DNA of 64,000 bases from an uncultured Nitrososphaerota archaeon. GTDB lineage: Archaea; Thermoproteota; Nitrososphaeria; Nitrososphaerales; Gagatemarchaeaceae. The stretch is from positions 384,001 to 448,000 of the forward strand of contig CAVRAG010000008.1 in the NCBI GenBank assembly GCA_963718895.1. Direction: 5' to 3'. The position numbers were made by a program, and so were the translations under genes. The first letter of the stretch is position 1, and each line of letters opens with the position of its first letter. The notes below the pieces were generated by a model. That model saw only the letters and a list, made by a program, of their open reading frames with translations, had not been told where the DNA came from and searched no databases. This document shows, piece after piece, positions 1-64,000 of the stretch.

Positions 1-358
1 TCCTGGTAAGCGCGAGCGAGAGCGTGAAGGCGTGGTCTGCGACCTCCTCGAGGGCGTAGTCCGGGTCGTTTGTTACCACGACGTTTCTCTGCGTCGCCGC
101 GCCGATGTCGACGTTGTCCAGGCCTATCCCGTACCTTGCGAGGACCCTGAGGTTCGGCATGGCGTCGATGACCCTCTTGGTCACCGGCTCGAGCGATCCG
201 AGCAGCAAGGCGCTCGCGTCCCCGGCGAACGCAAGTAGTCCCTCCTCTGTCGTAATGTCCTTGTCTGTTACTACGACGTCTGCGATATCGCTGAGGATCT
301 CCCGCTCTATCTCCGGGGAGAAAGAGGGCGAGGTTATCGCAACCTTGTATCGGTTCAT
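1..358 (-). CDS. D-isomer-specific 2-hydroxyacid dehydrogenase (partial, runs off window start)
   Basis: Manual translation from ATG 358: MNRYKVAITSPSF...LRVLARYGIGLDNVDIGAATQRNVVVTNDPDY; the GIGLDNVD motif is typical of the family. Confidence 0.85.
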   Translation of the reverse strand, partial: MNRYKVAITSPSFSPEIEREILSDIADVVVTDKDITTEEGLLAFAGDASALLLGSLEPVTKRVIDAMPNLRVLARYGIGLDNVDIGAATQRNVVVTNDPDYALEEVADHAFTLSLALTR

Positions 359-531
359 CTGGCGAGTGAGCCGGGTAGCGATTTTAAGTATTTGCCGGAC
401 CACGCTTGGCCCAGACGAACGGCGAGGGTTCAACGAGCGTCCGGAAGACCAGCCGAAGAGCCCTTGAATCAGTAGAGCGGTGAAAAGTAGTTTTAGGCTG
501 GCCAAGAACGTGAGAGCGATAGGCCGATTCC

Positions 532-1566
532 TTGAAAGAGCGAAGAAGGGAACGTTCGCAGCGATTGGACTTCGGGTTGGCCGCTCACACCTTCGGGTAC
601 CTCGGTGGCTTCAACGGAGCGGGTACGAGCCGGGCCTGTCAAGAGCCCATGGACGTCTACGGGCTGATGGACCTCGCCGCCGCGAACGGGTTGGCCGGAG
701 TCGAGGTCCCCGGTGCCGAGTATCTCTTCAAGATGAGCGAGACGGAGCTGGAGCGAGTACGCGACCTCGGGCAGGAGAACGGGTTGTATTTTGTGCTCGA
801 CGGCGGAGTGGTGGACGTCCCTGAGGTCACGAAGCTAATCAAGACGGCCGAGACACTGGGAGCCCGAACCGTGCGCGTCACCGCCAGCAACCTCCTGAGC
901 GGGGACAGGCGCACCCTGGCTCGACGTTGGCCGGAGTATCTCGCCGAGTTAGCGTCCAGGCTGCGATCCCTGAGCCCGCTCGCCGAAGCGTCAGGGGTCA
1001 AGATCGCAGTCGAGAACCACCAGGACCTGGCCTCCGAAGAGCTCGCTGGCCTCTGCTCTGAGGTCGACAGCGAGAGCGTTGGCGCGACGCTGGACGCCGT
1101 CAACCCGCTCGCCGTGGCCGAGGAGCCGCTCGAGTACGCGCGCAGACTTGGGACGTTCATCAAGCACGTCCACCTCAAGGACTACCGCATCTACGCCACG
1201 CCAGAGGGGTTCAGGCTGGTCAGGTGTCCCATCGGGGTCGGAGTGCTGGATGTCCCCGCAATGCTCTCTCTCCTGAGCCGGAGCGCGCCAGGGGCCACCG
1301 TCGCAATCGAGCTGGCGGCCCTGGAAGCGCGACACGTGCGATTCCTCGAAGACGACTTCTGGTCAGGATATCCTCCCCGCAGCCTTGAACGGATCCTACC
1401 GGTCCTTCGGCTCCGAGAGAAGTTCGCCAGGCCGCCAGACGAAGAATGGCGAACACCATGGGAGCTCGGCGGCGATCACGAAGCGCTGGCGGCTTACGAG
1501 ATGGGGCAGTTTCGCGAGAGCCTGGACTTCCTCCGCGGAGTGAGTGCGAAGGATCCCGCGCCGTAA
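532..1566 (+). CDS. Sugar phosphate isomerase/epimerase, xylose-isomerase-like TIM barrel (possibly OiaC-like decarboxylase)
   Basis: IAVENHQD and HVHLKD metal-binding motifs; lies in a sugar catabolic cluster. Confidence 0.8.
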   Translation: MKERRRERSQRLDFGLAAHTFGYLGGFNGAGTSRACQEPMDVYGLMDLAAANGLAGVEVPGAEYLFKMSETELERVRDLGQENGLYFVLDGGVVDVPEVTKLIKTAETLGARTVRVTASNLLSGDRRTLARRWPEYLAELASRLRSLSPLAEASGVKIAVENHQDLASEELAGLCSEVDSESVGATLDAVNPLAVAEEPLEYARRLGTFIKHVHLKDYRIYATPEGFRLVRCPIGVGVLDVPAMLSLLSRSAPGATVAIELAALEARHVRFLEDDFWSGYPPRSLERILPVLRLREKFARPPDEEWRTPWELGGDHEALAAYEMGQFRESLDFLRGVSAKDPAP

Positions 1567-1682
1567 GGGGGACTGACAGTGAATAGGCCTGAGAGGCGCG
1601 ACTCGGCGGTAAGGAGGGGGAGTTGGACTCCCGAGCGATTTATCTCTCTTTCGCCCGTCCTCATCCTGTTCTCATGTTTGCG

Positions 1683-1939
1683 GGTTCTGTCAAGTCTTTG
1701 TCGGGTAGCCAAAAAGACTTGGCTTCGAGGCATCGACTCCGGGGATTACCGTCCTCGTCGGGTTCCCCTTCACCGCTTCACCTGCCCCGCCTTGTTTTCA
1801 ATGAACGGTCGAACCTCAACCGCCCATCTTGCCAATGGGTCAGACGGATTAGCTCGGGACCCGTCCTCACTGCTCGGATTCAACATGCTGAGAGCATACT
1901 TAAGCGCCCACCCTTAGCCAACGAAGACTTGACAGAGCC
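1683..1939 (-). mobile_element. 257-bp non-autonomous TIR element (IS6-like ends) containing a tnpB 3' remnant / omega-RNA-like scaffold
   Basis: TIRs GGTTCTGTCAAGTCTTTGTCGG and CCAACGAAGACTTGACAGAGCC; 8-bp direct repeat TGTTTGCG at 1675-1682 and 1940-1947; interior homologous to 48174-48377. Confidence 0.85.
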
Positions 1940-1954
1940 TGTTTGCGCAATGAA

Positions 1955-1962
1955 TTTATATA
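1955..1962 (+). promoter_or_regulatory. TATA box
   Basis: TTTATATA about 27 nt upstream of in-frame TTG at 1989. Confidence 0.65.
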
Positions 1963-1988
1963 CGCGGCGACCTTTGGAAGCTCAGCGC

Positions 1989-2495
1989 TTGCGTGTCGAG
2001 AGCAGGATGGGAATAACCAACGGCGTCGCGTTGGTGATAGTAATAGTCATAATCGCCTTGCCCGTGTCGGCCTACTACTTCTACTTCAACAGGCCGATAA
2101 CAACCGCGCCGTCCCAGCAGACATCGTCGACCTCGAGCACGACTTCTCAGGTGATCTTGTCCGGCGCCGCGCCGGGCTTTGTCACGGGTGGAGTGACCTG
2201 CGGATTCGGACTCACCTACGGCTCTCCGGGGGGCGAGGGATGTTTCGTCTACATGAATAACAGCGGAAACTCGACGCTGACCGCCGCAGGGACCTGCAAT
2301 CTGACCTACGGAGGGACCACCTATCCGGGGACCTTCTCCTACGCCGACCCGCTCGCTCCAAACCAGTCCACGGGCAAAGTGACCTGCGGCTCATCGCAGG
2401 AAGGGCCACCCGCGGGGGCAGGCACCCTGGTTACCGGCCAGGTCTTCCTAACCAACGGCCAGTACGCTGCATACAACGGCACCGCCGTGTCCTAG
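1989..2495 (+). CDS. Secreted/membrane-anchored protein, possible class III signal peptide (pilin-like)
   Basis: MRVESRMG/ITNGVALVIVIVIIAL hydrophobic N-terminus, S/T-rich linker, Cys-containing beta-rich domain; the upstream part of ORF 1623..2495 is spurious. Confidence 0.6.
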   Translation: MRVESRMGITNGVALVIVIVIIALPVSAYYFYFNRPITTAPSQQTSSTSSTTSQVILSGAAPGFVTGGVTCGFGLTYGSPGGEGCFVYMNNSGNSTLTAAGTCNLTYGGTTYPGTFSYADPLAPNQSTGKVTCGSSQEGPPAGAGTLVTGQVFLTNGQYAAYNGTAVS

Positions 2496-2731
2496 GGCCA
2501 GAGCCCCCATCGTCCCCTCTCTTCAAAGAGACACTGACGCCTTCGGCGAAGGAACCAGTCTACCCGTGAGAATCCGCTTGACCTGCGGCCCCTGCGTACA
2601 GTATCCAGCCTTCGGCCTCACTTGCGGAGGCGGGCTAGGCTCATCCTCCGTACCCGGTCCTCGGCTCGCAGGCTCACCTCGCCGCCTTGACGCCAGTGAA
2701 GCTTCGTCATCGGCCGGTCGACAGGCCTGCT

Positions 2732-3592
2732 CTAGCCCTTGATGGCGCCTATGAACTGGGCCTTCAGTATGTATCTCTGGAAGATGATGTAGAAGACGAG
2801 CATGGGAAGCGAGACGAGGATGATCCCAGCGAAGATGTTATTCCAGGATATGTAGTAAGCACCCTGGAAGAGCAGCAGACCAGGCTGGGCCGTCTCCACC
2901 GAGCTCTTGGTCAGGATGATAAGGGTGTAGAGCAGCTCGTTCCAGAGCGCAGGGAAATTGACGATCAGGATGATCACTACGACGATCGACGACATTGGGA
3001 GCACGATTCTCCTGAAGATCCCGAGTTCGCCGAGCCCGTCTATTCGCCCTGCCTCCTCGAGGTCCTTGGGGAATGACCTGAAGAACGCGCGCGAGAGGAC
3101 GATGGAGAACGGTATGTTGAAGGCGATGTAGGGCAGTATCAACCCCACCCAGTTGTTGAGGAGGCCGATGTCCCTTATCAGGAACACCTCAGGGATGAGC
3201 AGTGCGGCTGGAGGTATGGCAATCATGGCGAGCATGAGATAGAAGATGGCGGTGTTGAGTCTGCTCTTCTTTGAGATCGCATAGCCGGCGGGGATGGATA
3301 TCAGGAGGATGGCCGCCAGTGATACAAAAACGACTATCGAGGAATGGATGAGGAACGATCCGAGAGGGACGTGAAGCTCCCCGCCTCCCGTGAGGTCGGT
3401 ATAGTACGCCGTGAAGTCCAGGGAGGTGGGCACCCCGAACGGGTTCTGGTTGAGTTCCGCAGTGGTCCGGAACGAACCGAAGATGGCCCACAGGAGAACG
3501 TAGAGCTCGGTCGCCCCCCAGAGACCGACGAAGATGTACATCGGCAGCCTGGCGGCGTTGAACGTCTTGCGACCTGCTTGAGTTTGGCTCAT
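2732..3592 (-). CDS. Carbohydrate ABC transporter permease (MalG-like)
   Basis: EAA loop LEEAGRIDG, multiple TM segments. Confidence 0.93.
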   Translation of the reverse strand: MSQTQAGRKTFNAARLPMYIFVGLWGATELYVLLWAIFGSFRTTAELNQNPFGVPTSLDFTAYYTDLTGGGELHVPLGSFLIHSSIVVFVSLAAILLISIPAGYAISKKSRLNTAIFYLMLAMIAIPPAALLIPEVFLIRDIGLLNNWVGLILPYIAFNIPFSIVLSRAFFRSFPKDLEEAGRIDGLGELGIFRRIVLPMSSIVVVIILIVNFPALWNELLYTLIILTKSSVETAQPGLLLFQGAYYISWNNIFAGIILVSLPMLVFYIIFQRYILKAQFIGAIKG

Positions 3593-3596
3593 CGTC

Positions 3597-4511
3597 TCAC
3601 TTCTCGAAGGTCCGGAAGAATATCACCGCGACCGGGAAGATGACTATGAATATCAGGATGGCAATTGCCGAGGCGTAACCTATCCTCAGGTCGGAGTAGG
3701 CGGCTTGGAACATATAGCTCACGAGGACGGTCGAGACGTGCCCCGGCCCTCCCTTGGTCATCGTGTAGATCTGGCTGAAAGGCTGGGAGTTCCAGATGTA
3801 GGTCAGAGCCAGCATGGTGATTATCACCGGTCGGATCATGGGTACCTTGATCCGCCAGAAAATCTGCCATTGGTTTGCCCCATCTATCACAGCCGCCTCG
3901 TACAGGGACGGGTTTATGCTCGCGAAAGCCGCGATGAAGATCAGCATCGGGAACGCGGCGTACTGCCAGATGCTCGACCCGAGCACCGAGTAGAGAGTGA
4001 GGTGGGGATCTCCCAGGAAGTCGGTCGTGCTCAGGGCCTTGAGCCCTAGGTCCTTGAAGAAAGCATCCAGGAGGCCTATCTCTGGGCTGTAGAGGGCCAG
4101 GAAGAGATAGCTGACCGCGACGGTCGGAAGCAGCACGGAGATGTACAGAACTATTCTGAAGAACGTGCTCAGCTTGCGACCCATTATGTCTATGGACCCG
4201 GCGAGCATGAGCCCAAGGAAGTTGTTCACGACGAGGAATATCACGACCCAGATGATGTTGTTCTCAAGGGCGATGGTCAGGACCGGATCCGCAAACAACG
4301 TCTGGAAGTTAGTGAGACCGATCCAGACCGGCGATATGAAGCCGCTGTACCGGGTGAAACTGAGATAGATTACCTGTGAGAGGGGATAGATGATAAAAAT
4401 AAAGGCGAAGAAGAGCGGAGGAATCAGGAAGAGCATCGTGGTCTTGAACTTGAAGGGCTCAGACAGCCATCTCCTGAGTCCCGCGATTCTAGATCCTTTC
4501 TCCTCGTTCAC
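3597..4511 (-). CDS. Carbohydrate ABC transporter permease (MalF-like)
   Basis: LYEAAVIDGA motif and TKGGP motif. Confidence 0.93.
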   Translation of the reverse strand: MNEEKGSRIAGLRRWLSEPFKFKTTMLFLIPPLFFAFIFIIYPLSQVIYLSFTRYSGFISPVWIGLTNFQTLFADPVLTIALENNIIWVVIFLVVNNFLGLMLAGSIDIMGRKLSTFFRIVLYISVLLPTVAVSYLFLALYSPEIGLLDAFFKDLGLKALSTTDFLGDPHLTLYSVLGSSIWQYAAFPMLIFIAAFASINPSLYEAAVIDGANQWQIFWRIKVPMIRPVIITMLALTYIWNSQPFSQIYTMTKGGPGHVSTVLVSYMFQAAYSDLRIGYASAIAILIFIVIFPVAVIFFRTFEK

Positions 4512-4548
4512 TCCACACTAGTCTCCGTTTTCGCTCTCTCTTTTGAAA

Positions 4549-4614
4549 TGTGGGGCGAGTTCAATCCCTCACGAGACCGAGATTGGCCCACGTGGGGATT
4601 GACTCGAGACCACA
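4549..4614. other. Long intercistronic stem-loop after the solute-binding protein gene
   Basis: CGAGTTCAATCCCTCACG pairs imperfectly with CGTGGGGATTGACTCG, closed by TGTGG/CCACA. Confidence 0.7.
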
Positions 4615-4626
4615 ATTCTTCTGACT

Positions 4627-6226
4627 TTAGGCCGAGGTCGAAGTGTTGGATGGCCCTTGCGAGTTGAGCTGGACTGCGAGGCTCTCGACTTGCTGAGCCG
4701 CGGCCGAAGGCGTCAGCGCACCCGAGAGGACACCGCCGATTGCGGACTCGATTGGGTTGTGAAGCGCCGTGTCGACGGCTGCTGCGAGGGATGGAACGCC
4801 CGTCAGACTGGCGTTGAGCTGCAGGGACTTTTGGAGGTATGTGTCCGTCGTGATGGATGGTCCCAGCGGGATGATCGGATAGTCGCCGCCTGTGCACTTT
4901 GCGACCCCACCTGAGCCGTTGGGGACACCGTTGAAGTTTGCAATCTGGGCGAGTGGAGTAAGCATGGAGTTGAGGTAGTCAGCGGCGAGCGCTGGACTCT
5001 TGGTGTTGTGGAGGACGAAGTACGGAAGAGGGAAGCCGACCACGTAAAGCGGGTTGGGTGGTGATGTCGTTGTGTTGGCGAAGCCGGGCGTGAAGAGAGG
5101 CAGAGGCGCGAAGTCATAGATGAACGACTTGTTCACAATGCCCTCTAGGACTCCAGCACCCCAAGAACCAATCGCGTACATTCCGGCCTTGCCCGTGGAG
5201 AAGAGCCCCTGGGCCGTGCCGTCCGACATCGTCGTGGTGCCCGGAGCGAGAAGCTTCGTTCCCACTGTAGCGAGGTAGTTCCAGATGTCCATGACGGGCT
5301 GGTCTGTGAACTTCATCTTCCTGACTTGCGAACGAGGAGGCGTAGAGACCAGAGCCGTAGTCCGTCGAGAACTGGGTGTACTGTGCGATGGTGACGTGGT
5401 TCATCAGCCAGTCAGAGAAGGTGTTCATGAACCATTCTGGCTGGGTCTGATAGCCGTGCGCAATCGGGTAGATTCCCGCTGCGGTCAGGGCTGTCCCCGC
5501 TGCCATGAGGCTGTTCATGTCAGTGGGCGGGGCGATGTTCATCTTGGTGAAGAGGTCCTTGTTGTAGTACAGGTTCCCGTAGTAGATGGAACCCTCCGTG
5601 AACCAGTACCAGTGGTTGTTCACGTATCCATAGGCTGAGAACGTGCCCAGGGTCTCGTTCGCCCAGCCGTACTGCTGGACGTACTGGTCGAGCTGCAGAG
5701 CGTAACCAGGGGTCACAATCTGTGCGTTGAATGCAGGTAGGGTGGAGTTGTAGACGATGTCCGGTGGAGGACCAGACTGGACCGCCGTGATCGAGTAAGC
5801 GTTCATGTTGCATTCGGGGATCGGTTGGGTCTTGACGTTCGCACCTGGGTGGCTGGCATTGTAGAGTCCGGCCACGTAACCCGCCCAAGCGTCTCCACCG
5901 CCGGCCAGCGTCTGGACCGTGATGCTCCCAGTATATGCCCCGCCAGTGCCTACGGTCGATGTGACCGTGTTAGTCACTGTCTGGGTCGACCCGCCACTCC
6001 CGCCGACAGTCGTCGTGGTCGTGCACGTGACCGTGGTCGTGCCGCCGGAGCCGTGCGCGACGTAGCCAGCTGCTCCGCCGATGACAAGGCCCGCCACGGC
6101 CGCGCCTACTGCGGCGCCGGTGCCGACGGCCGTTCGCCTTGAGATTTTCGCATCCAATAAGCCCTTTTTGTTTTCACCCGTATTTCCTTGCTTCGTCGAG
6201 GTTGACTTCTTTCTGGAATCAGCCAA
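4627..6226 (-). CDS. Sugar ABC solute-binding protein with Tat signal (frameshift near 5320)
   Basis: SRRTAV twin-Arg signal, Thr-rich linker, LYYNKDLF motif; ORFs 5114..6226 and 4627..5316 join into one SBP. Confidence 0.88.
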
Positions 6227-6227
6227 G

Positions 6228-6300
6228 GGGTTTTATAACATATGTATAATATTTAAGTTTTTAGCTAATCGATGGGAATTAGCACAAGGGCATTAATTAG
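6228..6300 (-). promoter_or_regulatory. AT-rich promoter of the ABC operon with a candidate operator palindrome
   Basis: TTAAATATTATA on the minus strand; inverted repeat GCTAAT-N8-ATTAGC at 6264-6283. Confidence 0.5.
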
Positions 6301-6442
6301 TCCGCCGATTCATCAACAAAATTATCAGAGCATCAAACTTTTCGCAGAAAGGGTCACAACAACCCCTCGTACTCGCGAGGGTCTGCCAACCCAACAGCGG
6401 CATACGTTGCTCGGCCCCTGGGCCCGCGGGAGTTACGACCGC

Positions 6443-7204
6443 CTAGGTTCTGGCGCGCTTGGCGGCCTTTCTGGCTTCGTCGAGCGCCTGCTGTCCGCCG
6501 TTCTTGAGGAAGCTGAGGTCCGCCTGCACGTTTAGCCAGTTGAAGCCCTGCTTCACCCGCCTCTCGACGTCGTCGACCGCAAGGAATCCGGCAGCCACGT
6601 TGTGCTTCTTTGCCGCGGCGGCGACCTTGTCGAGGGCAGCGTTGAACTTCGGGTTGTCATACTGCATCAGCATTCCCAGCGACAACGAGAGGTCGGCAGG
6701 CCCTATCACCGCGGCGTCGATGCCCTTGACAGAGAGGATCTCGTCAAGGTTGTCAATGGCCTTCTTGGTTTCTATCTGGACTCCCAGGATGATCTCGTCC
6801 TGAGCAGTCTTCATGTAGTCTGGGTCCACGAGGGAGGCCCTCCTCGGCCCGAACCCTCTGAGACCGACAGGGGGATACTTGATGGCCTGGACCGCACGCT
6901 CAGCCTCTTCCTTGGTGTTCACCCATGGGACGATGATGCCGTAGGCGCCGATGTCCAGTACCCTCTTGATCAGCACTATGTCGTTCCAGGCCACGCGGAC
7001 TATCGGGACCGTGCTTGAGAACCTCATGGCCTGCATGAGCATCTGGACGGTCCCGACCTCCAGGGGCGCGTGCTCTGTGTCGATGAGCATCCAGTCGTAG
7101 CCGAGCTGGCCGAGAGTTTCGGCGATGTCGGGATGACCTATTGAAATCGTCGTTCCTATCGATACATCGCCCTTCTTGATCTTGGCCTTTACGAGATTCT
7201 TCAA
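6443..7204 (-). CDS. HpcH/HpaI-family aldolase (GarL/RhmA-like)
   Basis: IDTEH, KRVLDIGA, QIET and IGPADLS motifs. Confidence 0.92.
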   Translation of the reverse strand: MKNLVKAKIKKGDVSIGTTISIGHPDIAETLGQLGYDWMLIDTEHAPLEVGTVQMLMQAMRFSSTVPIVRVAWNDIVLIKRVLDIGAYGIIVPWVNTKEEAERAVQAIKYPPVGLRGFGPRRASLVDPDYMKTAQDEIILGVQIETKKAIDNLDEILSVKGIDAAVIGPADLSLSLGMLMQYDNPKFNAALDKVAAAAKKHNVAAGFLAVDDVERRVKQGFNWLNVQADLSFLKNGGQQALDEARKAAKRART

Positions 7205-7251
7205 GTAGGGAGGGCCTTCCCTGCGAACACGAGATAAGCGTTTCCGGCGCG

Positions 7252-8508
7252 CTACAGTTCGAAGTCCGGCCAGTACTTCGTCATGACCTTCTCGTCGAGC
7301 TCGACCCCGAGACCCGGCTCCTCCGTCAGCTTGATGAAGCCCCGGTCAATCGGGGACTTCTTGGACTTAATCATCTCGTACCAGAAGGCGAAACCGTGCG
7401 AATGGAATTCGAGCGCGCCGAAGGTGTTAGAGATCGAGGCGGCGTGGGCCGATGCGACGGTTCCTATGGGGGTGGTGACGTTGTGCGGGGAGACCTCGAT
7501 GTCATACATCGAGGCGAGCTCGGCGATCCTTCTCGCCTCCGTGATCCCTCCCGTCTTGCAAATGTCGGGGGTCCAGATCCTGACGCCTGTGTTCAGCAGG
7601 TCCTTGAATTCGTAGACGGTGTAGAGGTTCTCTCCGGTCGCGATCGGTATCGGGCAGAGGGAAGTCAGCATACCGAGCTCGTCAAGGTTCCCGACAGACC
7701 TCGTGGCTGGGGTCAGGTCCTCGACCCAGTGGAGTCTGAACGGTTCGAGGCCCTTGCATATCCTGAGGGAGGAGTTCAGGTCGTATCTCCAGTGAAGGTC
7801 TACCATCAGCTCGACTTCGTCGCCGATAGTGCTCCGGACGGCGGCGACTATCTCTGCCATGTAGTCGGCCTCCTTGAGCGTGACCTGGCCGCTCCTCTTG
7901 TTGAAGGGTTCTGTGTACGGGGTCGGGATGTCGAGGTCGAACTTTATCCTCTGGTACCCTTCGTTCACAGCGCGCTTCGCGGCGCGCGAGTAGGCCTCTG
8001 GGGTGAAGAGCTCGCCGAACTCCTCCCTCGCGAGCCTTCCCATAACGGGGTGGTCGGAGATGGCGGACTCTCCCGGGACGGCCCTCTTTCCCGTCGAATC
8101 GAGCTTGACGGGGGTGAGCAGGGCGTTAGTCGCGCCGAACTCCTCTCCGGCATGAAGGTCGACGTAGACCTTGATCTCGTCCCTGTCACCGCCCAGGAGG
8201 CGCCAGACGGGGAGGTTGACGTGCTTTCCTATCAGGTCGTAGAGGGCGATGTTCGTCGCCGAGATGACGGGATAGAAGGTCGAGCCTGCGAAGAGAGAGG
8301 CGTGCCTGAGTTTCTCCTCGATCCCGTTCAGCTTCATGGCGTCCTCTCCCACGAGCAGCCTCCGCAGGGTCGGTTCGGACGCCTTGAGGCCGGGAGCGGC
8401 GGTCGCCTCTCCAGTGCCGTGGTGCTTTCCCGCATAGACCCTGACGAAGGTCCATTCGGTGGTGGACTGTATAGTCTCGACCTGGACGTCCTTGATCGTA
8501 AGAGACAA
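7252..8508 (-). CDS. Mandelate racemase/enolase-superfamily sugar-acid dehydratase
   Basis: KFD, VDLHW, WVED, ATGEN, SPHN and PGLGVELD motifs. Confidence 0.92.
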   Translation of the reverse strand: MSLTIKDVQVETIQSTTEWTFVRVYAGKHHGTGEATAAPGLKASEPTLRRLLVGEDAMKLNGIEEKLRHASLFAGSTFYPVISATNIALYDLIGKHVNLPVWRLLGGDRDEIKVYVDLHAGEEFGATNALLTPVKLDSTGKRAVPGESAISDHPVMGRLAREEFGELFTPEAYSRAAKRAVNEGYQRIKFDLDIPTPYTEPFNKRSGQVTLKEADYMAEIVAAVRSTIGDEVELMVDLHWRYDLNSSLRICKGLEPFRLHWVEDLTPATRSVGNLDELGMLTSLCPIPIATGENLYTVYEFKDLLNTGVRIWTPDICKTGGITEARRIAELASMYDIEVSPHNVTTPIGTVASAHAASISNTFGALEFHSHGFAFWYEMIKSKKSPIDRGFIKLTEEPGLGVELDEKVMTKYWPDFEL

Positions 8509-8691
8509 TCGGCAGTGGAGAGCCCGCGTCCGCTTAAAAATATGGCTTCGTCACGAGAAGACCGGGACCACGTCGATGTGAGCCGGAGCGAGGTCGTACG
8601 CAAACGCGACGACTCCGGATCCGGTCCAGGCCGCCCCTCAGAGGTCGAACTCTCAAAATTTCTATATAGTGACCGCGGAAATCGAAGCGTC

Positions 8692-9744
8692 GTGCCGCTG
8701 ATTTCGCACACCGATCTCAAGGACTTTGTAAAGAGCATCTTCATCGCATCCGGAAGCAAGCCCGAGGAGGCGGAGCTCGTGGCCGAGTATCTCGTAAAGG
8801 CGAACCTCGCTGGCGTTGACTCGCACGGGATAATCAGGATACCCGACTACGTCCAGATGGTCGAGGAGGGCAAGATGCACCCCAACGTGGTGCCCAGGAT
8901 AATCAGGAACAGGGGCGCCATGGCGACGGTCGACGCAGGGTTGGGGTACGGCCAGGTCGCCGCAAAGATGGCGATGGAGCTCGCGATGAAGAAGGCCCGG
9001 GAGTTCGGAATAGGGACGGTGGCCGTCTTCAACTGCAATCACGCAGGTCGCATCGCTGAGTACCCCATCCTGGCCGCCGAGAACGGCATGATAGGGATAC
9101 TGATGGTGAAGGCGTTCGGGCCAATCGTCGCTCCCTGGGGCGGGAAGGCCAGAATACTCTCAACCAGCCCGATGAGCTTCGCCATCCCTGCGAAGACCGA
9201 GCCACCGATCGTCGCGGACTTCGCGACCTCGATGTCGGCCGAAGGCAAGATCAGGGTGAAGAACGCCCGGGGCGAGAAGATTCCGTTCGGCTGGGTCCTG
9301 AACTCGGAGGGCAAGCCCACGGACAACCCCGCCGACCTCTACAACGGCGGCGCGCTTCTGACGTTCGGGGAATCCAAGGGATACGCCCTAAACCTGCTCA
9401 TGGAGTCGGTCGGGGCCGCGCTCTCCGGCGCAGGAATCCTGGACGTCTTCTCTGGCTCGAACGGGGTGTTCGCCCAGGCGATCAACATCGAGTTCTTCAG
9501 CGACGTCGACGAGTTCAAGTCGAACGTGGACCGTATGATCAAGACCATCAGGGCGTCGCCCCCCGCGGATGGGGTGAAGGAGGTCCTCATCCCCGGAGAC
9601 CCCGAGATGAGGGAGACGAAGAAGCGGATGGCAGACGGGATAAGCGTCGAGGACAAGACCTGGGAGCGGGTCGTCGCCGTCGCGAGAAAGTACCAGGTCG
9701 AAGTGCCTCAGACCAAGCCTTCCCCGGGTCAGGGCCCCCACTAG
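8692..9744 (+). CDS. Ldh_2-family (malate/L-lactate/ureidoglycolate-type) oxidoreductase
   Basis: GVDSHG, NHAGRI and KGYAL motifs; GTG start 8692 follows a TATA-like TTTCTATATA. Confidence 0.92.
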   Translation: MPLISHTDLKDFVKSIFIASGSKPEEAELVAEYLVKANLAGVDSHGIIRIPDYVQMVEEGKMHPNVVPRIIRNRGAMATVDAGLGYGQVAAKMAMELAMKKAREFGIGTVAVFNCNHAGRIAEYPILAAENGMIGILMVKAFGPIVAPWGGKARILSTSPMSFAIPAKTEPPIVADFATSMSAEGKIRVKNARGEKIPFGWVLNSEGKPTDNPADLYNGGALLTFGESKGYALNLLMESVGAALSGAGILDVFSGSNGVFAQAINIEFFSDVDEFKSNVDRMIKTIRASPPADGVKEVLIPGDPEMRETKKRMADGISVEDKTWERVVAVARKYQVEVPQTKPSPGQGPH

Positions 9745-9759
9745 GGTGAGCCGTCCAGG

Positions 9760-10774
9760 ATGAAGAGAATCCTCATCGCCATGGGCGACATCCCACCACC
9801 CCATCAGGAGGGTCTCGACCTGCTGAGGGCTGAGATGGAGGTCGAAGTCGCGACCCACCTGCTCTCCGAGGACGAGCTGGTGGAGCGGATCAAGGGGTTC
9901 AACGCTATACTCCTGGGTGCACCCCGCCTGACCAGGAGGGTGCTGCTGGCAGCCGACAGGCTCGAGCTGATATCCAGGGGTGGGATCGGGGTCGACAACA
10001 TAGACATCCCCACAGCCACAGAGAAGGGGATTGTGGTGACGAACGTCCTCGACACGCTCTCCAAGACCGTCGCGGAACACGTGTTCATGTTCATCCTCGG
10101 AATAACGAGGGATGTCGCAGTCGCAGACAGGTCTGTGAGGACCGGGAGGTGGAAGGACTTTGCAAAGGTGGGTCACCATGAGATCTTCGGGAAGACCATC
10201 GGCATCGTCGGCCTTGGCGGGATAGGGGCGGCGGTCGCCGATGTGGCGAGGAACGGATTCGAGATGAAGGTGCTGACCCACCAGAACTCGCACCTGAAGC
10301 CTGAGCGAGTGAAGGCGGCCCACGCCACCGTCGTTCCTCTTGACGACCTCCTTCGGCAGTCCGATTACGTCGTCCTCTGCGTGCCGCTCAACAGCGAGAC
10401 CGAGAGGATGATAGGGGAGAGGGAGATCGCGCTCGATGGGACCCGGCAGCTACCTGATAAACGTTGCAAGGGGGAAGGTCGTCGACCAGGGTGCTCTCTA
10501 CGCGGCGCTCGCCGAGAAGAGGATAGCGGGCGCAGCCCTGGATGTGCTGGTCAAACAGCCGCCCGAACCGGGCGACCCAATCCTCGGGCTAGACAACGTC
10601 ATCTTCACGCCCCACGACGCGGCGATCACGATGGAGACGGGAAGGCGCACCTCAATCCTCATCGCGGAGTCAATCCTGGACATCTTTCAAGGGAAGAAGC
10701 CGAAGTACCCCGTGAACCTTCTGAATCCTCAGGTCGCAGAGGTCGCCCTGGGGAAGATGACAGCAGGGAGATAG
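9760..10774 (+). CDS. D-2-hydroxyacid dehydrogenase (phosphoglycerate-DH-like), frameshift near 10436
   Basis: GIGVDNID, GIVGLGGIG, INVARG, ALDV and FTPH motifs split over two frames. Confidence 0.9.
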
Positions 10775-10785
10775 GCCGGTGGCGA

Positions 10786-11031
10786 TCAGCCCTCGGTCTC
10801 GATTACGGCAATCACCTGAGCGACGGAGATCGTGTCACCGGGCTGCGCGAGCACCTTCTTCAGGACCCCCGCGGCGGTCGCCTCTACCGGATACTCCACC
10901 TTCTCGGTCTCTATCATTACTAGTGTGTCCCCGACCTCCACCTTGTCCCCCTCCTTCTTGGACCACTCCATGACCTTGCCTTCCGTCATGCTCGGGTCGG
11001 CCTTCGGGAGCAGAATCTGGATCTCTGCCAA
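10786..11031 (-). CDS. Stand-alone lipoyl-domain protein
   Basis: 81 aa, MTEGKV-W-KKEGD and IETEK lipoyl-Lys motif; stops just before a convergent gene. Confidence 0.9.
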   Translation of the reverse strand: MAEIQILLPKADPSMTEGKVMEWSKKEGDKVEVGDTLVMIETEKVEYPVEATAAGVLKKVLAQPGDTISVAQVIAVIETEG

Positions 11032-11042
11032 TCTCTCTTCAC

Positions 11043-13053
11043 CTACTTGCCCGAAGCCAAGACGGACCTGACCGCCGTCTCGATCTTCGTGTCGTTCGGG
11101 AAGATGAACTTCTCGAGCGGCGGGCTGTATGGGAATATTGCATCTGGAGTGGCGACCCTGAGAATGGGTGCTTTGAGGAATGAGAACGCCTCCTCTGAGA
11201 TGACAGCCGAGATCTCGGCACCCGCCCCTGCGGTCTTATTCTCCTCGTGTGCCACGACGACCCTGCCGGTCTTCTTGACGGAGTCTAGGATAGTCCGCTT
11301 GTCCAGCGGTGCGAGGGTGCGCACGTCGACGACCTCAACCCCTATCCCCTCCGTCTGGAGCCTCAGGGCCACCTTCAGCGACTCGTGGACCATCTTCCCC
11401 CAGGTGACTATGGTCACGTCCCCTCCCTCGTGCTTTACGTCGGCCTTGCCCAGGGGGATCGTGTAGTCTCTCTCCGGAACCGGTCCCTTAAGCGGGTAGA
11501 GGCTCTTTGTCTCCAGGAAGAGAGCGGGATTGTCGTTCCTGATTGTGGACTTCAGCAGTCCCTTCGCGTCGTATGGGGTGGACGGGATGATCACCTTCAG
11601 CCCCGGGATGTGCATGTACCACGCCTCCAGGGACTGCGAGTGGTGAGCGGCCGACGACCCTTCGGCGCCAGTCGCCGTCCTGATCGTAAGGGGGACCTTG
11701 TACTGGCCTCCGAACATGTAGTGCACCTTGGCGGCCTGGTTGACTATCTGGTCGCTGGCGAGGGTTGTGAAGTCCACGAACTGTATCTCCACGATCGGTC
11801 TCAGACCAGTCATGGCGGCTCCCAGGCCCACACCGACGAGCGTGAGCTCCGAGATGGGGGCGTCCCTGACCCGCTCCCTCCCATAGAGGTCCTGCAGCCC
11901 CTTCCCCACCTGGAACGGGCCGCCCCTCTTGCCCATGTACCCCTGGCCGTAGATTATCGTCGTGGGGTCGCGGGTGAGCTCCTCCCTCATGGCCTCGTTT
12001 ATCGCTTCTCGCATGCTGATGACCCGGTTGCCGAGGTCGCTCTTGGAAGGCTCGGACCAGTCGGCGTCGGGTTTCTCATAGTAGATGTCCTTGAGCGCCT
12101 CGCTCTCGGCCGGGTATGGGCTCTTCTCCGCGAACTCCACGGCGGCGTTCACCTCGGCCTCCAGATTCAGGTCGATCTGCTTCAGCTCCTCCTGCGTCGC
12201 GATGCCCGCGCCCACTATGTGGTCGGCGAGCATCTTGATCGGGTCTCTCTTGAGCCACTCGGACTTCTCCTCCTTGGTCCTGATGTCGGGGTCGCCTATG
12301 TAGTGGCCGCCGAATCGATAGGTCTTCGCCTCGATCAGCGTCGGGCCTCCGCCGTTCCTCGCCCGCGCGACCGCCTCGTTGGCGGCACTATACATCGCCA
12401 GGACGTCCATCCCGTCGACTGCGACCCCGGGGATCGAGTAGCCCGCCGCCCTGCTCGCGACCTCCGTGTTCTTTGAGACGCTTGAGAACGGAGTCCAGGT
12501 CGAGTAGAGGTTGTTCTCGCAAACAAAGATGACGGGGAGGTTCCACGTCGCCGCGAGGTTGACGCTCTCGTGGAACGCCCCGCTCGGCACGGCGCCGTCC
12601 CCGAAGAACGAGACGGCCACCTGGTCGGTATGCCTCACCTGGGAGGATAGACCGGCGCCAGTCGCTATGGGGATCCCCGAGCTCACGATGCCCGTGGCAC
12701 CGAGCAGCCCTTTCGACTTGTCGCCGAAGTGCATGGAGCCGCCCTTCCCGGACGAGATGCCCGTCGCCTTGCCGAAGAGCTCGGCCATGACGCGGTTGGT
12801 CTCAGACCCCTTGGCGAGGACGTGTCCCTCTGCCCGGTGGGTGCTCGTAATCCAGTCGTCGTCGCGGAGGTTCGCGGTCACGCCGACGCCGACTGCCTCC
12901 TCGCCGATGTAGGCGTGTGGGAATGAGGGCTAGCTTTCCGAGTGTGTAGAAGCTGATGACCTTCTCCTCGAATTTCCGGATCCTCATCATCGAGGTGTAC
13001 ATCTTCAGCAGTTTTTCCTTGCTGAGACCGACGGCCTGTTGGCTAAGAGTCAC
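11043..13053 (-). CDS. Fused 2-oxoacid/acetoin dehydrogenase E1 alpha-beta (frameshift near 12920)
   Basis: STHR, GKGGSMH, FGDGA TPP motif, then beta-subunit PISE, HSQSLEAW and AHEEN. Confidence 0.92.
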
Positions 13054-13105
13054 TCCACGGGCATTCCCCTCCCGCTATTTTATGGCATCGACGGACGCGC
13101 TGGAC

Positions 13106-16100
13106 CTAGGACCGATTGCCGTTGGCGGACGAGAGCATCCTCCCGAAGACGAAGGGCAGGACCCCACCGCTCGCATAGTAACCCATCTCGGCCTCGTTGT
13201 CTATCCTGGCCTTGACCTTGAACCTAGTCTCGCCCTTGGGGGACGCGGCGGTGACGTCGAGGATGGCACCTGGAGCGAGGTTCGCCAGCCCCCTGATTGA
13301 GAAGACCTCCTCCCCGCTCAGATTCAGTCCGACCAACCCCTCTCCCGGTGAGAACTCGAGAGGCAGGATGCCCATCGCCACCAAGTTGCTCCTGTGAATC
13401 CTCTCGAAACTCTCGGCCATCACTGCCCTCACTCCCAGGAGCTTGGGTGCCTTGGCCGCCCAGTCTCTGGAACTTCCGGCGCCGTATTGTTTCCCGGCGA
13501 TGATTATCAGTGGCGTCCCGTAGTATCGCACCGAGGCGTCGTAGATCGGCAGGACCTCGCCGGTCGGGAGGAATCTGGTCAGCCCGCCCTCCCTGCCCTC
13601 AGCCAAGAGGTTCCGGAGCCTGGTGTTGGCGAACCCTCCGCGGACCATGACCTCATGGTTCCCCCTCCTGCTGCCGTAGCTGCTGAAGTGGACCATGTCG
13701 ACGCCGTGCTCGACGAGGTATCGTCCAGCCGGGCTCCCGAAGGCTATGGAACCCGCGGGCGATATGTGGTCGGTGGTTATCTTGTCCCCGAAGACCGCCA
13801 GCGCCCTTGCGCCCTCGATGTCGCCGGCCGCGACGACAGAGCCGGTCTGGAACCATGGCGGCTCCCTGACGTAGGTGGAGGAGGGGTCCCACTCGAAGGT
13901 CTCTCCCGCGCCGCCCGGAAGAGCATCCCAGGTGGCGTCACCGGTAAGGGCATCGGCGTATCTGCTCCTATACAGATCGCTTCTGAGCGAGCTCGCGGCA
14001 ACGTCCTTGATCTCTTGGAGGGTCGGCCAGAGGTCCTTAAGGAAGACCGGCTTCCCCTCCGGGTCCACGCCGAGCGGCTCGCTGAAGTCGAAGTCTATCC
14101 TTCCCGCAAGGGCGTAGCCGACGACGAGCATCGGCGACATCAGGAAGGACCCTTTGGCCAGGGGATGGATCCTCCCGTCAAAGTTCCGGTTCCCGCTCAG
14201 GACCGCGACCGCATAGAGGTCGCGCTCCTTGATGGCGCTCTCGACCTCCGGGTCGAGGGGACCGCTGTTGCCGATGCAATTGTGGACCGCTACCGTACCT
14301 GCTATGAATGCATGCAAGTCATCAACGGTTAGGTCATACACGTTTCTCTGCCCCGCTGGACGTCGGTCAACGATCTGAAGCGAGAAGCTTGGTAGACTCA
14401 TCGCTTCCTTCTCTACGCAATATCGTTTGATAGGCTCCATCTCATCCCTGCTCTGGAGTGGGGCAAACCAGTCCCGCACGCCGAGCTCCCTGAATAATGC
14501 CACGGGCGACGAAAAGTCGCAACTGTCACGATGTAATGGCTGGAACTTGCGGTCAGTTGCCTTTGGGAGACGCGAGAAACGGTCGTAACCCTCGAGTAAT
14601 GCATAATGAGGAGATACGATGGGAGGCAAAGACGCCTCTGACTCGTGATTCCCCAACGACACTACTACCAATTGTCGGGCCTGAGAGAATGACAAAGTCG
14701 GTTGCCTTTGATGTAGCTCCTCAAGCCGAGCAGCCATCCAGAGCCGCTGTTTTTGGATACCGTCCACAAGGCGCCAGTACACTGCCGCCGCGCTAGCACG
14801 CATTACTTTGTCAACGCAATATCGGTAGCCCACGTGCTCGATGAAGGATAGACCGTTCGGTAGTTGTAATCGTACTTCGATTCTGGGCATTCCGTCTTGT
14901 GATGCGGCATAAGATGTACTGCTCCTCCTTGTCGGGTATTCATACACGTGTGCACTTTCAGTGCCAACGCCGCATCTTGCCAGTAACAGGATTACTTCGC
15001 GCATGAACCTTCTTGATTGCTCCAGATGCGCAGGGATTGTGCTCTGAGAGAATGCTGGTGGGTCCAGTGTCGAGTCCTCCTCCCGATCTCCCCACTTATG
15101 TAGAGAAGGCCCGTGTCCATCGGCTCCAAAGAGTCCGCCTAAGAACTCCCGCAGCGCTGCTACCGGACAATCCTCCTTGGTTAGGAATTCAGGAAGAGTG
15201 GGAGGCTGTGAAATGCGTCTGCCTACCTGAACGCCACGCAGAGTCACTATGGCACTTGTAAGTGCCATCGGCAGCACGATGGACCACTTCTGTTCGTCGT
15301 AGCGATTTGCAGCCGGTCGAAGCCCTGTGACTAGTTCTATATCGTTCAGTACCGTCTCGCGGTCGATAGATTGGCCGACGCTCATTCTGCCTTGGCCGTA
15401 GACGCTGATCGAGCCGTCACCGAGAAGATGCCCTAGCAGTCTGGCAAACGCAAGCGTTCTGGCTCGATCGAGTTCGGTGTCCATGCTAAAGGTGAAGTCG
15501 CCTGCGTGTAGGGTGTATCCAGATTCGTCATGCGCCGGTGTGTCGTGAGGGCCTTCTAGTCCGACGATTACTCGATCCTTGCCAAGATCGAGTTCGTCAG
15601 CCCTAACCCAGCGCCCATCTGAACAGAGGATTCGGTGGTCCGGTGTGCAGATTAGCGATCGTCCGTCTTGGAGAACAAGTTCAACACAATCCCGCACGCC
15701 ATTCTTCAAGAGCTCTGACTGTCGAACGATTTCCAGCCGGCCCTCGGTGTTCGGCCCAAGAAGCGAAGCACCTCCTGACTTTGGCAGACTTTCAATCGAT
15801 CGCGAAGTGCCATCGGCCAACAAGACTGGCGTTCCTTGAGCAATGCAACTTGTGCAGCCGAAGCCGACGATGTTGAACCCGAGCTTGTCGAGGTAGGTGA
15901 GTAGCCCCGACCCCTCGAGGTAATCCTTCACCACTGTGGAGCCCGGCGCGAGGCTGCACTTCACGTACGGCTTAGGCGAGAGGCCCCTGAGTACCGCTTT
16001 CTTGGCGACGAGGCCGGCGCCGATCATTACGGTAGGGTTCGAGGTGTTGGTGCAACTGGTTATGGCCGCTAGCACCACCGAGCCGTCACCGACCGCGCTG

Positions 16101-17383
16101 GTACCACGGCTCCCGGCGAGCGGACTCACGAGCGTCTGGCCTCCACCAGCGGGACCTGACGAGGATACGGATGTCGAGGGCATCGCATTCCGGCGCTCCT
16201 CGAGGAACTTCCTTGCATAGCGTGGCACCTCCCTAAGGAGGCGCTTCTCTTCGGGGTTTCTCGGACCTGCGATGCAGGGCTCTATCGTCGAGAGGTCCAC
16301 GACGACGACATCCGAGTATCTTGGCTCATGATCCCCGGGCTGCGCGAAGAGGCCCTGGCGTCTGCAATACTCCTCCACAAAACGCACGTAGGCAGGGTCT
16401 CTGCCTGTGTCCCTCAGGTACCCAAGGGTGGTGAAGTCCACGGGCGAGAAGCCCACGGTCGCTCCGTACTCCGGGGACATGTTCCCGAGGGTCGCCCTGT
16501 CAGGGACGGAGAGATGCTGGTAGCCCTCACCGAAGTACTCGACAAATGCGTCCACGACGTTTCTCCCCCGCAAGAGTTCGGTCACCGTGAGCACGACGTC
16601 GGTGGGCGTCGCCCCCTCCGGAAGCTGGCCGACGAGTTTCACGCCGACGACCCGGGGTATCGGCATGTGGTAGGGCTCGCCGAGCATGACCGCCTCTGCC
16701 TCGATCCCTCCCACTCCCCATCCGAGGACGCCCAACCCGTTGACCATGGTGGTGTGCGAATCGGTCCCGACGAGCGTGTCGGGTACCGCGCTGAGTCTGC
16801 CGTCTTTCTCCTTCAGAGCGACCACGGTCGCTAGGAACTCAAGGTTGACTTGGTGGCAGATGCCCTTGCCCGGAGGGAATACGCGGAGGTTCTCGAAGGA
16901 GCCCTGCGCCCACTTAAGGAGCGAGTACCGTTCGGAGTTCCTTTCGTACTCCCTGCTCACGTTGTAGCTGAACGCTACCTCGTCACCCCAGCCGTCGACC
17001 TGGACGGAGTGGTCGATGATCAGGTCCATGGGGACAAGAGAGTTAATCGCGCGCGGATCCCTGCCGTTTCTCTTCACGGCGTCCCTCATGGACGCGAGGT
17101 CCACGACCAGTGGGACGCCCGTGTAGTCTTGGAGCAGGACGCGGTAGGGCATGAAAGGGAGACCGGAGTTGACACTCCTCGGCCACTCGAGCAGCCGGTG
17201 GACGGCGTCGTTTGCCCCTTCGACCTTGCCAGCGTGCCTGAGCGCGTTCTCGACTAGCACCCTAATCGAGTACGGGAGGTCCCCGGTATCCGCGCCCAGC
17301 CTCCCCAATTCGTAGAGGTCTGCCCGGCCAACAGGAGACTCTATCCAACCGGTCACAGAGGCAAAGTCGTTCTTTCCCTGCAC
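13106..17383 (-). CDS. acnA: Aconitate hydratase A, intein-containing
   Basis: LQDYTGVP, DHSVQVD, DSHT, SCTNTSN, GCTS|CIGNSG, TDHISPAG and GSSRDWAAK motifs; 902 aa after removing the intein. Confidence 0.96.
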   Translation of the reverse strand: MQGKNDFASVTGWIESPVGRADLYELGRLGADTGDLPYSIRVLVENALRHAGKVEGANDAVHRLLEWPRSVNSGLPFMPYRVLLQDYTGVPLVVDLASMRDAVKRNGRDPRAINSLVPMDLIIDHSVQVDGWGDEVAFSYNVSREYERNSERYSLLKWAQGSFENLRVFPPGKGICHQVNLEFLATVVALKEKDGRLSAVPDTLVGTDSHTTMVNGLGVLGWGVGGIEAEAVMLGEPYHMPIPRVVGVKLVGQLPEGATPTDVVLTVTELLRGRNVVDAFVEYFGEGYQHLSVPDRATLGNMSPEYGATVGFSPVDFTTLGYLRDTGRDPAYVRFVEEYCRRQGLFAQPGDHEPRYSDVVVVDLSTIEPCIAGPRNPEEKRLLREVPRYARKFLEERRNAMPSTSVSSSGPAGGGQTLVSPLAGSRGTSAVGDGSVVLAAITSCTNTSNPTVMIGAGLVAKKAVLRGLSPKPYVKCSLAPGSTVVKDYLEGSGLLTYLDKLGFNIVGFGCTSCIAQGTPVLLADGTSRSIESLPKSGGASLLGPNTEGRLEIVRQSELLKNGVRDCVELVLQDGRSLICTPDHRILCSDGRWVRADELDLGKDRVIVGLEGPHDTPAHDESGYTLHAGDFTFSMDTELDRARTLAFARLLGHLLGDGSISVYGQGRMSVGQSIDRETVLNDIELVTGLRPAANRYDEQKWSIVLPMALTSAIVTLRGVQVGRRISQPPTLPEFLTKEDCPVAALREFLGGLFGADGHGPSLHKWGDREEDSTLDPPAFSQSTIPAHLEQSRRFMREVILLLARCGVGTESAHVYEYPTRRSSTSYAASQDGMPRIEVRLQLPNGLSFIEHVGYRYCVDKVMRASAAAVYWRLVDGIQKQRLWMAARLEELHQRQPTLSFSQARQLVVVSLGNHESEASLPPIVSPHYALLEGYDRFSRLPKATDRKFQPLHRDSCDFSSPVALFRELGVRDWFAPLQSRDEMEPIKRYCVEKEAMSLPSFSLQIVDRRPAGQRNVYDLTVDDLHAFIAGTVAVHNCIGNSGPLDPEVESAIKERDLYAVAVLSGNRNFDGRIHPLAKGSFLMSPMLVVGYALAGRIDFDFSEPLGVDPEGKPVFLKDLWPTLQEIKDVAASSLRSDLYRSRYADALTGDATWDALPGGAGETFEWDPSSTYVREPPWFQTGSVVAAGDIEGARALAVFGDKITTDHISPAGSIAFGSPAGRYLVEHGVDMVHFSSYGSRRGNHEVMVRGGFANTRLRNLLAEGREGGLTRFLPTGEVLPIYDASVRYYGTPLIIIAGKQYGAGSSRDWAAKAPKLLGVRAVMAESFERIHRSNLVAMGILPLEFSPGEGLVGLNLSGEEVFSIRGLANLAPGAILDVTAASPKGETRFKVKARIDNEAEMGYYASGGVLPFVFGRMLSSANGNRS
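14279..15847 (-). mobile_element. 523-aa intein with LAGLIDADG homing endonuclease
   Basis: Block A CIAQGTPVLLADG, block B TPDH, EN motifs LLGHLLGDG and FLGGLFGADG, block F VYDLTV, block G VHN|C; visibly more AT-rich than the host gene. Confidence 0.96.
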
Positions 17384-17474
17384 GACTTTTTACGAGCCTC
17401 AGCAGGTATATACAGATTAGTCCCGGTCGGGCGGGCTTCTAATGTTTTTATCCCCTGAGAGGTCGCGGGCGCGC

Positions 17475-17783
17475 ATGCCCGGTGATTGGGAGGTTCGGGG
17501 GATATTCGGCAACGAGTACGCCATGGAGAACGCCGTCGACGAGCTGAAGAAGCTCGAGAAGGTTCCGGACTACAAGGTGCTCGACAGGAGAAACCTTCAG
17601 GTCGTGGTCTCCAAGAGCGACGAGAAGACCAGGACATTGGTCAAGAATGTCATAACGATCGCCCACGGGTTCGTCGAGGCCGACGCCCCGCTCGGACAGT
17701 ACGACGCGAAGAGGACGGAAGCGAAGAGGAAGAAGCTCAGGGAATACGAGGAGAAGAAGAGGAAGGCGGCCCAGGGGCATTGA
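17475..17783 (+). CDS. Hypothetical small protein with a basic C-terminus
   Basis: Host-like codon usage, divergent from acnA. Confidence 0.6.
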   Translation: MPGDWEVRGIFGNEYAMENAVDELKKLEKVPDYKVLDRRNLQVVVSKSDEKTRTLVKNVITIAHGFVEADAPLGQYDAKRTEAKRKKLREYEEKKRKAAQGH

Positions 17784-17884
17784 GGATCTCCTTCTGTCCT
17801 TGAACTCCTCGGGGCAGTGACAATTGGACCACCCGGACCCAGCTGCCCCGCGTATCCCTCTGCCACACCAAAGGAAGGACTTGC

Positions 17885-19033
17885 TCAGGAGACGGCTGCC
17901 GCGAGCGCATGTCTGACATCCTCGCTCAAGTCCTGAGGGTCCTCAATCCCGACTGAGAGACGAATTAGGTCGTCGGTGATGCCCATCCGTTCCCTCTCTT
18001 TCCTAGGAATGGAAGAGTGGGTCATCCTTGCAGGAAGCTCAGCCAGCGACTCGACGCCTCCTAGGCTCTCCGCGAGGACGAAGATCCGGAGCGACTCGAG
18101 AAAGCGGCTTGCAGCCTTGTAGCCCCCTCTGATCCTGAACGAAAGCATGCCCCCGCCCAGCGACATCTGCTTCCGCGCGAGTCGGTAGGTCGGCGACGAC
18201 TCGAGGAACGGGTAGTAGACGCTGGTCGCACGCCCGCTGCTCTCGAGCAGCTCGGCGATGAGCTGGGCGTTCCTAGAGTGCTCCTCCATGCGCAGGTGCA
18301 GCGTCCTGATGCCGCGCAGGGCAAGATAGCAGTCGAACGGGCCCGGGACGGCCCCGATCGCGTTCTGGAGGAACTTCAGCCTCCCGTAGAGCTCCTCGTC
18401 AGAGACAGCCAGGGCTCCTCCAATCATGTCGCTGTGCCCCGAGATGTACTTCGTCGTGCTGTGTAGCGCTATGGTCGCGCCGAGCTTGAGAGGGTTCTGC
18501 AGGTATGGGGAGGCGAAGGTGTTGTCGACGGCGAGGATGAGCCCCGTCTCTTTCGCGAACCTCGCGACGGACCTAATGTCGAGGACTACCATGAGGGGGT
18601 TCGTGGGGGACTCCAGCCAGACCATCTTGGTGCTCGGTCGGACGGCCTTCTCGAGGGAGCCCGGGTCTCGTGCGTCAACCCTGGTGAAGGTCACCCCGAA
18701 GCCGGCAAAGACGGAGTTGAAGATGCGGAACGTCCCCCCGTAGACGTCGTTGCAGATGAGAACGTGATCGCCCTTCTTCAGAAGGGAAGCTACGGTCGTT
18801 ATCGCGCCGAGCCCCGATGAAAAGGCGAGCCCGTGTCTTCCGTGCTCGAGCTCGGCCACTGCCTTCTCGAGCCTCTCTCTGGTCGGGTTTCCGCTCCGAG
18901 AGTACTCGTACCCCCTCGGCTTGCCGACTCCGTCTTGAGCAAAGGTCGACGCGGTGAATATCGGCGGAGCCACTGCGCCTGTCTCCCTGTCCGGCTCGTT
19001 CCCCGAGTGGACGGCCCTAGTCGCGAAGCGCAT
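17885..19033 (-). CDS. Cystathionine gamma-lyase/synthase
   Basis: YSRSGNPT, VDNTF and HSTTKYISGHSD PLP motifs. Confidence 0.94.
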   Translation of the reverse strand: MRFATRAVHSGNEPDRETGAVAPPIFTASTFAQDGVGKPRGYEYSRSGNPTRERLEKAVAELEHGRHGLAFSSGLGAITTVASLLKKGDHVLICNDVYGGTFRIFNSVFAGFGVTFTRVDARDPGSLEKAVRPSTKMVWLESPTNPLMVVLDIRSVARFAKETGLILAVDNTFASPYLQNPLKLGATIALHSTTKYISGHSDMIGGALAVSDEELYGRLKFLQNAIGAVPGPFDCYLALRGIRTLHLRMEEHSRNAQLIAELLESSGRATSVYYPFLESSPTYRLARKQMSLGGGMLSFRIRGGYKAASRFLESLRIFVLAESLGGVESLAELPARMTHSSIPRKERERMGITDDLIRLSVGIEDPQDLSEDVRHALAAAVS

Positions 19034-19058
19034 GCGTCCAGGAACCCTGTAGGGAGCT

Positions 19059-20048
19059 TTAAGCGTGTGATTGGTCGAGGCCCTTCGCCCTCAGCCAGTC
19101 GTCGTTGTAGAACTTCGACACGTACCCCCTGCCCGTGTCGGGAAGTATCACGACGATCTCCTCTAGGGACCCGTTGGCGCTTGCGAACCTCAGAGCACCT
19201 GCGACAGCGGCCCCGGATGAACCTCCCGCGAATATCCCCTCCTCTCGCGCAAGCCTTAGGGTGACTGCGGCAGTCTCCCTGTCGGAGACCTGGATTATCT
19301 GATCCACCACGCTCTCGTCGTAGGTCGCGGGGATGAAGTCCTCTCCGATTCCCTCGACGGCGTACTGATGGAGCGGGTAGTCGGTTCCGTACTTCTTGTT
19401 GTGGTAGATTGAGCCCTCGGGCTCGACCCCGACTATTCTCACGTCCCCTCTCACCTCCTTGAGAAACCGACCCGCCCCGGAGATTGTGCCCCCCGTGCCG
19501 ACGCAGACGACCAGGGCGTCGATTCTCCCGCCAGTCTGCTCCCATATCTCAGGGCCGGTCGTCGCGTAGTGCGCTTCGGGGTTCCCTGGGTTCGTGTACT
19601 GGTCCGGCATATAGGCACCCTGGACTTCCTTGCTCAGGCGCCGCGCGACGTTGATGTAGTGTTCGGGCGAGTCGTGAGCGGCTCCGGTCGGCGTCACTAT
19701 CACCTCGGCGCCGAATGCCCGGAGGATGGCCCGCTTCTCCTCGCTGACCTTGTCGGGCATGGTGAAGATCGTCTTGTAGCCCCGCACCGCCGCCAGCATC
19801 GCGAGACCGAACCCCGTGTTCCCGGAGGTCGGCTCCACTATCGTGCCACCCTCTCTGAGCAGTCCCTTTGCTTCGGCGTCCTTGACGAGGAAGGAGGCTA
19901 TCCTGTCCTTGACCGAGCCTCCCGGGTTCATGAACTCGAGCTTGGCGAACAGGTGGGGCCTCAGGCCTTTGCCGACCTTCCCGAGTCGGACCATCGGCGT
20001 GTGGCCGATCACTCCGAGGATGTCCTCTGCAGGTCTGAATCCGTCCAT
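19059..20048 (-). CDS. Cysteine synthase / cystathionine beta-synthase
   Basis: NPGGSVKDR, EPTSGNTG and GTGGT motifs; paired with the gamma-lyase (reverse transsulfuration layout); start uncertain. Confidence 0.92.
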   Translation of the reverse strand: MDGFRPAEDILGVIGHTPMVRLGKVGKGLRPHLFAKLEFMNPGGSVKDRIASFLVKDAEAKGLLREGGTIVEPTSGNTGFGLAMLAAVRGYKTIFTMPDKVSEEKRAILRAFGAEVIVTPTGAAHDSPEHYINVARRLSKEVQGAYMPDQYTNPGNPEAHYATTGPEIWEQTGGRIDALVVCVGTGGTISGAGRFLKEVRGDVRIVGVEPEGSIYHNKKYGTDYPLHQYAVEGIGEDFIPATYDESVVDQIIQVSDRETAAVTLRLAREEGIFAGGSSGAAVAGALRFASANGSLEEIVVILPDTGRGYVSKFYNDDWLRAKGLDQSHA

Positions 20049-20151
20049 CTTGCAGCCTTCGCCGCGGCGGTCGTCTATTAACGGTTCGGCTCCGTCGGGA
20101 AGAAATCTCGCAGACGATTTATAAACGGGCCCGGGCTGCACAGGTTCGGCC

Positions 20152-21082
20152 TTGGCGGTCATAGAAGTCTCCTCCTTGAAGAAGGCCTATGGCAGCCTCC
20201 AGGCGGTCGACTCGATATCGTTCACGGTCAACGAGGGGGAGGTCTTCTCTCTTCTCGGTCCCAACGGGGCCGGGAAGACGACTACCATCGAGATACTCGA
20301 AGGCCTCAGAGAGAGGGACGGAGGCCAGGTCAGCGTGCTGGGACTCGACCCATGGAAGGAAGGCGAGGCGCTCCACAAGCGAATAGGGGTGATCCCCCAA
20401 GGCTTTACCTTCCTGCCCTACATCACGCCGAGAGAGGCCGTGAAATACTACGCTAGTCTCTTCGACGTGGCCGTCGACCCAGACGAGATACTTCGGAGGG
20501 TGATCCTGCAGGACTCCGCGTCGATGTACTTCATGAAGCTCTCGGGAGGCCAGAAGCAGAAGATGGGGCTCGCCCTCTCCCTCGTGAACAAGCCCGACTT
20601 CGTCTTCCTGGACGAGCCGACCACCGGTCTGGACCCGCAGGCGAGGAGGGCCGTGTGGGATGTGATAAGGAACCTCAAGAGCGAGGGGATCAGCGTCCTC
20701 CTGACGACTCACTATCTCGAGGAGGCAGAGGAGCTGGCGGACAAGGTCGCCATAATGAACAAGGGGAAGATAATCACCGCGGGCACTCCGGCCCAGATAA
20801 TCTCTGAGCACGGCTCTGGAGAGAAGATCAAGGTTCGGGGCGGCCAAAGCCTGGCAGACTACCTGAAGAAGAACACCGGCCTCGAGGTGGATCTTCTGGA
20901 CAAGACGATAACCGTGAGGCTCAAGAACAAGGAGGACACTCTGCTGGTCCTGGAGGCCATCGGCAGGTCGGGAGAGAGTTGGAGCGACCTGACTGTGACG
21001 CCGCGACAGCCTCGAGGACGTCTTCGTGAGGCTGGTCGGCTCAAGGATAAGCGAGGAGGGGCAGGCGGCCCAGGTGAACTAA
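20152..21082 (+). CDS. ABC-2 exporter ATP-binding protein (frameshift near 21000)
   Basis: GPNGAGKT, LSGGQ and FLDEPT; the SLEDVF C-terminus in a shifted frame ends at TAA 21082. Confidence 0.92.
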
Positions 21083-22174
21083 ATGGGCGGCGCAAAGAGA
21101 TTCTGGGCGGACCTGGTAACCTTCGCGCACAGCTACACTCGCAGCAGGATAGGGCTTTTCTTCGGCCTCGCGTTCCCGGTCATCCTGATCCTGCTCTTCG
21201 GCGCCATCTTCTCGGGGAACGGCTCCGGAACGGCACAGGTCTACGCCCAGAACCTTGACAACGGGCCGGTCGGCTCCGAGTTTCTGGGAGTGCTGAACCA
21301 GACCGGCTTGCAGATCACGCTAGTCCCGAGCAGCCAGAACTTCTCCCAGTACCTCCTGTCCCACTCATCCTCGGATGGGTTGGTGATCCCGTCCACCTTC
21401 AGCGCGGCGTACGCCTCAGGGTCTCCCGTGAACCTGACGGAGTACTGGAACCCGTCCTCATCGACGAGCCAAATCGTCTTCGGCGTGACCAACGGCGTCG
21501 TCAACGCCTTCAACCTCCACCGGGTAAACGGAACACAGGTCTTGAGCGTCAATCGTCTGACCATCGCCTCTCAGTCCTACAAGTACATCGACTTCCTCAT
21601 ACCCGGGATGATAGGGTTCGCCATTCTGGTCAGCCCGATGTTTGCACTCGTCAATATCAGCAGCCAGTACAAGCGGGACAAGATATTCAAGCAGCTCTCC
21701 CTCACCCCCCTGACCAAGACCGACTGGCTACTGGCCAAGATAGGCTTCTACATCATCATGACCCTAGCGTCCTTCGTGCTGATGTCAGCGTTCGGGGTCC
21801 TGGCCTTCGGGGCGCACATCACGCTCACGCCATGGATCATCCCGTTCCTGCTCATCGGTCCGTTCCTGTTCGTCTCCCTCGGCATGCTCGTCGGGACAGT
21901 CTCCACCAGCGTCGAGTCAGCGGCGGTCGTCGGCAATCTGATTACATTCCCCATGATGTTCCTCTCCGGGACTTTCTTCCCTGTCAACACCATGCCGACG
22001 TACCTGCAGAACGTGGCGCACATCCTGCCCCTATTCTATGTGATAGAGGGTCTGAACAACGTGATGATCTACGGGAACTACAACGCTGCGATCACCGACA
22101 TCGCCGTCCTTGTGGTGATCTCGGCAGTTGTCTTCTTCCTCGCGGTACGATTCTTCAAGTGGCGCGAGGACTAG
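21083..22174 (+). CDS. ABC-2 type permease
   Basis: YIDFLIPG and FLSGTFFP motifs, TM helices. Confidence 0.92.
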   Translation: MGGAKRFWADLVTFAHSYTRSRIGLFFGLAFPVILILLFGAIFSGNGSGTAQVYAQNLDNGPVGSEFLGVLNQTGLQITLVPSSQNFSQYLLSHSSSDGLVIPSTFSAAYASGSPVNLTEYWNPSSSTSQIVFGVTNGVVNAFNLHRVNGTQVLSVNRLTIASQSYKYIDFLIPGMIGFAILVSPMFALVNISSQYKRDKIFKQLSLTPLTKTDWLLAKIGFYIIMTLASFVLMSAFGVLAFGAHITLTPWIIPFLLIGPFLFVSLGMLVGTVSTSVESAAVVGNLITFPMMFLSGTFFPVNTMPTYLQNVAHILPLFYVIEGLNNVMIYGNYNAAITDIAVLVVISAVVFFLAVRFFKWRED

Positions 22175-22247
22175 GCGTTCCAGCCAGAGCGGAACGATTA
22201 CCCCCAGAAAGCCATTATACCGAATCGAGACTGGTCGAGACGAGCGA

Positions 22248-22335
22248 GCGGGGGTCGCCCAGCCTGGCCAACGGCGCGGGGCTTAGGACCCCGTCCCTTA
22301 GGGGTTCGTGGGTTCGAATCCCACCCCCCGCACCA
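22248..22335 (+). tRNA. tRNA-Leu(TAG), CCA encoded
   Basis: Acceptor GCGGGGG/CCCCCGC, anticodon arm CGGGG-CT-TAG-GA-CCCCG, long variable arm, GGTTCGAATCC T-loop. Confidence 0.96.
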
Positions 22336-22597
22336 CACGCCATGTGTACATCCGTATCAAAAGGTCTACACATAGTTTCTGGCTTTGCCGAACCTTCATG
22401 AAGGTGGCTTGATACCTCGTATCGTGGTGCGTCGTTGAACATTGCGTGCGCATCTCTGTGGCTTGCAGACTCAACTCATAGATCGTCGAACTCTTGAGCG
22501 GCTACTCACACTTCCAATTAAGATGGTGCATGAAATCATACAATCGGCTAGAGAATTCTCGGAAGGAACGGATGAAAACGGCAAAGGAGGTTGCTCG

Positions 22598-23362
22598 CTA
22601 CCCAGCGTTGAAGGGAAGCAACACCATATCTCCCCATTCGTCGACACCGACTATTGTGTACAATCCCGGGTCGAAGGGATGAAAGGTTCCGGGGTGTGAG
22701 TAGCTTCCCGTCCAGTATCCATTGGTCGTTAGGGTTCCACTTACAGCGAGGAATTCAGTTATATTCGGCCCCGGCTGAGCATATTCGCTGGTCGGTTTGA
22801 ACAAATAATATCCGGCGCTGAAAGGACCACAGCCTGCAGTGCCTGTGAGAGGAGCAAGGAAAAGTGATCCGGATGACGCGGAAGAGATATTGTCCTGCGT
22901 GTAGTATCCCCTGAGCAACGTGACGCCTCCAGGGAAGATGCATTCCAAAGCAGGCACCAGAGTGAGGTTAGCCTCAGGCCAGCGCCAGTCCGAGCCGATT
23001 GAGATGTTGTTCTCAGAGTGGAGCGTATTGATAACTTCCACCCCGATGATAATCTCCTGTCCCGTGTTGATTTCCGTGGCGTTGACGGAGAGGGACAGTC
23101 GCAACCCCAACCCATCCAGGAGACTGGCGTTCTCGGAGTTGCCGGTGAGTGAAGTTGTCTGCGTGGTCGTGAACCCGGTTGAGGTCTTCTGGGATGTCTC
23201 TGTCGAGGATGGGGTCGTTCTGAGAGAAGTCGTCGAAGAGCTCGTCGTTGGTGACGGGCTCGAATCGGATACTGTCGGAGGTACATTATTCGGCAGAGCA
23301 ACCGTGACTAGAAGTATGAGAGCGGCTAGCACGACCGCGACTACTACGTAGGGCAGCTTCAT
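22598..23362 (-). CDS. Membrane-anchored S/T-rich extracellular protein of unknown function
   Basis: N-terminal TM helix, S/T linker, C-terminal YTIVGVDEWG; overlaps the upstream gene's stop. Confidence 0.75.
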   Translation of the reverse strand: MKLPYVVVAVVLAALILLVTVALPNNVPPTVSDSSPSPTTSSSTTSLRTTPSSTETSQKTSTGFTTTQTTSLTGNSENASLLDGLGLRLSLSVNATEINTGQEIIIGVEVINTLHSENNISIGSDWRWPEANLTLVPALECIFPGGVTLLRGYYTQDNISSASSGSLFLAPLTGTAGCGPFSAGYYLFKPTSEYAQPGPNITEFLAVSGTLTTNGYWTGSYSHPGTFHPFDPGLYTIVGVDEWGDMVLLPFNAG

Positions 23363-24510
23363 GTACCCTGGCCAGTGTTGTATGTCTCGCTAAACGAATT
23401 CGAAGATCCGACCGCTGTCGTGTTTATGTTGGTGTAGCCGCTGTTCTTCATCACATATTGGGTGTACCAACCATTGGAATATGGTGTGTAGATGCCTTTG
23501 GCGGACCCTCCGTAGTACATGCTCCCGGAGACGGCGACCGTCGTGAACTTGGGCAGCGTCGCGAAGGATAGGCCCTCGCTTGGCCTCTCCAGCAAGAACT
23601 CAGCCAGACGAGGTGTTCCAATTCCGCTGTCGGCGTGACCCGTTACAGTGCACGACTGGTCGATTGTGCTGTCCGTTATCTCCAAGTTCCATAGCGATGT
23701 ATTTCCTCCGGTTATTCCTTGGTTGAGGACATAGGCCTCGATGGAATCGCCGGATCCCGAATGGCTGTTGCATATGATTCTCATCCCTTCTTGGGGATAG
23801 AACTCATACCACATGTTGTACCCTGCTATGCAACTCACCGAGCCACAGGTGAGGTTTGATTCGGTACCAGCTTGGGCCACCCCCGTTCCACCACCGGTTG
23901 TACGTACGAGTCCCGGCCAGACGAGGACACTGCAGATTAGGCCTCCCGTGCAGGCTCCACTATAGGGCTGGCTGACCGAGGGAATCGACCAGTCAGCAAT
24001 GCCCTCATAGACATACGTTGTGTCGTCAGCGTTCCCTGCCATCTCGTAGCCAGACCAATAGGTATTGGTCGTGGCAGTGCCGGAACTAACTTGGATTGAG
24101 ACGCCCACTACTTGATTGGCTTCCGGATTCTCGCGCACAATAACGTAGCCGGCATTTTCCGTCGCATTTCGGAGTTGGAATACGATGTTCACTGCCGTTA
24201 AGGCTACGTGGCAGCTGGAGTCGAACGACCATGAATCGAAAACGCTGTCAAATGACGCCTTGTAAGTTACGGTGACACTGGAGAATTGCCAAGATCCTTC
24301 AGCAAGGAGGACAGCAGAGCCTTGCTGAAATGATTGCGCCTCGATGTTCGCAGCTTGCGAGATTTGTTGCGCACATCCTGTCAACTGACTCTGCGTCTGC
24401 TCTGCGGAAGCTGTCCCCCCGCCCATGGTCGGGGTGAGTAGGAAAAGGGCCAATAGGCATGCACCAAGCGTTCTCCTTGCGTACCTATCTAGGTTGACCT
24501 TCCCTATCAT
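23359..24510 (-). CDS. Secreted G1-family glutamic peptidase (eqolisin-like)
   Basis: Signal peptide; YWSGY, VWPGL, AQAGT, WYEFYP and AEFLLERP match the G1 motif order including the catalytic Q and E. Confidence 0.75.
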   Translation of the reverse strand: MIGKVNLDRYARRTLGACLLALFLLTPTMGGGTASAEQTQSQLTGCAQQISQAANIEAQSFQQGSAVLLAEGSWQFSSVTVTYKASFDSVFDSWSFDSSCHVALTAVNIVFQLRNATENAGYVIVRENPEANQVVGVSIQVSSGTATTNTYWSGYEMAGNADDTTYVYEGIADWSIPSVSQPYSGACTGGLICSVLVWPGLVRTTGGGTGVAQAGTESNLTCGSVSCIAGYNMWYEFYPQEGMRIICNSHSGSGDSIEAYVLNQGITGGNTSLWNLEITDSTIDQSCTVTGHADSGIGTPRLAEFLLERPSEGLSFATLPKFTTVAVSGSMYYGGSAKGIYTPYSNGWYTQYVMKNSGYTNINTTAVGSSNSFSETYNTGQGT

Positions 24511-25492
24511 AGAAATGAATATGCGTCTCCGTTCTTAAATGGATTGTCCATATGGAATGCTTATTCGTTCGTGGAAAGATAACGCGTGCCCCGCAAGTCG
24601 AGTTGCCGATAGCCCCGTTTGGGCTTATCCCCGGAAATACAATCAAATGTTGGCCAATCATCTGTACTCACGAACCGCCTGCTAGAACTTCCCCTGTTGA
24701 TTATTGATTAGGAGCCAGAAACTGCTTCCAAATCTACGTCCCATCATCGGCCGCGGCAACCAGTTCTCAAACCCATGTATCATTGCGAATTCAGCCTTTG
24801 ACTATAGGTCGAAGTACATGTGTACCAAAAGGTCTACATATAATTCCCGGGTATCTGTCCCTATACAAGTAGAATTCATGTCAGGCCAACGGTTAGGGTC
24901 CGAAGGGACTCGAAACCCCTCGGCAGACTGCCATAGCTTCGAACCCGAAGGTCTAAATTCTCACCCCCCGCACCAAGACCCACATCGCACGGAACTGTGC
25001 CGCCCTCTGAGCCCCGCGACCTTGCCGTCGCTCGAGTCCGACCTTAGAACACCGGTCTACTTCATCGACTTTGCGTAGTCGATCATTCCCTGGAAGACAA
25101 CGACGACCTCTGGTTCCTTTCCCACCACCCAAGCGTCGTGACCAGGTGGCACGAATGAAATCTCTCCCGCCTTTACATCCTTGGTGGTACCGTCGTCCAT
25201 CTTGATCCGCAACGTCCCGGCCGGGTGATGCTGGAAGCGCGGCGCTTCGCAACTTTCGGGCTCCTGAACTAGAGGAACGGGCCGAATCTCACTCGGGCGC
25301 TGGACTCACGGCATCCTGGCTTGGGCAAGGGGGACGGGATACGGGGACAGGAGGGGGCTGGACGATCTGGTGAGAGAAAAGCTTGGCCGGCCATCACCTG
25401 CTGAGCGGGGTCGACGGGACCTCAATGTGCTTCGAGGCCGAGAGGTCTGTGACCAGAAGACTCATATTTTGAGCTCGGTCGAACTGGTACCG

Positions 25493-25966
25493 ATGCACTA
25501 CTACACGGTGCACTACAGGTTCAGCCAGAGCTTTCCTTTTCCGGTGAAGGACGCCTACGACTGGGCAACGGACTACGACACCGACGACATCGGCCTCATG
25601 GGCATGGACGGGAAGCGCGAGATAGAGAGGTTAGACGGGGACACCCTGATCCTCAACGACACGTTCTTCTCCAAAGGCCGGACCACCAAGAAACGCAGGC
25701 TGGTCAGGCTCTTTCCAGAGCTGATGATGCTGACCAACACGCGTCTCACGGGCGCAATCAAGCACTCGCAGTTCATCTATCAGTTCGTCGCAGAGGGGGA
25801 TTCCCGGTCCCGTCTCGACTTCACGGGGGCTCAGGTAAACAGGTCTTCGACCCGACCCACGGCGAAGAAGGTAGCGGCCCAGGCCGCCGAGTATGCCAAG
25901 GTCGACTCGGCGCTCTGGGTCAACCTCGCGAAGGCGATGCAGGAGGACCTCGGCGCGGCGCCGTGA
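25493..25966 (+). CDS. Hypothetical protein (possible SRPBCC/START-like fold)
   Basis: Host-like codon usage; FPVKDAYDWATDY resembles SRPBCC N-termini. Confidence 0.55.
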   Translation: MHYYTVHYRFSQSFPFPVKDAYDWATDYDTDDIGLMGMDGKREIERLDGDTLILNDTFFSKGRTTKKRRLVRLFPELMMLTNTRLTGAIKHSQFIYQFVAEGDSRSRLDFTGAQVNRSSTRPTAKKVAAQAAEYAKVDSALWVNLAKAMQEDLGAAP

Positions 25967-27770
25967 CGTTGTACATCACGAAGCCCAGGGCCGACGAATA
26001 GCCCTCTATCCTGTTCTGAAGTTTGACCAGGCCGTGCCCTTCGTCGTCGAACGCGATGAGGTGGGATTCCCTGCCCAGGTTCTGCATCGTCTGCATGATC
26101 TGACCCGCCTCGCCTATGGGGACGCGAGGGTCGTTCCGTCCGTGGATCATGAAGAGGGGGGCCCTGATGAGGTGCGCGTTGTTGTTGGGTGAGATGGACT
26201 CGAGGAACTCACGGTCCTTCTCAGGGTCGCCGTACTCGGCAATCCTGAGCTTGCGCCGCCAGGGTCCCGTGTTGTTGAGGAAGGTCACGAAGTTGGAGAT
26301 GCCCACGATGTCGACGCCGGCGGCCCACATTTCAGGGTAGGCGTAGAGGCAGGCGAGCACCATGAAGCCGCCGTACGACCCTCCCCACGCGACCACCTCA
26401 TCTGGGTCGATCGGGGTCAGCCTCTGCGCCTCGGCGACCGCGGCGACAGAATCCTTCACCGTATCCATCCGCTTCCGGACGTCGTCAAGGTGGGTGAACG
26501 TCCGACCGTATCCCGTGCTGCCTCTGAAGTTCGGGGCAACGACGGCGAATCCGAGCCGGATGAAGAACTGTATCAGAGGGCTGAACCCGGGTCTGAACTG
26601 GCTCTCGGGTCCGCCGTGGAGGTAGAGAAGGAGGGGCCGCTGGCCCTCTCCCGACGGCCTGTAGAGGAAGGCTGGTATCGACAGACCGTCGAACGAGCTG
26701 TACCTCACCAGCTGCGCGTCGACGAATTCGGAGTCCGGGATGCCGCAGGAAGAGCTCTTGGTCAGCCGCTTGAGCGAGCCGGTGGAGACGTCCAGGATCC
26801 AGACGTCGGGATTCGTTCTGGACGAAGAGAGAGTTAGGGCCAGTCTGTCTCCCCCGTTCGACCATGCGAGACCGCCGATAACGGACTTTGGGACCGTGAT
26901 CGGAACAGGCGCATCCTCACCCTTCTTCCAGACCATCAGACGTGAGTACCCGTCCTCGTTCACCGTGAAAGCGAGCGCGCCTCCCCTCTGCGCGACCGAG
27001 AGGCCCTCCAGTTCCCATTCCTCGGTGTAGACGTACCCCAAGGACCCGTCGCCCAGGTCGATCTTAGCGAGCCCCGGAAATTCCCTCCCCTGGTCGGTAA
27101 TGCAGTAGACGTACCGGCCGGAGGGGTCGAAGGCGGGCGAAAGGTAGCTGGCCTCATCTTCGTGGGGGGTCAGAAGCCGGACTGATCGATCCTTCAGGCT
27201 CAGGAGGTAGAGGTCATGGTTGAAGGGGCCGAGCATCCGGGAGAACAGTATCGAAGACGAGTCGGGAGACCACCCGATCGGGTAGTTGTTCCCGTCATGG
27301 GAATAGACGAGCTCGGAGGACTCGGCTGTGAGGGACCTTGTGTAGATGTCGAAGAAGGACCTGTCCCTCGCGTTGGATGAGAAGCATATCGACTTCTCGT
27401 CCGGGGACCAGTCGCCCCAGTTGTGGACGACGCCGGGATCCTTCGTGAGCTCGGTGAGCTTCTCGCCGCCCTCCTCGAGCAGGTTGATCTGGAACCTCTC
27501 GTTCCCGCCCGAGTCGACGCCGAAGGCGATGGTCTCACTCCTCTTCGCGTAGCTCAGGAACCCCACCCTCTCCTGTCCTAGGCTGATTTGCTGGGGCCAG
27601 GCACCGTCCTCCAGCGACACAGTCCAGATCTGCGGGACTCCGGTCAGGTCCGACAGGAACGCTACCCTTTGATCGTCGGGGGAGAACTGTGCCGAGGACG
27701 ATGACTTGATTGAGAGGTATCTCTGCAACTCGTACCTGAGCTTCTGAAGAGCCGGGGAGGGGGTCTCCAC
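25920..27770 (-). CDS. S9-family serine peptidase (acylaminoacyl/prolyl oligopeptidase)
   Basis: Beta-propeller WSPD repeats, HGGPE, GGSYGG, DPRVP and DEGHG. Confidence 0.94.
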   Translation of the reverse strand: METPSPALQKLRYELQRYLSIKSSSSAQFSPDDQRVAFLSDLTGVPQIWTVSLEDGAWPQQISLGQERVGFLSYAKRSETIAFGVDSGGNERFQINLLEEGGEKLTELTKDPGVVHNWGDWSPDEKSICFSSNARDRSFFDIYTRSLTAESSELVYSHDGNNYPIGWSPDSSSILFSRMLGPFNHDLYLLSLKDRSVRLLTPHEDEASYLSPAFDPSGRYVYCITDQGREFPGLAKIDLGDGSLGYVYTEEWELEGLSVAQRGGALAFTVNEDGYSRLMVWKKGEDAPVPITVPKSVIGGLAWSNGGDRLALTLSSSRTNPDVWILDVSTGSLKRLTKSSSCGIPDSEFVDAQLVRYSSFDGLSIPAFLYRPSGEGQRPLLLYLHGGPESQFRPGFSPLIQFFIRLGFAVVAPNFRGSTGYGRTFTHLDDVRKRMDTVKDSVAAVAEAQRLTPIDPDEVVAWGGSYGGFMVLACLYAYPEMWAAGVDIVGISNFVTFLNNTGPWRRKLRIAEYGDPEKDREFLESISPNNNAHLIRAPLFMIHGRNDPRVPIGEAGQIMQTMQNLGRESHLIAFDDEGHGLVKLQNRIEGYSSALGFVMYNVTAPRRGPPASPSRG

Positions 27771-27964
27771 GCTGCACGGGGGCCGTGTCCGGCTCTTAAG
27801 ATTGAGCAGGAGTACGGCAGGACCGCGTGCCGTTCAGACTAGCGCGAGACGGGAAGGCTGCGCGGCCATGGGGGAGGACCCACATGATCGATGCCCAGCC
27901 TCTCAGGGGTCCGACGGCGTGGACACGTTGAAATATCAGGTCACAGCCTGAACCAAAGTTCAGC

Positions 27965-28774
27965 ATGTCCGAAGGTGCAGAGCTCCCAGGGGAGAGTCAG
28001 AACGTCCCGGTCGTCTTCTCTCGAGACATCGTGCTCTTCCCGCACATGGAGGTCACGCTTCCGATAACCGAGAAGCGCAGCGCCGATGCGGTCCTTCGCG
28101 CGCTTAGGGAGAACCATCTCGTTGCTTTCGTACCCTCAGACTTCGAGGGCACGAGCGAAGGGATAGGGACGCTTTCGCTTCTGACCCACAGCGAGACGAC
28201 ACAGGGAGGCGTCCAGGTCAACCTGAGGGGTCTCTGGCGCGTCAGAGTCACGAACCCGCGGGGCCTGGACTCGGAGCAGGTCGTGCGGATCGAGAGGGTA
28301 GAGGAGAGTGAGGATGCCGCCGAGGGCCCGAATCTGATGCGGAGGGTGCAGAGCCAGATATCAGAGCTCGGTGAGATTCTTCCCGAGATCCCTCCAGAGA
28401 TACTCGCACTCCTCAAGAACGCGAAGACGCCTTCTGAGCTCTCCGACCTCTGCGCCATGTCGCCTGCCCTGAGCCACGACGAGAGAGTGGGCCTGCTCAG
28501 GACTCTGGATCCACAAGAGAGGCTCAAGTCTGTAAACAGACACCTAGACACCCAGTTGGAGGTGCTCAGGGCGCTCGCCGAGAGCAAGCCCATCGCCGAC
28601 TGCGAGGTTTGCACCGACCTGGCAGACAGAGCCTTCGACGCGGACCCCACGACCAGGGGGCAGCTGATAATGGAGTTCCTTAACCACGTGGTCAGCAGCC
28701 ACACCGCAGAGCTCCTCGGACTTCTCGCCGAGAAGTACGGCCCGGTCTTCATGAAGAAGCGGTCGCTCCGATAG
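27965..28774 (+). CDS. Stand-alone LON substrate-binding (N-terminal) domain protein
   Basis: RDIVLFPHM and LLRTLDPQERL LonA N-domain motifs, no AAA+ domain; C-terminal CEVC...H-x4-H. Confidence 0.8.
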   Translation: MSEGAELPGESQNVPVVFSRDIVLFPHMEVTLPITEKRSADAVLRALRENHLVAFVPSDFEGTSEGIGTLSLLTHSETTQGGVQVNLRGLWRVRVTNPRGLDSEQVVRIERVEESEDAAEGPNLMRRVQSQISELGEILPEIPPEILALLKNAKTPSELSDLCAMSPALSHDERVGLLRTLDPQERLKSVNRHLDTQLEVLRALAESKPIADCEVCTDLADRAFDADPTTRGQLIMEFLNHVVSSHTAELLGLLAEKYGPVFMKKRSLR

Positions 28775-28800
28775 TTCCGCCCGTCCTCCGGTGCGGGCAG

Positions 28801-29225
28801 TCAGGGGGGCTCGGTCTCGAGGTCGAGCGCGTCGAGCTCCTTCCCGAACCCCCAACTGCGGGCTAGTTCGTCGGCCTCTCTTTCTCTGACCTGGGACTCC
28901 TCGGGAGAGACGTGCTCGTTGAGCCACGCGTGCGCCAGCTCGTGGGCAATGACACCAACCGAGGCCTTCTCCGAGAGCTGTTCCAGAAGGTCGGTGTAGA
29001 AGGTTATGGACTGCACCCCCTCGTCGGTCGCCTTTGCCGAAGGAGAGCTCGCCCCACCTCGTGAGACCGACGAGACCCGGCCTCGGCCCCTTCCGCTTCA
29101 GACTCACCCTCCTCACGCTGCGAAGGGGCGGCGTCTCCGGAGGTATGCTGGCGACCGCTCGCGTCGAAGAGTTCGAGGAACGGGCCGTCCGAGATGCGGA
29201 CATCCGCACTCCCAAGAAAGGGCAT
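28801..29225 (-). CDS. Small HEXXH zincin-like protein (two apparent frameshifts)
   Basis: IAHELAHAWL...READELARSWG; N-terminus reconstructed across frames from ATG 29225. Confidence 0.6.
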
Positions 29226-29249
29226 ACCGAGGCGCACCTTCCGAAGCCC

Positions 29250-30852
29250 CCTCACGTCGATCGATGCGGAAGTCGATGAGGCCGTGAGCACCGAGATATC
29301 GATCACGTGATAGCCCGTCGCCCCGTTGGGGAAGGGTCCGGAGACGGTCGCGGTCTGGACTGCGCCGGTCCCGTCAGTCGCTCGGACCATCAGCCGGTAG
29401 TTCCCAAGGGCGGGTGGATTCCACTGGGCCGACCAGAAGACCCACGTGTAGTGACGAGAGCGGGTCAGTCAGGGACGCCGTCGTCCAGGTCTGCCCGTCG
29501 TCCGTGCTGACCTCCACCTTGGAGACGCCCCGGTCTCCGGCAAAGGCGATTCCGGCTACGGGGACCGCGCCGATGCTGACGTTGCTCGACCCGTTGATGC
29601 CGAACCTCTGGGTGACCTGGGCGTCCCCCGGTATCACGATCTCGGACTCCGGTCTGGTAGTGGGCGTCGTTCTCCCACCCCCTGACCTGCCAGTATCCCT
29701 GGTAGACCCCGCTGACCGCCTCTATGCTCACGATCCACTTGCAGTTCATCATGCCGTACAGTCCGGGTACGATCGCCCTCAGCGGCGACCCATGGTCGGT
29801 GGGGAGGGGGGACCCGTTCATCTCGTAGGCGAGGAGCGTGCCGTCGAGCATCGCGCTGTCCATGGGTATCCCGACGTCGTAGCCGTCGACGGCGCGGAAG
29901 ACGACGTAGTCGGCGGAGGCCTGCACCCCTGCCATAGCCAGCACGTCCTTGAGCTTGACGCCAGTCCACTGTGCGGTGCTGATCAGGTCTCCTCCGATCG
30001 TGTTGCTGACGCACTCCAGGGTATTGTACTGCTCCACCACAGCCATCTGCTGAAGTTGGGCGAGGTCAAGGTTGAGTTCGGTGTTGACGAGGCCAAAGAC
30101 CTTCAGGTTCCAGGTCGACGAGTTGACCGTGGGCGGGAAGATGTTCACGTCGACCCGGTAGAAGTTGCCGTTCGAGGTCACGTTCTGCGGATAGAGCGAG
30201 TTCGGGCTGGCCTGGACGGTGGAGCCGTTTGACGGCCTGAGCAGGAAACCCACCCCGTAGACGAGTATCGCAGCGCCGACGGCCGAAGCGACCCCGGCCT
30301 TGATGAAGAGACGACGCCTCCTGTCGAACTTCTGCCCCTTGGGAGGCTGGACGGCCTTGCAGAGATCGATGGGCTTGGTGCCCCCCTTGAGCATCGTCAG
30401 CGTCGCCCCGAAGGCGAGTTGCGGTGGGGCCAGTGAGACAAGGAGGACCGGGAAGAGAGACCGGCGAAGACTGGATTGCGGTGGTGAACAGCAGGGCGAC
30501 GCCGGCGGCGGCGAGGATCAGGTAGGGGAGGAGGGAGAACGAGATGAACCTCTCGAGTTTGCCCGAGCCTTCCGAGATGCTCTTGGTCCGGAAGAGGAGC
30601 GCGCCGATGATGCCGTAGACCAGGACGTTGCCCACCACGGCGGTCGTAAAAGCAGAGTACTTGGCGAGGCTCTGCAGAGACTCGACCGCCTTCGACTCTA
30701 TGGCACCTGGGGTGAGGCTGAAGAGGGTCTGCGAAGCGAGCTCTGGCAGGAAGACCCCGCCGGCGACGACCCTGATCAAGAAGGATATGGCTAGGGCGAT
30801 TAGCGCCGCCGAGGACGCCGACAAGAAAGCCTCTCTTTGTGGAAATATCCAT
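29250..30852 (-). CDS. Membrane-bound sulfite-oxidase-family molybdopterin oxidoreductase (several frameshifts; 3' end approximate)
   Basis: TLECVSN Mo-Cys, YEMNG-PLP-DHG-PLR, GYWQVRGW and VEVSTDDG; N-terminal TM region with internal RR-LF motif. Confidence 0.88.
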
Positions 30853-31043
30853 TTAATACACGCGAAGGATGCTGGGACCGAGCGACGCTACGAATATAAT
30901 GGTTTTTCCAAATCTGTTCCAATTTCGATTTGGAAAAACGCTTATCAGATAAGGTGGGGAAGATTTCACCGAATCGCTGTTTTGGGCCTCCTAGATTCAA
31001 GGCAAAAGAACCAGACCAGAACCAGTAAGGAGGAAAGCCCAAC

Positions 31044-31955
31044 AATGCGATTTCACGATTGGAATCTGCGCGACCGGGCTCTGCTCCGGTATTGCGGAGC
31101 TGCTTGACACCGTCGAGACCGAGCGGTTCCCCAGCGGCTTTTCGCTCAGCAGGATTGCAATAGTAGCCAGCGCGTGCGCCGAATCGACGCTCTCTTACCT
31201 CCGGTGGATGAACGAGACGGATCCTCGGATTGTGCTCATCGAGGAGAGCGAGAGAAGAGGGAAGGCAGATGCCGTCAATCAGGTTATCGCCGAGTCGGTC
31301 GGCGAGTACCTGGTCTTTGTCAATGCAGATGCGTTGCCGGAACGAGGCGCGTTCTCAAGGCTCCTCCGGGCGATAGACCACGACCCCGGGGCTGGTGTGG
31401 TCTCCGGGAACCCTATCACCGCGGCGAGGGGCGGGATCGCGTCTGGGATGGTCGAGCTGATGTGGGAGACCCACAACGAGTGTTCGGCTGACCTCGAGAA
31501 GACGCGCCTGGCAAACCACGGGACGGACGAGCTGATGGTCGTCCGCTCCGGGCGCGCTCGCGAGTCTTCCGCCAGGGTTGGTCAACGATGGCGCCTACAT
31601 TGCCGGCGTCGCCAAACAACGAGGGTACTCTGTTAGGTCACTCTTCAGCGCAAGGGTCAGAGTCGATACGCCGACCCGGCCCATCGATGTAATGAGGCAG
31701 CGGAGGAGGATCCTCTACGGGCACATCCAGATCTGGAGACTTGTCGGGGAGGCTCCAAGGACGGCGGAGTCACTGATACTTCTCTCCCCCGGTCAGGGGT
31801 TCCGCGTCGTCGCAAAGGCGATCGCAAAGCATCCCCGGCTTCTCCTTGCGCTGCCGTTCGCCTCCGTGAGCGAACTGATATCGCTGCTCGGCGCCATGCG
31901 CGACACTCTGAGTCCCAGAAAGAAGCACGCGGTGTGGGAGCGATTTGGGGACTAG
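31044..31955 (+). CDS. Glycosyltransferase family 2 (frameshifted)
   Basis: RGKADAVN, FVNAD, NDG and QRRRI motifs spread over frames. Confidence 0.8.
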
Positions 31956-32887
31956 CGGCCGCCTCTTCGCCATAGGGGACAGAGAGCTGGCGGAGATATC
32001 GAGTTACTGCGAGATCGCCAAGGCCAACAGGAGCGTGATAACTCTGACAGAGCTGCGTCAGCTCACGGAGGCCGATGTAACCGAGGAGGACTTTCTTGCC
32101 GCCTGGGACGGGAACGCGACCCTGACATCGAGGTACCTGGTCGAGTCTGGCTACATACTGGAGAAGGGGGAAGGACAAGAGAGGCCCCGCCGGGAGGGTT
32201 GATGCCGAAGAGAGGAACAGGAAGAGGGCGAGGCTCAACATCACCGCCGCAGAGGAGTTCGCACGCATCTGCGTCGACGACCGTGTCAAGCTCCTCGCCG
32301 TGGCCGGGGGCAACTCGTACAAGAGAGCAAGACATGGCGACGACATCGACCTCTTCTGCGTCACGACTCAGAACTCCCTCTGGCTCTTCATGCTGAAGTC
32401 TCTCCTGCTCGCCCGAATCTACCAGCTCACGAGGAGGTCGCCACCGTTCTGCTTCAGCTACGTGATGGACGAGGGCATGGCGCACAGCGAGTTCACGAGG
32501 TCCGGAGACCGTCTCTTCGCCCGTGACGCGCTCGCGGCGAACGTGATGGTCGGGGAGGGGTTCTACCGTTCTCTTCTGCGCGAAGGCAGGTGGATGGAGC
32601 GATTCTTCCCGAGGATGTACAATCGAAGCTTCACGGAAGGCGACGTTACCGCTCCGCTGGGAGGCGAGCGCCACGGCAGCCGCGCTCTCAACGGTCTGCT
32701 CTTTCTCACCGTGGGGACGTATGTCCGGATGAAAGCGCACCTGCTCAACCGGAGGTATCGCGCGAAGGGGAACACCTCCGCACTCTTTCGTGTCAGGATA
32801 GGCATCGACCACTGCATCTACGAGTCGAACAGGTACCACATGCTCAGGGGGATGTACAACGGGGTCGGAGCTGAGAGGGGAAGGTGA
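31945..32887 (+). CDS. Nucleotidyltransferase-fold protein (frameshifted)
   Basis: AVAGGNSY...DDIDLF pol-beta-like motif. Confidence 0.65.
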
Positions 32888-34133
32888 CTTTCCTGGAGGG
32901 CGAGACCCTCGCTCCCGTGGCTGGAAGCCTGATCAAGGTCATCTCTCGAGGCAGGACAACAGGGCTCCCCCACATCGTGACCGTGAGGTTCGTCTACCAC
33001 GAAGGGGCGTTCTACCTGCTGGGCGGCAGGTCTGGGGCCGACTGGGTGAGGAACTCGCTTGCAGCAGGGACCGTCAAGCTCCGGCTCGGCGAGGTGATGT
33101 ACGAGGCATCCGCGACGGTCGCGGGTTCTCAAGAACGGTCGGACACCCTTGATCGGTTCTCGAAGAAGTACGGGAGCGGGATGGTCAACGGATGGTACGC
33201 CTCAGCAGAGATCTGCCTGAAACTCTCTCCTTCCGGGCTCCCGACCCGCAGAGGAGCGGTGACCGGTGAGGCGGGCGTGAAGACGTCGTTCTCCGATTGG
33301 AATCAGTCGGGCCGGGGATACTACGGAGAGGTCGCAGAGGCGTTCGACTCCGCATCGGAGGAGTACGACTACACGATCAAGAACAACTTCATCAACATGT
33401 GGATCAGAGAGCGGTCGATACAGGAGCTGCTGGCGCACGCGACCCCCAACGACGTCCTCCTCGAGGTCGGGTGCGGCACCGGGGCGGAGGCGATCGAGAT
33501 ATCGCGGCACGTCGCGGGCGTCGTGGCCACAGACATCTCCCCAGGCATGATAGCGCTGCTCCGAAGGAAGATTGAAGCAAAGGGGGTAAGCAATAGGGTA
33601 TCGGCCCTGCAGCTAGGCGCGGGGAAATCGGCAGGGCGTCGCAGAGTCTACCGGGGGGCAGGACCCGCCTGGCATACTCCTTCAACGGAGCTCTGAACTG
33701 TGAGCCTTCGATCGACCGGTTCCCGTCCGAGCTCGCCAACGTGGTCGAGGATGGCGGTTACTTCGTCTGCTCAATCAGGAACACGCTCTGCCTCTCCGAG
33801 GCGCTCATCCACGGACTCTTCCTCCAGTTCGACCGGATGGCCCCGAGGAAGAGACAGCCGATAATGGTCTCGGTCGGCGGGCAGGACATCCCCTCGTACT
33901 ACTACCCGCCCTCGAAGTTCGTGCGCTTCTTCGTTCCCCAATTCAGGGTCAGGAAGACGATCGGCCTCCCCGCCATCCTCCCGCCCGCCTACCTTAGCGA
34001 CGCCTACTTCAGGGCAAGGCGCGTCCTTGCCTTCGCCGAGAGGGTCGAGCGCGTCGCCGCCGGAACGTTTCCCTTCAACCAGTTCGGAGATCAGACCCTG
34101 TTCGTCTTCCAAAAGAACCCGAGCGTGAGCTAG
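32884..34133 (+). CDS. DDN-like (F420-binding split-barrel) domain fused to a class I SAM methyltransferase (frameshift near 33620)
   Basis: GRTTGLPH and ADWVRN in the N-terminus; LEVGCGTG and TDISPGM in the C-terminus. Confidence 0.75.
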
Positions 34134-34248
34134 TTCGCGAAAGAAGACCGGGGCGAGCGTTCTCCCTCTCGTCCTCTCGCTCCTGATTCTGATCTGGGTT
34201 CGTCCGACTGCCGCGACGCCGACAACCCAGGTCACGCCAATCAATCAC

Positions 34249-35511
34249 GTGATAGTCATCGTCCAGGAGAACCATTCATTTGACAACTACTTTGGCACCT
34301 ATCCCACTGCGAACGGCTCTTTGGTGGACCCGATCACCTCGGAGCTCGGAAGCGTCGTCGGCCTCCCAGACAACGTCTGCCTCCCTCTGAACGAGACCTG
34401 CGTGCGCCCGCAGTTGAGCTACGCCTCGAATTCGACGAACCCGGTCGAAGGTCAGGGACAGTATGTGGACGACTACGCAGGAGGAGCGAGAGGCTTCGCC
34501 GAATCTTCAGGGCAACAGTCGATGACCTACTTCGACTACCACACGGTGGCGAACTACTGGGACTACGCTGAAGAATACGGCCTCGGGGACAACTACTTCG
34601 CCGCAGTCCTGAGCGAGACGACACCCAACCGGCTCATGATGCTGAGCGGAGACACCCCGGTCTCGGCGAACTACGGACCCCCTCCGTACCTGCCGTACGC
34701 TGACACCTTGATGAGCCAGCTCGATGCAGCGAGCGTGAGCTGGGGATACTACGACTTCCTCAACGCAAGTGTGGGGCCTTCCGCGTTCTATCCGCTGAAC
34801 TACGTGTCTGGGATCCCGCTCCAGTCGCTCAGAGACGTTCGCAACGTATCTAGTCTTTACTCAGAGCTGGCCAGCGGAAGCGGCCTCCCTGACGTGAGCT
34901 TCGTCAGTTCATTGGGCAGGCCTGCGCTCTCAGAGCACCCGCCCTTCGACATAGGCAAGGGAGAGGCCTGGGTCGCCTCAATCGTGAACAGCGTGATGGA
35001 CAGCGCGTACTGGAGCACGACAGCCGTCTTCCTGACCTGGGACGAGGGCGGAGGGTTCTACGACAACGTCGTCCCACCTCAGGAATACACCGTAGACCAC
35101 GGATTCAGCAGCGCGCTGCTCGGCCTTGGCCAGAGGGTTCCGCTCATCGTCATCTCCCCGTTCAGCAAGGAGGGCTATGTCTCGGCCACCCTCCTGAGCC
35201 ACCTGTCCCTCCTCCACTTCATCGAGTACAACTGGGAGATCCCCCCGCTAAACGCCGACGTCTCTGCCGCAGCGCTCCCCCTCGACTTCTTCAACTTCTC
35301 CCAGCCTCCGCGGGCGCCCATGCAAATCCCGTCGGATCCGAACTATCCGCTCCCACTCCAGGTCCCTCTTGGAGAGGCGCGCGCTTCTGCCGCCCCGGTG
35401 GAGCGGCAACTCGACGTCGAGTCGGGCGTCGCGCTGGTGGTGCTGGCGGTAACGGTCCTTGTCATTTGGGAACTGGGCCCGCGGCGAAAGAAGCGCCTCT
35501 CGCGTACCTGA
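34249..35511 (+). CDS. Phospholipase C/phosphoesterase family protein with C-terminal TM anchor (true start likely upstream)
   Basis: QENHSFDNYFG, PNR, SEHP, WDEGGGFYD and GQRVP motifs. Confidence 0.9.
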   Translation: MIVIVQENHSFDNYFGTYPTANGSLVDPITSELGSVVGLPDNVCLPLNETCVRPQLSYASNSTNPVEGQGQYVDDYAGGARGFAESSGQQSMTYFDYHTVANYWDYAEEYGLGDNYFAAVLSETTPNRLMMLSGDTPVSANYGPPPYLPYADTLMSQLDAASVSWGYYDFLNASVGPSAFYPLNYVSGIPLQSLRDVRNVSSLYSELASGSGLPDVSFVSSLGRPALSEHPPFDIGKGEAWVASIVNSVMDSAYWSTTAVFLTWDEGGGFYDNVVPPQEYTVDHGFSSALLGLGQRVPLIVISPFSKEGYVSATLLSHLSLLHFIEYNWEIPPLNADVSAAALPLDFFNFSQPPRAPMQIPSDPNYPLPLQVPLGEARASAAPVERQLDVESGVALVVLAVTVLVIWELGPRRKKRLSRT

Positions 35512-36493
35512 GCCGGTACGCGATCACCACTACGACGACCGTTGCGGCGACCGCCGCCGCGCCCAGAACGAAGGGCACCGGAGAGGGCGAGACAGGCGCG
35601 TTCTGGGTCATCACCCTGAAGGACCAGAGCGTGGTGTTCCACCTGAAGTTGTATCCCTCCACGTTGAGATAGACGTAGGAGATGACAGGAGCAGGGCTGG
35701 ATGAGGAGAGACCCAGGGCAGCGAGCGTGTCGACGAGATACTTCGAAAGGTTGAGGGATACCGTCACGTTCCCTCCGCTGGAGATCTGCACTGGGTGGTA
35801 GACCACGACGTCGGGTTCGACCATACGTTCCGTTCCGACGGCCGAGGGCGAGAGCCCGCTCGAACTGTTCCTATCCATCCAGAGGTTCACCACCGTGTAT
35901 ACCAGGTTCCCCTGAACGCCCGGGACATACTGGGTCGCCGCTATCCCAATCGCAGCCCACTCGTTCGACTGGTTGAGGAGGGACGGGACGGCCCAGTCCA
36001 GGGAGAACTGGACCGTCCAGTTCCAGTCGGTCCTCAAACCGACGTCGGCAGGCGCCTTGAAGTCCGACGTGTAGTTCTCCAGGTTCACGCCGGGTGGACC
36101 GAACCCGGCCTTAACGTAGTAGTAGTCCCCCCAGGACGGCTCCCTGAACTGCTGCGTGTGGGCCACCTCCACGAAGTTGCAGCACTGGGGACCGACCGCC
36201 AGGTGCGGAAGACCGTCTTCGTCGTGGGACCAGGGACCGATCCAGTATCCGATCCGGCCGAATCCCTCTCCCGACACCCAGGAGATCGAGGTCTGGGTGA
36301 GACCCGCCTGAAATCCAGGGATGAAGTTGGCGTCGTAGATCTCGTTGTTTGCGCTAGAGTTGAGGTTGGGGTCGAAGTTTGCTACGTGATAGCCGGGAGG
36401 GGTCAAGTTCGAGGCGCCGGGCTCGAAGGTGACGGTGAGACCCGCGGAGAGGAGGAGCACTAGCGCCAGGACCGTCGCAGCGGTGGTCGTCAC
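35462..36493 (-). CDS. Surface protein with signal peptide and C-terminal TM anchor, unknown function
   Basis: GTG 36493 overlaps the upstream stop; hydrophobic ends; aromatic-rich beta domain. Confidence 0.7.
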   Translation of the reverse strand: MTTTAATVLALVLLLSAGLTVTFEPGASNLTPPGYHVANFDPNLNSSANNEIYDANFIPGFQAGLTQTSISWVSGEGFGRIGYWIGPWSHDEDGLPHLAVGPQCCNFVEVAHTQQFREPSWGDYYYVKAGFGPPGVNLENYTSDFKAPADVGLRTDWNWTVQFSLDWAVPSLLNQSNEWAAIGIAATQYVPGVQGNLVYTVVNLWMDRNSSSGLSPSAVGTERMVEPDVVVYHPVQISSGGNVTVSLNLSKYLVDTLAALGLSSSSPAPVISYVYLNVEGYNFRWNTTLWSFRVMTQNAPVSPSPVPFVLGAAAVAATVVVVVIAYRLRYARGASFAAGPVPK

Positions 36494-37251
36494 TTTCTCT
36501 CCAGGCTCTGGATTGTCAGCTTCATCGAACCAGCAGTGTAAGAGGACCCCTGGAGCCCGTAGATGAAGGCATGAGAGAGGCTGGCCCAGCCGATGGGAAA
36601 GTCCGAGACAACCTCGACACTGCCGATGAACACTGATAGGTTCCCGTTGGGCCTGGGGGCTATCTGCGGGTTCACGACAGACGCGGGACCAAAGTCCACG
36701 AACCGCAACGTCAGGTTCTGCCCGGCCAGCGGGGGGAAGGACGAGTTGAAGAGGACCATCCCGAAGGTCTTGTTCCAGTCCTGTGCGTAGTACTCTATCC
36801 TCAGCAGCCCGTCGGCTCGCTCCTGTATGATTATCGTCGGTATCGAGAGGTTCTCGGCCTTGAAGGTAGGGGCCAGCGCTATCTGCGCCTCGGTCGTGGA
36901 GGACTTCGCGGGGGCGACGAGCGAACTCTGAATCGTGACGACCCACGAGTAGTTGTAGGTCGGTCGAAGCTGCTGGTTGGTGTCGTTGATTATCGGCTGG
37001 TTGAAGAGGTCATAGGGAAGAGAGAAGGTCTGGGAGACCCCGGGCACATAGGTCGCGCCGCTTCCCGAGCCTGCGGCACCGCTGAGATACGGAGAAGCGA
37101 TTATAGCGGACTCCACGACTACTATGACCGAGAGGACAACGAGAATCACCTTGAGGCTATTCAAGAGGCCGCTCGTCACGAAGATGTGGAGCCCGGGTAT
37201 TTCGGCTTTGTTCCAGATGGCTCCGCGTCCGTTCGCGGCCCCTGTCCTCAC
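36490..37251 (-). CDS. Membrane-anchored hypothetical protein
   Basis: N-terminal TM segment VILVVLSVIVVV; true start probably nearer 37165. Confidence 0.65.
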   Translation of the reverse strand: MRTGAANGRGAIWNKAEIPGLHIFVTSGLLNSLKVILVVLSVIVVVESAIIASPYLSGAAGSGSGATYVPGVSQTFSLPYDLFNQPIINDTNQQLRPTYNYSWVVTIQSSLVAPAKSSTTEAQIALAPTFKAENLSIPTIIIQERADGLLRIEYYAQDWNKTFGMVLFNSSFPPLAGQNLTLRFVDFGPASVVNPQIAPRPNGNLSVFIGSVEVVSDFPIGWASLSHAFIYGLQGSSYTAGSMKLTIQSLERK

Positions 37252-37339
37252 ACGGGAGACGCGGCCGACAAGGTGACCTCACCGCAGGTCCCCTCCCACC
37301 GAAGAGGTTGATGGGGCAATCAGGGCCAGATACATCCTA

Positions 37340-38595
37340 GTGATCGGCCTTCTCGCGAGGGAGGTCTTCTCGTTCTGGACGGGCCACCCGTTCGACTTTG
37401 AACTCTGGGTAAGGACGGGATTCTGGGTCACGCACGGGCTCAGCCCCTACGGAGTACTGCCCCCAGCGCCGTGGTCTTTCGCTTCCATCTACTCGCCTGC
37501 GAGCGAGTCCACGATAGGTTACCTCCCATTCTGGCCCGTCCTGCTCGGGGGATCTATGAGATCTATGCCTTCATCGGGATTCAGAACCAGTACGTCTACT
37601 ACTTCCTGCTAAAGCAGCCCGTGATACTCGGGGATGTCCTCCTCGGATACCTGATTTTCAGGTTCGTCAAATCGAACCGACCAGAAGCCACGAACGCGGT
37701 CTTGGCCTTGTGGTTGCTATCACCCTACACCATAGTCATCTCGAGCATCTGGGGCATGTTTGACTCGCTGGCGATGGCCCCGGTCGTCGCGGCCCTGCTC
37801 ACGCAGAGACCGGCGTACAGGTCCAGCCTGGAAGGGATTGCGATATGGATCAAGTCAATCCCGCTGATCTACGCCGTCCCATTCGCCCTCTCGGGACCCC
37901 GGAAGCTCAGGAACCTGGCCATCTCGATCGCAGTCCCTGCAGCGGGCAGCGTGGGAATCATCCTGATCGCCGGATGGCCAGTTATGACCGCGGTCGCTAC
38001 GCTGAACAGCACAGTGACGAAGGGAGGTCAGTCGCTCTCTCTCCTTGGGGTCTTCTTCTACCTGATACAGTTCAACGCCGTGGGTGGATGGCAGCCGGCC
38101 GTCCTCACGCTTCTCGGTTACCTTTGGATTCCCGCCGAGATAGTCACATTCTGGTTGGCGCACAGGTGGCACGGCTTCTCCACGTCAAAGGGTCTCGTGC
38201 AATCCCTCATTCTGTGCACAATCACCTTCATGATCTTCAAAGCACAGGTGAACGAACAGTACGCGGTTTACCTTCTCGCGCTGACTCTCATCGACGTGGC
38301 AATCTGGAACCCTGGTAGGAAGTGGCTCTACGTCTCGATAACTATCGCTGTGATGACGTTCCTGATCCTGAACAACGTATTCCTCGTGAGGTTCACCGCT
38401 CCCGTAAACCCTGGATGGAGCTCCACCGAGAACGCCCTCATCGCAATGCTGGGCGTGGCGCGGCCAGCCATCCAGCAGGCGAGTTCTTTGGCCTTCGTGG
38501 CGCTGAACGTAATCTACTTCGGGCTGATATTCCGCGGGAGGAGGGCAGGGCCAGCGCCAATCTACTCTCCCCTTGCCGGTGAGAAGCCCGAATAG
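37340..38595 (+). CDS. GT-C-like multi-pass membrane glycosyltransferase (frameshift near 37550)
   Basis: TGHPFD, YLP, LKQP, SSIWGMFD and NEQY motifs; many TM helices. Confidence 0.75.
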
Positions 38596-39387
38596 ATGTC
38601 GCTTCTGGTGTGCTCGAGGCTCGGGAGGAGCTTCCTGACGCGGCAGGATTCGATCGGTGTCTATCTCGGCGATCGTTAGGCCCTCCTCCTCGCCGGCGTC
38701 GCAGACCGAGACGCCGAAGGGGTCCACGACAAGACTCCTACCTGTGAAGATGCGTCCCGTCTGAGAGGCAACCGCCACAAAGACTGTGTTCTCGAGGGCT
38801 CTGGCCTTCGCGAGGACGTGGAGGTGCTCCTCCTTCATCCGTCCTCCCAGCCAGGCGGTGGGGACCACGATCAGCTCCGCGCCCTGGAAGGCTAGGATGC
38901 GGGCCATCTCTGGGAAGCGCAGCTCGTAGCAGGTCATCATCCCCATCTTCGCCAGTCTGGTCTTGAAGACGCCTTCGAGCCTCGAGGCAGGCTCGAACCT
39001 GCTCGACTCCTTGTAGCCGAAGGAGTCGAAGAGCTGGAGTTTCCTGTGGGTGGAGATCACCTTCCCCTCCGGTCCGATCATGACCACCGTGTTGTACACC
39101 CTGTCCTTCCTCTCCGACGTCTCCAGGATGCCCACCGCGACGTGCGTTCTCGTCCTTCTGGCCTCGGCGGCGAGGCCCCTGACGAACTCTCCGTCGATGT
39201 CTTCGGCGACTCCGACAAACCTGGCGGGCGGCGCGTCGATCGGCGCGTAGGCCATGAACTGCTCGGGGAGGACGACTAGGTCTGCACCCCCTTTGGAGGA
39301 GGCGCGGATGAGCTCCTTCCCCCTGGCAAGATTCTCTCCCTTGTCCTCTGACGCCGAGACCTGCGCGAGCGCGATCTTGAACCTCAT
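38562..39387 (-). CDS. Carbon-nitrogen hydrolase (nitrilase family; frameshift near 38640)
   Basis: LPE, HRK and TCYELRFPE triad motifs. Confidence 0.9.
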
Positions 39388-39439
39388 CGACTGCGCGAAA
39401 CTCCTGAGCCGATATAAGGGTGAGAGGAGTTGTGGACGA

Positions 39440-42103
39440 TCAGTTCTTGGTCGTGTCCAGCAGGGCAATCCTCGCGGCCGCGAGCCTTGCCACCGGGATC
39501 CTGAATGCTGACGCCGAGACGTAGTCGAGCCCGGCCCTGTGGCAGAGATAGATCGAGCGCGGGTCGCCCCCGTGCTCTCCGCATATCCCGACCTCGAGGT
39601 CCGGCCTCGCCTTCCTGCCCGACTCGACCGCCATGCGGATCAGGCTCCCGACGCCCTTCTCGTCAAGTGTCTCGAACGGGTTGTCGGCGAGGACACCCCT
39701 CTCAAGGTAGAATGGGAGGAACTTGGCCTCGGCGTCCTCCCTGCTGAAGCTGAACGTGGCCTGGCTGAGATCGTTTGTGCCGAATGAGAAGAACTCCGCG
39801 TACTTTGCGATCTCGTCGGCGTCGAGGGTGGCCCGGACGGTCTCGATCATCGTGCCGAACTTCACGTCCAGCTTGACGTCCATCTCCTTCTCCACCCGGG
39901 CGCGTATCCTTTCGAACTGCTCCCTGACGAGTTTTACCTCCTGGTAGGCTGCGACCTGAGGCGTCATTATCTTGGGCTTGACGTTGACGCCCTCCTTGAC
40001 GAGCTCCGCCGTGGCCTCCATCACCGCGGTCATCTGCATGTCGTAGATCTCAGGATGTGTGAGCCCGAGCCGTACCCCTCTGTGACCGAGCATGGGGTTC
40101 GCCTCCGAGAGCTGCCTAGCCTTGTCGAGCATCCTCTTCGCCTCCATGAGCTGCTTCTCGTCTCCGTACCTCTCGAGCTTCTTGACCTGCTCGAGCAGGT
40201 CTTCGAATCTTGGGAGGAACTCGTGCAGAGGCGGGTCGAGGAGCCTGATTATAACCGGGAGGTCGTGCATCTCCTTCAGGATCCTCTTGATGTCGTCCTT
40301 CTGGAGGGGCCTGAGCTTCTCGAGGAAGGACCTCCTCTCCGCCTCGGTAGAGGCCATGATCATCGAGACGACGAGTGGTAGCCTCTCCTCGGCGTTGAAC
40401 ATTCTCTCTGTCCTGGCAAGCCCTATGCCCTCCGCGCCCATCTTGCGGGCCCTCGCCGCCGCCTCGGGAGTGTCAGCATTCGCCCAGACCCCGAGCCTCT
40501 TGGTCTCGTCGGCCCAGGTGAGCAACTCGAAGACCTCGTCCTTGAGCTCAGGCTGCAGAAGGGGGACGATGCCCGGGTAGACGTTGCCGGTCGAGCCGTC
40601 TATGGTGATGGTCTCGCCCTGGGTTATCGTCGTCCCGTCGACCCTGAGGAGACGGCTCTGCGCGTAGATGCTGAGCGACGAGCATCCGACTATGCAGGGC
40701 TTGCCTATGCCTCGGGCCACGACGGCGGCGTGCGAAGTCTTCCCTCCCCTGCTTGTCAGTATGCCCTGGGCTGCGAAGAACCCGTGGACGTCCTCCGGCT
40801 TCGTCTCCTCCCTGACTAGTATCACCTTCTCCCCGTTCTTGGTCCACTCGACGGCGGTGTCCGCATCGAAGACGACCTTGCCCGCGGCGGCTCCCGGGGC
40901 CGCGGGCACCCCCACGGCCACAGGGGCAATCCTGTTGCCGGCGTCGACCCTGGGGTGCAGGAGCTGCTCGAGCTGTTCTGGGGATATCCGAAGCAGCGCC
41001 TCGCGTTTCGAGATCACGCCCTCGTGGACCATGTCGACCGACGCCCTCACGGCGCCCATGGGGCCCATCTTGGCTGCCCTCGTCTGAAGGAGGAACAGCT
41101 TCTTCCGCTCTATGGTGAATTCGATGTCCTGGGGCTCACGGTAGTGACCCTCGAGCTTCTGGGATATCTTCTCGAGGTCAGAGAAGACCTCGGGCATCTC
41201 GTCCCTGAGGTCCGAGATCGGCTTCGGCGTCCTGATGCCGGCGACCACGTCCTCGCCCTGTGCGTTGGTGAGATAGTCGCCGTAGAGTCCGGGACTCCCG
41301 GTCGACGGGTCCCTGGTGAAGAGCACGCCGGTGGCGCTGTCGGCCCCCAGATTGCCGAAGACCATGGTGACAATCGTGACAGCGGTCCCTTTGGCGAGGT
41401 CTGGAGTGATCCGGTACTGCTTCCGGTACTCGATCGCCCTCTTCCCGTTCCAGCTCTTGAAGACCGCCACTATCGCAAGCTCCAGCTGCCGGGAGGGCTC
41501 CTGGGGCAACGGCTTCCCCTCTCTGCGCAGGAGGTCCTTGTATGCCTCCGCGACCCGCACTACGGAATCGGCGTCGAGGTCGCTGTCCTGCGCGGCGCCC
41601 CTCCGTCTCTTCTCGCCGTCCAGTAGTTTCGAGAACTCTTCCTCATCGACATCGAGGACTATCTTCCCGAAGAGCTGAATGAATCGTCGGTAGGTGTCGT
41701 AGGCGAACCGCCGGTCCCCGGTCATTCCCGCCAGTCCCTCGACGACCGCGTCGTTCAGGCCGAGGTTGAGGATGGTGTCCATCATGCCCGGCATGGAGAC
41801 GGGGGATCCCGAGCGCACCGAGATCAGGAGGGGGTCGCCCGCGTCCCCGAACTTCTTCCCAGTGCGCTCCTCGAGTGAGGCCATGGCCGCGTGAACCGAG
41901 CCCATCAGTCCAGTGGGAAGCGACTGACCGTTGCGGTAGAACTCCTCGCAGACGTTCGTCGTAATGACGAAGCCAGGGGGGATTGGAAGCCCCATCGAGG
42001 TCATTTCGCAGAGTCCCGCTCCCTTGCCTCCGAGCAGCTTCCGGTCGGTCACGCCCTCGTCGAAGAAGTAAAGCCACTTGAGCTGAGAGTTGGCCATCTG
42101 CAT
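39440..42103 (-). CDS. ppdK: Pyruvate, phosphate dikinase
   Basis: LGGKG, SMPGMMDT, GGKTSHAAVVARG, SFGTNDL and GICGEHGG. Confidence 0.97.
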   Translation of the reverse strand: MQMANSQLKWLYFFDEGVTDRKLLGGKGAGLCEMTSMGLPIPPGFVITTNVCEEFYRNGQSLPTGLMGSVHAAMASLEERTGKKFGDAGDPLLISVRSGSPVSMPGMMDTILNLGLNDAVVEGLAGMTGDRRFAYDTYRRFIQLFGKIVLDVDEEEFSKLLDGEKRRRGAAQDSDLDADSVVRVAEAYKDLLRREGKPLPQEPSRQLELAIVAVFKSWNGKRAIEYRKQYRITPDLAKGTAVTIVTMVFGNLGADSATGVLFTRDPSTGSPGLYGDYLTNAQGEDVVAGIRTPKPISDLRDEMPEVFSDLEKISQKLEGHYREPQDIEFTIERKKLFLLQTRAAKMGPMGAVRASVDMVHEGVISKREALLRISPEQLEQLLHPRVDAGNRIAPVAVGVPAAPGAAAGKVVFDADTAVEWTKNGEKVILVREETKPEDVHGFFAAQGILTSRGGKTSHAAVVARGIGKPCIVGCSSLSIYAQSRLLRVDGTTITQGETITIDGSTGNVYPGIVPLLQPELKDEVFELLTWADETKRLGVWANADTPEAAARARKMGAEGIGLARTERMFNAEERLPLVVSMIMASTEAERRSFLEKLRPLQKDDIKRILKEMHDLPVIIRLLDPPLHEFLPRFEDLLEQVKKLERYGDEKQLMEAKRMLDKARQLSEANPMLGHRGVRLGLTHPEIYDMQMTAVMEATAELVKEGVNVKPKIMTPQVAAYQEVKLVREQFERIRARVEKEMDVKLDVKFGTMIETVRATLDADEIAKYAEFFSFGTNDLSQATFSFSREDAEAKFLPFYLERGVLADNPFETLDEKGVGSLIRMAVESGRKARPDLEVGICGEHGGDPRSIYLCHRAGLDYVSASAFRIPVARLAAARIALLDTTKN

Positions 42104-42166
42104 GAACTCGCCCGTCTCCTCATTCGTTATAAACGTGAAGCAAGACTGTTCCCGAGCCTAGAGGGA

Positions 42167-42574
42167 TTACCTCGTCGCCGGTCCGGACCGAAGACCGAAG
42201 ATGAGAAGCGCCTCGTCCAGAGCAGGGACCTTGCGGAACCGTCCCAGGGCGCGCGGTGTCTCCCACCGACACTCAGAGTGCTCAGAGACGAGCACTCGGC
42301 CAGACCGAGAGCTCAGAAGGAATGGGACCGCGATGGACCGTCCGTACCCGTCCGTGTACTCGATCAACCTCCCCGGCCTGACCAGCTCGACTGAGAGGCC
42401 CGACTCCTCCAAGGCTTCCCTTCTCATGCAAGCCTCCGCTGACTCGCCGGCCTCGAAATGCCCTCCAAGGCAGTCCCAGAGACCCGGGTACGTGTCGTCG
42501 TCCATCTTCCGCTTGAGTATGAGGACCTTGCCCCCGCGGACGAGCACTCCGGCCGTGAAAACCCGCGTCTTCAT
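42167..42574 (-). CDS. NUDIX hydrolase
   Basis: GGHFEAGES...REALEESG Nudix box. Confidence 0.9.
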   Translation of the reverse strand: MKTRVFTAGVLVRGGKVLILKRKMDDDTYPGLWDCLGGHFEAGESAEACMRREALEESGLSVELVRPGRLIEYTDGYGRSIAVPFLLSSRSGRVLVSEHSECRWETPRALGRFRKVPALDEALLIFGLRSGPATR

Positions 42575-42617
42575 CCTGTCTTCGGCCGGACTCCCGGGAC
42601 TATTGAAGCCAGCGGAA

Positions 42618-43826
42618 TCAACCGACCAGGAACGCGGGGTGCTTCACGAACCTGCCCTCAAGGTTGACGGTGCTGCCGCGCATTAACACGTGGTCGACCG
42701 CAAAGCGCATCCGTTCCCCTGCGAAGGGCGTCACCCTCCCCTTCGAGACGAACTTCTCAGGGTCGACCTGCCATATCCTCTTCGAGAGGATGACCAAGTC
42801 GGCAAGGTATCCCGGTGAGATCCTCCCCTTCTTGATCCCGAGGTACTCCGCCGGGGCTTGGCAGAACATCCTGCAGAGAAGTGGGATGTTCTCGGTCTTC
42901 GTCAGGAATAGGGGCAGGGCAAGTTCCAGGCCCGGAAACCCAGGGGCCCCCTTCCGAAGCTTGTCCTCGAGGGTGTGCGGGGCGTGATCGGTCGCGTAGA
43001 AGTCGAAACGGCCTTCCCTGAGCAACCGCCGCATCGCGATCGAGTTCGCTCGCGACCTGAGCTGAGGGTTTACCTTCGACGCAACTCCCAAGCGCGTCCC
43101 CGCTGTTCCACGGTCCGTGAAGAGGTGGTGGGGCGCGACCTCGATCGCGAGCGCCCTCTGGGCCCTCTTCTGGGCCAGGACGGCCTCCGCCGCCTCGTTC
43201 GTGGAGAGGTGGGCGAACCTCACCGAGGATCGCGACCTCGTCTCTTCTAGGATCTTCCTTACGGCGACGAGCTCAGCCCCCGGAGAACGGCCGGCCGCAA
43301 TTTCGGCGCCGTCCTCGGCGTGCACCGCCATCTTGAGCCCTGCAACCTCGGCTCGCCTGAGCAGGGCCCGGAACGAGGGGAGATCGGGGGGGTAGAGCTT
43401 CAGGGCGAACGCGCCCGCCCTTCGGATCTTGGGCAGCTCAGAGGCGTCGTCGGGAGGGGCTGCGTGGATTGCGAAGTCGGTGAACGCGCGGTCCTTGAGC
43501 AGGTCGACCCGTGCCTCGACAAGCTCGGCCGTCTCTAGCTTCGGCATCGTGTTCGGCATTTCTGCCACCGTGGTCACGCCACCTGCCAGCGCGCTCTTTG
43601 TGCCAGTCTCGACGGTCTCCTTCTCGGCCTGGGACCAGTCCCGGAGGTGCACGTGGAGGTCGGTCGCGGCAGGTATCAAGAATTGACCCTCGTCGAGCTC
43701 CAGCGTCGCCGCGGCCCGGCCTGTCGGCTCCCGGGAGACCTTCTTGATCATCCCGTCCTTGATGTACACCCACGACTCCGCGAGTTCGGCGACGTAGGCC
43801 CTTCCGTGAATTGCGAGGTCGAACAA
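42618..43826 (-). CDS. pyrC: Dihydroorotase
   Basis: DLHVHLR, MPNT, HAE and TDHAPH; follows pyrBI. Confidence 0.9.
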   Translation of the reverse strand: MFDLAIHGRAYVAELAESWVYIKDGMIKKVSREPTGRAAATLELDEGQFLIPAATDLHVHLRDWSQAEKETVETGTKSALAGGVTTVAEMPNTMPKLETAELVEARVDLLKDRAFTDFAIHAAPPDDASELPKIRRAGAFALKLYPPDLPSFRALLRRAEVAGLKMAVHAEDGAEIAAGRSPGAELVAVRKILEETRSRSSVRFAHLSTNEAAEAVLAQKRAQRALAIEVAPHHLFTDRGTAGTRLGVASKVNPQLRSRANSIAMRRLLREGRFDFYATDHAPHTLEDKLRKGAPGFPGLELALPLFLTKTENIPLLCRMFCQAPAEYLGIKKGRISPGYLADLVILSKRIWQVDPEKFVSKGRVTPFAGERMRFAVDHVLMRGSTVNLEGRFVKHPAFLVG

Positions 43827-43831
43827 CGCGG

Positions 43832-44308
43832 CTACCCGAGTTCGCCGGAGATCTCTTGCTCGGACAGGTCCCTGCCGCAGTACTTGCACCTGTAGACCAG
43901 CGGCGACGAATCGACCAAGAAGAAGACAGACGGGACGGAGTCCTTCTCACGGACGGAGACGCAGGTGGTCGCGGTGCACCTCAGGACGCCGGTGATCGTC
44001 TTTGGCAGGACCGCCTTCTTCTTCTGCGAGACCTTGTACGACCGGACTATGTTCACGCTCGCGAGAGGAGCTATCAGGGCGAGCTTCTGAATCTGCTCGT
44101 CGGTCAGCTCCACGCCCTCGACCTTGAGGATGTCCTTCCTGCCCATCTTGGAGCTCTCCACGTTCATCACCAGGGCGACCGTGACTCCCCTGTCCTGGGG
44201 GTCGCCGAGCAACCTGAGGACGGAGAGCGCCCTCCCAGCGGAGACGTGGTCGATGACTGTGCCGTCGCTGATCTTCTGGACGAGCATCTTCTCGCGCTCG
44301 CTCATCAT
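43832..44308 (-). CDS. pyrI: Aspartate carbamoyltransferase regulatory chain
   Basis: GTVIDH, KDILKVE and Zn-binding Cys residues. Confidence 0.95.
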   Translation of the reverse strand: MMSEREKMLVQKISDGTVIDHVSAGRALSVLRLLGDPQDRGVTVALVMNVESSKMGRKDILKVEGVELTDEQIQKLALIAPLASVNIVRSYKVSQKKKAVLPKTITGVLRCTATTCVSVREKDSVPSVFFLVDSSPLVYRCKYCGRDLSEQEISGELG

Positions 44309-45270
44309 TCTCCCCCTCCCATGATGAGGTGGAGGAGCGCCATCCTCACAGGCACGCCAAGCCTCGCCTGTTTCATGTATGCTGCGTTGGGAAGGTCGTC
44401 GACGTCGTAGGCCAGCTCGTTTATCCGCGGGAGGGGGTGGAGGACGATGGCGTCTCCGGCGTTCGAGAGCAGAGCCTTGGTTATCCTGTAGCTCCCCTTG
44501 ACCTTCTCGTACTCGTTCGGGTCAGGGAACCGCTCCTTCTGAATCCTGTTCATGTATATGACGTCCACCTTTCCGATGACCGGCTCGAGGTCGTCAAGCT
44601 CCTCAGTACGCAGCCCGAGCTTTCCGATCGCGGTCTTCACCTCGTCCCTCATCTTGAGTCCCTCGGGGGAGACTAGGTAGACCGACGACGGTTTGTACTT
44701 CGCGAGACCGTAGAGAAAGGACGCCGCGGTCCGCGCGTATCGCGTGTCTCCGACCACCGCGTAGCGCAGCCCGTCGACCTTTCCCTTCAGTCTCCTTATC
44801 GTGTACAGGTCGAGCATCGCCTGCGAAGGGTGGTGCTGTGAACCGTCGCCCCCGTTGACTATCGGGACGTGGCTGACCTCTGAAGCGAGAAGCGCCGCGC
44901 CCTCCGACGGGTGGCGCATGACTATGAGGTCCGAGTATGACTCGAGCATTCTTATGGTGTCCGAGAGGCTCTCCCCTTTCAGGACCGAGGAGACGTCGGG
45001 CGAGAGGTCGATCACCTTGGCTCCGAGCTTGAGAGCGGCGGTGCTGAAGCTCAGCCTCGTCCGCGTGCTCGGCTCGAAGAACGCGGTGGCTACTATTCGG
45101 TCGGCGAGAGTCTTCGGGACCGAGTCCGGTCTCTCGACGAAGCGGTCCGTGGTCTCGAAGAGCGTTTCCAGGTCATCACGGGAGAAATCTAGGATGCTGA
45201 GAACGTCCTTGCCTGACCAGGCAACGCTTCCCAATGCACCTACACCGTAGTCCTCCCGGAGGCATCCCAT
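44305..45270 (-). CDS. pyrB: Aspartate carbamoyltransferase catalytic chain
   Basis: FFEPSTRT, HPSQ, RIQKER and HPLP. Confidence 0.96.
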   Translation of the reverse strand: MGCLREDYGVGALGSVAWSGKDVLSILDFSRDDLETLFETTDRFVERPDSVPKTLADRIVATAFFEPSTRTRLSFSTAALKLGAKVIDLSPDVSSVLKGESLSDTIRMLESYSDLIVMRHPSEGAALLASEVSHVPIVNGGDGSQHHPSQAMLDLYTIRRLKGKVDGLRYAVVGDTRYARTAASFLYGLAKYKPSSVYLVSPEGLKMRDEVKTAIGKLGLRTEELDDLEPVIGKVDVIYMNRIQKERFPDPNEYEKVKGSYRITKALLSNAGDAIVLHPLPRINELAYDVDDLPNAAYMKQARLGVPVRMALLHLIMGGGE

Positions 45271-45318
45271 ATTAACGATGTGGAAGGACCGTCGTAGCGC
45301 AGGGACTCGCCGACTGGG

Positions 45319-46110
45319 TCAGATCGACCTCAGGACGGCCCCGTCCACGGGTATCGACGCACCGGAGACGTACGAGGACATGTCGCTCCCAAGGAAGAGG
45401 ATCGCCCTCGCAAGCTCCTCGGTCGTGCCTATCCTCCCCAGCGGGATCTCGCCCTCGATCTCCTTGATGTAGTCCTCCGGCCTTATCCCACGCCTCCTCG
45501 CCTGGTCCTGTGCGAGCTGGTCGATCCTGCCCGTCCGGATGAAGCCAGGCAGGATCCCGTTCACGCGGATGTTCTTGGGTCCGAGCTCCCTCGCAAGCGT
45601 CCGTACGAGAGACAGGACCGCCGCCCTGCAGACGCTGGAGAGTGCTATCGCAAGGGTGGGTTCCTTGATTACGTAGGATGACAGGAAGACCATCCTGCCC
45701 TTGATCTTCGCTTCGATCATGTGGTCGGCGACTAGCTTTGCGAGGTACGCCGGGCTCACGACCAGGAGGTCGGATGCGCCCCTCCAGTCTTCGTAGGACA
45801 TCTCGAGAAACCGGCCGGGCTTGGGAGAGCCTGTCACGTATACCAGGGTATCTATTCCTCCGAGATGCGACACCGCGAACTTGACGATGTTCTCGAGGTC
45901 GGCTTTCGCTGCGAGGTTCCCCCGGACGCCGTAGACCTCCCCGAGAGGCTGCAGCCTCGCCAGAGCGGCGCTGAGCTTCTCCTGATTCGACGAGTTTATC
46001 ACGACTCGGGCGCCCTCCTTGAGGAAGGCCGCCGCCGCACCGTAGCCGATCCCGGTGCTAGCAGCGGTGACAAGGACCCTCTGGCCTTCGAGTCCGGAAC
46101 TGAGCGGCAC
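45319..46110 (-). CDS. SDR-family oxidoreductase
   Basis: TAASTGIG; atypical SxxxR active-site motif. Confidence 0.9.
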   Translation of the reverse strand: MPLSSGLEGQRVLVTAASTGIGYGAAAAFLKEGARVVINSSNQEKLSAALARLQPLGEVYGVRGNLAAKADLENIVKFAVSHLGGIDTLVYVTGSPKPGRFLEMSYEDWRGASDLLVVSPAYLAKLVADHMIEAKIKGRMVFLSSYVIKEPTLAIALSSVCRAAVLSLVRTLARELGPKNIRVNGILPGFIRTGRIDQLAQDQARRRGIRPEDYIKEIEGEIPLGRIGTTEELARAILFLGSDMSSYVSGASIPVDGAVLRSI

Positions 46111-46162
46111 GTCGACCGATTCCGTTGTTTTGCTAATAAGCTGTCCGCTCCGAAGACCACGG

Positions 46163-46966
46163 TTACTGTATCGTCCAGCCGCCGTCCACGAAGATGTTCT
46201 GGCCAGTCACGTACGCCGAGAGGTCGGACGCGATGAACGCGACGACGTTGGCTATGTCGATGGGCTCTGCGAACCGTCCGAGCGGGACCCTCTCAAGGAG
46301 GAACCTGCGGACCTCATCCCGCGCGAAGTAGTTCCCGGTCATCTCGGTGTTCGTCCAGCCAGGGGAGACAGAGTTGACGGTCACGTTGTACTTCGCCCAC
46401 TCGGCGGCGAGGTTCTTGGTGAATGCGATGACCCCGCCCTTGCTGGTGACGTACGACGCCCGCGGGGGGAGCGCGACCTCTCCCATGATGGAGGCGATGT
46501 TGATTATTCGTCCGGAGCGGCGCGCGATCATCGTCCTCCCGACGGCCTGCGAGAAGTTGAAGACGCCCTTCAGGTTTGTGTCGATCACCCGGTCCCAGTC
46601 CTCCTCGGTGTAGTCCTCCATGGGCTTCCGCACCACCACCCCCGCGTTGTTGACGAGTATGTCGACGCGTTCGAATGCCTCGGTCGCGGCCTTTGTCATC
46701 GTCTCGACGGCGGTCCGGTCAGAGACGTCTCCTTGCAGGGCGAGGGTCCTCGTCCCAAGCCCTATGAGATGGTCCTTGACCGCAGACATCGAGGCCGGAT
46801 TGATGTCGTTCAGGACTATGCTGGCGCCGCATCCCGCCAATGAGACGGCTATTGCCCTCCCTATGCCCCGTCCAGAGCCTGTGACCAGGGCAACCTTTCC
46901 CGACAGGTCGATCTGCAACTGCGCGTGGATGCGGCCCCTATCTCGATAAGCATTTTGTTCGGGCAT
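46163..46966 (-). CDS. SDR-family oxidoreductase (classical)
   Basis: TGSGRGIG, NNAG and YVTSK. Confidence 0.92.
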   Translation of the reverse strand: MPEQNAYRDRGRIHAQLQIDLSGKVALVTGSGRGIGRAIAVSLAGCGASIVLNDINPASMSAVKDHLIGLGTRTLALQGDVSDRTAVETMTKAATEAFERVDILVNNAGVVVRKPMEDYTEEDWDRVIDTNLKGVFNFSQAVGRTMIARRSGRIINIASIMGEVALPPRASYVTSKGGVIAFTKNLAAEWAKYNVTVNSVSPGWTNTEMTGNYFARDEVRRFLLERVPLGRFAEPIDIANVVAFIASDLSAYVTGQNIFVDGGWTIQ

Positions 46967-47091
46967 GGACTCTCGCGCAGTCCTACCAGACCAAGGCCCA
47001 AGAGGGGGCTCACTTGGTCAGGAGGCACTACGAGGGACCGGTCCGCTCGCATGAGGCTCGGCTGGTGTCTCCAGGCGCCGAACGACCGCCT

Positions 47092-48048
47092 TCATGCTTC
47101 CGACCGCTGCCCTGATCTGTGGCCGACGTAGATGCGCCATCTCGACACGCCCGGATCTCGAGGGAAGTTCGCCTTCCTCCACGAGTCTAGCTGGGCCCGT
47201 ACGTCTCTCTGGACTGCAGGATCGAGGACTTGGGACAGCCTGCTCAGTCGCCTGTTCCCTGAAAACACGCCGATGCGCCGCCACGCTTCTCGGGACTCCC
47301 GGGACACTTCGAACTCGAACGGGACATCCTTCACCGCGAACCCGAGGCGACGAAAGAGGGCATGGTAGTCCACTCTTTGTCGGACCCGCCGTAGCGCGAA
47401 GGCGTCTATTGCGTCGGGGGGGACGCCGTGCTCAAGGAGGACCTCTCTCGTTTTGGCGCGGAGAGCCTCTCTCACCTCCTCGTTACCCTCGACCCAAGAA
47501 GGGAGACTGAGCGCGAAGGCTCCGGCCTCGGTCAAGAGCTCGCGCAGTCCGACAAGGACCCTTTCGGGCTCCGGGAAGTGCCAGAAGGCGGAGTTGCAGA
47601 CCGCGAAATCAAAGGTCTGTCCCGCGAGAAGTCCTGATATCTCACGAGCGTCGCCCTGGACGAAGGTGACGTTGTGCGCCCCCGCCACCGACGCGTTCTC
47701 CCTCGCCACCCCCAGCATCCCCCCTGACGAGTCCAGTGCTACGACCTTTCCGGTGCCTGCGAGGTTGGCCAGCTTCAGAGTGCAGGCGCCTGTCCCGCAC
47801 GCGAGCTCAAGCACCCTCGAGCGTTCCTCGATCCTGAGTTGCGCGATCGTGGCATCGGCGACGGTCCCGTAGAAGTGCCAGCGCTTTTCGAAGGTGTCAT
47901 ACTCCTTCGCGCTCTCTCCCCAGGCGTCTTCTCGCGCGCCTTCCAAGGCCGGTGGCCAAGGAATGAGCCCTTTTTTGAATTTCGGGACTTGCCGGACGCT
48001 GAGACCGCGGCTGACGCGTGCGGACAAACTGTTGCCACCCAAGGTCAT
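47092..48048 (-). CDS. Class I SAM-dependent methyltransferase
   Basis: VLELACGTG and FDFAVCNSAFWH; start uncertain. Confidence 0.85.
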   Translation of the reverse strand: MTLGGNSLSARVSRGLSVRQVPKFKKGLIPWPPALEGAREDAWGESAKEYDTFEKRWHFYGTVADATIAQLRIEERSRVLELACGTGACTLKLANLAGTGKVVALDSSGGMLGVARENASVAGAHNVTFVQGDAREISGLLAGQTFDFAVCNSAFWHFPEPERVLVGLRELLTEAGAFALSLPSWVEGNEEVREALRAKTREVLLEHGVPPDAIDAFALRRVRQRVDYHALFRRLGFAVKDVPFEFEVSRESREAWRRIGVFSGNRRLSRLSQVLDPAVQRDVRAQLDSWRKANFPRDPGVSRWRIYVGHRSGQRSEA

Positions 48049-48173
48049 CCTATTCGTAGAAGTAGACGCGTGGACCGGACAGCACCTTGGACAGGGGTTC
48101 GGGGGGACCCAAGTCAGACCGTCATCGTTGAGCTGAGCGCGAAAGCCCGGAGAAGGCTCTGATGACCGCTCTG

Positions 48174-48641
48174 GGTTCTGTCAAGTTGTCGGGTGATGGC
48201 TGACCTTGTTGACCATCGGGTGACGACCCAACTTGCTGGCATCGACTCTGAGGATTAGGGTCCGCGTCCCGTTCCCCTTCACGGCTTCACCTGCCAGCCC
48301 TTTCTCCCTCGCCGCAAGATCTGCTTGTTGCGAGCGACTCTTCGACTCTGGAAGAGAACGGTCGAACCTCAACCGCCGTAGCACGACGGCAGTTCGGATC
48401 CTTTAAGCGCCCCGTAGAATCCCTTCAGCCCCTTCCTGTTGTCGATGCCGTGCTCCTGGGCATGTGCAATTGCGTTGTACGTGAGGATGAGGCATTCACC
48501 GAGAAGGTCCCGCGATCCCTCCCCGCCATGGGACTGCGTTACGCACTTTGTCGCCCGCAATGGCTGAATGTTATCCCATCATACTTAACCACTACCCGAA
48601 TCTTGGCGGACTGTTCCATCACTCAGCAGCTTGGCAGAGTC
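48174..48641 (-). mobile_element. tnpB: 468-bp TIR element (IS6-like ends) with an internally deleted tnpB
   Basis: TIRs GGTTCTGTCAAGTTG and CAGCTTGGCAGAGTC; 8-bp direct repeat CCGCTCTG at 48166-48173 and 48642-48649; N-terminal fragment MRATKCV...LPSCY joined to tail RLRFDRS...AGEAVKGN...LRVDASK. Confidence 0.8.
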
Positions 48642-48683
48642 CCGCTCTGTCAAGCTTATATTCGCCATGGGGTGAATCCGCGC

Positions 48684-49566
48684 ATGAAACCTCTCGGAAG
48701 AGTGACAGCAGTACTACTGCTCGTCGTCCTCGTCATGGGGGGCGTGGTAGGAATTATCTATTTTGACGACCAGCAAGTGATAAGCTCACAGTCGTCGACC
48801 ATAAGCAAACAATCGGTGACGATACAGGGGCAGGTCGCGTCGATCCAGAGCCAGTCGTCCGACGCTGCAGAAGGACGAGTCCTCTCTGACCACCCTCGAA
48901 GCGAACATCACGGCGACGGAGACGGCTCTCGCCCAGGACCAGGCAAGTCTCGCCCAGGCGCAGGCTGAAGCCGCGAACCTGACGACGACCATAGCATCGT
49001 ACAAGACCGAGATAGCCACCATCACGGCGGAGTACTCGCAGGCCAACGGGACCATCGCCTCGCTCAAGGCCGAGGTCGCCCCGCTGCAGGCCCAGGTCGC
49101 TTCCTTGCAGACTCAGCTGAATGGGTTCCAGGTACAGATTACGGGGCTGCAGACGCAGATTGCCGGATACCAGACGCAGATCGCCACTCTCCAGGCTCAG
49201 GTCAAGTCGCTCACCGCCATCGTGGACCTGAGCCAGAGCACGGTACTGCTCAGCCAGCAGTTCGTGGGAGTGCAGTCGATCGGCGACCAGGTCGCCGACA
49301 ATTTCAACGCCACCTACTCCGGGTACGTCGCGGTGTCCATGTCCCAAATCAGCGACATCAGTAACGTCCAGGTCGGCGTGTTGATCTTCTTCGCCTCCTC
49401 GGTCAACTCTGGCCAGTACACTTCCGAACCCATCGGCCCCTACTCATTCACCTCGATTCCTGGCCTGATAGTCTTCCCGGTGACACCCGGGTCGGTCACC
49501 GTCTACCTTTCCAACACGGACAGCACACCTGAGAACGCAACCCTCTCGATCACCTACTACTACTGA
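48684..49566 (+). CDS. Membrane-anchored coiled-coil protein (frameshift near 48865)
   Basis: N-terminal TM helix, Q-rich heptads (LQAQVASLQTQL), C-terminal beta domain. Confidence 0.75.
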
Positions 49567-49639
49567 CCCCGGGTCAATCGGTCTCCCCGCAGGGCACAAT
49601 GCATAAATAACGTCGGCCGGCTCGGAAAGCCAGAGAGCG

Positions 49640-49702
49640 TTGAAGGAGAGAAGCAGAGGCGGTTCACTTTATCGTTCTGTTCTTTTCGGCTTTAGCTTCT
49701 AG
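49640..49702 (+). promoter_or_regulatory. Putative leader peptide MKERSRGGSLYRSVLFGFSF of the aro operon
   Basis: TATA-like CATAAATA at 49602-49609, TTG start, 1 Tyr + 3 Phe in the last 10 codons, alternative hairpins. Confidence 0.5.
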
Positions 49703-49744
49703 ACCCGATTCAAGCTCCCACTGGACATTGGAGGCTCATGCTCA

Positions 49745-50969
49745 ATGACAAATAGGAACGACAGAGAAATCACGGTCGTGAAGTTCGGAGGGTCGGTCCT
49801 AGAGAACGAGAGATCAATGGAGCAGGCCGCGCAGCTCGTCATCGACACCGCGGAGAAGGGCTTCGGCGTGGTGGTCGTGGTCTCGGCGATGAAGGGCGTC
49901 ACAGACCAGCTCATCGCGCTCGCCAAGAAGGTCAGATCCAAAGATGGAAGCCGCGCTGATGGATGAGCTCCTAGCCTCCGGCGAGAAGACCAGCGCCCGG
50001 CTGATGGCCGGGGCGCTCGCGGGCCACGGCGTAAGGTCGGTGGTAGTCGACCCCGAGACATCCTACTGGCCGATCGTGACCGACTCGAGGCACCTGGACG
50101 CAAACCCCATCATGGAGCTCAGCAGAGAAAAGGCGCAGGAAGTGATCCTCCCCCTCCTGCGGGAGGGCAAGGTGCCCGTTGTCTGCGGCTTCCTAGGGAA
50201 GACGGTGGAAGGCAAGACGACCACGATGGGCAGGGGAGGTTCGGACACGACGGCGGTCATCCTCGGAAGCTGCCTTGATGCCAAGGAGGTCGTCCTGATA
50301 AAGGACGTCGAGGGGGTCTACTCGTCCGACCCCGACAGGGTCAGGAATCCTCACTTCATCGAGTCGCTCAACGGAGAGGAGGCCGAGATGCTCGCGGCCG
50401 GAGGCGCGAAGTTCCTCCACGTGAAAGCGCTCCGCTACCAGGCCAGCGGGCTGAGGCTGAGGGTGACGAGCCTGGACAAGCTGAACGCGGGGACCGTGAT
50501 AAAGGGCGACCTCGCCCCGATAAGCCTCGAGGTCTTCCCGCAGGGAGTGTCGATGATAACGGTGGTGGGTCTCGATGCAAAGAAGCTCGAGTCCGTATCA
50601 CAGCTGACCCGCGCGGTGAGGGAGGACGGGGGGTCCCTGCTCGCGCTCTCTCTCGAGGCCACGTCTGCGATATTCTATGTGGCGGGAGGGAAGAACGTCC
50701 TGGATCAGGTCCACCAGGTGCTCGTCAGCGAGAACATCGGCAAGGCCGTCTCCTCCTTTGACGGCCTCTCGATGATGACGGTGAAGGGGAGCTCGCTCGA
50801 GACGGAGACGGGGATCGTGCAGAGGATCACCCAGCCTCTGGCACGGTCCAACATCAACCTCTTCGGGATAGTGACGATCCGGTCCTCAATCAGGGTCTTC
50901 GTCTCCTCCGACCAGGCCGAGAGGGCCCTCGAGCTCATCCGGGAGGCCATGATGGTGAAGAAACCATGA
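49745..50969 (+). CDS. lysC: Aspartate kinase (frameshift near 49940)
   Basis: KFGGS, VVSAM, GRGGSD, DVEGVY and C-terminal ACT domains. Confidence 0.93.
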
Positions 50970-52027
50970 AGAAGATCAGAGCGGCTCTGCTCGGCGCGAC
51001 CGGCGCCGTGGGACAGAGGTACATCAACATGCTGGAGAGTCACCCGTACATCAACCTCGAGGTCCTGATGGGTGGCGAGTCTGCCGGGAAGAAGTACGGC
51101 GAGGCAGTCCACTGGCTCTTCCCGGACGCGATACCCGAAAGGTTCGCCCGAGCGGAGGTCCGCAGGGCGCGCCCAGAGTCCGCCGAAGGGTGCGACGTCG
51201 TCTTCTCAGCCCTCCCCTCCGAGGTCGCAGGTGAGATAGAGCAGGCCTTCGCCCGTTCCGGGCTCACCATGGTCAGCGAAGCGAGCTCGCACAGGATGGA
51301 CCCCGACGTGCCGCTCATGATCCCCGAGGTCAACCCCGGCCATCTGGCGCTGCTCGGGGTACAGCGTAAGAAGAGAGGGTGGAAGGGGGCGATAGCGACG
51401 ACCCCCAACTGCACCGTGACGGGGCTCGCGATAGTGATGAAACCACTCCTAGACGAGTTCGCGGCGCAGAAGGCGATCGTGACTACGATGCAGGCCCTCT
51501 CTGGGGCAGGCTACCCGGGGGTTCCGTCGCTCGCGATAACGGAGAACGTGATACCCTATATCAAGAACGAGGAGGAGAAGGTCGCGAGGGAGGCGAAGAA
51601 GATACTCGGGACCTTCAAGGACGGCGTCGTCCACGAGAACGGGATACCGATGGGGATATCCTGCAACAGGGTCCAGGTCATCGACGGGCACACGGAGACG
51701 CTCTACGCGGAGTTCCCGGGGCGGGTCGACCCGCAGGAAGCCGCCAGGGTCCTCGCGGGCTTCAGGGGGAAGCCGCAGGAGCTCAGGCTGCACACCGCGC
51801 CCGAACGGCCGATCATAGTGAGGTCCGAGAACGACAGACCCCAGCCGCGGCTCGACAGGATGGCCGGGAGCGTTCCTGGCATGAGCGTGACGGTGGGCAG
51901 ACTGCGGAACGGGATAGACGGGAAGTCCCTCCAGCTGACCCTGCTCTCGCACAACACGATCAGGGGCGCTGCGGGGACCGCCATCCTCACGGCGGAGCTC
52001 ATGGCCAGGGAAGGATACATCGGGTGA
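50966..52027 (+). CDS. asd: Aspartate-semialdehyde dehydrogenase
   Basis: GATGAVG, PNC, QALSGAG and HNTIRGAA. Confidence 0.96.
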   Translation: MKKIRAALLGATGAVGQRYINMLESHPYINLEVLMGGESAGKKYGEAVHWLFPDAIPERFARAEVRRARPESAEGCDVVFSALPSEVAGEIEQAFARSGLTMVSEASSHRMDPDVPLMIPEVNPGHLALLGVQRKKRGWKGAIATTPNCTVTGLAIVMKPLLDEFAAQKAIVTTMQALSGAGYPGVPSLAITENVIPYIKNEEEKVAREAKKILGTFKDGVVHENGIPMGISCNRVQVIDGHTETLYAEFPGRVDPQEAARVLAGFRGKPQELRLHTAPERPIIVRSENDRPQPRLDRMAGSVPGMSVTVGRLRNGIDGKSLQLTLLSHNTIRGAAGTAILTAELMAREGYIG

Positions 52028-52033
52028 TCATGG

Positions 52034-52829
52034 TTGACAACCGGTAAAGACGTCCGTGTCTCAAGGATAACACGAAACGGGAGGATGCTCTGCATCCCGA
52101 TGGACCACTCGCTGACCGTCGGTCCGATAGCGGGGCTCGAAGACACGGAGGAGGCGATAAATCAGATCGCGAGGGGAGGTGCCACCGCGTTCCTTGTCCA
52201 AAAGGGGATCATAAAGTCCCTCAGCAAGCCGGTCGATATCGGGATGATCATCCAGCTCTCGGCGAGCACGAGCATCGGGATGTCTCCCAACAGGAAGGTC
52301 CTTATCGCGAGCGTCCTCGAGAGCATCAGGCTGGGCGTCGACGCGATCTCGATACACGTCAACATAGGAGGGAAGGAGGAACCCGAGATGCTCCAGCAAC
52401 TTGGGATGGTCTCGGACGAGTGCGACTCGTACTCCGTCCCCTTCATCGCCATGATGTATCCACGAGGCGAGAACATCAAGGACCCGTCGGACCCCGAGGT
52501 GGTGGCGCACGTCGCCAGGATAGGTGCCGAGGCGGGCGCGGACATCGTCAAGACCGTGTACACCGGGATCGCCCGAGACGTTCAGGGAGGTCGTCAGGAA
52601 GTGTCCCGTCCCGGTCGTGCTCGCCGGAGGCTCAAAGGCCGAGTCCGACGAGGCGCTTCTGAGGATGACCCAGGAGGTCATGAAGGCTGGGGCGATGGGC
52701 GTGACCTACGGGAGGAACGTCTTCCAGCACAGGAGCCCGATGCTGATCACGAGGGCGCTCAAGAAGGTGGTGATAGACAGGGCCAGCGTCGAGGAGGCTA
52801 TGGAGGTACTAAAGCCTGCCCCGCCCTGA
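52034..52829 (+). CDS. 2-amino-3,7-dideoxy-D-threo-hept-6-ulosonate (ADH) synthase, DhnA-type aldolase (frameshift near 52570)
   Basis: PMDH, GADIVKT and GRNVFQ; sits directly before DHQ synthase II. Confidence 0.88.
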
Positions 52830-52875
52830 CAAGGACATAGTCCTCGACATTACCGGGGCCGCTAGCCCCGAAGGG

Positions 52876-53841
52876 TTGCTGAGGGAAGCGAAAGGCGTCG
52901 GGATCAACAAGGCCATCTCGAGGAAGTCCACCTCGGAGGTCCCCGAGGTCGAAGGAGTCCAGGTCGTCAGGGTCTCCGACGCGGCGGGCGACTCCGGCAC
53001 CGCCGCGTGGGTCGAGGTGGCGGGTGCGGGAGACATGGAGAGGGCCGTCGCAGCCGCCGGGCAGGGCCACGCCTTTGTCGTCGTCCAGCCGGAGAACTGG
53101 AAGATCATCCCTCTGGAGAACCTCATCGCGGACTTCCACCGCCAGGGGAAGAAGGTTTACGCTTACATGAAGACCAAGGCCGAGATGGAGATGGCCTTCT
53201 CGATTCTGGAGAAGGGCGTCGACGGGATCGTGGTCCCCGCCGAGTCGCTCCAGGCCGCCGCCGAGATAGTCTCGACCCTCGGGAGAGAAGACCGGTACTC
53301 GCTCCCGGTAGCCAAGGTTACGAAGTTAGTCGACGTCGGCAACGGCGAGCGCGCCTGCATAGACACGGCCTCCCAGCTCACGATAGGCGAGGGGCTCCTC
53401 GTCGGGAGCCGGGCGAGCTTCTTCTTCCTTGTCCACAGCGAGACCATCCCCTCGGAGTACATTCCGACGAGGGAGTTCAGGGTGAACGCGGGAGCGATCC
53501 ACAGCTATGTGCTCGGCGAGGGGGACAAGACGAGATACCTCTCAGAGCTCAGGTCCTCGGACAAGGTCAGGACGGTCATGAGCGACGGCAGGTCCAGGCA
53601 GGTCGTCGTCGGCAGGGTCAAGATCGAGAGGCGGCCGCTGATGATGATCGAGGCCTCAGTTGACGGCGAGCGGGGGACCGTGATGCTTCAGAAGGCCGAG
53701 ACGATCAGGCTGATCCGCCCCGATGGTTCGCCCGTCTCAGTGACGGACATCAAGGTCGGGGACGAAGTACTTGTGCACCTTACGCAGAGCAAGGCGAGGC
53801 ACTTCGGCGGAGAGGTCGACGAGTTCATTCTTGAGAGGTAG
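52876..53841 (+). CDS. 3-dehydroquinate synthase II (archaeal type)
   Basis: WKIIPLENLIA, RACIDT, FRVNAGA, KIERRPL and AETIRL; start probably slightly upstream. Confidence 0.94.
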   Translation: MLREAKGVGINKAISRKSTSEVPEVEGVQVVRVSDAAGDSGTAAWVEVAGAGDMERAVAAAGQGHAFVVVQPENWKIIPLENLIADFHRQGKKVYAYMKTKAEMEMAFSILEKGVDGIVVPAESLQAAAEIVSTLGREDRYSLPVAKVTKLVDVGNGERACIDTASQLTIGEGLLVGSRASFFFLVHSETIPSEYIPTREFRVNAGAIHSYVLGEGDKTRYLSELRSSDKVRTVMSDGRSRQVVVGRVKIERRPLMMIEASVDGERGTVMLQKAETIRLIRPDGSPVSVTDIKVGDEVLVHLTQSKARHFGGEVDEFILER

Positions 53842-54540
53842 CGAGAGGGCGGCCCGAAGTCTGGGCCGCGTCTGCACGACCATATCATCAGGGACGCCCT
53901 TGGGGATGGTGAAGAAGGCGGCGGCCGCGTTCTCCTTCGGTAGCGACCTCGTCGAGTTCAGGTTCGACCTGCTTCGGGAGCCCGAAGCCGAAGTCCCAGA
54001 GCCTCTGGCACGGCTCGCTCGCAGATCTGTCTTCACCGTAAGGCGGAAGGACGAGGGAGGCGGGTTCGAGGGGACCGAGACAGAGAGGCCGCGCTGCTCT
54101 CGAGGCTCAGCCGGATCCGGCCCCTCTTCATGGATATCGAGCTGAGAACGGCCCAGGAGAACCCGGAATGGTTCCAGGCACTGCCGAGAAGACAGCGGAC
54201 GATCGTCTCGTGGCACTCCCTCGACGGCACCCCCGCGCTCTCGGTCTTGCGGCGGGCGCGGGAGAGGCGCTGGGTCGCTGGGGGATGTGGCGAAGATCGT
54301 GACCATCGGCGAGGAGCTTCGAGGACAGCCTCAGGGTGCTGAGGCTCTACGAGAGCGACCCGCTCGACCTGGTGGCCTTCTGCACGGGCGGCGGCCGGAG
54401 CAGCCTCGCGTCTGGTCAGCATGCAGCTTGGGAGCCCGATAGTCTACGCGTCCCTTCCAGGCGAGCCGGTCGCTCCAGGGCAGATCTCGGTCGAGACCAT
54501 CGCAGGGCTGAAGAGGATTTGGGGGAGAGCCGCCTGGTAG
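53831..54540 (+). CDS. aroD: Type I 3-dehydroquinate dehydratase (frameshifted)
   Basis: VEFRFD, FTVR-EGG, VSWH and APGQ motifs across frames. Confidence 0.85.
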
Positions 54541-55363
54541 ACTCGTACCGGCTGCTCGGGGAGGACGTTTCTCGATCGCTCTCCCCCGCCATGATGAACG
54601 CGGCCTTCGAAGCGACCGGAGTCGACGCGAGGTACGAGGCGATCAGCGTCGTAAGGGAGGAATTCAGGAGCAGGTTCCTGGCCCTCAAGGGGGAGGTCCA
54701 GGGGATGAACCTCACCATACCGTTCAAGTCCGAGGTCCTTCCTCTTCTTGATGGGCTCGACGAGGTCTCCGCGAGGATAGGCGCTGCCAACGTGGTAGCA
54801 AAGTCGGGGTCTCGTTGCCTGGGTTACAACACCGACGTGAACGGCATCACCGCTCCTCTGAAGGACCATGGTGCGGAGCGGGTCGACCGCGCGCTTCTGC
54901 ATGGGCGCCGGCGGGGCGGCGAGGGCCTTCTGCGAGGCCATGAACCAGATCGGGTGCTCAGAGGTCACCGTCGTGGTCCGCGACAGGGCGAAGGGCGACG
55001 GACTTCGTCTCCGAGATGAAGAGGACATTCCCCAGGATCAGGTTCAGCGCCGTCGGGATAGACGGGATCGGAGGTGCTGAAGCAGACCTCGTATTCAACG
55101 CGACCCCCACAGGCTCGTGGGTCCCGCTCCCGGAGGCGCTCAAGCGGGTTATCTATGGGCACGTGACCGTGTTTGACGCCGTGTACAGACCGATGAAGAC
55201 AGAACTCCTGAGGGCCGCAGAGGAGGTGGGCTCTCCGATAATATACGGATACGAGATGCTCCTGAACCAGGGCACCAAGGCGTTTGAGCTCTGGACGGGA
55301 AAGAAGGCTCCCAGGCAAGTGATGGAGACGGCCCTGCGCTCCTCCTTGGAGGGAGAGCGATGA
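54534..55363 (+). CDS. aroE: Shikimate dehydrogenase (frameshifted)
   Basis: SLSP, NLTIPFK, NTD, GAGGAA, NATP and MLLNQG. Confidence 0.9.
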
Positions 55364-56245
55364 AGGGGAGGGGTTCCACTTTCGGCGCGATCAGCATCGT
55401 GAACGCCATAGCCGGGGGCAAGGGAGTTACGGCGAGCACCAAGCTCGGCACAGAATCCGTAGTGGAGCTGGAGAACAAGCCGGGAGGCTGGTCCGTATTC
55501 GTCAACGAGAAGGAGCGTGGAGTCGAAGCTGGCCTCAGAGACCATAAGATTGGCCCTGAAGATGGCCGGCAGGGAGCCTGCGGACTTCTCCGGGACCGTC
55601 CGCACCGTGACCGCTCTGCCGACAGGGGTGGGGCTCAAGACGTCCTCGTCGTCCTCCTCGGCCATTGCCCTGGCCGTCTTTGCAGCGCTCGGCCAGAGGG
55701 CATTCGACCCCCACAAGATCATGATCTGCAGCATCGACGCGTCCCTGGCGAGCGGAGCCTCCTTTACGGGGGCAATGGACGATTGCGCATCCTGCCTGCT
55801 CGGGGGGATCAACATGGCGGACAATCTGGGGCGGAAGATCGAACGCTCGAAGCTCTTCGACAGACCGCTCAAGATAGCGATCAAGGTCCCGAAGACCCCG
55901 AGCAAGAGGGGCGCGGTCGAAGTCGCTGAGGTAAGGAAGCTGGGGAAGGTCGCGGAGGTCCTGTACAGGATGTGCACGGAGGGGGACCTCTGGCGGGCCA
56001 TGACGCTGAACGGGGTCCTCTACTCTGGAATCTACGGATATGACTCGAGGCCGGCGCTCCTCGCGGTGGAGCACGGCGCCCTGGGCGCGTCCCTGTCTGG
56101 GACGGGGCCGGCCACGGCGGCTGTGTTCGATCCAAAGTCGAGCTCCGAGATGGGTCACCTCGTCGAGGCCTGGGCCTCGGACGGCAGTCAGGTGCTGGAG
56201 ACGGAGACCAACAACGAGCACGGGAGGATAGAGGCCATTGAGTAG
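55360..56245 (+). CDS. aroK: Archaeal GHMP-type shikimate kinase (frameshift near 55517)
   Basis: GAISIVNA, GLKTSS, TGAMDD and SGTGP. Confidence 0.92.
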
Positions 56246-57524
56246 CACGACGGTGACCGTCGGCGGACGGCTCGAGGGGAGAGTCAGGGTCCCTCCGAGC
56301 AAGAGCTACACCCATCGGGCGGTCCTGATGGCGAGCCTTGCCGAAGGCGGGTCGACCATCTCAAACGCCCTGTTCTCCCGCGATACCAGGGCCACGATGG
56401 CCGCCTGCAGGTCGATGGGCGCCCGCCTTGAGGAGTCGGGTTTGACAATCAGGGTGGACGGCACGGCGCCGAGAACCCCCGAAGACGTCGTGAACGTCGA
56501 GAACTCAGGGACGACTCTCAGGTTCATGACGTCCGCGTTCGCAGCCGCGCCGGAGGGATATGTGGTCCTCACGGGCGACTCGAGCATCAGGAGAAGGCCG
56601 ATGCAGCCCCTACTGGACACGCTAAAGGAGCTCGGAGTCGAGGCGTGGTCGACCCGAGGGAACGGGTGCGCGCCGGTCGTCGTTAGAGCGGGGGGCATCG
56701 CGGGAGGGAGCGCCACCATCAGGGGGGACGTTTCGTCCCAGTTCGTGTCCTCTCTCCTCATCTCCTCACCCATGGCGGAGAGGGAGACGTCGCTTGCGGT
56801 CGCCGACGCAGTCTCAAGGCCGTACATCGAGGCGACCCTCAACCTGTCCCGCCGATTCGGAATCAGGATCGAAAGGGAGGGCTTCACCCGGTTCCAGGTG
56901 GCGCCAGGTCAGAGGTACGAGCACTGCGACTTTACGGTCCCCGCGGACTTCAGTTCGGCCTCTTTCATCGTCGCGGCGGTCGGCCTCGCGGGGGGAAAGG
57001 TCGTCCTCGAGGACCTGAACCCGGCCCTCCCCCAGGGCGACTCTGCCATCCTTGGTATCGCGTCGGCGATGGGCGTCCGGGTGAACCAGGGCGACGACTC
57101 GGTCACCGTCGAGTCGGACGGCGCGGGGCTGAACGGTGGGACCTTCAACCTGGGAGACACACCCGACCTCCTCCCTGTCGTCGCCGCCCTCGCGCTCAGG
57201 AGCGAGTCCCCGGTGGAGGTCGTCGGGACGGCGCACGCCAGGTTCAAGGAGACCGACAGGATAGCGATACTCTCGAGCGAACTCTCGAAGCTGGGCGTCA
57301 AGATAGAGGAGAGGCAGGACGGCATGAAGATATCACCGTCCGGAGAGCTGAGGTCTGCTCTCCTGGACGCGCACGACGACCACCGGATGTTCATGGCGTT
57401 CTCTCTGGCGTCGCTGCTCGTCCCGGGAGGGGTCCCGGTCGTCGGGGCGGAGAGCCTGGACGTCTCCTACCCAGGGTTCCTCGAAGACATGAAGAGGCTA
57501 GGTGCGAGGGTGGAGAGCCCATGA
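56238..57524 (+). CDS. aroA: EPSP synthase
   Basis: PSKSYTHR, SGTTLR, SSQF, KETDR and DHR. Confidence 0.96.
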   Translation: MSSTTVTVGGRLEGRVRVPPSKSYTHRAVLMASLAEGGSTISNALFSRDTRATMAACRSMGARLEESGLTIRVDGTAPRTPEDVVNVENSGTTLRFMTSAFAAAPEGYVVLTGDSSIRRRPMQPLLDTLKELGVEAWSTRGNGCAPVVVRAGGIAGGSATIRGDVSSQFVSSLLISSPMAERETSLAVADAVSRPYIEATLNLSRRFGIRIEREGFTRFQVAPGQRYEHCDFTVPADFSSASFIVAAVGLAGGKVVLEDLNPALPQGDSAILGIASAMGVRVNQGDDSVTVESDGAGLNGGTFNLGDTPDLLPVVAALALRSESPVEVVGTAHARFKETDRIAILSSELSKLGVKIEERQDGMKISPSGELRSALLDAHDDHRMFMAFSLASLLVPGGVPVVGAESLDVSYPGFLEDMKRLGARVESP

Positions 57525-58627
57525 CGGGCAACATAGTGGGCGAGCGGTTCGTCCTCGCAAGCTTCGGGGAGAGCCACGGGAAGGTCGTAGGCGCCGTCAT
57601 CGACGGCTGCCCGGCGGGCCTGAGGATCTCGGAGGAGGACATCCAGAGGGACCTCGACCTGAGGAAGCCGGGTCAGTCCATCGTGACGACCCAGAGGAAG
57701 GAGGGCGACGTCGTGGAGATAATGAGCGGGACGTTCAGGGGATACACCACCGGCGCCCCGATCATGATGCTGATACGCAACCAGGACCAGGACTCCCGCG
57801 CCTACGAGGCGCTGGTCAACACGCCTCGACCGGGGCACGCAGACGCGACCTCCAAGGCAAAGTACGGAGCCTTCAACGACTACAGGGGAGGCGGGAGGTT
57901 CTCGGGGAGGATAACGGCGACCTTCGTGATGGGCGGAGCCGTGGCCAAGAAGCTCCTCCGAGAGACCCTCGGCATAGAGATCATCGCATACACCTCCGAA
58001 CTGGGCGGCCTGAGGGCCGAGGGGTTCACCCTGGAAGAGGCCAGGAAGAACAGGTACTCGAACGAGGTGAGGTCTCCCGACCTGACGGCGGCCGAGGAGA
58101 TGAGGAAGAGGGTGATCGAGATGAGAGGCAAGGGCGACAGTCTGGGCGGAGTGGTCGAGTGCGTAGCGCTGAACGTGCCCCAGGGGCTCGGCGAGCCGGT
58201 CTTCGGTTCGCTCGACTCCGACCTGGCGAGGATAGCGCTGGCCATCCCGGCCGTGAAGGGCGTAGAGTTCGGGTCTGGGTTCGCGTCCACCCGCTTGACC
58301 GGGACCCAGAACAACGACCTCTTCAAGATGCGCGACGGCAGGCTCTTCTCGGAGACCAACAACGCAGGGGGGATACTAGGTGGCATCTCCAGCGGCATGC
58401 CCATCGTCTACAGGATAGCCTTCAAGCCGGCAGCCTCTGTGGCAGCGAAGCAGCGGACCTTCGACACGGCGAAGAACGAGGAGGTGGACCTCGTGGTCCC
58501 GGGAAGGCACGACCCCACCGTCGTACCGAGGGCCGTCCCCGTGGTCGAGAGCGTCACGGCGCTCGTCCTTGCGGACCATGCGATCAGGGGCGGATTTATT
58601 GCCCCGGTCCTCAAGCTGGTGGATTGA
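57521..58627 (+). CDS. aroC: Chorismate synthase
   Basis: GESHG, RPGHAD, GGGRFSGR and GRHDP. Confidence 0.96.
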   Translation: MTGNIVGERFVLASFGESHGKVVGAVIDGCPAGLRISEEDIQRDLDLRKPGQSIVTTQRKEGDVVEIMSGTFRGYTTGAPIMMLIRNQDQDSRAYEALVNTPRPGHADATSKAKYGAFNDYRGGGRFSGRITATFVMGGAVAKKLLRETLGIEIIAYTSELGGLRAEGFTLEEARKNRYSNEVRSPDLTAAEEMRKRVIEMRGKGDSLGGVVECVALNVPQGLGEPVFGSLDSDLARIALAIPAVKGVEFGSGFASTRLTGTQNNDLFKMRDGRLFSETNNAGGILGGISSGMPIVYRIAFKPAASVAAKQRTFDTAKNEEVDLVVPGRHDPTVVPRAVPVVESVTALVLADHAIRGGFIAPVLKLVD

Positions 58628-60022
58628 TGAGCTCCGAGAAGGAACTCAGGCGACCTGAGGGAGCAGGTCGCGGACAAGACGAGGCAGATAATCGAACTTA
58701 TCGCCGCGAGGAACGCCCTGGCTCAGAAGATCGGGGCTATCAAGTCGAGGGAGTCCCTGCCGGTCGAGGACGGCAGGGTCGAGGACTCGCTCGTCAGGCT
58801 CGTGATGCAGGAGTGTGAGGAGAAGGGGGTCGACGTCCAGGCGGGGCTCAAGGTCCTCAACACCATCCTCGCCGAGGGCAAGCGCGTACAGGGATTCCAG
58901 ACGAGGCAGTCTCTGATCACTCCCACGATGATGGGCGCCAAGGCCCGCGAACTGGAGGCGAGCGGGAGGCAGCTCCTCAGGCTCGACGTCGGGGAGCCGG
59001 ACTTCCACCCACCGAAGGCGGTGCTCGATGCGACCTCGCAGGCCCTCTACGCCTTCAAGACCCACTACACGGGGACGCGCGGCATCCCCGAGCTCGTCAC
59101 GGCCGTCAGGCGCTATCTCGAGAGGAAGCACCACTACTCTGCCAAGGACTCGGAGCTCATGGTAGCCCCGGGGGGCAGGTTCTGCGTCTACATGGCGCTG
59201 GCGACCGCCGTCAGGGAGGGCGAGAGCGCCTTGGTCATAGAGCCCAACTGGCCCGCCTACAAAGAGGTGCTCCAGTTCATCGGGGCCAGGGCCGTCACCG
59301 TCCGCACGACCATGGAGGAGAGATGGGAACCCTCCGTGGAGGCCATACACGACGCCATCAGGCCAAACACCAAGGCGATCCTCCTCAGCTACCCGGCGAA
59401 TCCAACCGGGAAGATTATCTCGCCGGCCAAGTTCAAGGAAATCGTCGGACTCGCGAACGACCATAGGCTGACCATAGTCAGCGACGAGATCTACACCGAC
59501 TACGCGTACAGCGAGTGCCCGAGCATCATGGGGTCGGGTGCGCAGAGGTTCATCCTCACGTCCTCCTTCTCGAAGACCTGGGCGATGACGGGGTTCAGAG
59601 TGGGATACGCCGTCTCCTCCGAGGAGACGATATCCAGGATGATGAAGATACAGGCCCTGATCGTCACGTCAGTCCCGGAGTTCATCCAGTACGGCGCCAT
59701 AAAGGCCCTCGAGAGCGACGCCGAGGTCGCCCAGAACTCGGCGGCGATGAAGGAGCGCATACAGGCGGCGAGCAAGGAGCTGGACGCCATAGACGCGCTT
59801 CAATACGTCAGGCCTGACGGGGCGATGTACGTCTTCCCTCAGGCCAGGAAGTTGGACTTCGACTCCTCCGACTTCACCATGAAGCTGCTCGAGCAGAAGG
59901 GGGTGACGATCTCTCCGGGTACTGGGTTCGGCGACTATCCTCGATGCTTCAGGATCTCCCTCGGCGGTTCAATGGAGACGATCGTAGGCGGGATCAGGAA
60001 GATAGGGGAATTGATCGGTTGA
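58627..60022 (+). CDS. Chorismate mutase (AroQ-like) fused to a class I aminotransferase (frameshift near 58650)
   Basis: LREQV...LIAARNALAQKIGAIK...VEDGRVE reads in frame into GEPDF, NPTG, DEIY and SFSKTWAMTGFRVG. Confidence 0.85.
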
Positions 60023-60867
60023 AGGTCGCGGTCATCGGGTCCTCCGGCGGGATGGGCAGCTTCTTCGCAAGATACTTCCTCTCAAGGGGAATGGAGGTCG
60101 TCGGCTCGGACTCAAGGAAGAAGACGCTCAAGAATCCACATTTCTCGTTCGTTAGGTCCAACGCGGAGGCCGTCAAGGGAGCGGAGATCGTGGTCGTTGC
60201 GACCCCCATAGACACGACAGTCGAGACGGTCAGGGCCTTCGCCAGAAACCTGGCTCCCGGCGCCTGCGTGATCGAGATGACCTCCGTAAAGGGAAAGATG
60301 CTCGGGGCGCTAAGGGAACGGGTCGCCGGGCGGAGGGCCAGGCTCCTCTCCCTTCACCCGCTCTTCGGCCCCTCCCTCAGGTCGCAGAACGAGATGAAGC
60401 TCTGCGTGATAGAGACTGATTCGGGCTCGCTCGCCGTGGCGCGCTCGCTCTTTCCGGAGGCGACGCTCATCCCGATGAAGGCGCGGGAGCACGACAGGAT
60501 GATGGCCATGATTCTCTCGCTCACCCACCTGGTGAACATCGCATACGCGGGGACGGTCAGCAGGTACCTCGAGCCCGGGGAGTTCAGGAGGATTCAGACG
60601 CCCACCTCGGCGGTCCAGCTCACCCTCGCCGAAGGTGTCCTCTCCCAGAACCCATCGCTCTACTCTTACATCCAGCTCGAGAACGAGTTCTCATCGGAGT
60701 TCGCCGACGCCCTCATCAAGGAACTCGGGTCGCTCAAGCGGCTGATCGAGAGGAGAGACAGAAAGGGCTTCGAGAAGCGCTTCAGCGGACTCTCCAAGAA
60801 GTATGCCGGCGACTCCAAGTCTGCTCTCGACCTCGTCTACCAGGCTTTCGAGAGGTCGTCCCGCTAG
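60019..60867 (+). CDS. tyrA: Prephenate/arogenate dehydrogenase
   Basis: GSSGGMG, SVK, HPLFGP, EHD and LTH. Confidence 0.92.
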   Translation: MKVAVIGSSGGMGSFFARYFLSRGMEVVGSDSRKKTLKNPHFSFVRSNAEAVKGAEIVVVATPIDTTVETVRAFARNLAPGACVIEMTSVKGKMLGALRERVAGRRARLLSLHPLFGPSLRSQNEMKLCVIETDSGSLAVARSLFPEATLIPMKAREHDRMMAMILSLTHLVNIAYAGTVSRYLEPGEFRRIQTPTSAVQLTLAEGVLSQNPSLYSYIQLENEFSSEFADALIKELGSLKRLIERRDRKGFEKRFSGLSKKYAGDSKSALDLVYQAFERSSR

Positions 60868-61793
60868 AGCCGGATGAGAAGCAGCCCCAGAAGGAACGCC
60901 CCGAGGGGGACCGCCACCCACATGACGATCGACTCAGCGGCCAGCCTTGTGTTGATCGCCGACGTTTGTTTTGTGAAGGCAGCGCCGAACATCCCACCAA
61001 GGAGGCACTGGCTGATAGATATCGGAATGGCGAACTGCGTGCCCACCCAGATGAGGACGGCGCTGCTCAGGAAGGTCGCCACCACGCCGAACGGGCTCAG
61101 CCCTAGGAGCCGGTCGCCGATCGTCCCCGAGATGGCACCCCTGCCCAGCGCCACCATTCCCGCCACGGCGACGACCACGAGGAGCAGCAGGAGGCCCTCG
61201 GAGGCAGGGGCGCCGTTGAGCGCCATGCCATAGATCAGCCCGACGTTGTTCGCGCCCAGAACGTATGCAATGATCAGGGACGTGACTATCACGCCGTATC
61301 TGCTCGCACCGTCGACCGCCAGAAGACTCAGTCCCGAGGTCGATCTCACGATTATCCTGTAGAAGAGGAATGCCAGGGCCGCCGCGAGGAGAGGCGAGAT
61401 GAACCAGAAGGCCGCTATGCCCTCGAGCCGAGGGCCGTTGAGGGGAAGGGATGAGCCGTAGGCCGCTCCCGCAAAGGCCCCGACGATAGCCATGCTGAAG
61501 GAGACAGGAAGCTTCGCGGTCGAAAGCACAAAGGTCATCAAGAGCGAGACGACTAGCGCCACCACGACGACCTGGTCCCCGGCGGTGGGCGTGACGCTTC
61601 CGCTCAGGCTCCTAAGCATCTGAGACCCTTCGAGCACGACCCCGAGAAGGAGCCCAGCCGAGGAGACGATCAGCGCCTCTCGGAGCGTCAGGGAGCCAGA
61701 ACCCTCGCCGCTGCCTATCAGGAAGGAGCTGTTGTTCCAGCCGAAGACGAAGGCAAGGAGGACCCCCAGGGCGAGGACGAGGTCGCTAGCCAT
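60864..61793 (-). CDS. Inorganic phosphate transporter (PiT family)
   Basis: GWNN and GANN signature motifs, PVS and PIS motifs. Confidence 0.88.
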   Translation of the reverse strand: MASDLVLALGVLLAFVFGWNNSSFLIGSGEGSGSLTLREALIVSSAGLLLGVVLEGSQMLRSLSGSVTPTAGDQVVVVALVVSLLMTFVLSTAKLPVSFSMAIVGAFAGAAYGSSLPLNGPRLEGIAAFWFISPLLAAALAFLFYRIIVRSTSGLSLLAVDGASRYGVIVTSLIIAYVLGANNVGLIYGMALNGAPASEGLLLLLVVVAVAGMVALGRGAISGTIGDRLLGLSPFGVVATFLSSAVLIWVGTQFAIPISISQCLLGGMFGAAFTKQTSAINTRLAAESIVMWVAVPLGAFLLGLLLIRL

Positions 61794-62460
61794 AGCCTTT
61801 CGCGACCAAGACCAAGACGACGTCGCTGGCCCTCTCGGAGTTGTCGGCGATCTGATCTGAGGTGAAGATGAAATCGCGCAGCTCGATGATGGAGACCGGG
61901 TCCATCGTCCAAGGCTTGCTGAACAGCCGCCTCAAGAGGTTGTCCTTCTCGGTGTCGGCAGCCTCCTCGTAGTCCTCGATCACGCGCACCTTCGAGAGGA
62001 CCTCCTTCTTGTTGACCTGAAGTGCGTGGATGAGCGTCTCGAGTGAGGTCACGGCGGACAGGAGGTTCTGTTGGAAGCTCATCATGTGCTCGCTCTTGAG
62101 CAGACTCAGGTATCCCGAATCAGCCTCCGCTCCTATGATCAGCAGCCTCGCTGCATCCTTGGCGCTTACGGCTATGCGGTCGTCCGTCTGGATGAGCGTG
62201 ATGATGTCCTCGCGCACGCCCCCGAAGAAGGCGCCCTCCGCGATCTTCGCGCTGAGGTCCCTCCGAATCTCTTTGGCCTTCGCCTCCAGCTGGAGCACCT
62301 CCTCGAAGAGCTGCTGGGCGGACGGGTCCTCCACAGCGCATGCTGAGACGAGCTTCTGGTAGGTCATGACGCACTGCTTCACCACGGAGAGATGTTGCTC
62401 CAGGCCCTCGATTATCGACCTCTCCCTGCCACCCAGAGAAAAAGAGGGGAACCGCACCAA
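61786..62460 (-). CDS. DUF47/PhoU-like phosphate transport regulator
   Basis: EEAAD helical repeats; adjacent to PiT. Confidence 0.85.
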   Translation of the reverse strand: MVRFPSFSLGGRERSIIEGLEQHLSVVKQCVMTYQKLVSACAVEDPSAQQLFEEVLQLEAKAKEIRRDLSAKIAEGAFFGGVREDIITLIQTDDRIAVSAKDAARLLIIGAEADSGYLSLLKSEHMMSFQQNLLSAVTSLETLIHALQVNKKEVLSKVRVIEDYEEAADTEKDNLLRRLFSKPWTMDPVSIIELRDFIFTSDQIADNSERASDVVLVLVAKGYG

Positions 62461-62487
62461 GGATGATGATTTGCGGAGTCAGGGTAA

Positions 62488-63306
62488 TTAAGTCTGGCTC
62501 GCGGAGTGGGCTCTGGTCGCCGCCTTGAGCGACCGGACATACTCTTCAATCTCCTTCAGCATCTCAGCCTGCGGTTTTCCGGAGGCGACCCTGTTCACTA
62601 TGCTGCTCCCGACTATCACCGCGTCCGCCCCCGCACCTAGGACGGCCCTGACGTGCTCCGGCCTCGAGATGCCGAAACCCACACCCAATGGAACCTTCCC
62701 GCGGGTCAGCCGCTTCGTCGACCGGACCAGCTTCAGGGTATCGGCGTCGAGCTGGGACCGCGCGCCCGTGACTCCCAGAAGGGAGACGAGATAGAGGAAC
62801 CCCGTCGAGTGCATCACCAGTGACTTCATCCGGTCTGGAGAAGTCGTCGGCGCGGCTAGAAGGATGGTATCGAGCCGGTGTCTCCTGGCGATTCTGGAGT
62901 ACTCGGCGGTCTCGTCGAGGGGCAGGTCCGGTATGATCAGGCCGTCGACGCCAGCCTCGCTCGCGTCGGCCAAGAACCGGTCCAAACCCGGCGAGTACAG
63001 GATGTTGTAGTAGGTCATTATGGCGATCGGGATGTCGCGCCCCTTCTTGATCTTCGCGACCAGTCGAAGGACGTCCGCCGGCCTCGTCCCCGACGCCAGC
63101 GCCCTCACGGCGGCTTCCTGGATCGACTTGCCGTCGGCGATTGGGTCGGAGAAGGGTATCCCGAGCTCGATGATGTCAGCGCCCCCTGCAGCCAGGGCCT
63201 CGACCACCTTCTCGGTGGTCTCGATGTCGGGGTCTCCTCCCATCACGTAAGCTATGAGCGCCCCCTCGTCCTTCAGAGACCGGAAGACCCTCGAGATGTT
63301 GCTCAA
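62488..63306 (-). CDS. trpA: Tryptophan synthase alpha chain
   Basis: [22 protein letters not shown] and GFGIS; TTG start 63306 overlaps the trpB stop. Confidence 0.95.
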
Positions 63307-64000
63307 AGCTCGAGACCCGCCCTCTTCGCTATGATCTGGACATCCTTGTCGCCTCGTCCCGAGAGTGTTATCACGACCGACTCGTCCTTCTTCATCCTCC
63401 CGGCGAGCTTGAGGGCGTAGGCTACGGCGTGCGCGGACTCGAGAGCAGGGATGATTCCTTCCTCCTCTCGAGACGAGGTGGAAGGCCCTGACAGCCTCCT
63501 CGTCCGCGACGGAGATGTACGTCGCCCTTCCGGTGTCCTTGAGGGACGAGTGCTCTGGTCCCACTCCGGGATAGTCAAGGCCTGCAGAGATGCTCTCGGT
63601 GGGCAGGACCTGGCCGTCACCGTCCTGCAGGAGGTAGGTGAGCATCCCGTGAAGAACCCCCGGCCGTCCTTCGACCAGGGTGGCCGCGCTCCTGCCCCTT
63701 CCGGTCCCTCCTGCCTCGACACCGTAGAGCTTCACCGACCCGTCCCGGGCGAAAGGATGGAAGCTGCCCATTGCATTGCTGCCGCCGCCGACGCACGCCA
63801 CGATCGCGTCCGGCAACCTTCCCTCCTTGCTCCTCATCTGACGTTTGACCTCTCGTCCGATCACGCTCTGAAAGTCTCTGACCATGACCGGATACGGATG
63901 CGGCCCCACCACTGAGCCTATGATGTAGTAGGTCTCCTCGAGGTTCGTGACCCAGTCCCTGAGCGCCTCGTTTATCGCGTCTTTGAGGGTCCTGGACCCG
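63303..64000 (-). CDS. trpB: Tryptophan synthase beta chain (partial, frameshift near 63465)
   Basis: [30 protein letters not shown] and LSGRGDKD. Confidence 0.95.

What the first reader, a model, noticed from the sequence alone, without database searches (positions are those of the whole stretch)
48166..48649. Second family member: internally deleted tnpB between the same TIRs with its own 8-bp TSD
Seen: 48174-48641 has TIRs matching at 11/15 nt and TSD CCGCTCTG. A promoter-like TTAAGTA (~48581-48587, minus) precedes TTG 48560. About 60 N-terminal codons (MRATKCV...GFYGALKGSELPSCY) are joined directly to the 3' tail at GGCGGTTGAGGTTCGACCGTTC, the same point where identity with copy 1 begins. 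Only ~80 bp separate the TIR from the tnpB start, so no transposase fits upstream. The TnpB call rests on my recognition of these terminal sequences. Inference: the ancestor was a TIR cassette whose cargo was tnpB, mobilised in trans, and two independent deletions both kept the RNA scaffold. The guide here would be CAGAGCGGTCATCAGAGCC, different from copy 1.
Basis: partly seen in the sequence, partly recalled or inferred. Interest (0 to 1): 0.85.

Follow-up and report, generated by a model that had tools for sequence, protein, structure and literature searches.

The report
Gutted TnpB element keeping guide-RNA scaffold
This 468-bp insert is a broken copy of a jumping-gene cargo (an RNA-guided nuclease gene) that lost its middle but kept its promoter and its folded guide-RNA part, and it sits in a carrier normally moved by a different, IS6-type transposase.

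Summary
Window 48174-48641 (sense strand = minus) is a 468-bp element with 26-nt imperfect terminal inverted repeats (19/26; 11/15 as stated). A perfect 8-bp duplication, CCGCTCTG, flanks it.

Inside, a TATA-like box and 63 N-terminal tnpB codons are joined directly to the last 204 nt of the gene. These two pieces are 65% and 68% identical to an intact 419-aa TnpB of a same-genus genome. About 290 codons are missing, including the whole nuclease core.

The retained tail carries a structure with strong covariation: 98% of cells paired, against 32-49% when partners are slid. I read it as the omega-RNA scaffold.

At least four independent deletion lineages keep this scaffold. Two of them, this copy and the copy-1 family, break within 1-3 nt of its first stem.

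The carrier is not IS200/IS605-like. Its ends (GGYTCTGTCAAG...) and 8-bp duplication match a small IS6-family insertion sequence in the same genome and its relatives. That sequence is the likely mobiliser in trans. TIR plus 8-bp-duplication tnpB-only elements are widespread in Nitrososphaerota MAGs.

Insertions lie a fixed few bases from host TATA boxes.

Expression, guide use and mobilisation are inferred, not shown. I rate it a new variant of a known kind.

The parts
48166..48173 (.). Target-site duplication, RE side (CCGCTCTG). On the sense (minus) strand these are the first 8 nt of the putative guide.
   Evidence: D12
48642..48649 (.). Target-site duplication, LE side (CCGCTCTG).
   Evidence: D12
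48174..48641 (-). Whole non-autonomous element 'd1' (468 bp). It is an IS6-type TIR cassette carrying an internally deleted tnpB.
   Evidence: strict caller: TIR 17/24, TSD 8/8
48616..48641 (-). Left-end TIR (sense GACTCTGCCAAGCTGCTGAGTGATGG).
   Evidence: 19/26 match to the RE
48174..48199 (-). Right-end TIR (rc GGTTCTGTCAAGTTGTCGGGTGATGG). It contains the TGA stop of the tnpB frame and the 3' arm of the terminal hairpin.
48581..48588 (-). Internal TATA-like box TTAAGTAT, 20 nt upstream of the TTG start. The position is conserved in family members.
   Evidence: inferred promoter, not tested
48369..48560 (-). N-terminal tnpB stub: 63 codons then a stop created at the deletion junction. 65% identical to residues 1-62 of intact TnpB L017.
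   Evidence: no Pfam hit on its own
48377..48378 (-). Deletion junction. About 290 codons (RuvC-I/II, zinc finger, RuvC-III) are missing.
48174..48377 (-). Retained 3' tail (204 nt). It holds the C-terminal 67 tnpB codons (ORF 48181-48384) and overlaps a covarying RNA scaffold, read as the putative omega RNA.
48356..48378 (-). Stem S1 with the conserved loop TGAGGTTCG. The outermost pair is lost at the junction.
   Evidence: helix 1 (5 of 7 pairs with changes on both sides)
48235..48298 (-). Long-range stem S2 (GCTGGCA 48292-48298 with TGCCAGC 48235-48241). It encloses S3 (48273-48277 with 48250-48254) and hairpin S4 (48258-48270).
   Evidence: helices 2-4; also in the single-sequence MFE
48183..48234 (-). 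Terminal hairpin S5 (AAGTTG...CAACTT). Its sequence differs but the hairpin is kept in nearly all relatives.
48154..48173 (-). Flank that would be read as the guide (CAGAGCGGTCATCAGAGCCT). It is unique in the genome.
   Evidence: no viral or metagenome match; function inferred
48655..48662 (+). Host TATA box (CTTATATT) of the divergent gene starting at ATG 48684. It lies 5 nt from the TSD.
   Evidence: orthologous promoter in G001 without the element
1683..1939 (-). Copy 1 ('m1'): a 257-bp family member made of TIRs, promoter box and scaffold, with TSD TGTTTGCG at 1675-1682 and 1940-1947.

Best explanation
Window 48174-48641 is a non-autonomous transposable element of a family in which a tnpB gene with its overlapping omega-RNA is the only cargo between IS6-type terminal inverted repeats.

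Shown:
- The element has TIRs and a perfect 8-bp target duplication.
- Its interior is a tnpB gene that lost about 290 central codons.
- What remains is the left end with a TATA-like box, 63 N-terminal codons, and the 204-nt 3' tail.
- That tail carries a structure conserved by compensatory changes.

Inferred:
- The cassette was inserted by an IS6-family DDE transposase supplied in trans. The candidate is G000:C1:30554-31347 and its relatives. The insertion would use a staggered 8-bp cut aimed at a TT(R)-N8 site a few bases from a host TATA box.
- The internal promoter still drives a transcript that folds into the scaffold and runs into the flank, giving a guide equal to TSD plus downstream DNA.
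- A TnpB made by a full-length copy elsewhere could load this RNA and cut unoccupied copies of the site. That would bias inheritance of the insert. It is the IS6-carrier counterpart of the omega-RNA-only PATE elements described for IS200/IS605.
For: Anatomy:
- TSD 8/8 and TIR 19/26.
- N-terminal and tail ORFs are 65% and 68% identical to intact TnpB L017. L017, L002, L020 and F1 carry PF07282. The NCBIfam best hit is guided_TnpB.

Carrier:
- Of the 9 G000 elements examined, 5 have an 8/8 TSD, 1 has 7/8, 2 have 6/8 and 1 has 1/8.
- The C1 IS is 794 bp, with 18-bp perfect TIRs GGCGCTGTCAAGTTAAGG and TSD GTCGCTCA.
- Its transposase hits PF13610 over the cut-off (29 against 27 bits). Relatives hit NF033587 IS6 over the full length (E 4.5e-30 and 3.5e-26).
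- Relatives' TIRs, such as GGCTCTGTCAAGTTAAGG, share the first 13 nt with the cassette LE, and all have 8-bp TSDs.
- The IS6 review gives an 8-bp DR, GG tips and a cTGTt motif as family traits (PMC7986276, passages read).
- No Y1 transposase was found in G000 (0 matches, genome 80.5% complete).

Breadth:
- 29 of 80 loci from named Nitrososphaerota MAG records have TIR >=15/24. Of those 29, 12 have a TSD >=7/8, against 0 of 29 at a control offset.

Scaffold:
- On 27 tails, 98.2% of cells pair, against 32.5-49.1% with partners slid.
- 10 of 23 pairs change on both sides. The covariation score is 0.321, against 0.006-0.045 slid and 0 of 500 shuffles.
- RNAalifold finds S1-S3 on its own.
- A serine codon switch (TCG to AGC) is compensated by GAG to CTG across S2.

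Breakpoints:
- This copy and the copy-1 family break within 1-3 nt of S1.
- L192 breaks 7 codons upstream of S1 and L188 24 codons upstream.
- Of 18 evaluable TnpB-less tails, 17 keep the S1 region.

Guide: it is unique in the genome. The only 0-mismatch hit is itself; all others have >=2 mismatches in 16 nt.
Against: No evidence of expression exists. No RNA run holds the locus, and no Rfam family matches.

The single-sequence fold is not better than shuffles (z = -0.76).

d1 is a single copy, so selection on this particular copy cannot be shown.

All three full-length tnpB copies in this genome, and the C1 transposase, read as frameshifted. The assembly does have indels in housekeeping genes, so this may be an artefact.

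The C1-type transposase was found in only 6 of 22 same-genus genomes, whereas TnpB was found in 18 of 22. Other IS6-family hits in 5 of 5 genomes tested showed no matching TIRs.

IS6 HMM scores lie under NCBI's curated cut-off (87-105 against 125 bits).

The 18 tails were found with the tail itself as query, and 8 of them are one lineage, so the 17 of 18 count is biased.

C1 is a short contig of a MAG with 5.4% contamination, so it may not belong to the same cell.

A stable hairpin could by itself attract deletion endpoints.
Confidence: 0.72

Rival explanations
1. Inert relic. d1 is a decaying tnpB pseudogene inside a dead cassette. The scaffold is intact only because the copy is young, and the breakpoint sits at S1 because a GC-rich hairpin stalls replication and attracts slippage. 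No RNA function remains.
For: d1 is a single copy in the genome. There is no expression evidence. The fold z-score is -0.76. The outermost S1 pair is broken at the junction (pair 4-26 'other: 1'). No intact TnpB reading frame of the family is seen in this assembly.
Against: The same architecture (promoter, then stub or short leader, then complete scaffold) recurs in at least four independent lineages. In the copy-1 family it persists across three genomes with compensatory changes. MITEs normally need only TIRs, yet 140-205 nt of the tail are kept. The frameshifts may be assembly errors.
Confidence: 0.2
2. The conserved structure is not a guide-RNA scaffold. It would be a cis element of the carrier, such as a transposase-binding or DNA hairpin element, a terminator, or a translational signal of tnpB. 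Deletions would keep it because transposition needs it.
For: The terminal hairpin S5 overlaps the right TIR. Covariation cannot tell RNA from single-stranded DNA. No TAM or guide activity was tested.
Against: The IS6-like IS and the glyoxalase-cargo cassette share the TIRs, the 8-bp TSD and the target preference but lack this structure. It is therefore not needed for this mode of insertion. It occupies the exact place (the last 140-205 nt of tnpB running to the element tip) where omega RNAs lie in characterised TnpB systems (established knowledge; Meers et al. preprint PMC10055086, passages read).
Confidence: 0.05
3. The cassette is moved by another enzyme than the IS6-like transposase: a different DDE family making 8-bp duplications, or an IS200/IS605-type TnpA.
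For: The C1-type transposase is missing from 16 of 22 same-genus genomes searched, several of which hold TIR cassettes. Its IS6 HMM scores are under the curated cut-off.
Against: The first 13 nt of the TIR, the 8-bp TSD, the stop codon placed in the TIR and the TT(R) flank are shared between cassettes and the IS6-like IS. No Y1 transposase was found. IS200/IS605 and IS607 make no TIRs or TSDs (PMC13565253, passages read). MAGs often lose repeats.
Confidence: 0.08

Closest known systems
IS200/IS605-family tnpB-only elements (IS1341 group) and their protein-less PATE derivatives that keep omega RNAs
   Same: The cargo is a TnpB with an RNA structure overlapping its 3' end and running to the element tip. 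Non-autonomous copies without the protein keep the RNA and would need TnpB in trans, as stated for PATEs in Meers et al. (PMC10055086, passages read).
   Different: Those elements have no TIRs, make no target duplication and are moved by a Y1 TnpA (PMC13565253, passages read). Here there are 26-nt TIRs and 8-bp TSDs, and no Y1 transposase was found in the genome.
IS6 (IS6/IS26) family insertion sequences and their rare MITEs and passenger-carrying forms
   Same: 8-bp duplication, GG tips with a CTGT motif, and a partner IS of 667-800 bp whose transposase best matches IS6 models (family traits from PMC7986276, passages read).
   Different: That review lists only two MITEs and a single passenger-carrying member, and does not mention TnpB (0 occurrences). 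Here the cassettes carry tnpB or its remnants and no transposase. The transposase scores lie below NCBI's curated IS6 cut-off.
TnpB branches linked to DDE transposases (IS630 and others; Altae-Tran et al. 2023) and eukaryotic Fanzors inside TIR transposons
   Same: An RNA-guided nuclease rides in a TIR/TSD transposon with symmetrical ends (PMC10691335, passages read; PMC13565253).
   Different: In those cases the DDE transposase is encoded beside tnpB. The families named in the main texts I read are IS630, 'ISL2' and IS1031; IS6 does not occur as a whole word in the PNAS main text. Here the transposase is elsewhere in the genome, and many copies are reduced to promoter plus scaffold. Supplements and figures that define branches DDE-1 to DDE-5 could not be seen.

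Membership tests
TnpB / OMEGA nuclease gene | RuvC-like nuclease with zinc-finger (TNB) domain | tested here: not met
   d1 itself: both ORFs give 0 Pfam families, and the region holding GIDRN, FEE, the C4 finger and DRD is deleted. Full-length relatives meet it: PF07282, E 1e-10 to 1e-23. d1 is therefore a remnant of a member, not a functional member.
TnpB / OMEGA nuclease gene | Homology of the retained pieces to TnpB termini | tested here: met
   65% identity (N-terminal stub) and 68% identity (tail) to intact TnpB L017 in alignment A1.
Omega RNA | Conserved structured RNA overlapping the 3' end of tnpB and ending at the element tip | tested here: met
   98.2% paired cells, 10 of 23 pairs with double changes, 0 of 500 shuffles reach the score, slid controls 32-49%. 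RNAalifold agrees for S1-S3.
Omega RNA | Transcribed, bound by TnpB, guide taken from the flank, TAM-dependent cleavage | not testable with these tools
   No RNA run holds the locus. No Rfam family matches.
IS200/IS605 family element | No TIRs, no target duplication, Y1 TnpA mobilisation | tested here: not met
   TIR 19/26 and TSD 8/8. 12 of 29 TIR-bearing relatives have a TSD >=7/8, against 0 of 29 controls. PF01797 gives 0 matches in G000.
IS6 family (carrier type) | 8-bp direct target repeats | tested here: met
   d1 8/8. Across all held sequence there are 35 non-redundant TIR elements with TSD >=7/8, including 9 IS6-like IS copies with 8/8.
IS6 family (carrier type) | Short IRs with GG tips and a cTGTt motif | tested here: met
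   RE tip GGTTCTGTCAAG and family consensus GGYTCTGTCAAG. The d1 LE tip is degenerate (GACTCTGCCAAG). Motif as given in PMC7986276.
IS6 family (carrier type) | IS6-type DDE transposase | tested here: inconclusive
   None is inside d1, which is non-autonomous. The candidate partner passes Pfam PF13610 (29-38 against 27 bits). Its best NCBIfam hit is IS6, at 87-105 bits against a cut-off of 125. Its action on these TIRs is untested.
MITE / non-autonomous TIR element | Short, TIRs, TSD, no transposase, related autonomous element present | tested here: met
   468 bp with no transposase and an IS6-like IS with matching tips. d1 is single-copy. The related 249-257-bp copy-1 family has 4 copies in G000 and more in G021 and G003.

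The most novel reading that the evidence does not exclude
Nitrososphaerota may host a three-layer partnership.

- An IS6-type DDE transposase supplies movement in trans.
- tnpB/omega-RNA cassettes bounded by its TIRs supply RNA-guided homing.
- Minimal 'promoter plus omega-RNA' elements such as d1 and the copy-1 family parasitise both.

The transposase aims insertions, in one orientation, at TT(R)-N8 sites a few bases from host TATA boxes. These sites resemble the inner part of its own TIR. The T-rich triplet left directly 5' of the duplicated target then doubles as the TAM that lets TnpB cut empty alleles in polyploid cells.
Probability: 0.25. Interest if true: 0.82.

Novelty: new variant of a known kind. 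Interest (0 to 1): 0.62.

Why it matters
TnpB is thought to pay its way by restoring transposons lost through scarless excision by Y1 or serine transposases. Links to DDE transposons in prokaryotes are described as rare (PMC13565253).

Here a whole archaeal lineage carries tnpB and its RNA inside IS6-type TIR cassettes without a transposase of their own. Repeated deletions strip the protein but spare the promoter and the RNA scaffold.

If the RNA is active, several points follow:
- OMEGA modules can be swapped between unrelated transposition chemistries.
- Guide-RNA-only parasites arise on DDE carriers too.
- This gives compact natural scaffolds of 140-205 nt with defined 5' edges for engineering.
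- The fixed spacing to host TATA boxes offers a testable case of promoter-proximal target choice in archaea.

Tried and rejected
Searches that found nothing:
- Rfam scan of 47800-49000 at E<=10: only a chance togavirus hit, 17 bits against 40.
- Pfam on the two d1 ORFs alone: nothing.
- The look-up of sequencing runs: no RNA holder listed. 8 DNA runs from 4 studies hold parts.
- Guide and flank probes: 0 matches in viral contigs and 0 in metagenome contigs.

Read laying on 4 runs gave only 151-253-nt contigs at depth 2-4. None bridges a TIR junction or the deletion junction by 31 nt on both sides. There were no joints, so no empty-site allele was seen. This says nothing about absence.

Single-sequence fold of the d1 tail plus flank: z = -0.76, not informative.

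IS200/IS605-type mobilisation is rejected on TIRs, TSDs and the lack of a Y1 transposase.

A simple seed-and-extend TIR caller missed ends whose third base differs between LE and RE. I replaced it with an anchored caller. Loci it left uncalled are counted as negatives, so 29 of 80 is a lower bound.

Other IS6-family transposases (297-308 aa, with an N-terminal Cys-rich extension) in G007, G009 and G018 showed no TIRs matching the cassettes.

Orthologous site: three relatives (G001, G011, G010) keep both flanking genes but have about 1150-1230 bp between them, against about 660-720 bp in G000, and no similarity to d1. In G001 an extra 415-aa gene fills the space, and the promoter of the right-hand gene lacks the element. 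The upstream side cannot be aligned, so this is an unoccupied ortholog but not a clean empty site.

The 23 TnpB-less tails were picked by eye, by comparing the tables. Three lie at contig ends (L186, L187, L194) and two could not be oriented (L191, L200). All five were dropped before the 17 of 18 count.

Supplements and figures of PMC10691335 that define the DDE-linked TnpB branches could not be seen. They may already include this clade.

Not in print, as far as I searched. No listed paper links TnpB to IS6 carriers (listings and abstracts), nor in the passages read from PMC13565253, PMC10691335, PMC7986276 and PMC10055086.

Full report
What is there.

The stretch 48174-48641 is bounded by the direct repeat CCGCTCTG, at 48166-48173 and 48642-48649 (D12). 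Its ends are inverted repeats. Read on the minus strand, which is the sense strand of the cargo, the left end is GACTCTGCCAAGCTGCTGAGTGATGG. The reverse complement of the right end is GGTTCTGTCAAGTTGTCGGGTGATGG. They match at 11/15 and 19/26 positions.

A TATA-like TTAAGTAT (48581-48588) lies 20 nt before a TTG (48558-48560). That TTG opens a 63-codon frame, MRATKCV...LPSCYGG*. The frame stops where the sequence GGCGGTTGAGGTTCGACCGTTC begins (rc of 48356-48377). This 22-mer is identical in 'copy 1' of the window (1803-1824).

From there to the right end, a second frame (48181-48384) encodes 67 residues and ends at a TGA inside the TIR.

It is a gutted tnpB.

BLAST against the laid genome (window = G000:C8:384001-448000) found a 1.3-kb relative, F1 at C7:139437-140747. 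It matches d1 positions 55-196 at 90% and 205-390 at 73%, with about 850 bp in between.

F1, F2 (C8:545239-546581) and F3 (C7, about 547.7-549.1 kb) encode proteins with a zinc finger followed by DRD(V/L)NA. PF07282 (Cas12f1-like TNB) rings at exactly these three places plus one fragment (4 matches; F1 frame E 3.6e-15).

An intact 419-aa homolog from a same-genus genome (L017:1450-2709) is 65% identical to the d1 stub and 68% identical to the d1 tail (alignment A1). It carries PF07282 (9.9e-11), and its best NCBIfam hit is guided_TnpB.

The two d1 pieces alone hit nothing in Pfam. The nuclease core is entirely missing: GIDRN, the FEE/LED acidic residue, the C4 finger and DRD. So d1 is a remnant, not a gene.

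The carrier is TIR/TSD-type and IS6-like.

IS200/IS605 and IS607 elements have neither TIRs nor target duplications (PMC13565253, passages). This family has both. In G000 I examined nine elements:
- four 249-257-bp copies of the copy-1 type (m1-m4);
- d1;
- F1 and F2;
- a 688-bp cassette carrying a glyoxalase/PhnB-like gene (PF06983, 5.1e-07);
- a 794-bp IS on contig C1.

Their TSD matches are 8/8 in five elements (m1, m4, d1, the glyoxalase cassette, the IS), 7/8 in m2, 6/8 in F1 and F2, and 1/8 in m3.

The C1 IS has perfect 18-bp TIRs GGCGCTGTCAAGTTAAGG and the TSD GTCGCTCA. Its frame hits PF13610 DDE_Tnp_IS240 (29 bits, cut-off 27).

Intact relatives of this IS (L032, L035) match NCBIfam NF033587 'IS6 family transposase' end to end, at E 3.5e-26 and 4.5e-30. 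Their scores (92 and 105 bits) lie under the curated cut-off of 125 bits. The TIRs of these relatives, for example GGCTCTGTCAAGTTAAGG in L033, share the first 13 nt with the cassette left end GGCTCTGTCAAGT. Each has an 8-bp TSD. One complete genome of the order holds 80 matches.

The IS6 review gives an 8-bp repeat, a length of 700-890 bp, GG tips and a cTGTt motif as family traits. It lists only two MITEs and one passenger-carrying member, and it never mentions TnpB (PMC7986276, passages).

No Y1 transposase was found in G000 (the genome is 80.5% complete).

I therefore read the family as non-autonomous IS6-type cassettes moved in trans. This step is inferred.

Caveats on that inference:
- The C1-type transposase was found in 12 of 41 genomes searched and in 6 of 22 of the genus. 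TnpB relatives were found in 23 of 41 and in 18 of 22.
- Other IS6-family genes exist in 5 of 5 genomes tested with the HMM, but I could not find matching TIRs around three of them.
- C1 is a short contig of a MAG with 5.4% contamination.

Breadth.

A scan of species-representative genomes returned 80 loci, the best of 372 confirmed. All come from records titled as Nitrososphaerota/Thaumarchaeota MAGs, with a few titled Bathyarchaeia.

An anchored caller found TIRs >=15/24 in 29 of the 80. Among those 29, the flanking octamers match 8/8 in 10 and 7/8 in 2. At a control offset, none of the 29 reached 7.

A stricter scan of everything held gave 35 non-redundant elements with TIR >=15/24 and TSD >=7/8.

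The retained tail is a conserved structure.

I aligned 27 tails, each running from the codons for R-G-W/R/L to the element tip. They comprise d1, m1-m4, F1, F3 and 20 relatives (A2). Four helices that I had read from the alignment were counted:
- 98.2% of 609 cells form standard pairs, against 85.6% in shuffles and 32.5-49.1% when the 3' partners are slid by 1-3 columns.
- 10 of 23 pairs show changes on both sides.
- The covariation score is 0.321, against 0.006-0.045 for slid partners. None of 500 shuffles reach it.

RNAalifold predicts S1, S2 and S3 independently.

The changes cross the reading frame in a telling way. In S1, V/L/M codons (GTG/TTG/ATG) covary with A/D/V codons (GCC/GAC/GTC). 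In S2, the F1/d1 lineage replaces GAG...TCG by CTG...AGC, keeping serine through a codon-family switch.

A terminal hairpin (S5) differs in sequence but is present in nearly all tails. Its 3' arm lies in the TIR.

The structure occupies the place where omega RNAs lie in characterised TnpB elements. That is established knowledge, and no tool here can show that the RNA is made.

d1 keeps S1 (minus its outermost pair), S2, S3, S4 and S5.

Deletion breakpoints.

m-type and d1 come from different sub-lineages. The d1 tail has the 45-nt insert of the F1/L017 type, and its stub is F1/L017-like. The m-type tail is of the F2/L013 type, and its 5' part is not tnpB-like. Yet both resume within 1-3 nt of the 5' base of S1.

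In the genus, the tail query found matches in 17 of 23 genomes. Of 23 tails that had no TnpB match beside them, 18 could be evaluated:
- Eight belong to the m-type lineage (G021, G003).
- L188 (480 bp) joins about 36 N-terminal codons to residue 331, 24 codons before S1.
- L192 (427 bp, with the other TIR variant AATTCTACTGCG.../...CGCAGTAGAACC) joins about 69 codons to a point 7 codons before S1.
- L190 (311 bp, TSD 8/8) and L193 (ends not called) resume at S1.
- Five are 5'-truncated remnants that still cover S1.
- One (L189) lacks S1.

So 17 of 18 keep it.

Target sites.

In the LE-to-RE orientation, all 9 of 9 G000 elements have an A/T-rich octamer of TATA-box type 5-10 nt upstream of the left TSD. 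In 8 of 9, a divergent ORF of >=90 aa starts 3-77 nt from the left end (ORFs called mechanically).

For d1, the box CTTATATT (48655-48662) lies 22 nt before ATG 48684 of a membrane-protein-like gene.

Among 22 oriented elements with TSD >=7/8:
- the A/T share is 0.64-0.82 at positions -13 to -7;
- T occupies -3 in 14 and -2 in 15;
- A or G occupies -1 in 18;
- the right flank shows no such pattern.

The IS6-like copies and the glyoxalase cassette show similar flanks. The preference therefore seems to belong to the transposase.

In d1, the TSD plus spacer reads CCGCTCTGTCAAG, itself TIR-like. The orthologous promoter in G001, which lacks the element, reads GGGGTCTGTCAAGTTTATATT. So the enzyme may aim at sequences resembling the inner part of its own TIR. 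I have not tested this further.

Guide.

The 20 nt beyond the right end (CAGAGCGGTCATCAGAGCCT) occur only once in the genome. All other hits have >=2 mismatches in 16 nt. They do not occur in viral contigs or metagenome contigs.

This is what a flank-derived homing guide would look like, since its target would be the unoccupied allele. It is not evidence of use.

Quality of the assembly.

The aspartokinase gene next door is split into two frames: PF00696 positions 2-59 and 70-234. The gene right of d1 is one 295-aa frame in G001 but two frames here. A short-read contig differs from the window by one letter at 48862.

F1 and F2 differ from intact relatives by single-base indels. The frameshifts in F1-F3 and in the C1 transposase may therefore be assembly errors. 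I do not count them for or against activity.

Comparison with what is known.

Omega-RNA-only, protein-less derivatives that need TnpB in trans are described for IS200/IS605 as PATEs (PMC10055086, passages).

TnpB branches linked to DDE transposases with symmetrical ends are described for IS630 and, per a 2026 review, 'ISL2' and IS1031 (PMC10691335; PMC13565253). IS6 does not occur as a whole word in the PNAS main text.

My six literature searches listed no paper that links TnpB with IS6 carriers.

I therefore file d1 as a remnant member of the TnpB/omega family on an IS6-type carrier. That makes it a new variant of a known kind.

Verdict.

Shown: the anatomy, the homology, TIR/TSD transposition, the conserved structure, and recurrent scaffold-sparing deletions.

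Inferred: the IS6-like enzyme as mobiliser, transcription from the internal box, guide function in trans, and promoter-directed targeting.

Noticed in passing
G000:C7:118683-119370 (L067:84-771): A 688-bp cassette with the same TIRs (GGTTCTGTTAATTCATCGGC...) and an 8/8 TSD (GACAAACC). It carries a glyoxalase/PhnB-like gene (PF06983, 5.1e-07) instead of tnpB, so the carrier takes other cargo.
   Followed up: partly
window 48642-48662; L206:1497-1520; flanks of 22 oriented elements: Insertions are orientation-specific. A TATA-like octamer lies 5-10 nt from the left TSD, and TT(A/G) lies directly 5' of it (T at -3 in 14 of 22, at -2 in 15 of 22). The d1 target (CCGCTCTGTCAAG) and its unoccupied ortholog in G001 resemble the TIR itself.
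   Followed up: partly
window 49745-50969; 48684-49566; place 48862: The assembly has frame breaks in ordinary genes. Aspartokinase is split (PF00696 positions 2-59 and 70-234). The gene right of d1 is split, whereas the G001 ortholog is one 295-aa frame. One short-read contig differs by a single letter at 48862. These are probably indel errors.
   Followed up: partly
window 1840-1869 (minus strand) and the m-type copies L178-L185, L190, L193: The 5' half of the copy-1 family is not tnpB-like. It holds a conserved small hairpin (GAGGACGG...CCGTCTGA) between the promoter box and S1, which may be part of the RNA.
   Followed up: no
G000:C7:~547700-549100 (L065): The third full-length tnpB copy (F3) has a different right tip (...GGAGTTATCAGAAC), no recognisable left TIR, and a 12-bp direct repeat GACTCAGTATCG on both sides.
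   Followed up: no
L006, L008-L015, L024, L027, L028, L030, L110, L192: A second end variant (...GCAGTAGAACC / GGTTCTACTGCG...) goes with a TnpB sub-clade. My callers resolved both TIRs in only two loci of this variant (L110, L192), and a flanking duplication (7 nt, GCAAAAA) only in L192.
   Followed up: partly
G038:C1 (L035, L043, L050, L054, L057, L060): One complete genome of the same order holds 80 matches to the IS6-like transposase. All six copies examined are 667 bp with 8/8 TSDs, which points to a recent burst.
   Followed up: partly
L201-L203 (G009, G018, G007): Longer IS6-family proteins (297-308 aa, with a Cys-rich N-terminal extension) score over NCBI's IS6 cut-off, but no TIRs were found around them. 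One lies 1.2 kb from a tnpB.
   Followed up: partly
G000:C7:352842-353935: The strict TIR/TSD caller flags a further 1094-bp candidate (TIR 15/24, TSD 7/8) without the scaffold core. Its content was not examined.
   Followed up: no
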